A DNA stretch of 64,000 nucleotides. Origin: Hormiphora californensis (Eukaryota; Animalia; Ctenophora). The notes beneath the pieces were generated by a model. The model had not been told where the DNA came from and ran no database searches. It saw nothing but the letters and a program-made list of their open reading frames with translations. A program made the position numbers and the translations under genes. Positions within the stretch are counted from its first letter, which is position 1; every line of letters starts with the position of its first letter. The DNA lies in NCBI GenBank assembly GCA_020137815.1, contig CM035350.1, positions 4,216,001-4,280,000 on the forward strand. Direction: 5' to 3'. Of the stretch, positions 1 through 64,000 are shown piece after piece.

Positions 1-180
1 CCACTACTGTTCCCCTTCTAATACAACATGACATGCATTTTTGGGTCAACTACGGGGGGGGGGGGGGGGGGGTAGGGGTCAACTTCAGGTCCCATAATAT
101 CACAAAGAATAATGTATCAAAATAGTTCAAACTAAACACATTTACAACACTAAGACTAAACACTAAGATTCACAACCTAC

Positions 181-3100
181 CTCTGTAAGATCCTCCATGA
201 CAACAGGTTTGATATCGACAATGTTATAGCACACATTCGTGTACTCCATATGCCACAAATTAATCCGCAGGTCATCAGCCGAGAGGTACGTTTCATCATC
301 ACTGTTCAACGATATCGAGTTGATGTGGTACACATGAGCCTTATCGTACACTCTGAATAGTGGGAGGTGGGGTTAGGGGAGGGTGGTAGTTGATATGGTA
401 CACATGAGCCTTATCGTACACTCTGAATAGTGGGAGGTGGGGTTAGGGGGAGGGTGATAGTTGATATGGTACACATGAGCCTTATCGTACACTCTGAACA
501 GTGGGAGGTGGGGTTAGGGGGAGGGTGGTAGTTGATGTGGTACACATGAGCCTTATCGTACACTCTGAACAGTGGGAGGTGGGGTTAGGGGGAGGGTGGT
601 AGTTGATATGGTACACAAGAGCCTTATCGTACACTCTGAACAGTGGGAGGTGGGGTTAGGGGGAGGGTGGTAGTTGATGTGGTACACATGAGCCTTATCG
701 TACACTCTAAACAGTGGGAGGTGGGGTTAGGGGGAGGGTGGTAGTTGATATGGTACACATGAGCCTTATCGTACACTCTGAATAGTGGGAGGTGGGGTTA
801 GGGGAGGGTGGTAGTTGATGTGGTACACATGAGCCTTATCGTACACTCTGAATATTGGGAGGTGGGGTTAGGGGAGGGTGGTAGTTGATGTGGTACACAT
901 GAGTCTTATCGTACACTCTGAACAGTGGGAGGTGGGGTTAGGGTAGGGTGGTAGTTGATGTGGTACACATGAGCCTTATCGTACACTCTGAATAGTGGGA
1001 GGTGGGGTTAGGGGGAGGGTGGTAGTTGATGTGGTACACATGAGCCTTATCGTACACTCTGAATAGTGGGAGGTGGGGTTAGGGGTAGGGTGGTAGTTGA
1101 TGTGGTACACATGAGCCTTATCGTACACTCTGAACAGTGGGAGGTGGGGTTAGGGGGAGGGTGGTAGTTGATATGGTACACAAGAGCCTTATCGTACACT
1201 CTGAATAGTGGGAGGTGGGGTTAGGGGGAGGGTGGTAGTTGATGTGGTACACATGAGCCTTATCGTACACTCTGAACAGTGGGAGGTGGGGTTAGGGGGA
1301 GGGTGGTAGTTGATATGGTACACAAGAGCCTTATCGTACACTCTGAACGGTGGGAGGTGGGGTTAGGGGGAGGGTGGTAGTTGATATGGTACACATGAGC
1401 CTTATCGTACACTCTGAACAGTGGGAGGTGGGGTTAGGGGGAGGGTGGTAGTTGATGTGGTACACATGAGCCTTATCGTACACTCTGAATAGTGGGAGGT
1501 GGGGTTAGGGGGAGGGTGGTAGTTGATATGGTACACATGAGCCTTATCGTACACTCTGAACAGTGGGAGATGGGGTTAGGGGGAGGGTGGTAGTTGATAT
1601 GATACACATGAGCCTTATCGTACACTCTGAATAGTGGGAGGTGGGGTTAGGGGGAGGGTGGTAGTTGATATGGTACACATGAGCCTTATCGTACACTCTG
1701 AATATTGGGAGGTGGGGTTAGGGGGAGGGTGGTAGTTGATATGGTACACATGAGCCTTATCGTACACTCTGAATAGTGGGAGGTGGGGTTAGGGGGAGGG
1801 TGGTAGTTGATATGGTACACATGAGCCTTATCGTACACTCTGAATAGTGGGAGGTGGGGTTAGGGGGAGGGTGGTAGTTGATATGGTACACATGAGCCTT
1901 ATCGTACACTCTGAACAGTGGGAGGTGGGGTTAGGGGGAGGGTGGTAGTTGATATGGTACACATGAGCCTTATCGTACACTCTGAATAGTGGGAGGTGGG
2001 GTTAGGGGGAGGGTGATAGTTGATATGGTACACATGAGCCTTATCGTACACTCTGAACAGTGGGAGGTGGGGTTAGGGGGAGGGTGGTAGTTGATATGGT
2101 ACACATGAGCCTTATCGTACACTCTGAATAGTGGGAGGTGGGGTTAGGGGGAGGGTGGTAGTTGATGTGGTACACATGAGCCTTATCGTACACTCTGAAC
2201 AGTGGGAGGTGGGGTTAGGGTAGGGTGGTAGTTGATGTGGTACACATGAGTCTTATCGTACACTCTGAACAGTGGGAGGTGGGGTTAGGGTAGGGTGGTA
2301 GTTGATGTGGTACACATGAGCCTTATCGTACACTCTGAATAGTGGGAGGTGGGGTTAGGGGGAGGGTGGTAGTTGATATGGTACACATGAGCCTTATCGT
2401 ACACTCTGAATAGTGGGAGGTGGGGTTAGGGGAGGGTGGTAGTTGATGTGGTACACATGAGCCTTATCGTACACTCTGAACAGTGGGAGGTGGGGTTAGG
2501 GGGAGGGTGGTAGTTGATGTGGTACACATGAGCCTTATCGTACACTCTGAATAGTGGGAGGTGGGGTTAGGGGAGGGTGGTAGTTGATGTGGTACACATG
2601 AGCCTTATCGTACACTCTGAATAGTGGGAGGTGGGGTTAGGGGAGGGTGGTAGTTGATGTGGTACACATGAGCCTTATCGTACACTCCGAATAGTGGGAG
2701 GTGGGGTTAGGGGGAGGGTGGTAGTTGATGTGGTACATATGAGCCTTATCGTACACTCTGAAAGCCGAAAGGTGGGGTTAGAAGTAGAGTGAGGACTCCT
2801 CAGTGAGTAGTGGGCTTTATCACGTCAGTGATGGTGATTGCCTGACAGATCATGATCGATTATGGGTTTATTGATGATGTCATCATTTTAGATCTGGAAT
2901 AATGCCAACAACAACGTGACAGCATACTCCCACGTCCCGGACTTACTTTTTAGTGGTAGCCTCTACCAATATCTCATTGACTGGCACTAAGTGTGGTATC
3001 CGAAGGGTATTTATACTTTGTGTATCCCTCTGAACCCCGTACTCGTCGTGCAAATTAAAACCGTCCAACTTGTAACGTCGTTCCGAAACTTTCCACAACT

Positions 3101-5213
3101 TTATCACCTTATCTGAAGGGGTGGTGAACATGGTACTTAGGAGGAAGAAATTGAAATATATGCGGGCTGTGGGGGTATTATAGACTGTAGCTGTGACGCG
3201 ATATATGTATGTTGAGACAAAAAACATGCGACAGGTATCAGTTACCAGATAATACCAACTAGATAATACATATGAATAGTAGGTAGGAGAGACATATACA
3301 GCTGATCCGGAGAGACATACCATTAGTTGATAAGAGAAATAAGTTGTTATTTTGCCTTTTTAGCCACTGAATCTCATTAATCTTTTCTTCTATCTCTATA
3401 CTTTTTAAGTAGTCAAATTGGGGTTCATGACTTTGAAACGTACTGTATACACTGTACTCCCCCTTAGCCTGCGAGAATCGTTAGAGTTGGGGTTATAGTT
3501 GCAGAATAGTTCGCTCTAATAACAAGATTCGCATACTTTGAAACAGAGTAAGGAAGGTGATTAAATGTTACATACCCCTAAGTCTTTTTGAAAGATAACT
3601 ACGCGGCCACCTTTGTCACCGGTGGCCAAAAACTCGCCGTCATGATTAAACTGAACTGTCGATATTATATCGGCTGAAATAAATGAGGGTTACAAACAAA
3701 GAACACTGAACAGACGCCTGACGCAATGACTACTTGTCTCCTTACATTGTCTTTGTTTTTACTCTCGCTTCCGCTGCCATTTTGGACTATCACCGCACAT
3801 GAATTGCCAGTTCTTCTTCTCCCAACTACCCAATTTCAGTAAACACTACCCCCACCCCCGGCCTTGTTTAGTAAATGTCCCGACACACGTCTATTTCGGC
3901 AAATTTGTACTGGCCTCAAGCTTCTACTTTCCACCTCCCACCCCCTCCGCCCCTCCCCTCCGCCCCACCCACCTCCCCCACCCTGGCCCTTCCCAATTTA
4001 GAGCAGTTTCTTATATACCTCGCTACAGAGACAATCCTTGTGTTTTGGTGCACTAAGTCGCTTATCGCGTGTAACAACTCACAAATTGTCTTATCTGCCC
4101 CGCCCTTATTTGTGTTTGATCGTTCTCGTGTATCTTTACCTCTACTGTAAAAGATATACCTCTCATCTCATCACCAAGACGTCACAGTTAGTACCCATCA
4201 CATCCATCAATGTCGTAAGTTTGTCAGTCCGTACTGTTTGTTGTTGATACACCGCTCACCAATACTCGCTCAATATCACACATACATATACACTGTATAT
4301 TATACAGCCCTTTCACGGTCGCAATTCAAGTTTTAATCACATGACTAATTAGAGCAGACATAGGTCGAGACGCTCGCTCAAATCCATCATCATCCACAAC
4401 CACTCGAAACCGTGTAAAAACCAATGTTTTTCATTTCGACAGTTCACTATAGTATTTCTAGTCAATTACCGCATTTCATTCACTAAATGCTTGATCGCTC
4501 ATTTAAAATCCACTATCACGCACCATCGCACTAAACTGTGTATTCGCTCAATAAAAGAAAATCTTCAGAGTCGCTCAAAAATTGCGTAAACTGTTGTTTC
4601 ACTTCTAATTTTATGTTGATCACAATTCACTCATTCAATGTTTTTATTTAAGATTCGTTAATGAATTCATTCCAAACACATTCATGATTCATTCATAATT
4701 TGTTAATGTTTCATATGTTTATATATTGTACATGTACACCTTATTTTATTATTGATGAGAATATTATATAATGATTTGATTTGATTAGCTTTGATTGATT
4801 GTTACTGAGAACAATTTAATTTTAAGATCTAGAAGTATGATTTCATATTCTTTCACCGACGACAGACAGAAGACGATCTGGTGGTGATTCCGAAAGGATG
4901 ATCCGGCACTATGCTGTCTCGCCTGTTCGGCGAGACTTGGCTGTGTGACTGTTTACAGTCCCAGATGAGTGGTCCAAACCAAACCAAACCAAACGCCTGA
5001 CGCAATTATATTAGTTGAAATGAACAAACCACTTTTAAACAGGGTATATATCGCCACACCAAAATGACTTTTTGAAATTGTGATAAACACCTTACCGTCC
5101 GATACATCTTCTTCGACTGTCCCCTTGACTTGTGAGAAATACCACTGTAGTTCATTATTACTAGTTATGTTTGGTCCGTTCGCACCTGGTGGAGATGGAA
5201 CTGGGACATTCAT
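181..5213 (-). CDS. PPP2R2: PP2A regulatory subunit B55 (5' part; gene continues left of the window)
   Basis: Exons at about 5213-5096 (QWYFSQVKG), 3673-3575 ([29 protein letters not shown]), 3468-3321 ([24 protein letters not shown]), 3113-2947 ([12 protein letters not shown]) and 352-181 ([30 protein letters not shown]). These are diagnostic B55 motifs with GT-AG introns. Confidence 0.95.
319..2762. repeat. Minisatellite, 70-71 bp unit, about 35 copies, each containing a branch point, acceptor AG and the first 34 nt of a PP2A exon
   Basis: Unit gttgatRtggtacacatgagccttatcgtacactctgaaYagtgggaggtggggttaggg(g)gagggtggta is directly visible. Confidence 0.97.
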
Positions 5214-5580
5214 TGGTGGTCAAGTGTCGAGTTAAAACATCTGATCGCTCTCTATCCCTGTGTTTTATACTTACTTGATGCCATTAAAAACTTTAGTGCC
5301 CTAAATACTGAAATAGCGGGGTTAGAAGATGGGAGATTGGGGAAGAGGGGATGAAGGGCCATGGAAAAACCAATTAAAAACAACAATTCTGTTAAACGTA
5401 ACTAAAAGAAACATACATTTTAACAATTAACATAACCATACTAAACGGTAACAATAACGTAATAATATATTATTTTCATAGAAAAAAAGATGTGACATAA
5501 TATATACTTTTTAAAAGAAAACTGATAACTAACTTCTTATCATAAGAAGGAAAAAACTTAAACCATGCTCTGGTTTGGCC

Positions 5581-6756
5581 TCATTTGATTCTCTGAAAAC
5601 CAGAGAACTCTCTAATTAGATAAAACTCCCCATTTTCACAGTAAAACATGACTAGTTTTTCTCCTTCAAACCCTGAATAATATGTAACCCGTCCACTCTC
5701 ATCAAAAACTACAATTTTTATACCCGTTTTCATCTCCAAATCTTCGCTGCTTTCATAAACAGATAAATCATATTTTTTTCTAAAATCCTGAAGTAGCAAT
5801 TTCTTAGACCGGTCCTGTCTTTGAATAGTCGTAAATTGTGACTTTGTGGGGTTTTCGATACTCCATAATTTTGTCATTATGGCCAATCCAATTTGGACCG
5901 TGCCGCAGATAGCTATTGACCTTTTCTTTTTTCGGTCCCGATTCCCCCATCGCTTAATAGAATTTGCCTTGGTCTTTATCCTTATTTTGATACAAGTAAA
6001 TCTCATCGACAGTTTCTTAAAATCAAAGTCTAAATCGGAGGATTTTTCAAGTTTGCTCCATTCTCCATCTTCTCCTGATCCTCTTTTGTACAATTCGATA
6101 CTTGTAACGTGTTTACCAATGACACATTTAGCTACCTCCTTATAGTCAATAGTTAGATTGGCAGCACCCGTAATAATTATCTCACCTTTGTCAGCAGTAA
6201 AATCACCCACGGTTATCCCACACTCGGCGTTATAATAACTTTGAGAACAGGTATTATCACCCACGCTTGTCTCATTTTCAGCAGGGGAATCAGGGATAAA
6301 CCCACTGTCATTACTGGGTTGAGGGCTGATCGGGCTGTCCGCTATACTGGGTTGAGGGCTGTCCGCTACAACACTGGGTTGAGGGCTGTCTGCTACACTG
6401 AGTTGAGGGCTGTCCGCTATAACACTGGGTTGAGGGCTGTCCGCTACACTGAGTTGGGGGCTGATCGGACTGTCTGCTACACTGAGTTGAGGGCTGATCG
6501 GGCTGTCCGCTATAACACTGTCTCTGTCTGACACCATCTCAGAGTCAAACCGTAACTCAGAATAATTTTTATTAAACAATCGCCAAGGATCACTTGCACT
6601 GTCATAGTCCATGTTTTCATTATATTCAAAAAAATTGGTGGAGCCTGCAGACATATTTGTCGGCATTGGTATGTAATCCTCGTGGGTTGGGGTCGACCCC
6701 GGGTCATCAAGGGAAATGCCAGAGTCCTCTCGCATACGGGTTTTCACCACTTCCAT
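5581..6756 (-). CDS. Intronless 391-aa ORF with internal SVADSP(ISP)Q repeats; C-terminus resembles the N-terminal region of Polinton-type protein-primed PolB
   Basis: ORF track; tandem repeats at about 6313-6520. The pattern EDLE..TGIKIVVFD...TYYSG...KLVMFYCENGEFYLIREFSGF resembles Polinton PolB N-terminal segments by eye only. Confidence 0.4.
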   Translation of the reverse strand: MEVVKTRMREDSGISLDDPGSTPTHEDYIPMPTNMSAGSTNFFEYNENMDYDSASDPWRLFNKNYSELRFDSEMVSDRDSVIADSPISPQLSVADSPISPQLSVADSPQPSVIADSPQLSVADSPQPSVVADSPQPSIADSPISPQPSNDSGFIPDSPAENETSVGDNTCSQSYYNAECGITVGDFTADKGEIIITGAANLTIDYKEVAKCVIGKHVTSIELYKRGSGEDGEWSKLEKSSDLDFDFKKLSMRFTCIKIRIKTKANSIKRWGNRDRKKKRSIAICGTVQIGLAIMTKLWSIENPTKSQFTTIQRQDRSKKLLLQDFRKKYDLSVYESSEDLEMKTGIKIVVFDESGRVTYYSGFEGEKLVMFYCENGEFYLIREFSGFQRIK

Positions 6757-7498
6757 TATACCGGCGACAATCAGCTATTTGAGAGTATAAATTTGTTAGT
6801 GTAAAGACTAACATATATTATGTATCTGCAAGAGTGCAAGAAAATGTTAGCGTATATATAAAGAATAACATATATTATGTATCTGCAAGAGTGCAAGAAA
6901 ATGTGCAACATGATAGCATACAGCGGATAAAATAAACAATCCTGGTGTGTGTGCTCAAAATAAGGGTTGTGTATTGATGGGGTAAAATTGCTATGGCCAC
7001 AACTAAGCGCTAGAATCACAAAATTAAGCCTGGAATATTCGGTACATGTATATTTCAAGGCCGGAAATTAGGTCAGCTACATTGCTACATGGATTCTGCT
7101 TTTAAAACTAACCCGTAGATACTTTAGAATGATAGTTGATACAAGTTATCAGTGAAAACTGCAATTGGTTTGCACCAAAACCCTGAAATTTAGAATTGAT
7201 TAATCGTAACAAAGCGGTTGATAACATCACCGAAAGTAGTATCGGGTGAGACTCGGCTGCCGCAAAACATCTATTAGAGATGGCACACAATAATCACGAA
7301 GCTTGAAGCTTAATAACATCGAGATTAGTCGTTTAGTAGTGTTGAATTTGTTGCAGCTCGCAGATTACTCATATAGACTTAAGCTTAATCGGAAAATCGA
7401 CACAAGCAGTTGTAAGCAGCCCCAGGACCCACACCAATCACCATCAAGTGCAAGGGGACCTACAGACAAGAAATGTCCTGAAATTGAGTAATCAAAGG

Positions 7499-8554
7499 CG
7501 AGAATAAAGTTTGTAGTGGGGTTGTGTTGAACAAAATGTTCGTGAGACTATGTATAGGCTGCAGTTTCAACCAACATGATCATAATTGAACATTTACTAT
7601 TCCACTTTATCGTCTTACTATTGGAAAATCTATCAACTCTCACAAGTATTACTGTAACCAGTAACAGGTGTGTTTGTTTCCAAACACCAGTTTCAAGAAT
7701 CAATACAAATAAAAGCTGGTCTAAAGACTCAAGCGACTAACACTAACGCACAATCCCACAATCACCATTGGGGAATTGAAAACCCGGGTTTCAAGGTACG
7801 CAGCCTCTAAGCTAAGCTCGGAGCTCCCTTCACGTTCGATGCGATGGTCCACGGACGAAGGGACTGTTGGCAAATGCTACAGACACAGTGCGGGATAAGG
7901 CAGGCGGCAGCACTTTCAATGCAAAGTCTTTTATTAAAACTGGTCACCTCCCCTGATTTTCCGTTTTCGCAAAGTTTAATTCTGCGGCATCTCTGGTTCC
8001 TGATAATGAACTTTTTTAATCATTTTTAATACAACCGGGATGAAGTCTCTGATCAGCAACCCGAGTCATCGTTAGAAACGTAAAAAAGGGTGTGAATTGT
8101 GAAGTTGGAGAAAAGCCGAAAGCGGACGTGAGTGACAGGATTTTAGAGCGAACAAAAAACAGGAAAGTGAAAATCCACGCAGCTTGTTTTGCGTTTTGGT
8201 GGTGCAGTGGAGCTGGAGTTCATAAACGCTAAGCCGCGCCTGCAGCTCATCGCGCTGCATGTCCTGTTGTGGAGCGGAGCTTGAGGGATCTTCACTGCGG
8301 ACTTTTATGCTGCGCGTCGCCAAGTAAATTAAAAAAATTAAAATTAAGTTTGCTTTTCGAGTTTGCTTTTCGAGAATAAAGTTTGTAGTGGGGTTGTGTT
8401 GAACAAAATGTTCGTGAGACTATGTATAGGCTGCAGTTTCAACCAACATGATCATAATTGAACATTTACTATTCCACTTTATCGTCTTACTATTGGAAAA
8501 TCTATCAACTCTCACAAGTATTACTGTAACAACTAACAGGTGTGTTTGTTTCCA
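7499..8554. repeat. Direct repeat of about 185 bp (7499-7683 and 8371-8554)
   Basis: cgagaataaagtttgtagtgggg...ggtgtgtttgtttccaa occurs twice with about 2 mismatches. Confidence 0.9.
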
Positions 8555-9870
8555 ACCAAGTACGAACACTGTCCCAGATCGCTGCTACGGAACCACAGTG
8601 TGCTTACAGTGGGTATACCTTCGGTCTGTCCAAGAAATGGCTTTTTCTGATGCGGACAACAGAGGGGATTGAAGAACAGTTTGCACCTCTAGAGAACATC
8701 ATCAAGTCATCTTTCATTCCAGCTCTTATGGGTTCCAACACCCCTAGCCATCTGAGGTATATTGCTGCCCTACCTGCTCGAGACGGCGGGCTAGCTATCC
8801 CCATCCCAACCACACAGGCTAGTGCTGAATTTGCGAACTCTACACAGGCTACAGAACCACTGAAACAGCTGATCCTTGAACAATCTCTTCTTATCAGCGA
8901 AAAACGTGCTGAATCATGCCTTTGGGAAGCGAAAGGAGCGAAGGGGAATGTACTAAAACTAAAACGAACTATTCAAAATGCCGAAAAACAACAGGCGTGT
9001 TCACTTCTGTCCGGTACTGACAGGCGTCTATTCGACGAAATATCATCTAGGGGAGCTTCAAGCTGGTTAACAGCTCTGCCTTTGAAAGAGCACGGTTTCG
9101 TCCTCAACAAACAGCAATACCGGGACGCCATCTTGGTGCGATACAACCTTCCCCTCGAAGATGTGCCTATTGCATGTGCATGTGGCAAGGCGAACACTCT
9201 CGAGCACTGTCTCTCGTGTGCCCTCGGAGGATACGTGTATTTAAGGCACAACAATATCCGTGACCTTACAGCTAACATCCTCGTGGAAGCCGGCTGCAAA
9301 GATGTCCGCATTGAGCCGCAGCTCCTACCCATAACTGGTGAAACATTCCAATACCGTTCTACTAACACTGCTAACAGTGCCCGTTTGGATGTTTCTGCCC
9401 GTAATGTGTGGAGTGACTTGGACAAAGTTTACACTGACATCCGTGTATTCAACAGTCTTGCGCCAACCAACATCGGCAAGTCCCTCCAGGACACTATGAG
9501 GAGACACGAGAGGGAAAAGGTATTGAATTACAACGACAGAGTCCTTCAGGTCGAGAAGGCAACTTTCACACCCCTAGTCTTCTCAACAACTGGGGTTATG
9601 GGCCCCCAAGCGGAGGTGTTCTACAAGAAGGTTGCTAAACTTCTATCTGACAAAACGGGACACACCTACAACGATGCCATTCGGTACATTCGTCTCCGTC
9701 TGTCTTTCTCGCTGCTGAAGACCATTCTCATCGCCATCAGGGGCAACAAATGGACACACTTTTGTAGCAAAACAAACGATTTTCATCTTATTATCTGATT
9801 TATTTATACTTAACTTATTACACCCGTAAGAGTAAATTTTATTTTTATACCTATTCATGTAAATAATATT
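8555..9870 (+). mobile_element. 5'-truncated CRE-like non-LTR retrotransposon (RT thumb, zinc knuckle, restriction-like endonuclease)
   Basis: ORF 8542-9798 contains CACG...HCLSC..GG...RHNNIRD, RLDV..D.RVF, HEREK..Y and FTPLVFSTTG.MG. The RT catalytic core is absent and the 3' boundary is approximate. Confidence 0.85.
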
Positions 9871-11043
9871 GTACTGACATATATTCTATTTGAACCGGTA
9901 CCCCGGCCTTCGCAAAAGGCACAGGGCACAGGGCATCTTTGTTTGATTTCTTGCCCATTTTTTTCAACAGTTCACTCCCTTAAAAAGTGTTGTCTTATGC
10001 CGCAGCCTACAGTCTGTACTGCTTGTATTGTTCATAGGTGCAACAGCACAATGTACTGCGTAACATATGCCAATTCACCCCTTTTTACGTTTCTAGATTA
10101 GGTAGCTTATTTTTGGGTCAATTGGAATTTGGTGGTGGTGGTGGTGGTGGAGCGGGGGGGGGGGGGGGTCTTTTTTGGAACTCGGGCCTCGGCGAAAAAT
10201 CACGTAAAAGGAACACGTGTGTGGGTGTACCATAAGTATTCTGTTAGGACACGGAGATTTAAGGGGAGAGAGACAAGATAAGAATTGCTACACAATTCAC
10301 CACTTCTAGTACACCACGAACGTCCCTGGCGATTTATAATAAAATCAGAATAAATTAAGTTACTCTAAAATCGATTTCAATAGTAATCCCTAAAAAGTTC
10401 AGTATTTACACAGTGTTTACACCAGTTAAGCCATTTTGGTTTTTAGGGATCCCTATCGGCAGGGAAAAGTAGGAGAAAGTGATACTTTAGAGAGTGCGTT
10501 GGCACCATTTTTCTGGGTATATATTCACTATTGAGTGGGATATTAAGTGCATAATTTACATTTATACAACTCGCCTCTTAGTTCCCCCAATGCAACTAAG
10601 GTAGATCTTAGCAGACTAAATCTTAACTTTTGTGTTTTTGAAACTGAAAAATATATTTTAAATTTCGAAGATCTCTACAGCTGTCACAGCCAAGCTGTGT
10701 TCTTCCTTATCTCCAAATTTGATGTCTTAGCAGGGGCTGGAGCTATTACTTGTCACGCTAAAATGGGAGGGGGCGGTGGACCGTTAAAGTAAGAGTGGTG
10801 CACCGTGTTTTCTCACAAATCTTAGTGGAACGAGACAGAATTAGAAATTGTCGATACCGTAGCAATGGTCCTGATGGTTCTCCCCGCTCATCCATTAAGT
10901 TTTGTGAGAAAACACGGCGTGTCACTCTTACTTTAACAACATTCGAATTTATCTATATTTTGTATTGGATTTTCACAGGCATAGAAGTCCAAATGATTTA
11001 TCTTGATCCCCTTGAACATTTTAGATAACATTTTAGGTAAGTT

Positions 11044-11799
11044 ATGTTCCTCAGTATCCGCCGTTTGTCATCAGCACCTGCGGTGAGTAAGAAAGTGCTT
11101 CAATCCCTCCGGAGTGAGACGGGCCTACCCTTCATAAAAATCAAGGAAGCTCTTCAAGTGACAAACAATAATGCGGAGGAAGCGAAGGAGTGGTTACTGG
11201 CCCAGGCGGCACAGCATAATTGGACTAAAGCGGAAAAGTTGAAGGAACGGACCACTAGTCAGGGATTAGTTGGTATTTACACCACCCCTGAGCGTGTTTC
11301 CATGGTGTCCCTGCTCTGTGAAACGGACTTTGTTTGTAGGAACTCTAAATTCCTGAACCTCTTGCACCACTCCCTTGAAACTGTTTCAGAGCATGATGTT
11401 TCCTCGGTCGACCAAGCTCTGACTCTTCCAATTTCTACGGATCGAGAACCTCTTGGTGAGGCAATAATTTCAACGGTCGGCTCGCTAGGAGAGAACATTA
11501 AACTGAGCGGTGTTTATAGTACCCCAGCAACCCCCGGTACCGGCACCTATCTTCACCGTAGGGTGGAGAGTGATATTGCGGGACTGCAACTAGGTACAAT
11601 CGGTGTTGTTGTGTCTTGTGATGTGATGCCTGCTGATCCACGGCCGGTAAATCAGATATCACAACACATCGCTGGGTCCTCTGATTTGAACAATTTGTCC
11701 GATCAGCCGTTATTGCAAGATGAAACTGTCACAGTAGGTCAGTTGTGCGAGACACACGGATTTAAAGTTCTTGATTTTTGTAAGCTTTCAGTTGGATAA
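11044..11799 (+). CDS. TSFM: Mitochondrial elongation factor Ts (intronless)
   Basis: Transit-like N-terminus, LRSETGLPFIKIKEAL, QGLVG, CETDFV.RN, GENIKL, QISQHIAG. Confidence 0.93.
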   Translation: MFLSIRRLSSAPAVSKKVLQSLRSETGLPFIKIKEALQVTNNNAEEAKEWLLAQAAQHNWTKAEKLKERTTSQGLVGIYTTPERVSMVSLLCETDFVCRNSKFLNLLHHSLETVSEHDVSSVDQALTLPISTDREPLGEAIISTVGSLGENIKLSGVYSTPATPGTGTYLHRRVESDIAGLQLGTIGVVVSCDVMPADPRPVNQISQHIAGSSDLNNLSDQPLLQDETVTVGQLCETHGFKVLDFCKLSVG

Positions 11800-12414
11800 T
11801 TTGTTATGTCGTATCATGTGTCAAAATGTTTTATACCACTGCTAAACCATTATCTGATTATCATCTTACCCCTCTTTTTATCTCCCGCCCTATCTTTTTC
11901 TGTCCTAGTGAATTTACCCGCCTTCTTATCATCAAATATCCCATCTAACCCCACTGACTCTCTAGCATTATGGCCTCGCACGTCAGGGGCCAGCAATATT
12001 GGGCCGCCGCGGGTACGACCCTCAGTAGAGCAGGTTCAACTGCACGAAATGGCCTCAGCAGCTTCTTTGGTATAAACAGAGAGAGCAGGGACATTTGGTC
12101 GGGTCGATTTAAACAGCGGGTTAATGTAAGTAGCTCACATCGACGATAATTGCCCATTTGTAACATCCCGAGTAACTGTCTCTAGTTTATCACTTTGGCA
12201 GTCAATACGGTATTTCATCCATATGCCCTGACAATATGGACCCATTATAAACAATACCACAAAATTCACACTAATCCACTCTACATATAATAACGTGGGA
12301 CCGTGAAATGTTTAAATTTTCAACAAACAATAATATCGGTCCCAACGCGTTAACTGAACGACATCAAATTATTATCTTCTACTTGATACACATTTCGTCG
12401 TTCTCATATCCCCC

Positions 12415-12498
12415 TTGTTATGTTCTAACCCTCCTTGTTCTAACCCTCCTTTACATTTGTTTCCCGGGCGGGGCGCACGAAACAGAGTCTAGCTAGGC
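12415..12498 (+). mobile_element. Short dispersed element of about 80 bp (TTGTTATGTTCTAACCC...GGCAA); related copies at 12706-12736 (partial, inverted), about 23591-23663 (inverted) and 24128-24207
   Basis: Shared sequence among the copies; the 24128 copy is flanked by the direct repeat tacttgcc. Confidence 0.6.
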
Positions 12499-13399
12499 AA
12501 CCCCCCTGTTTTAATTGTAACCCCCATTTCATCCATTTTAGCTAGTTCATCTCATTCACCAGCAGCTGAAATCATTTACGATTCATTTCGAGTAAGTTCC
12601 TATGGTTTTTAATTCCTTTTTCACACTATGATACTCAGACTTAGAAGAGCACACTAACAATTCGGTATAACTGTTGCTGAAAACTCTGCTATAGTTTCAC
12701 CTTTACAAATGTAAAGGGAGGGTTAGAACATAACAACCTTTTCAGCAAAACAAGGTTGGGCTGACCCTCAAGGATGAACGAGAGGCAATTTCTACGTTAC
12801 GTCACAGTCTGAAACGAAGCACCCGACCAACGTTACGTCAGGCAGGTATATTTTATCTAATATTTTGGTGTTTTACATTTTTCTACATTTGCCATTGGTG
12901 CTGCTCAAGGGAAGATTCTTTGAACGAACTAAACTGTAGCGCGCCTAAGCTCTCATCCCGTGAAAAGACACTGTTGTCAGCATGAGTCGCGCGCGCTCTC
13001 TGGAAGAGTTGAGTTTCTAAAGAAGCTCCAGTCACATTTCATATATTTTCAAACATTCTCTCATCACTTTCAGCAACTTAAACCACACCTGTACACACAC
13101 TTTATTTAGAAGTTACTCCGGAGACAAATGGGGATATAATTGAGCTTGAAGATGATGTGTTTCTGAGACGAGGAGGCCGATCCGAGAGTGAGGAGGATTT
13201 GATATCGAACAAAGAGGAAGCCCTAGAGTGCTACAGACGAATGATAGAGGTACACAGTTGCACATACCGCGGGGGGAGGGAGGCCATGATATTACACAAT
13301 CCTTCACCTAGAATATAATTCTTTTAGTTATTTTCTATAGAATATCAGGCATGTGCCAGATCACAGGATGTTATAAGTTAATAGTTCCTACCCTTTCAG

Positions 13400-14819
13400 A
13401 GAAGTAAAACACCCCTGACATCGACTGATAGTGGCGAATGGTTTGGTGTTAACACGCTAGTCCGTATTGGTGCCCCTGAGGTCCGCTCGCCCCTTCAACA
13501 ACTAGGCAGGCCCGGCTATACCCCGTCGCTGCTCCATGAACAACAACATCAAGGCCCAACTGGAGTCCCTGCCTGAGTTTGTACCCTGGTTCATATACCT
13601 TGTTTCCCTGGCCCAAGTTGTCATGTTGTGTATTATGTTGTGGTCATATAATGGATTTCATACCTTTGGAATTGAGCCGTACACCACATACCAAAACAAC
13701 ACACCGACCGTGTTCTCAAGTTATGACCAGGTCCACCGGACAGTCCGGCCGAACTTGTGGTGCGGGCCCGATGAGAACTTTCTAATCAAGTTTGGGGCTC
13801 AATTTAGCCCCTGTATGCGGGAGGACCATGCAATTAACATCCGATCTACTAACCTGTACAACAAGGATCGGGATCAGTTTGTGTGTTGCCAGTTTGAGAA
13901 CATCAACAGGAACTGGGTAGGTTATATCAGCAGTAGGACGTGTAGAGACTATGGTAAACCCCTCTCCTACACCAACTGTACAGTGTTCACCGACCACCAA
14001 CCCATGTATACCCACAAGTTCAGGCCATGCTGTGTGAACTCAACTGGGGGTTGTATCCTCACCTCACAGGAGCACTGCCTCTTCCTTAAGGGTCACTGGC
14101 AGGACAAGGCAGAGACCTGTGGGCAAGTTAACTGTCTGTCCCAGGTGTGTGGGTTGGGTGGACTGAAGAGTAAGAGTCCGAACTCGCCCTACATTGCAGA
14201 GGCTAACCAGTGGTACAGACTTGTCTCAGCGATATTCATCCATGCTGGAATCCTCCACCTGATACCGGCACTATTCGTTCAGCTGATACTTGGATCACAA
14301 ATTGAAAAAACAGCCGGCTGGTTTCGAACAATGCTGATCTATTTCATCTCCGGTGTTGGTGGCAACTTGACAAGCAGTGTTTTTGTACCCTACCACCCTA
14401 CATGCGGGTCAGGGGGTGCTGTTTATGGGTTGCTGGGGGTCATCCTGGTGGAGTTCATACAAAGCTATCAGGTAGTCCACCGGCCAGGCCGGGAACTGGC
14501 CAAGTTATTGGGTGTCGTAGTTGGATCTCTTTTGGTGGGGACTCTTCCCTATATAGATAACTTTGCACACCTTGGTGGTATGGTGTACGGGGTGTTATCC
14601 GCCTGCCTCTTCCTTCCCTACATCACATTTGGGAGTTTTGACTCGGGGCGGAAAGTGTGCCAAATCGTGGTCGCACTTTTGGTGATAATTTTCTTGTTTA
14701 TTGTGAGCTTGGTTGCCTTTTATATCGTCCAGGGAACGGGATGGTGTAAAGGGTGCTATTATATAAACTGCATACCGTACAGCAAAAACATGTGCAAGGA
14801 CACTTTCTCTTCATTGTAA
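13400..14819 (+). CDS. RHBDF: Inactive rhomboid (iRhom/RHBDF-like); further 5' exons likely at about 12750-13100
   Basis: Cys-rich iRhom homology domain, WYRL..AIFIHAGILHL and DNFAHLGG. An upstream GEWFGV motif joins the main ORF if one C of 13521-13524 is removed. Confidence 0.88.
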
Positions 14820-15104
14820 CACTCAAATCTTCCTAATTCTTATTTGTGATTTCTATATATTTTTGTTCCTTCCCCCCTCATCCCTATTGTATTGCAAACA
14901 TGTGTTTGTGTGTGGGTGTGTGTATGTGTGTTTGATAAAAGTTAAAAGCATTTTCAAGTTTTATAATGACCGGTGTTTTTAATCCCCCCACCTACCATGG
15001 TTACCCCGCTTCAAACAATAAACCCAATATTTCCCAAATACCTTCCTTCGTTTCCATCCTATTTTATACCACGTCAAAACTTTAACCAAACACTCTTCCC
15101 TAGC

Positions 15105-16199
15105 ATGGCGTTTCCCATCAGACGACTGTTTGTAGTTACTGTTGCAGTATTTTACATCTACCTAGGCATCAACAAGGTATCTCCAATGCTCAACCCTGGT
15201 CTTCACAAAGAATTTGTAAGTTATTGGTTTGCTATTATATCTTTACAACACTTTTTCCATACATTGTATCGGGTATCCAACCCCCCCCCCCCCCCTAAAT
15301 CTTCATTTCACCATATATATCCCCTGCAGGATTCTGCGTTTGTCGGACACGCCAAAGTGTTCCCTGGCCGAATTGGAATTAAAATAGAACCAGATTTGTT
15401 CCGGTTTGCGTTTGGGATCGCGGAAATCGTGTCAGGTAATTTGAAACCACACACAGCCCCTAGATTTGAGGTGTGGGGACACGGTCTCGTGTAATTGCCC
15501 CCAATTAGATGATCCAATACACACTACTGCCACACGATGTGCCCTGTTTTATTCACACAGTTCACAGTTCACAGTTCTCTGTCCGATTAAATTCCAGCTA
15601 TAAACTCGAACAGTAATATACCATCTATTACCCCAAGCCCCATATATATTACCCCCTGCCCCATATATCTAACCCCTGCCCCATCTATCTAACCCCCTGC
15701 CCCATCTATCTCACCCCCCTGCCCCATCTATCTAACCCCCTGCCCCATCTATCTAACCCCCTGCCCCATATATATAACCCCCTGCACCATCTATCTAACC
15801 CCCTGCCCCATCTATCTACCCCCTGCCCCATCTATCTAACCCCCTGCCCCATCTATCTACCCCCTGCCCCATCTATCTAACCCCCTGTCCCATCTATCTA
15901 ACCCCTGCCCCATCTATCTAACCCCCTGCCCCATCTATCTCACCCCCCTGCCCCATCTATCTAACCCCCTGCCCCATCTATCTAACCCCCTGCTCCTACC
16001 CCCAGGCGTTTTCCTGGTTCTCGGTGAGACGGTGTGGTGTGTGTACGCAGTGTACAGTCTCCTGCTCATGACCACCTTCACCTGTCTCTCCTACTACACC
16101 CAGGGCGAAACTAACAAGTGTATTCCCTACCTTGTTGGACTTAGTCTCACATCGGTCCTTGCTTCTGGAACTGACATTCGTCACTGGAAATATGAATAG
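15105..16199 (+). CDS. TMEM35: TMEM35/NACHO-like DoxX membrane protein, 3 exons
   Basis: Exons 15105-15215, 15330-15435 and 16006-16199 join in frame: FYIYLGINKVSP...FRFAFGIAEIVSGVFLVLG. Confidence 0.7.
15637..15992. repeat. Intronic tandem repeat, 20-22 bp unit (cccatctatctaaccccctgc), about 16 copies
   Basis: Directly visible, ending 13 nt before the acceptor at 16005. Confidence 0.95.
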
Positions 16200-16879
16200 A
16201 ACACACATGACACTGTGCTGTCAGCGTGACCACTCTTCCTGCAGTACAAAGGGTCATCGCAATGTCTGACAGACAGTAGACACTATGACAGACATGTACT
16301 TTGGCAGATGTATTCTTACGGTGCTGCTTGGTACACCATATATAACTGTGCTTGATATTTAGTAGTGTTAGTAGGTTATTGAGTTTAATTATTCCCATGG
16401 TATGTTTATTGATTTTAACAAATTGACTATTGTACACAATATTTAAGACACATTTTACCAAATTTAACCAGGTTTTTCAGGGTTTGTCAAACTATTATTT
16501 TTGGTCGGTTTTGAGCATTGATTTTGTGATGTCTTTAACCCCTTTCCATAGTTTCAGCAGTTAAAATAAAAAATTCAGTTGGAAATGAAGAGCTCGGACA
16601 GGCTGCAAGTTATGATACGAATTCACAAGTTGAAATGATAAAACAAATGACTCGGACTACCTCTCATCAAAAGTCAACCTCAAAAACTGTAAGTAATCCT
16701 GACTACACGGTTAATAAAAATGTTAAATGTTTTACAGCAACTCTCCACTAACATTTCTCTACAAATGCTACATACTCTTACACATTCCTTATGATCCAAT
16801 ATCTGGATTCAATGCTGGTCATCCTTTAATCCTAATCACGGCCGATTTGTAAGCCACCACGTCCGATACACACTGTCAT

Positions 16880-18399
16880 CTACATGACAGCACACACCTT
16901 ACTCTGGCTGTCTTTTAGACTCTTCGGTAGGTCGCCCCTTCTGTTTGGGTTGTCTTCTAGTGTTGTTACCACCTGGTTGGGAGATGTTTGAATCTTAACA
17001 TTTGACTGTTTGATCTACCGAAATATGGCAGATCTCGAAATAAAATGCAATGTGATGTCTTGGCCGGACTAACGTCTAACACAGAAGGGCGCGACGTGCC
17101 CAATGTGATGCCAATGATAATGTACCTGTAGAACCTCTAGAAAATCCAGGGCAATACTGTTGTCGGTGTCCAACTTGTTCAGAATGTCCTGAATTTGGGT
17201 GGACGTGAAGAACAGTCCAGAGCTCTCCAGGATCTTTGATAATTCTTCACTATCTATCGTCTGGAGGGGGAAATATTATTGGAACTCATTTTGTAGACTG
17301 GTGTACAGTGTACAGTGTACACTGCTGCAGTACACTACTGAAATTGATCTAAAAATCAGAATTTAAAAGCATATGCTCCCTGTTGCTAGGTTACTAACCT
17401 ATGGTTAACCTGGTTAGTCAGCAGATTTCACGGCATCACACTTACCCCATCACGATTTGCATCTGCCTCCGTAAACTTCTCCCTACACGTCAAGTAGGTC
17501 TGCAACTTTAGTTTTGGAAACCTTTCTGCTGCCTGTTTCACAGTGGCACAATCTTCACACGTGTCACCATTGCAGCTCGCTAAAGATTCTGTGTCTGAAT
17601 TTACACTTGTCTTGCTGACCACTGATGCCCGCTTTCCTGGGAAGAAATGGAGGACTTAATAGGAATCCTAATATATAGGATAAGGGTCAGAATCTGACTG
17701 TCAGATAGGACCGGTATGTTAATTTACCCTTCTTTTTCCGAACAGTTTTCCGTTTCCCCTGTTTCTTCGGTCCCCCGCCACCGCCTGGTTCCTTCCCATA
17801 TACTGCACTCATAACGTCTGGTGTGGGCCCTGTTTTACTTGTCTTCCGGGTTTTAGGGGTTGCTGCTGCTGCCTCGTTCTAATACGGGAAATATATCTGA
17901 TTAATAGGGGCACGATAATGAGTACTGACGCTGTCATCTGATAATGATCAATGGAAGCATGATATTGAACATTGTATCCCGGGACCAGCACATTCAACAT
18001 TGGCCGATTTTAGTACGTACCTTTAGTGATTGAACCTCGTTTTCAAGTCGGTATATTTTCAACTTCAACTCATCAATGTGGTCTTCTTTTTCAACAAGAC
18101 TCTTCGTTAGGGTGTCCTTTTCTTTGGCAAACAAGTTCGCAATGGCAGCTGAAGGAAATGATGATAAAGGTTTGGGTGACACGTGCTGAATGCTTTTATG
18201 TACAACGTGTGTCTTTATATTCGTATATCTCGGCCATACCAGTTGGGAGATGAATATATCTCTGACCGACAGACATGTACAGACTGACATGTAAAGACTG
18301 ACAGAACACTGTTCTGTACAGTGGGAACAGACCTGAATCATGTGCTGATATTGCATTTCCAGTAATTGATGTTTCCGCCAGGAACGCCTCTTTGGACAT
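16880..18399 (-). CDS. Coiled-coil plus two-EF-hand protein with C-terminal CAAX (CAVM)
   Basis: About six exons: MSKEAFLAET..., AAIANLFAKEKD...LK, EF loops DANRDG|TIDSEE and DTDNSIALDFLE, and a last exon ending SKVCAVM*. Confidence 0.75.
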
Positions 18400-19580
18400 G
18401 ATGTCGGGCTGATAAAACAGTTGATTAGAGCAGGGAGGAACAAGGAGGAACGATGAGGAACAGCTATACTTGTATCTAGATGAGGACGCTGGAGTTACTT
18501 GTTGAGTAACTCAAGAATCAATAACTGTATCAGTGTGGAAAGCAATTTGCAATTGAAGGATGCGGTTACAACTTGTATACGATATTTACTCGAACATCAA
18601 ACAATCATTTGATTAATACGTGCTGGGTCGCTGGAAGAACGTGCGAGAAAAACAGTGGGGGAGTAAAATTCCACCGTCCATGACGAGAGAGTTCCAATTG
18701 AGTAAAGTAAAATGTAATAAGAGGTGATGTTTTTGTATAGAGTTTCATGCTGTTACTATGGAAACTAGAAGCCTTCCTGGGAGAAGCAACCATCGGTCTT
18801 TAGCCGAAAAGTAATGTGGGAATCTTGGCGATTATTTAATTGTAATTTCCACCCGCGAAGTATTTTACTACTACTAGATTTGCTGATATTAGGATATGAG
18901 AGAAAGTTCAAATAAATTATGCTCATAAATAGAAGTGGCGAAATTTTCATCGCGTGGGTCCTCCGATCCTGTGACCTGTGTAAATTGATATTTTGACAAG
19001 CTGACCATGCTCCTTGTCAAAATGTCTACTTAACACAAATCACAGAGTTAACACAATACTAATAGAAAATTGGGTGATGGGATTTTTGTTTATTATTTTT
19101 GATTGATATGACAGAGTTTTAATTATTCTCTCTCAGCTCTGGGTCCGCGGTGAGTGTCACAATTCTGGAATCCTGTGCGTTTGTACTAGGGCATACGAAA
19201 CTCGTGTATAGAGCAAGGATGAACCTGGACTGTGGGAAATGGCACTGGCCATTTGAGTTATTCAACTATACTAAACCGGCTCTTGTCAGCGCTAAAATTT
19301 ATTACGCGCAAAAAATTACCGCGCATTCAAGATAATACTGCTGCGCGCCTGCTTATCCAATCGAAATTTAGATTTCGCGAAATGGAAATTTCTAATTTTT
19401 AAGACGTTGGCGTTTTTGTTGTTGTAAAAAGTAAAAACGTTTTTTCTCCCGCTAACGGCCACCCGTACTTTGATAAGCGCTAAATTCAGCTTCAAAAATA
19501 GATAATCAACTCAATCTGAGACGTGGCATTGAATAAATCCAAATTCTTGTGTCGATTCAACCCAAATTTCAAACCCAAAA

Positions 19581-19620
19581 TTCAAACTTTTCAACACTAC
19601 TTTAAACAAATTAATTTGAG
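19581..19620 (+). other. Genomic copy of the ctenophore spliced-leader exon without a GT donor
   Basis: TTCAAACTTTTCAACACTACTTTAAACAAATTAATTTGAG matches my recollection of the Pleurobrachia/Hormiphora SL. It is followed by ATATG, not GT. Confidence 0.85.
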
Positions 19621-19667
19621 ATATGTCCTCAGGATGTTGAGACCGCCCGTAGGGGCAGGAAGAAGTT

Positions 19668-20690
19668 ATGACGGAGAAACTCAATACCTCTGATGCAGAT
19701 GCCGATCCACTGAAATGTGTTGATCCCTCGGTGATGGAACTACTTCGTTATGCAGTAAGAGACGTTTTGTTAATCAGGAATGGAACCAAACCGAGTCACG
19801 ATCAGGTGGATGAAGAGCTGCGGATGTTATTCTTGGATTCCAGTCGATCACTGCCAGTAGACTACGCTTTAAAAAATTATAATGGACATCAGTTCATGGC
19901 CTTCACCAAGAACCTCTGCCGTCATATTCTTCTGATAGCGAGGGAAGCTGGACAATGTATGAAAAATAACGATGAAACTGTCCGTATGAAAGAACGTCGG
20001 GAACTAGAGGAGTGTAATCGGAAACTCAAGGAGGTACAAAAAGAGCTTGGCTCATTCAAGGAAGAGGTTGATAAACATCGGGTATCAAGGATTGAGTTAC
20101 AAGAGAAGCTGATTGAAGCACAAAAAAGTTTGATTGAAGTACAAGGTCAGAAACTCAATTCGGTGTCGGAGTCTGTTCAGAAGCAATTGCAGGGCTACTC
20201 CAAAGTACTTGTCCAGAACTGCTCAGCGGCTATTGCACCATCCCGCCTCCAAGCAGCATGGAAGAAAGCGTCAGTGCCCCTTCCCACAAGTACAACAGAA
20301 GAAGCAACTCCTGATCGAAAGCTGAATTTGGTTTTGTTTGGGCTACCAGAAACTACTGCAAGAACCACTGAGCATGAAGTTCGAGATATTTTTACAGAGC
20401 TGAATGAAAAACCAGTCATAACTTCCACAAAGCGAGTCGGCGAAAAGACTGATAACCGACCAAGACCAGTAATCGTTACCCTTGAAAGGAGGGAAACCTT
20501 GTTGCAGCTTCTCAGGAAAGCAAAGCAGCTCCGGGATTCAGAGAAATTTTCCTCGGTGTTTCTTTCCCCCGACCTAACACCGGAGGAACAGCGAGAACGG
20601 AAAACTCTCGTTGATACAGTGAAAGGACTGAGGCGAGACAATCCGAATGGACGATATTGGGTTAGCAGGGGGGTAATTAAATGTGGCTGA
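19668..20690 (+). CDS. LINE ORF1p-like protein (coiled coil + RRM + CTD, CR1/L2-group type)
   Basis: RKLNLVLFGLPE, RVG....RPRPVIVTL, LLRKAKQLR and VFLSPDLTPEEQRERKTLV motifs. Confidence 0.88.
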   Translation: MTEKLNTSDADADPLKCVDPSVMELLRYAVRDVLLIRNGTKPSHDQVDEELRMLFLDSSRSLPVDYALKNYNGHQFMAFTKNLCRHILLIAREAGQCMKNNDETVRMKERRELEECNRKLKEVQKELGSFKEEVDKHRVSRIELQEKLIEAQKSLIEVQGQKLNSVSESVQKQLQGYSKVLVQNCSAAIAPSRLQAAWKKASVPLPTSTTEEATPDRKLNLVLFGLPETTARTTEHEVRDIFTELNEKPVITSTKRVGEKTDNRPRPVIVTLERRETLLQLLRKAKQLRDSEKFSSVFLSPDLTPEEQRERKTLVDTVKGLRRDNPNGRYWVSRGVIKCG

Positions 20691-20873
20691 CTTCTAATCA
20701 GTGACATGTGCACTGAAGAGACTTCTAATGGGACTTATTAATGGCTATCCGTTTTGCCCACAAAAAAGGGGCAGTATATGTAATGTATACATTTTAGAGT
20801 TAATAATAATAATAATAATCAACCCAAATTCTAAATTTTACGAGCTTTTTCTCCAGTTTTAGGAGATGTAGAA

Positions 20874-47839
<26,966 letters not shown>

Positions 47840-48128
47840 ACTGAGTTTTTGGGCAGTTTTTAATAACTTATTAACATTATTTTATTTTAACGACCTCTTT
47901 TAACCCAAAATCGGTTTTTAGACTTGTGCATAGCTTAGTACGCTTGCATTACTGCACTTGCAGAGTTGCAGATGTTGACTAGAGCAGTTTTGAGATTACC
48001 TAATCCCTTCTGTAATCTCCAATTCCAACTACTACAGCTTTGAGAGACTTTTAACACACACTCTACTAAAAACCACCAGTGTTCAGAGCAGTACACACTA
48101 TTGATAACTTGATCGCTTGTTCGAAGAT

Positions 48129-49955
48129 ATGAGCCAGGATGAGGACCCCACAACAAATTCATCCTCTGAAAATGTAAGAGATATGTTTGCGATGTCTTAA
48201 GTATGCCTATTATATATTACTGTTACATGATTTGCTTGATCACTTCCCTTTCCTCCCCACAGTTCTATACCAGCTATATCGAGCCTGTTCGGATACCCAA
48301 ATTTGTCGCTCTTGAGCCACCGTCTTTTGATCAAACCGGTAGTGGAGATGAAGAAGAATTTGTGACGTCATACGAGCATCCCCTTCCCCGCAAACGTCAA
48401 CTCGTAAAGATGTCTCCTACAAACGTTAGTTGTTTGCGTGTAAGCCTCCACTCGATATAGACCCATTTCCTACTGATTTTTAAAACATTATTGACACAGG
48501 AAGGAGAAGAAGAAGAAGTTAGGGAGCCCCTGAAGGAGGTATCAGTTGAGTGCGATGAATCTATTACTGACCCGTTATTGATGGAAGAATCTGTTGGAAG
48601 TGGAATTAAGGAATGTCAGTTGGAAAAGGAACCTCAACTCTCTCCGAAAGTTGATGAAATTCAGTTACTCTCACCTCCGAGCCACGATACTTCTCCAATT
48701 CCCAGAGAGGTAACTTTTCCTTGAGTTAAACAGTTTTCTTTGTTGACCATTGATAACTTCTCTTCTGGAAAGGAGATGAAATAACAAACTTATCCTAATA
48801 TTTCAGATAGCTATCAATCGGTCAGCCAGTATGATAGAAGCCACACCACAGTGCTGCGATGGACCCTGCCAACTGGCCATTAAGCAAACTTTCTACTCGA
48901 TTGAGTTTGTCCTAAACCTGGCCTTCATCATCCATTCTCTCCTAACTGGACGCACTATTACTGGTGTTACTGGAGCCGTCACTATCTTCATCTCATCCTT
49001 TACTTCCTTCCTCTTTGCAGTACGATCTCTCCGGCAGACACAACCCTCTGGTTCGGGCTGCTCCTTCATCAAAACTTCTATCGGAACATTTCCCATTTTC
49101 CAGCTGATTGGAATTTACCGATGTAACATTAATAATCCTGGGCTGAAGTACTTTCTCTGTTACAGCCTTGCCCTAACAAACTACACGACACACATTGTCG
49201 ATTCAATGATTTTCGTCTTTCTCCGGCTGACACTTCTCAGTGAACTGACAATGCCGTCAATCATTACTCTTGGTGTACCAATATTCATCAATATGGCCGG
49301 CCTGATTATTTCTACAGTCGACTGGGAGTATTATAAACGTGCAAAATGCCACGAATCACATGATCTAAAACACTTTCAGTGGTGCAATATGTCCGTTTTA
49401 CCCCAAAACTTGGTAAAGTACGTGATCTACACGTTCATGATATCATCCCGGGTTGTGTCGTGTTTTGTTTTCCTCAATGGAATTTCCTGGTCGGTTGGTA
49501 ATCCAGAGGTGAAATACCTGCTTCTTGGGTGCCATGCTACCTTATTTGGTTTTATTTTTGGGACGTTTTGGATTAAATCTGACGGTAGATTGGCCCTTGC
49601 TAACTGCTGCTTCAGGACAGTTTTCGTGGCATTCAATCAGGTTTTTTACAATCAGCTGGGGTGTTTCCTGAAAGTCCCCTTCTCATTCCACTTTCTCCCC
49701 TCGTACATTGTCAACCTCGCGGCCATCGCTATTATCAGTGTGATTCGGAATATGTTTCCTGTAGAATTTAGAGACATGCATGTGTACCATACGGAAGCGA
49801 TGCTTTCTCCCCATAGTATAGCACTATACGGTGCATTTGGGATGTATTGTGTAGCGGGGTTACTTGTCTTGGTGTACAGAAAGTGTTGTATACCAGGTGT
49901 GCTGAAGAATAGGAAGTCTTGGAAATACGAAAAGAGTTCCTGGTGTGATATTTAG
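48129..49955 (+). CDS. Multi-pass membrane protein with acidic N-terminus, possibly a divergent XK-related family member
   Basis: Exons at about 48129-48173, 48263-48424, 48500-48709 and 48808-49955; many hydrophobic helices; FMISSRVV motif. Confidence 0.6.
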
Positions 49956-50177
49956 ACTCATGGTTTCGTGTGTTTGGGTGTATTTCATTTACTTTGTTCG
50001 TTTACTAGTCTAATTGATTTTATTGATTCTTAATCCGTTTGTCATTTTGTCTGAACAAAACATCAAATGAATTAAACATACCGCGCGTGTTGGTATTTGC
50101 GCGTACGAAAGCCGCGCAGATTTTATGGAGAAAAATTGCACTTTTATTTTTCCAGATCGAGTCGCAAAAGTCGGCCA

Positions 50178-50690
50178 GCGTTAAAATCTGGGTGTTTCGT
50201 GAGGGAAAACGTTAAAATCTGGGTGCCTTTCATTGCTAACAATTCGTAGTTTTAGCGCGCGCGACGGGTTAGGGCTATCCGTTAGGGTCTGGTTAGGGTT
50301 TGGTTAAGGGTTATCGGTTAGGGCTATCGATTCTCTATCAGTTACCGTTTAGTTTACTCAGATTGGCCATATGGTTGCGTGGCTATAGCCGTTTGAAAAA
50401 AGTCGGTCTAAGTGTACTCTTTTGGTAGCGCGCACCTGTAAACACGCTGCAAGGCACCCAGATTATAATCGCGCCCTTTCGTGAGTGCTGACAAACGGTT
50501 TTTATGGGTTAGGTCTTTTAAAGTAGGGTTATGGTTGGGGTTAGGCATTGACATTTCCTACTAGATAAACTTTGAATTAGCCAAAACAGTTGAGTGGTCT
50601 GGCGGTTAGAGCCATTTTAGTGAATCAACTTTTTTTCGCAGCGTGCACCTGTAAACAGGACACCAAACACCCAGATCGTAACAGCGCCCG
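50178..50690. mobile_element. Degenerate or nested MITE-like region with internal TTAGGG-like repeats
   Basis: aatctgggtg (twice) pairs with cacccagat (twice); ggttaggg repeats at 50266-50325. Confidence 0.5.
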
Positions 50691-51332
50691 CAAAAGTCGA
50701 AGTCAAAAAAATCTCTTGAAAAGCGCTGCCTTATCCCGCGCTATCGGGGGTCAGCAGCGTTTGCCAAAAAAAATCTCACGAGGAAGATTTTTTTCTAATT
50801 TTCCTCCCTATTTAATCCTGAACAGATCTCATCATTGATATTTAACCAAACCATTCTTCCACAATCGTGATCTGCCCGTCTGTGTGTTTTCCTTCACTGC
50901 AGTACAGTAGGGCGTGTATGTGTAAACTGTAAGAGAGAGAAAGTGATATTAGCAGCCAGAGAAGGTATTGTTCCGATATCCTGGATCCATGGAAATATTA
51001 TTCTCTAGTCAAGACATCTTATATCACTTGAGGTACATGCAGCAGACTTTGCTGTATTGCTTTTACGTTTCCATTGATTCTAGTATTTTATTGTTTTTGT
51101 CTAGTGGTACAACGATCAGGTTGGAACTGGACAGCACGAGTCAGTACTCATACCACTTCCAATCCCTTTTCAACAACTATGTATAAGAGATATGTCATGG
51201 GTGGAGTTGGATAGTTTTATTTGAAAGAAATGAAAAAATGCTTTGGTTTTGATAATGATAATCATTAAAACTTCAATTAAATGGTTTTCCTCTAGGTTAG
51301 CTAGTTCATCAGTATCGCAGTTATCTTGTCCT

Positions 51333-52586
51333 CTAGCACATGTGCTCATGCCTGCAAACTCCATCATCACAGCGGATAGTGCCACTAGCACAGGCATCAT
51401 CACATCCATTGCAGTACTTCATGCAGTAATCCTCGACAAACCAGTCGTAAGCACAGTACCCATACCTGTCATCATAGTACTTGCAAGAGGCTTCGCTAAG
51501 ATCGTTCTCGCACGGCACCTCCGGCTCAGAGCCACCATCGTCCGAGTTCTTGGGGTTGTAGGTGGTAGCGGCATCGGACCCAGAGTCCTGTACTCCAGTG
51601 GAACTGAGGGCAGGGTAGCTAGAGTAGGAGAACAGCTTGCATGCACTAGAATATCCCCGGGCGAACTTGACGAAACCGTTATCTCCCCAACTGGATCCCC
51701 AGGAGTTTTTAACCAGGATGTATGTCGAGGTGTAACCCACTCCAGTAACAGCATGGTTCGCACGATACGAGCATGTGCTGTCTGACAGGATTCCTCCAGA
51801 ATAACTCTGGAACCGGGTTGTCGCCTGGAAAGCCATAGAAAGGGATCCCTCAGCCAATGCAGCAATGTTCTGGGACTCAGTTGAGCCTGCAGAGGTCGCT
51901 TTGGTAATCTTTGCAGCTACAAGACCGTTACTCTTAGACGACTTCTTACAGGAACCATCATAGGGGACGTAGGAGTAAGAAGAGGTAGGTGCTAGTCGTC
52001 CGTATCTAGCAGAATATGTGTAACAATCATCAGGCCATCCTCCATTACATCCGTTTCGGGTGCTGTAGACACAGTCAAGGTACTCCTGCTCGGCGAAGTT
52101 TCTCAGCACACCTGTTTTGGTAGCGTACCTCGTCTCCAGACCTCCGACAGCTCCAAAAGTCCAGCAAGAACCACAGGAACCCTGGTTTTTCACCGGTGTC
52201 ACCTTTCCCTCGTTGGTCCAGAGTTTCTCACTAGGAACAGATCCTCGCTTAGCTAGGAGATCTTCGTCAGCACCCTCATCGTTCTCATGTCCGGTAACGT
52301 TGAGTCCCAGGTAGGACTCCTTCTCAGCCTCCGCCATCGTGGAGAACATGTTGAGTGCGAAGTGGGCGGTCTCTCCCTCAACATCATTCTCACTGGCTAC
52401 GAAGTGGGCGTTCAGTTTGAACAGCCTGAACCTCATTCCTTCCTCGGCAGAGCTAAACTGGAGGTGTTGATCTCCCTTGAACTTCTTGTAGAGCTCCAGG
52501 GTCTTGGTGGGACTTTGCAGGATAGCCTTCAGTCCATCGTCCTTGGCATGGGCCAGGGCGATCAGTAGAACAATCAGGAACTTCAT
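51333..52586 (-). CDS. Intronless papain-family (cathepsin L-like) protease with I29 prodomain and Cys-rich ShK-like tail
   Basis: Signal peptide; QGSCGSCWTF, ANHAV and KNSWG catalytic motifs intact. Confidence 0.93.
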   Translation of the reverse strand: MKFLIVLLIALAHAKDDGLKAILQSPTKTLELYKKFKGDQHLQFSSAEEGMRFRLFKLNAHFVASENDVEGETAHFALNMFSTMAEAEKESYLGLNVTGHENDEGADEDLLAKRGSVPSEKLWTNEGKVTPVKNQGSCGSCWTFGAVGGLETRYATKTGVLRNFAEQEYLDCVYSTRNGCNGGWPDDCYTYSARYGRLAPTSSYSYVPYDGSCKKSSKSNGLVAAKITKATSAGSTESQNIAALAEGSLSMAFQATTRFQSYSGGILSDSTCSYRANHAVTGVGYTSTYILVKNSWGSSWGDNGFVKFARGYSSACKLFSYSSYPALSSTGVQDSGSDAATTYNPKNSDDGGSEPEVPCENDLSEASCKYYDDRYGYCAYDWFVEDYCMKYCNGCDDACASGTIRCDDGVCRHEHMC

Positions 52587-52646
52587 CTTCAGTCTTCTTC
52601 TTCAGTCTTCAGTAGTGGCGGTGTGAGAAGTGGGGTAGTGAAGGGG

Positions 52647-52654
52647 TTTATATA
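52647..52654 (-). promoter_or_regulatory. TATA box of the protease gene
   Basis: TATATAAA about 60 bp upstream of the ATG. Confidence 0.55.
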
Positions 52655-53558
52655 CTGCTCAATTGCCAGTGCAGGTAAAGTGTGATTAAGACGAATCTTA
52701 CCAAGTGCTTCGTCTTGCTAATCCAGCTGTATTGTTATACTCGTTCACTGTACCATTTTCTAGTTATTTGCCTTTGTAGATTTGTAATTCCTTTGTTTTT
52801 TGTGAGACTTGGTACTTATTAGCACGTTAGGAAGACACGTGAAACTTGCCAAACAAAAACTCCCAAGTGAAAAGTGGAAGAAAACAAAGGTGCTTCTCGG
52901 TAAACTAGACTGGAAATTCTAGAATACCGCACTTATTTTGCGGCAAGAAGTTATGACTTGGGGACCTTTACCATGTATAACTCTTTTCTTTTCTCCAATA
53001 CGAATCTCACAATCTCATTTCCACTTTCCACCAACCACTTAATTATGTAGTAACCAATCTTGTGTAATAGTGGTCCAATGACCGGGCCAAAACCACTTAA
53101 CACATGAGAGGAATCACACTTACCTTTTGTAATCCAGGGGATGGAATAACTCACCTGCACCCGGAAAATGGTTAAATTGTACATAATAACCATTCCCATT
53201 AATGAATCATCCATTTTTCCCTTTTCTTCTTCTTATTTATTGCAGAGTATTCTAAACCTCATTTCAGAATCTGTAGCTCCATTGCACACTGTCCAAATTG
53301 TACACACATTTTTAACTACATTACCCACACTATTCTGGGAGGGTGTGAGAAATGGGACATAAATCTGTCACCCTCCTTCCGTTCCTGTTTGACTAAGTCG
53401 ACTTTAGCGCTATTTTCCCGTATATTGTCAAGTTGATTAAGTCAAAAAATATGTCTTTGGCATTCATTTAGATGAGATCATGGAACGACTTCCATATTTC
53501 TTACTCCTAATATTTCTCTGATTGTGACCGCTATTTCCCAGCTAGCAAAGTTATCACC

Positions 53559-60693
<7,135 letters not shown>

Positions 60694-61280
60694 TTTGTTG
60701 TTATGGGAATATGTGTGTCAGTGTGTGTGTGTAATATCTTTATTTGGTTTGTTTTCAAGACCTGTTTGTGCCCCCTATTTCCTTCCTTCCCCATAACTAT
60801 TCTATGTTGCGTTTATTAATTATATAATAGAGGGTTAGTGTATTTATGCGTGTGTGTGACCATGTGAGAGAGAAGAGAGACGTTTTGATGCGTTTTTAAG
60901 AAATTTAATGAAACATAATGCCAATGATTTATGATGTAGTATTTACATTGTAAATATTCTAATAGTTTTCACAATTCTCAGTAAACTAAACATGTTTATT
61001 ATCCTGTCTTTTGAGCCTGTGAACATGGCTATGGTTTCAAATACTTCCTAAGTGACTGTCTAGCGTTGCCAGACCCTATATTGAGTCTCAGTGTGCTCAG
61101 ATCGGGCCGGCAGCGCCAGACAGAAAAGTGATCGGAACGATCTGAGAGAGGGACTCAATTCGACTGGCCAGTGTTTAAACACTGCGCACACTCACTGCTG
61201 AAGTTTCAACTTTCTACACTTTCCAAACAATTGGCAACTGCGCGCAATTGGATTCAGCAATATTTTGTGACCGGGAGTAC

Positions 61281-61435
61281 TAAAGTCGGATTTTTTGAAG
61301 TTGTCACCCCAAAATGACCGCGTGTGTGAAATTTATCAATTTTGACGCGCATACCACACGTTAACATGTGATGTGACGCGCAAAAACATTCCGCACACGA
61401 GAAGGGGGGTGACAACTTCAAAAAATCCGACTTTA
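61281..61435. mobile_element. 155-bp MITE with TA ends (Tc1/mariner-like)
   Basis: Perfect 30-bp inverted repeat TAAAGTCGGATTTTTTGAAGTTGTCACCCC. Confidence 0.9.
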
Positions 61436-61693
61436 CACTTTGCCACAAATTACAAACATAGTCAAACTTCGATTTATGGATTTAGGTTGAGTCGCTTGAC
61501 ACTGTTTCCGTGCTCCGCAGAATAAAAAGAAAGTATGAACAATTCAAGATTTAGGCACGTCGTGCCTCTTTGTGCTCATGCCCCCCTCACAAGTCCACGA
61601 TAAATTGAAAACTCGTTTCGTTACAGTTGTACAAGCAAGAAATAAAAAACAGTAAAATAAAATAGATCTCAGACGTCAATAAACTGTCCTATT

Positions 61694-64000
61694 TCACGGA
61701 AGGGAAATATTTTCGGTAATAGCAGATGCCCCGTGCTCGGATCCCAGCGTACTTGGAGAGTGTATGGAATCGAAATCATCTACTTTTAATCCCTCGACCC
61801 ACTCTTGTGTTCGGTCTCTCGGTCCAAGTGTTCTTGTACTGGTATCAATCTGAGGAATTTAGATTTAACAATCTGATAGATTCGGGATTTTGAATTAATG
61901 AATTACCCAGTGATATAAATTCTAAAACATCTCCCTACCTTCTGAGGTGTTCGTTTGATGTCAGTAAATAAGTCCTCCGCAGCATTTAAACGTTTCATTA
62001 TCGCCGCTTTCCTGTCAAATCCACTGGTCGACCTACAACGAAGAGTATATTTCAATCCAGAAGAAATTATATAAGTGCAAAACTTTGTTGTCTCGTTCAG
62101 ACCTTCCCACGCTGACTAATACTACTGCAATGATCGTACCTTCTTTGGGTCGTTGGACTAGCTTTAAACGGTTTCACTTCCTTTCTAATTTTCTCTTCTC
62201 TTTCCTTTTTGAAATCATGTAGCCTAGCCAGACGTTTCTTTTTCATCCATTCACCGAGCTCCTTTTTACTTTCAGAGTCACCCTGGAGGATAATATGATG
62301 AGTGAATTGGAATGTTACAACATGTGGTGGCCGTGGCTATGTTATACTGAAGATATAACTTTCTGGCGACATTATCCCGGATAATGCCGCACGAAATCAA
62401 TCTCTCCCTGTCTCAGTAAATTGGGTTTTAGAAATAACCAGGGAAGTGGGAAACACTCCTGATACGATAATTGGCGAACTTGTTACATGGCACTCCCCCA
62501 AATATTCAATCATTTTATTACCTTCTTCTGATATATTGGTGGCTGGTTTTTGGATCCTGTTTTCCCATGATGTGGTGCAGGATTTGTCCCCTTCTTGGTC
62601 CCTCCACCGGGTGCAGCTGGCCGTGGTGTTATGACTGCACTAGATGTATCACTATCAAGAGCTGCCTTCAGTAGGTCCTCAGTATTTGTAGGTAGAGACG
62701 TGTCACTGCTGGCAATAGAGACTTCCTCTAACGGGGTAGATTTAGCAGCTCCCCTTCGTACAGGTTTCATAACATTTGACTTCTTCTGTGGATCGTCTTT
62801 AGGTTCAAACTTCTTCGTGACTGTTGGTGGAGCTGCCTTAGGTTTGGGTGTCGATGTCACTACTTGTTGATGCAATGGCTTCTTTGTCACCATTTCCAAT
62901 GATCGTGGTGTTGCTCTTGATGTTATCGGTTTTCCAGCTGGTTGTGTTGCAAGTCTCCGAGATTCCAGCAACAAGTTGATCTGCCTACTCCTCTCTAACT
63001 CCCTCTCCCGGTCCAGTCGAGTGTGTTCCTGCAAGTTGTGTAGTGTCTCGGCTATCATTTCACCATATTTCCCAGGATTGGTCGGTTTCACAAACTCATC
63101 CAGGTGTTTTTCAGGTTTCTTGCTGAGCAGTTTGTCAACCAACTCATCTTCTTCCATCTTCCTTTCTTCCATCCTAGGATCCTGGTTTGAGGAACGTGGC
63201 GATGATCTGTCAGTAACCGCTACTTCCTCATCCTCTTCGACAAGAGCTGAATGGTCGTCGTTTTCAATAGTTTTCCCACCCTCAGACTCTGGTGAGATAC
63301 TCCGGTGTGAAAGGTACTTTCCAATTGATGATAGCGTGTCGTCCTCGGTATGTTGGGGAGAGGGGGCTGGTTGAACGGCGGGTTTATGTGAAACTTTAGG
63401 AGGTGGAGAAGGTGATTTACTGACAACATGGAGGCAGGTGGGGGAGATTTGGATTTGGTTGGTTGTCTGGTGGGCTTTGGAAGCTGCAAAGTGGAAGAGA
63501 CTTTCTTATTTTTCTTTTCCCGACTCACATCTCTAACTTCAATGAACTCTTTTGCTGGTTTAGGATGATTCTGCTTTTTGTTCCACAGATGACCGAAGCT
63601 GGAAGTGTGTTCCGCCCTGTTTTTCATTAGGGATATCAACAACATCAAGAAATCTGGCAGGTTGAGTAGGTCGGGGATTAAGGAACTGTTCCAAAAAGAG
63701 CTCATGTTTCGATCTGAAATAATTCGGTTTGGTCTCATCCTTCTCTGTGGTATCTGCTGCACTCAGCTTCAGTTCCTTGTTTGGTTCCTGAGATTTCATT
63801 TTTCTCAATTCATCAGCAGAGTTTTGAATACTCTCTAACAACATTTTGCACTGTTCCATTACATTCACTCCCACGTCCTCTCGATTCACAGTCCGCTGAT
63901 ATGTCACATTTTCTGATAACGGTAGCTGGGATGTTGTCTTGAAAGGTTGGTGGTGGTGGTTGGACCTTCTCCTGGTTCCAGTTGCACACTTGTATCCACC
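61694..64000 (-). CDS. 3' part of a large low-complexity protein, CPLANE1-like
   Basis: Exon at about 62282-62140 encodes KKELGEWMKKKRLARLHDFKKEREEKIRKEVKPF, resembling the CPLANE1 C-terminal conserved block. The reading frame switches near 63560 and 63430. Confidence 0.55.

Follow-up and report, generated by a model that had tools for sequence, protein, structure and literature searches.

Introduction

Every LINE must recover the promoter that is lost on reverse transcription, and the known answers are an internal promoter, or co-transcription with the host together with a ribozyme. NeSL, CRE, SLACS and CZAR insert into spliced-leader (SL) RNA genes and encode an RT. The ribozymes of LINEs are also covered in sections of Kojima 2018 (PMC5786205), which describe in addition a group of snRNA-headed SINEs (SINEU) and non-autonomous LINEs in which ORF1 is present, namely Ag-Sponge (derived from CR1), HAL1 (from L1) and HeT-A (from Jockey). 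In parasitic flatworms, part of PMC12582326 reports 597 SL-like loci near LTR elements or LINEs and suggests that they are retroposed trans-spliced TE RNAs. Dinoflagellate genomes contain SL copies derived from reverse-transcribed trans-spliced mRNA, and the passages on these SL-relic retrogenes in PMC12014239 state that they can be re-expressed and re-spliced. For ctenophores, a section of PMC8527503 gives 718 genomic leader copies in Hormiphora californensis, where the SL is found on 56% of Iso-Seq reads, and 491 copies in Mnemiopsis; that section treats the copies only as spliced-leader loci.

Here we describe a retroelement in a 64-kb stretch of H. californensis DNA, the whole of which we call the window. 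Like Ag-Sponge, HAL1 and HeT-A, it has a single ORF1p, no ORF2, a target-site duplication (TSD), a simple-repeat tail and a presumed reliance on an autonomous LINE; unlike them, it has the host spliced leader as its 5' end. In flatworm LINE/LTR loci and Hydra TE transcripts, TE RNA likewise receives an SL. However, those cases appear in the sections concerned (PMC12582326, PMC12220107) as partial leaders and side observations with no defined family, whereas here one intact, active ORF1-only family has the SL joined at one fixed position in subfamilies that are far apart. The genomic SL copy, as in the dinoflagellate retrogenes, would have been left by reverse transcription of trans-spliced RNA, but those are host genes, on which re-splicing creates tandem SL relics; the present element is selfish and bears one SL, not a tandem. 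SINEU also have a head derived from a small RNA of the spliceosomal type; unlike them, the element encodes a protein, and of the SL RNA it has the exon alone, attached at the splice junction. An SL exon at the 5' end is also shared with NeSL, CRE, SLACS and CZAR. In a literature search that left most subscription papers and Repbase outside its scope, we found no SL-headed retroelement in ctenophores and no SL-headed ORF1-only element. ORF1-only LINEs and SL-bearing TE RNAs were thus already known, and what is new is the finding that a ctenophore has an ORF1-only LINE family which is SL-headed, active and under selection. We put the probability at about 90% that this family is an ORF1-only LINE derivative with SL-headed copies, likely reverse-transcribed from trans-spliced RNA by a putative partner LINE.

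Structure of the element

The element lies on the forward strand between exact 12-bp repeats at 19557..19568 and 20819..20830. An exact 12-mer pair is expected by chance at about 1e-4 on a 30 x 30 grid of positions. A contig from sequencing run X2 (record 10; 425 nt, depth 25, one difference) joins 19556 to 20819 and skips 1262 nt, with a single copy of the 12 letters that fits either side of the joint. Since this is an exact empty site, the repeats are a true TSD. Between them are an SL exon copy (19581..19620), a 47-nt 5' UTR (19621..19667), an intact ORF of 340 codons (19668..20690), a 3' UTR of 110 nt (20691..20800) and a (TAA)6 tail (20801..20818), all on the forward strand. These parts and the flanking repeats lie where the original prediction placed them, but it overlooked an extra target-like stretch of 12 nt that separates the left TSD from the SL (19569..19580, forward strand). 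It falls inside the 1262 nt missing from the empty-site joint and is absent from the empty allele. This stretch resembles both the target site and the start of the SL, a likeness that suggests microhomology or a template jump at integration.

The SL copy is identical to the last 40 of the 44 nt of the H. californensis leader printed in part of PMC8527503, with the first four leader nt absent. It ends in GAG and is followed by AT instead of GT, so the predicted leader copy without a splice donor is real. We rejected an SL RNA gene, as there is no GT donor after 19620 and an Rfam search gave no match. An insertion of the NeSL/CRE/SLACS type was also rejected, because the empty site has no SL, the SL lies inside the TSDs and the element has no RT. 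An SL exon enclosed by TSDs and joined to the UTR without a GT would point to a trans-spliced RNA as the template for integration.

No internal stop interrupts the ORF, and as only 110 nt separate its stop codon from the tail there is no room for an ORF2, which had been predicted to be absent. A predicted 3' stem-loop fared less well. Two small predicted hairpins at about 20755-20790 are present in both the MFE and the centroid structures, but the fold is no better than that of shuffled sequences (z -1.16, with 28 of 200 shuffles folding equally well; for a shorter 3' stretch z -1.22 and 26 of 200). The hairpin of the 5' UTR also did not rise above shuffles. Within the 64-kb window we found the element and the SL only once each.

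The ORF1 protein and its relatives

Sequence searches of curated Pfam and of the PDB with the ORF1 protein returned only coiled-coil noise, and 19 of 21 representatives of its relatives had no Pfam match. The structure model was built from 36 sequences (mean pLDDT 60, pTM 0.25); a single-sequence model of the C-terminal domain (CTD) was poor, with pLDDT 53. All nine Foldseek matches with E<=0.001 were human LINE-1 ORF1p (best 2.5e-5). VIA-align, run against 48,161 chains, gave three matches with Z>=8, again all LINE-1 ORF1p (Z 9.9, 9.7 and 8.8), and aligned the RRM domain with Z 9.7 and an rmsd of 2.3 over 84 residues. These matches agree with the prediction of a LINE ORF1p-like frame. The modelled order of coiled coil (about residues 73-188), RRM (about 217-300) and CTD (about 305-340) is that of a LINE ORF1p of type II, which the translation, model and homologs together indicate this protein to be. 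Type II ORF1 occurs in the L1, CR1, L2 and R1 clades, according to part of PMC4120745. The ORF1 type, being common to these four, does not fix the clade of the element.

Homologs fell into 13 clusters with 43-97% identity. Their representatives are on contigs of 1.1-1.5 kb, a length that fits unit-length elements or transcripts, and 58 of the 66 members of eight clusters were near the modal length (ten clusters examined, two singletons left out). A profile search gave 4356 representatives at E<=0.001. In a tree of 23 rows, the group of the window element (eight rows) is sister to a five-row group containing a relative, L001 (98/95). We found no family member in the viral and prokaryote collections scanned, and a metagenome scan (41 of 64 parts) contained at least one locus among the 593 pattern matches listed.

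L001 is a 1041-nt contig, of DNA or RNA origin, that encodes a 318-aa protein with about 41% amino acid identity to that of the window. Its first 26 nt all match this SL and are directly followed by CAG, and it continues into a different UTR of 56 nt. Over 243 codons, window and L001 are 58, 72 and 32% identical at codon positions 1, 2 and 3. As the SL is identical in L001 while third positions are only 32% identical, the leader looks recently or repeatedly supplied. The two UTRs otherwise barely align, yet both contain a GCCC-N4-GGGCAG motif (window 19645-19658, forward strand; L001 51-64) that ends 38 nt past the SL junction. A similar GCCC-loop-GGGCAG hairpin is present in the 3' UTR of the window element (20756-20774). 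The motif may serve as a promoter element, as a splicing signal or as a hairpin bound by a protein.

To assess selection we took substitutions from 40 of 103 differences; 36 of these were in the ORF, and one beside an insertion was dropped. Synonymous changes made up 24 of the remaining 35, against an expectation of 23% (29% with transition bias), with pN/pS of 0.14-0.19 and binomial p of 1e-8 to 1e-6. Each substitution was scored on its own against the codon in the window, and the changes are not independent of one another, so the estimate is indicative only. It indicates that ORF1 is under purifying selection, in rough agreement with the predicted dN/dS below 1.

Copies of the element and the leader junction

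Of the 24 sequence runs listed, 20 contain part of the element and seven contain at least half of its words; we examined the contigs of five. X1 and X2 are from one sample, possibly the source of the window itself, and X5 is from a second sample and a second study. X2 contigs inside the element had depths of 406, 536 and 400 with 0-1 differences (records 11, 13 and 15), which makes the element body about 16-21 times deeper than the empty-site contig, a rough ratio since depth is not copy number. High depth was seen in three DNA-like runs. Other flanks occur at both ends of the element, and the complete TSD pair is seen only for the window copy. With the empty allele in X2, these results mark the element as young, multicopy, as anticipated, and still polymorphic. 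Run X1 gave no cover of the flanks, yet one of its contigs extends 69 nt beyond the tail; the run is possibly shallow DNA and was not taken as RNA evidence. Element contigs in the RNA run X8 (19978-20692) also had no flank, and as DNA carry-over is possible we did not count expression from this run.

The SL head is a trait of the family. X2 record 4 covers 19594-19644 (27 nt of SL and 24 nt of UTR) with zero differences at depth 690, and each of its 31-mers crosses the SL-UTR junction, so that junction words are about 28 times deeper than the empty-site contig, again as a rough ratio. X5 record 12 (19605-19659) has a depth of 4686, against 169-328 on the flanks, and is unbroken across the junction. 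The SL side of these junction contigs is 16-28 nt long, short of a bridging rule of 31 letters on each side. Together with the SL-headed L001, they bear out the proposal that other family members carry the leader. At least three X5 contigs join unrelated flanks to the element at 19599, 19609 and 19624, and two of these joints fall within the SL. Truncation of copies at the 5' end would give such contigs.

Bin arithmetic on X2 implied a contig of depth about 263, on an assumed three-contig layout of the depth bins, that shares only the last 5 nt of the SL and might represent a variant of the leader or a form with another head; X5 record 12 showed no such branch. X2 record 5 (19608-19648; depth 91) has six differences at the UTR start and non-SL sequence upstream, and diverges downstream. 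It is possibly a sister subfamily or an SL-less form.

The SL also occurs in many other settings in these runs. From the SL, 21 contigs in X2 and 25 in X5 run into diverse sequence (agreement 0.4; the consensus start is not GT), and 20-21 contigs in X2 and X5 lead into the SL from flanks that also vary. Retroposed heads, as opposed to SL RNA genes, may make up many of the SL copies in the genome. SL-headed elements offer an explanation for the 718 leader copies of Hormiphora and the 491 of Mnemiopsis, and if many of these copies are element heads, ctenophore SL-gene counts and gene models with a shared first exon need revision.

Insertion upstream of RPC1 and a possible second case

The window copy is inserted in sense orientation 43 nt upstream of the start codon of RPC1 (POLR3A). 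We located this gene by tblastn with RPC1 homologs; its 5' region on the forward strand (20831..20978) includes the first coding exon from the ATG at 20874 and two candidate acceptors, a CAG ending at 20856 and a TAG ending at 20862. Along the RPC1 exon chain, 560 of 881 aligned residues are identical to P0228. As judged from the DNA, the insertion site is either the outron or the first intron of RPC1. The second option stays because of an acceptor-like AG, 13 nt and GTGAGT at 19135-19151 (forward strand), a possible non-coding first exon upstream of the gene. RPC1 spans about 27 kb (20874-47836), and its 15-kb intron (about 25775-41270) holds an innexin on the minus strand (25843-26820) and a LINE.

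A second case comes from the EukProt gene model P0072, in which an ORF1 fragment with 80% identity is fused to the downstream GINS subunit PSF3. No RT domain was detected in P0072, which in a weak search was the only longer homolog of the ORF1 protein to appear. The model is likely a mis-annotation over an insertion upstream of the PSF3 gene. The two cases hint at 5'-proximal sense insertion before housekeeping genes; they are two only, and P0072 is visible only thanks to its orientation.

Possible routes of re-expression of SL-headed copies

Purifying selection on ORF1 implies that copies, once transposed, go on to act as sources themselves. As ORF1 is selected and the abundant copies are SL-headed, SL-headed copies need a way to be transcribed. 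The original prediction proposed that the genomic SL copy can itself act as an acceptor, so that read-through transcripts are re-spliced to unit length. In an extended form of that proposal, an SL-headed copy would land in sense near the 5' end of a host gene, within its transcribed part, as it did before RPC1, and the host promoter would drive its transcription. The AG that ends the element's own SL copy would then receive a fresh capped SL by trans-splicing, restoring an exact unit RNA, and the element would be lost from the host mRNA when RPC1 is trans-spliced at its own acceptor. ORF1p made from the unit RNA would coat that RNA in cis, and ORF2p of the partner would prime at the (TAA)n tail. 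We tentatively regard this combination of promoter trap and re-splicing as the likeliest route of re-expression. The broader proposal of a promoter-less ctenophore lineage, which renews its 5' end in each cycle by SL trans-splicing at its own SL copy and favours the outrons of housekeeping genes, is more tentative still. If it is true, such elements would account for many of the dispersed SL copies, of which Hormiphora has 718.

We asked how well the SL copy fits an acceptor. The acceptors of the first 15 introns of this one gene, RPC1, were CAG in ten cases, TAG in four, AAG in one and GAG in none. Boundaries were set by alignment score over all GT/AG pairs near hand-set positions; introns 3 and 10 were ambiguous, with the top three alternatives keeping the same triplet, and at introns 7, 12 and 14 the alternatives with GAG came out below the chosen ones. 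The apparent AAG acceptor is that of intron 3. The SL copy of the element ends in GAG, and a competing CAG (19630-19632) lies 12 nt downstream. This weakens the claim that the genomic SL copy acts as its own acceptor, which is possible but not favoured by the sequence. Re-splicing at nearby CAGs should also erode the UTR, which counts against the cycle, as the GCCC-N4-GGGCAG motif keeps its +38 distance in both subfamilies. Among the listed contigs of four runs, which can reveal that a form exists but not that it is missing, we found no shortened or eroded SL-UTR junction.

These same observations can be read in other ways. A few SL-less source copies with their own promoter, outron and YAG acceptor might supply the RNA, in which case SL-headed copies would mostly be dead ends and new sources would arise from an unspliced minority of RNA. 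This would explain the exact SL, the fixed position of the junction and the lack of erosion at nearby CAGs. It gains from the Hydra data in part of PMC12220107, where an SL is found on about 30% of TE Iso-Seq reads, and from the X2 form of depth about 263, which has a different upstream base, and X2 record 5 with its non-SL upstream sequence. It loses from X2 record 6 and X5 record 12, which are unbroken across the UTR start and so leave no abundant form with another acceptor. Rare forms can drop out of contigs and one or two sources could be hidden, which limits this argument; we consider SL-less sources somewhat less likely than the cycle.

The fixed-distance UTR motif could also be an internal promoter. 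In that case the SL and UTR would form a Pol II promoter, as they would in an ordinary LINE, and the SL, acquired in one or a few events, would have been retained for a role in translation or initiation with no routine re-splicing. In favour of this, the two subfamilies have the conserved motif equally far from the junction although their UTRs show little other alignment, and GAG is a poor acceptor; a promoter role has been suggested for the SL of dinoflagellate retrocopies in part of PMC12014239. An inherited head should drift, however, and the SL is identical to that of the host despite saturated third positions. The UTR is only 47-56 nt long, and the motif may be a mere RNA hairpin, a similar one being present in the 3' UTR. 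We hold an internal promoter to be doubtful, and less probable than SL-less sources. Far more improbable than either is a single retrocopy of a host gene whose mRNA is trans-spliced, or an assembly chimera that joins cDNA to genomic sequence. Dinoflagellates commonly have SL-tagged retrocopies of host genes (part of PMC12014239), but the exact empty site with its TSD, the depth in three DNA-like runs, the ORF1p fold and the many subfamilies all oppose this origin. A multicopy, polymorphic, SL-headed family with a LINE ORF1p fold largely refutes a single host-gene retrocopy. Promoter trap and re-splicing would constitute a third answer to promoter loss, renewal by trans-splicing, and a young, intact, selected SL-headed family makes it directly testable in an animal that already has long-read data.

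Search for a partner LINE

The prediction also included a partner LINE that shares the 3' end of the element. No LINE sharing the 3' end or tail was found within the 64-kb window. The RT-encoding LINE of the window (34495-37761) was rejected as the partner, since its tail is (GAA)n and its sequence shows no similarity to the element. This LINE is 5'-truncated and spans 34495-37915 with its (GAA)n tail; its frame of 1089 codons encodes an endonuclease, RT and RNase H. Elsewhere in the window is an open frame of 422 codons with no Pfam match (8530-9795), and sequence at about 7600-7690 is repeated just before it. By its motifs this frame resembles the C-terminus of a non-LTR element with a restriction-like endonuclease.
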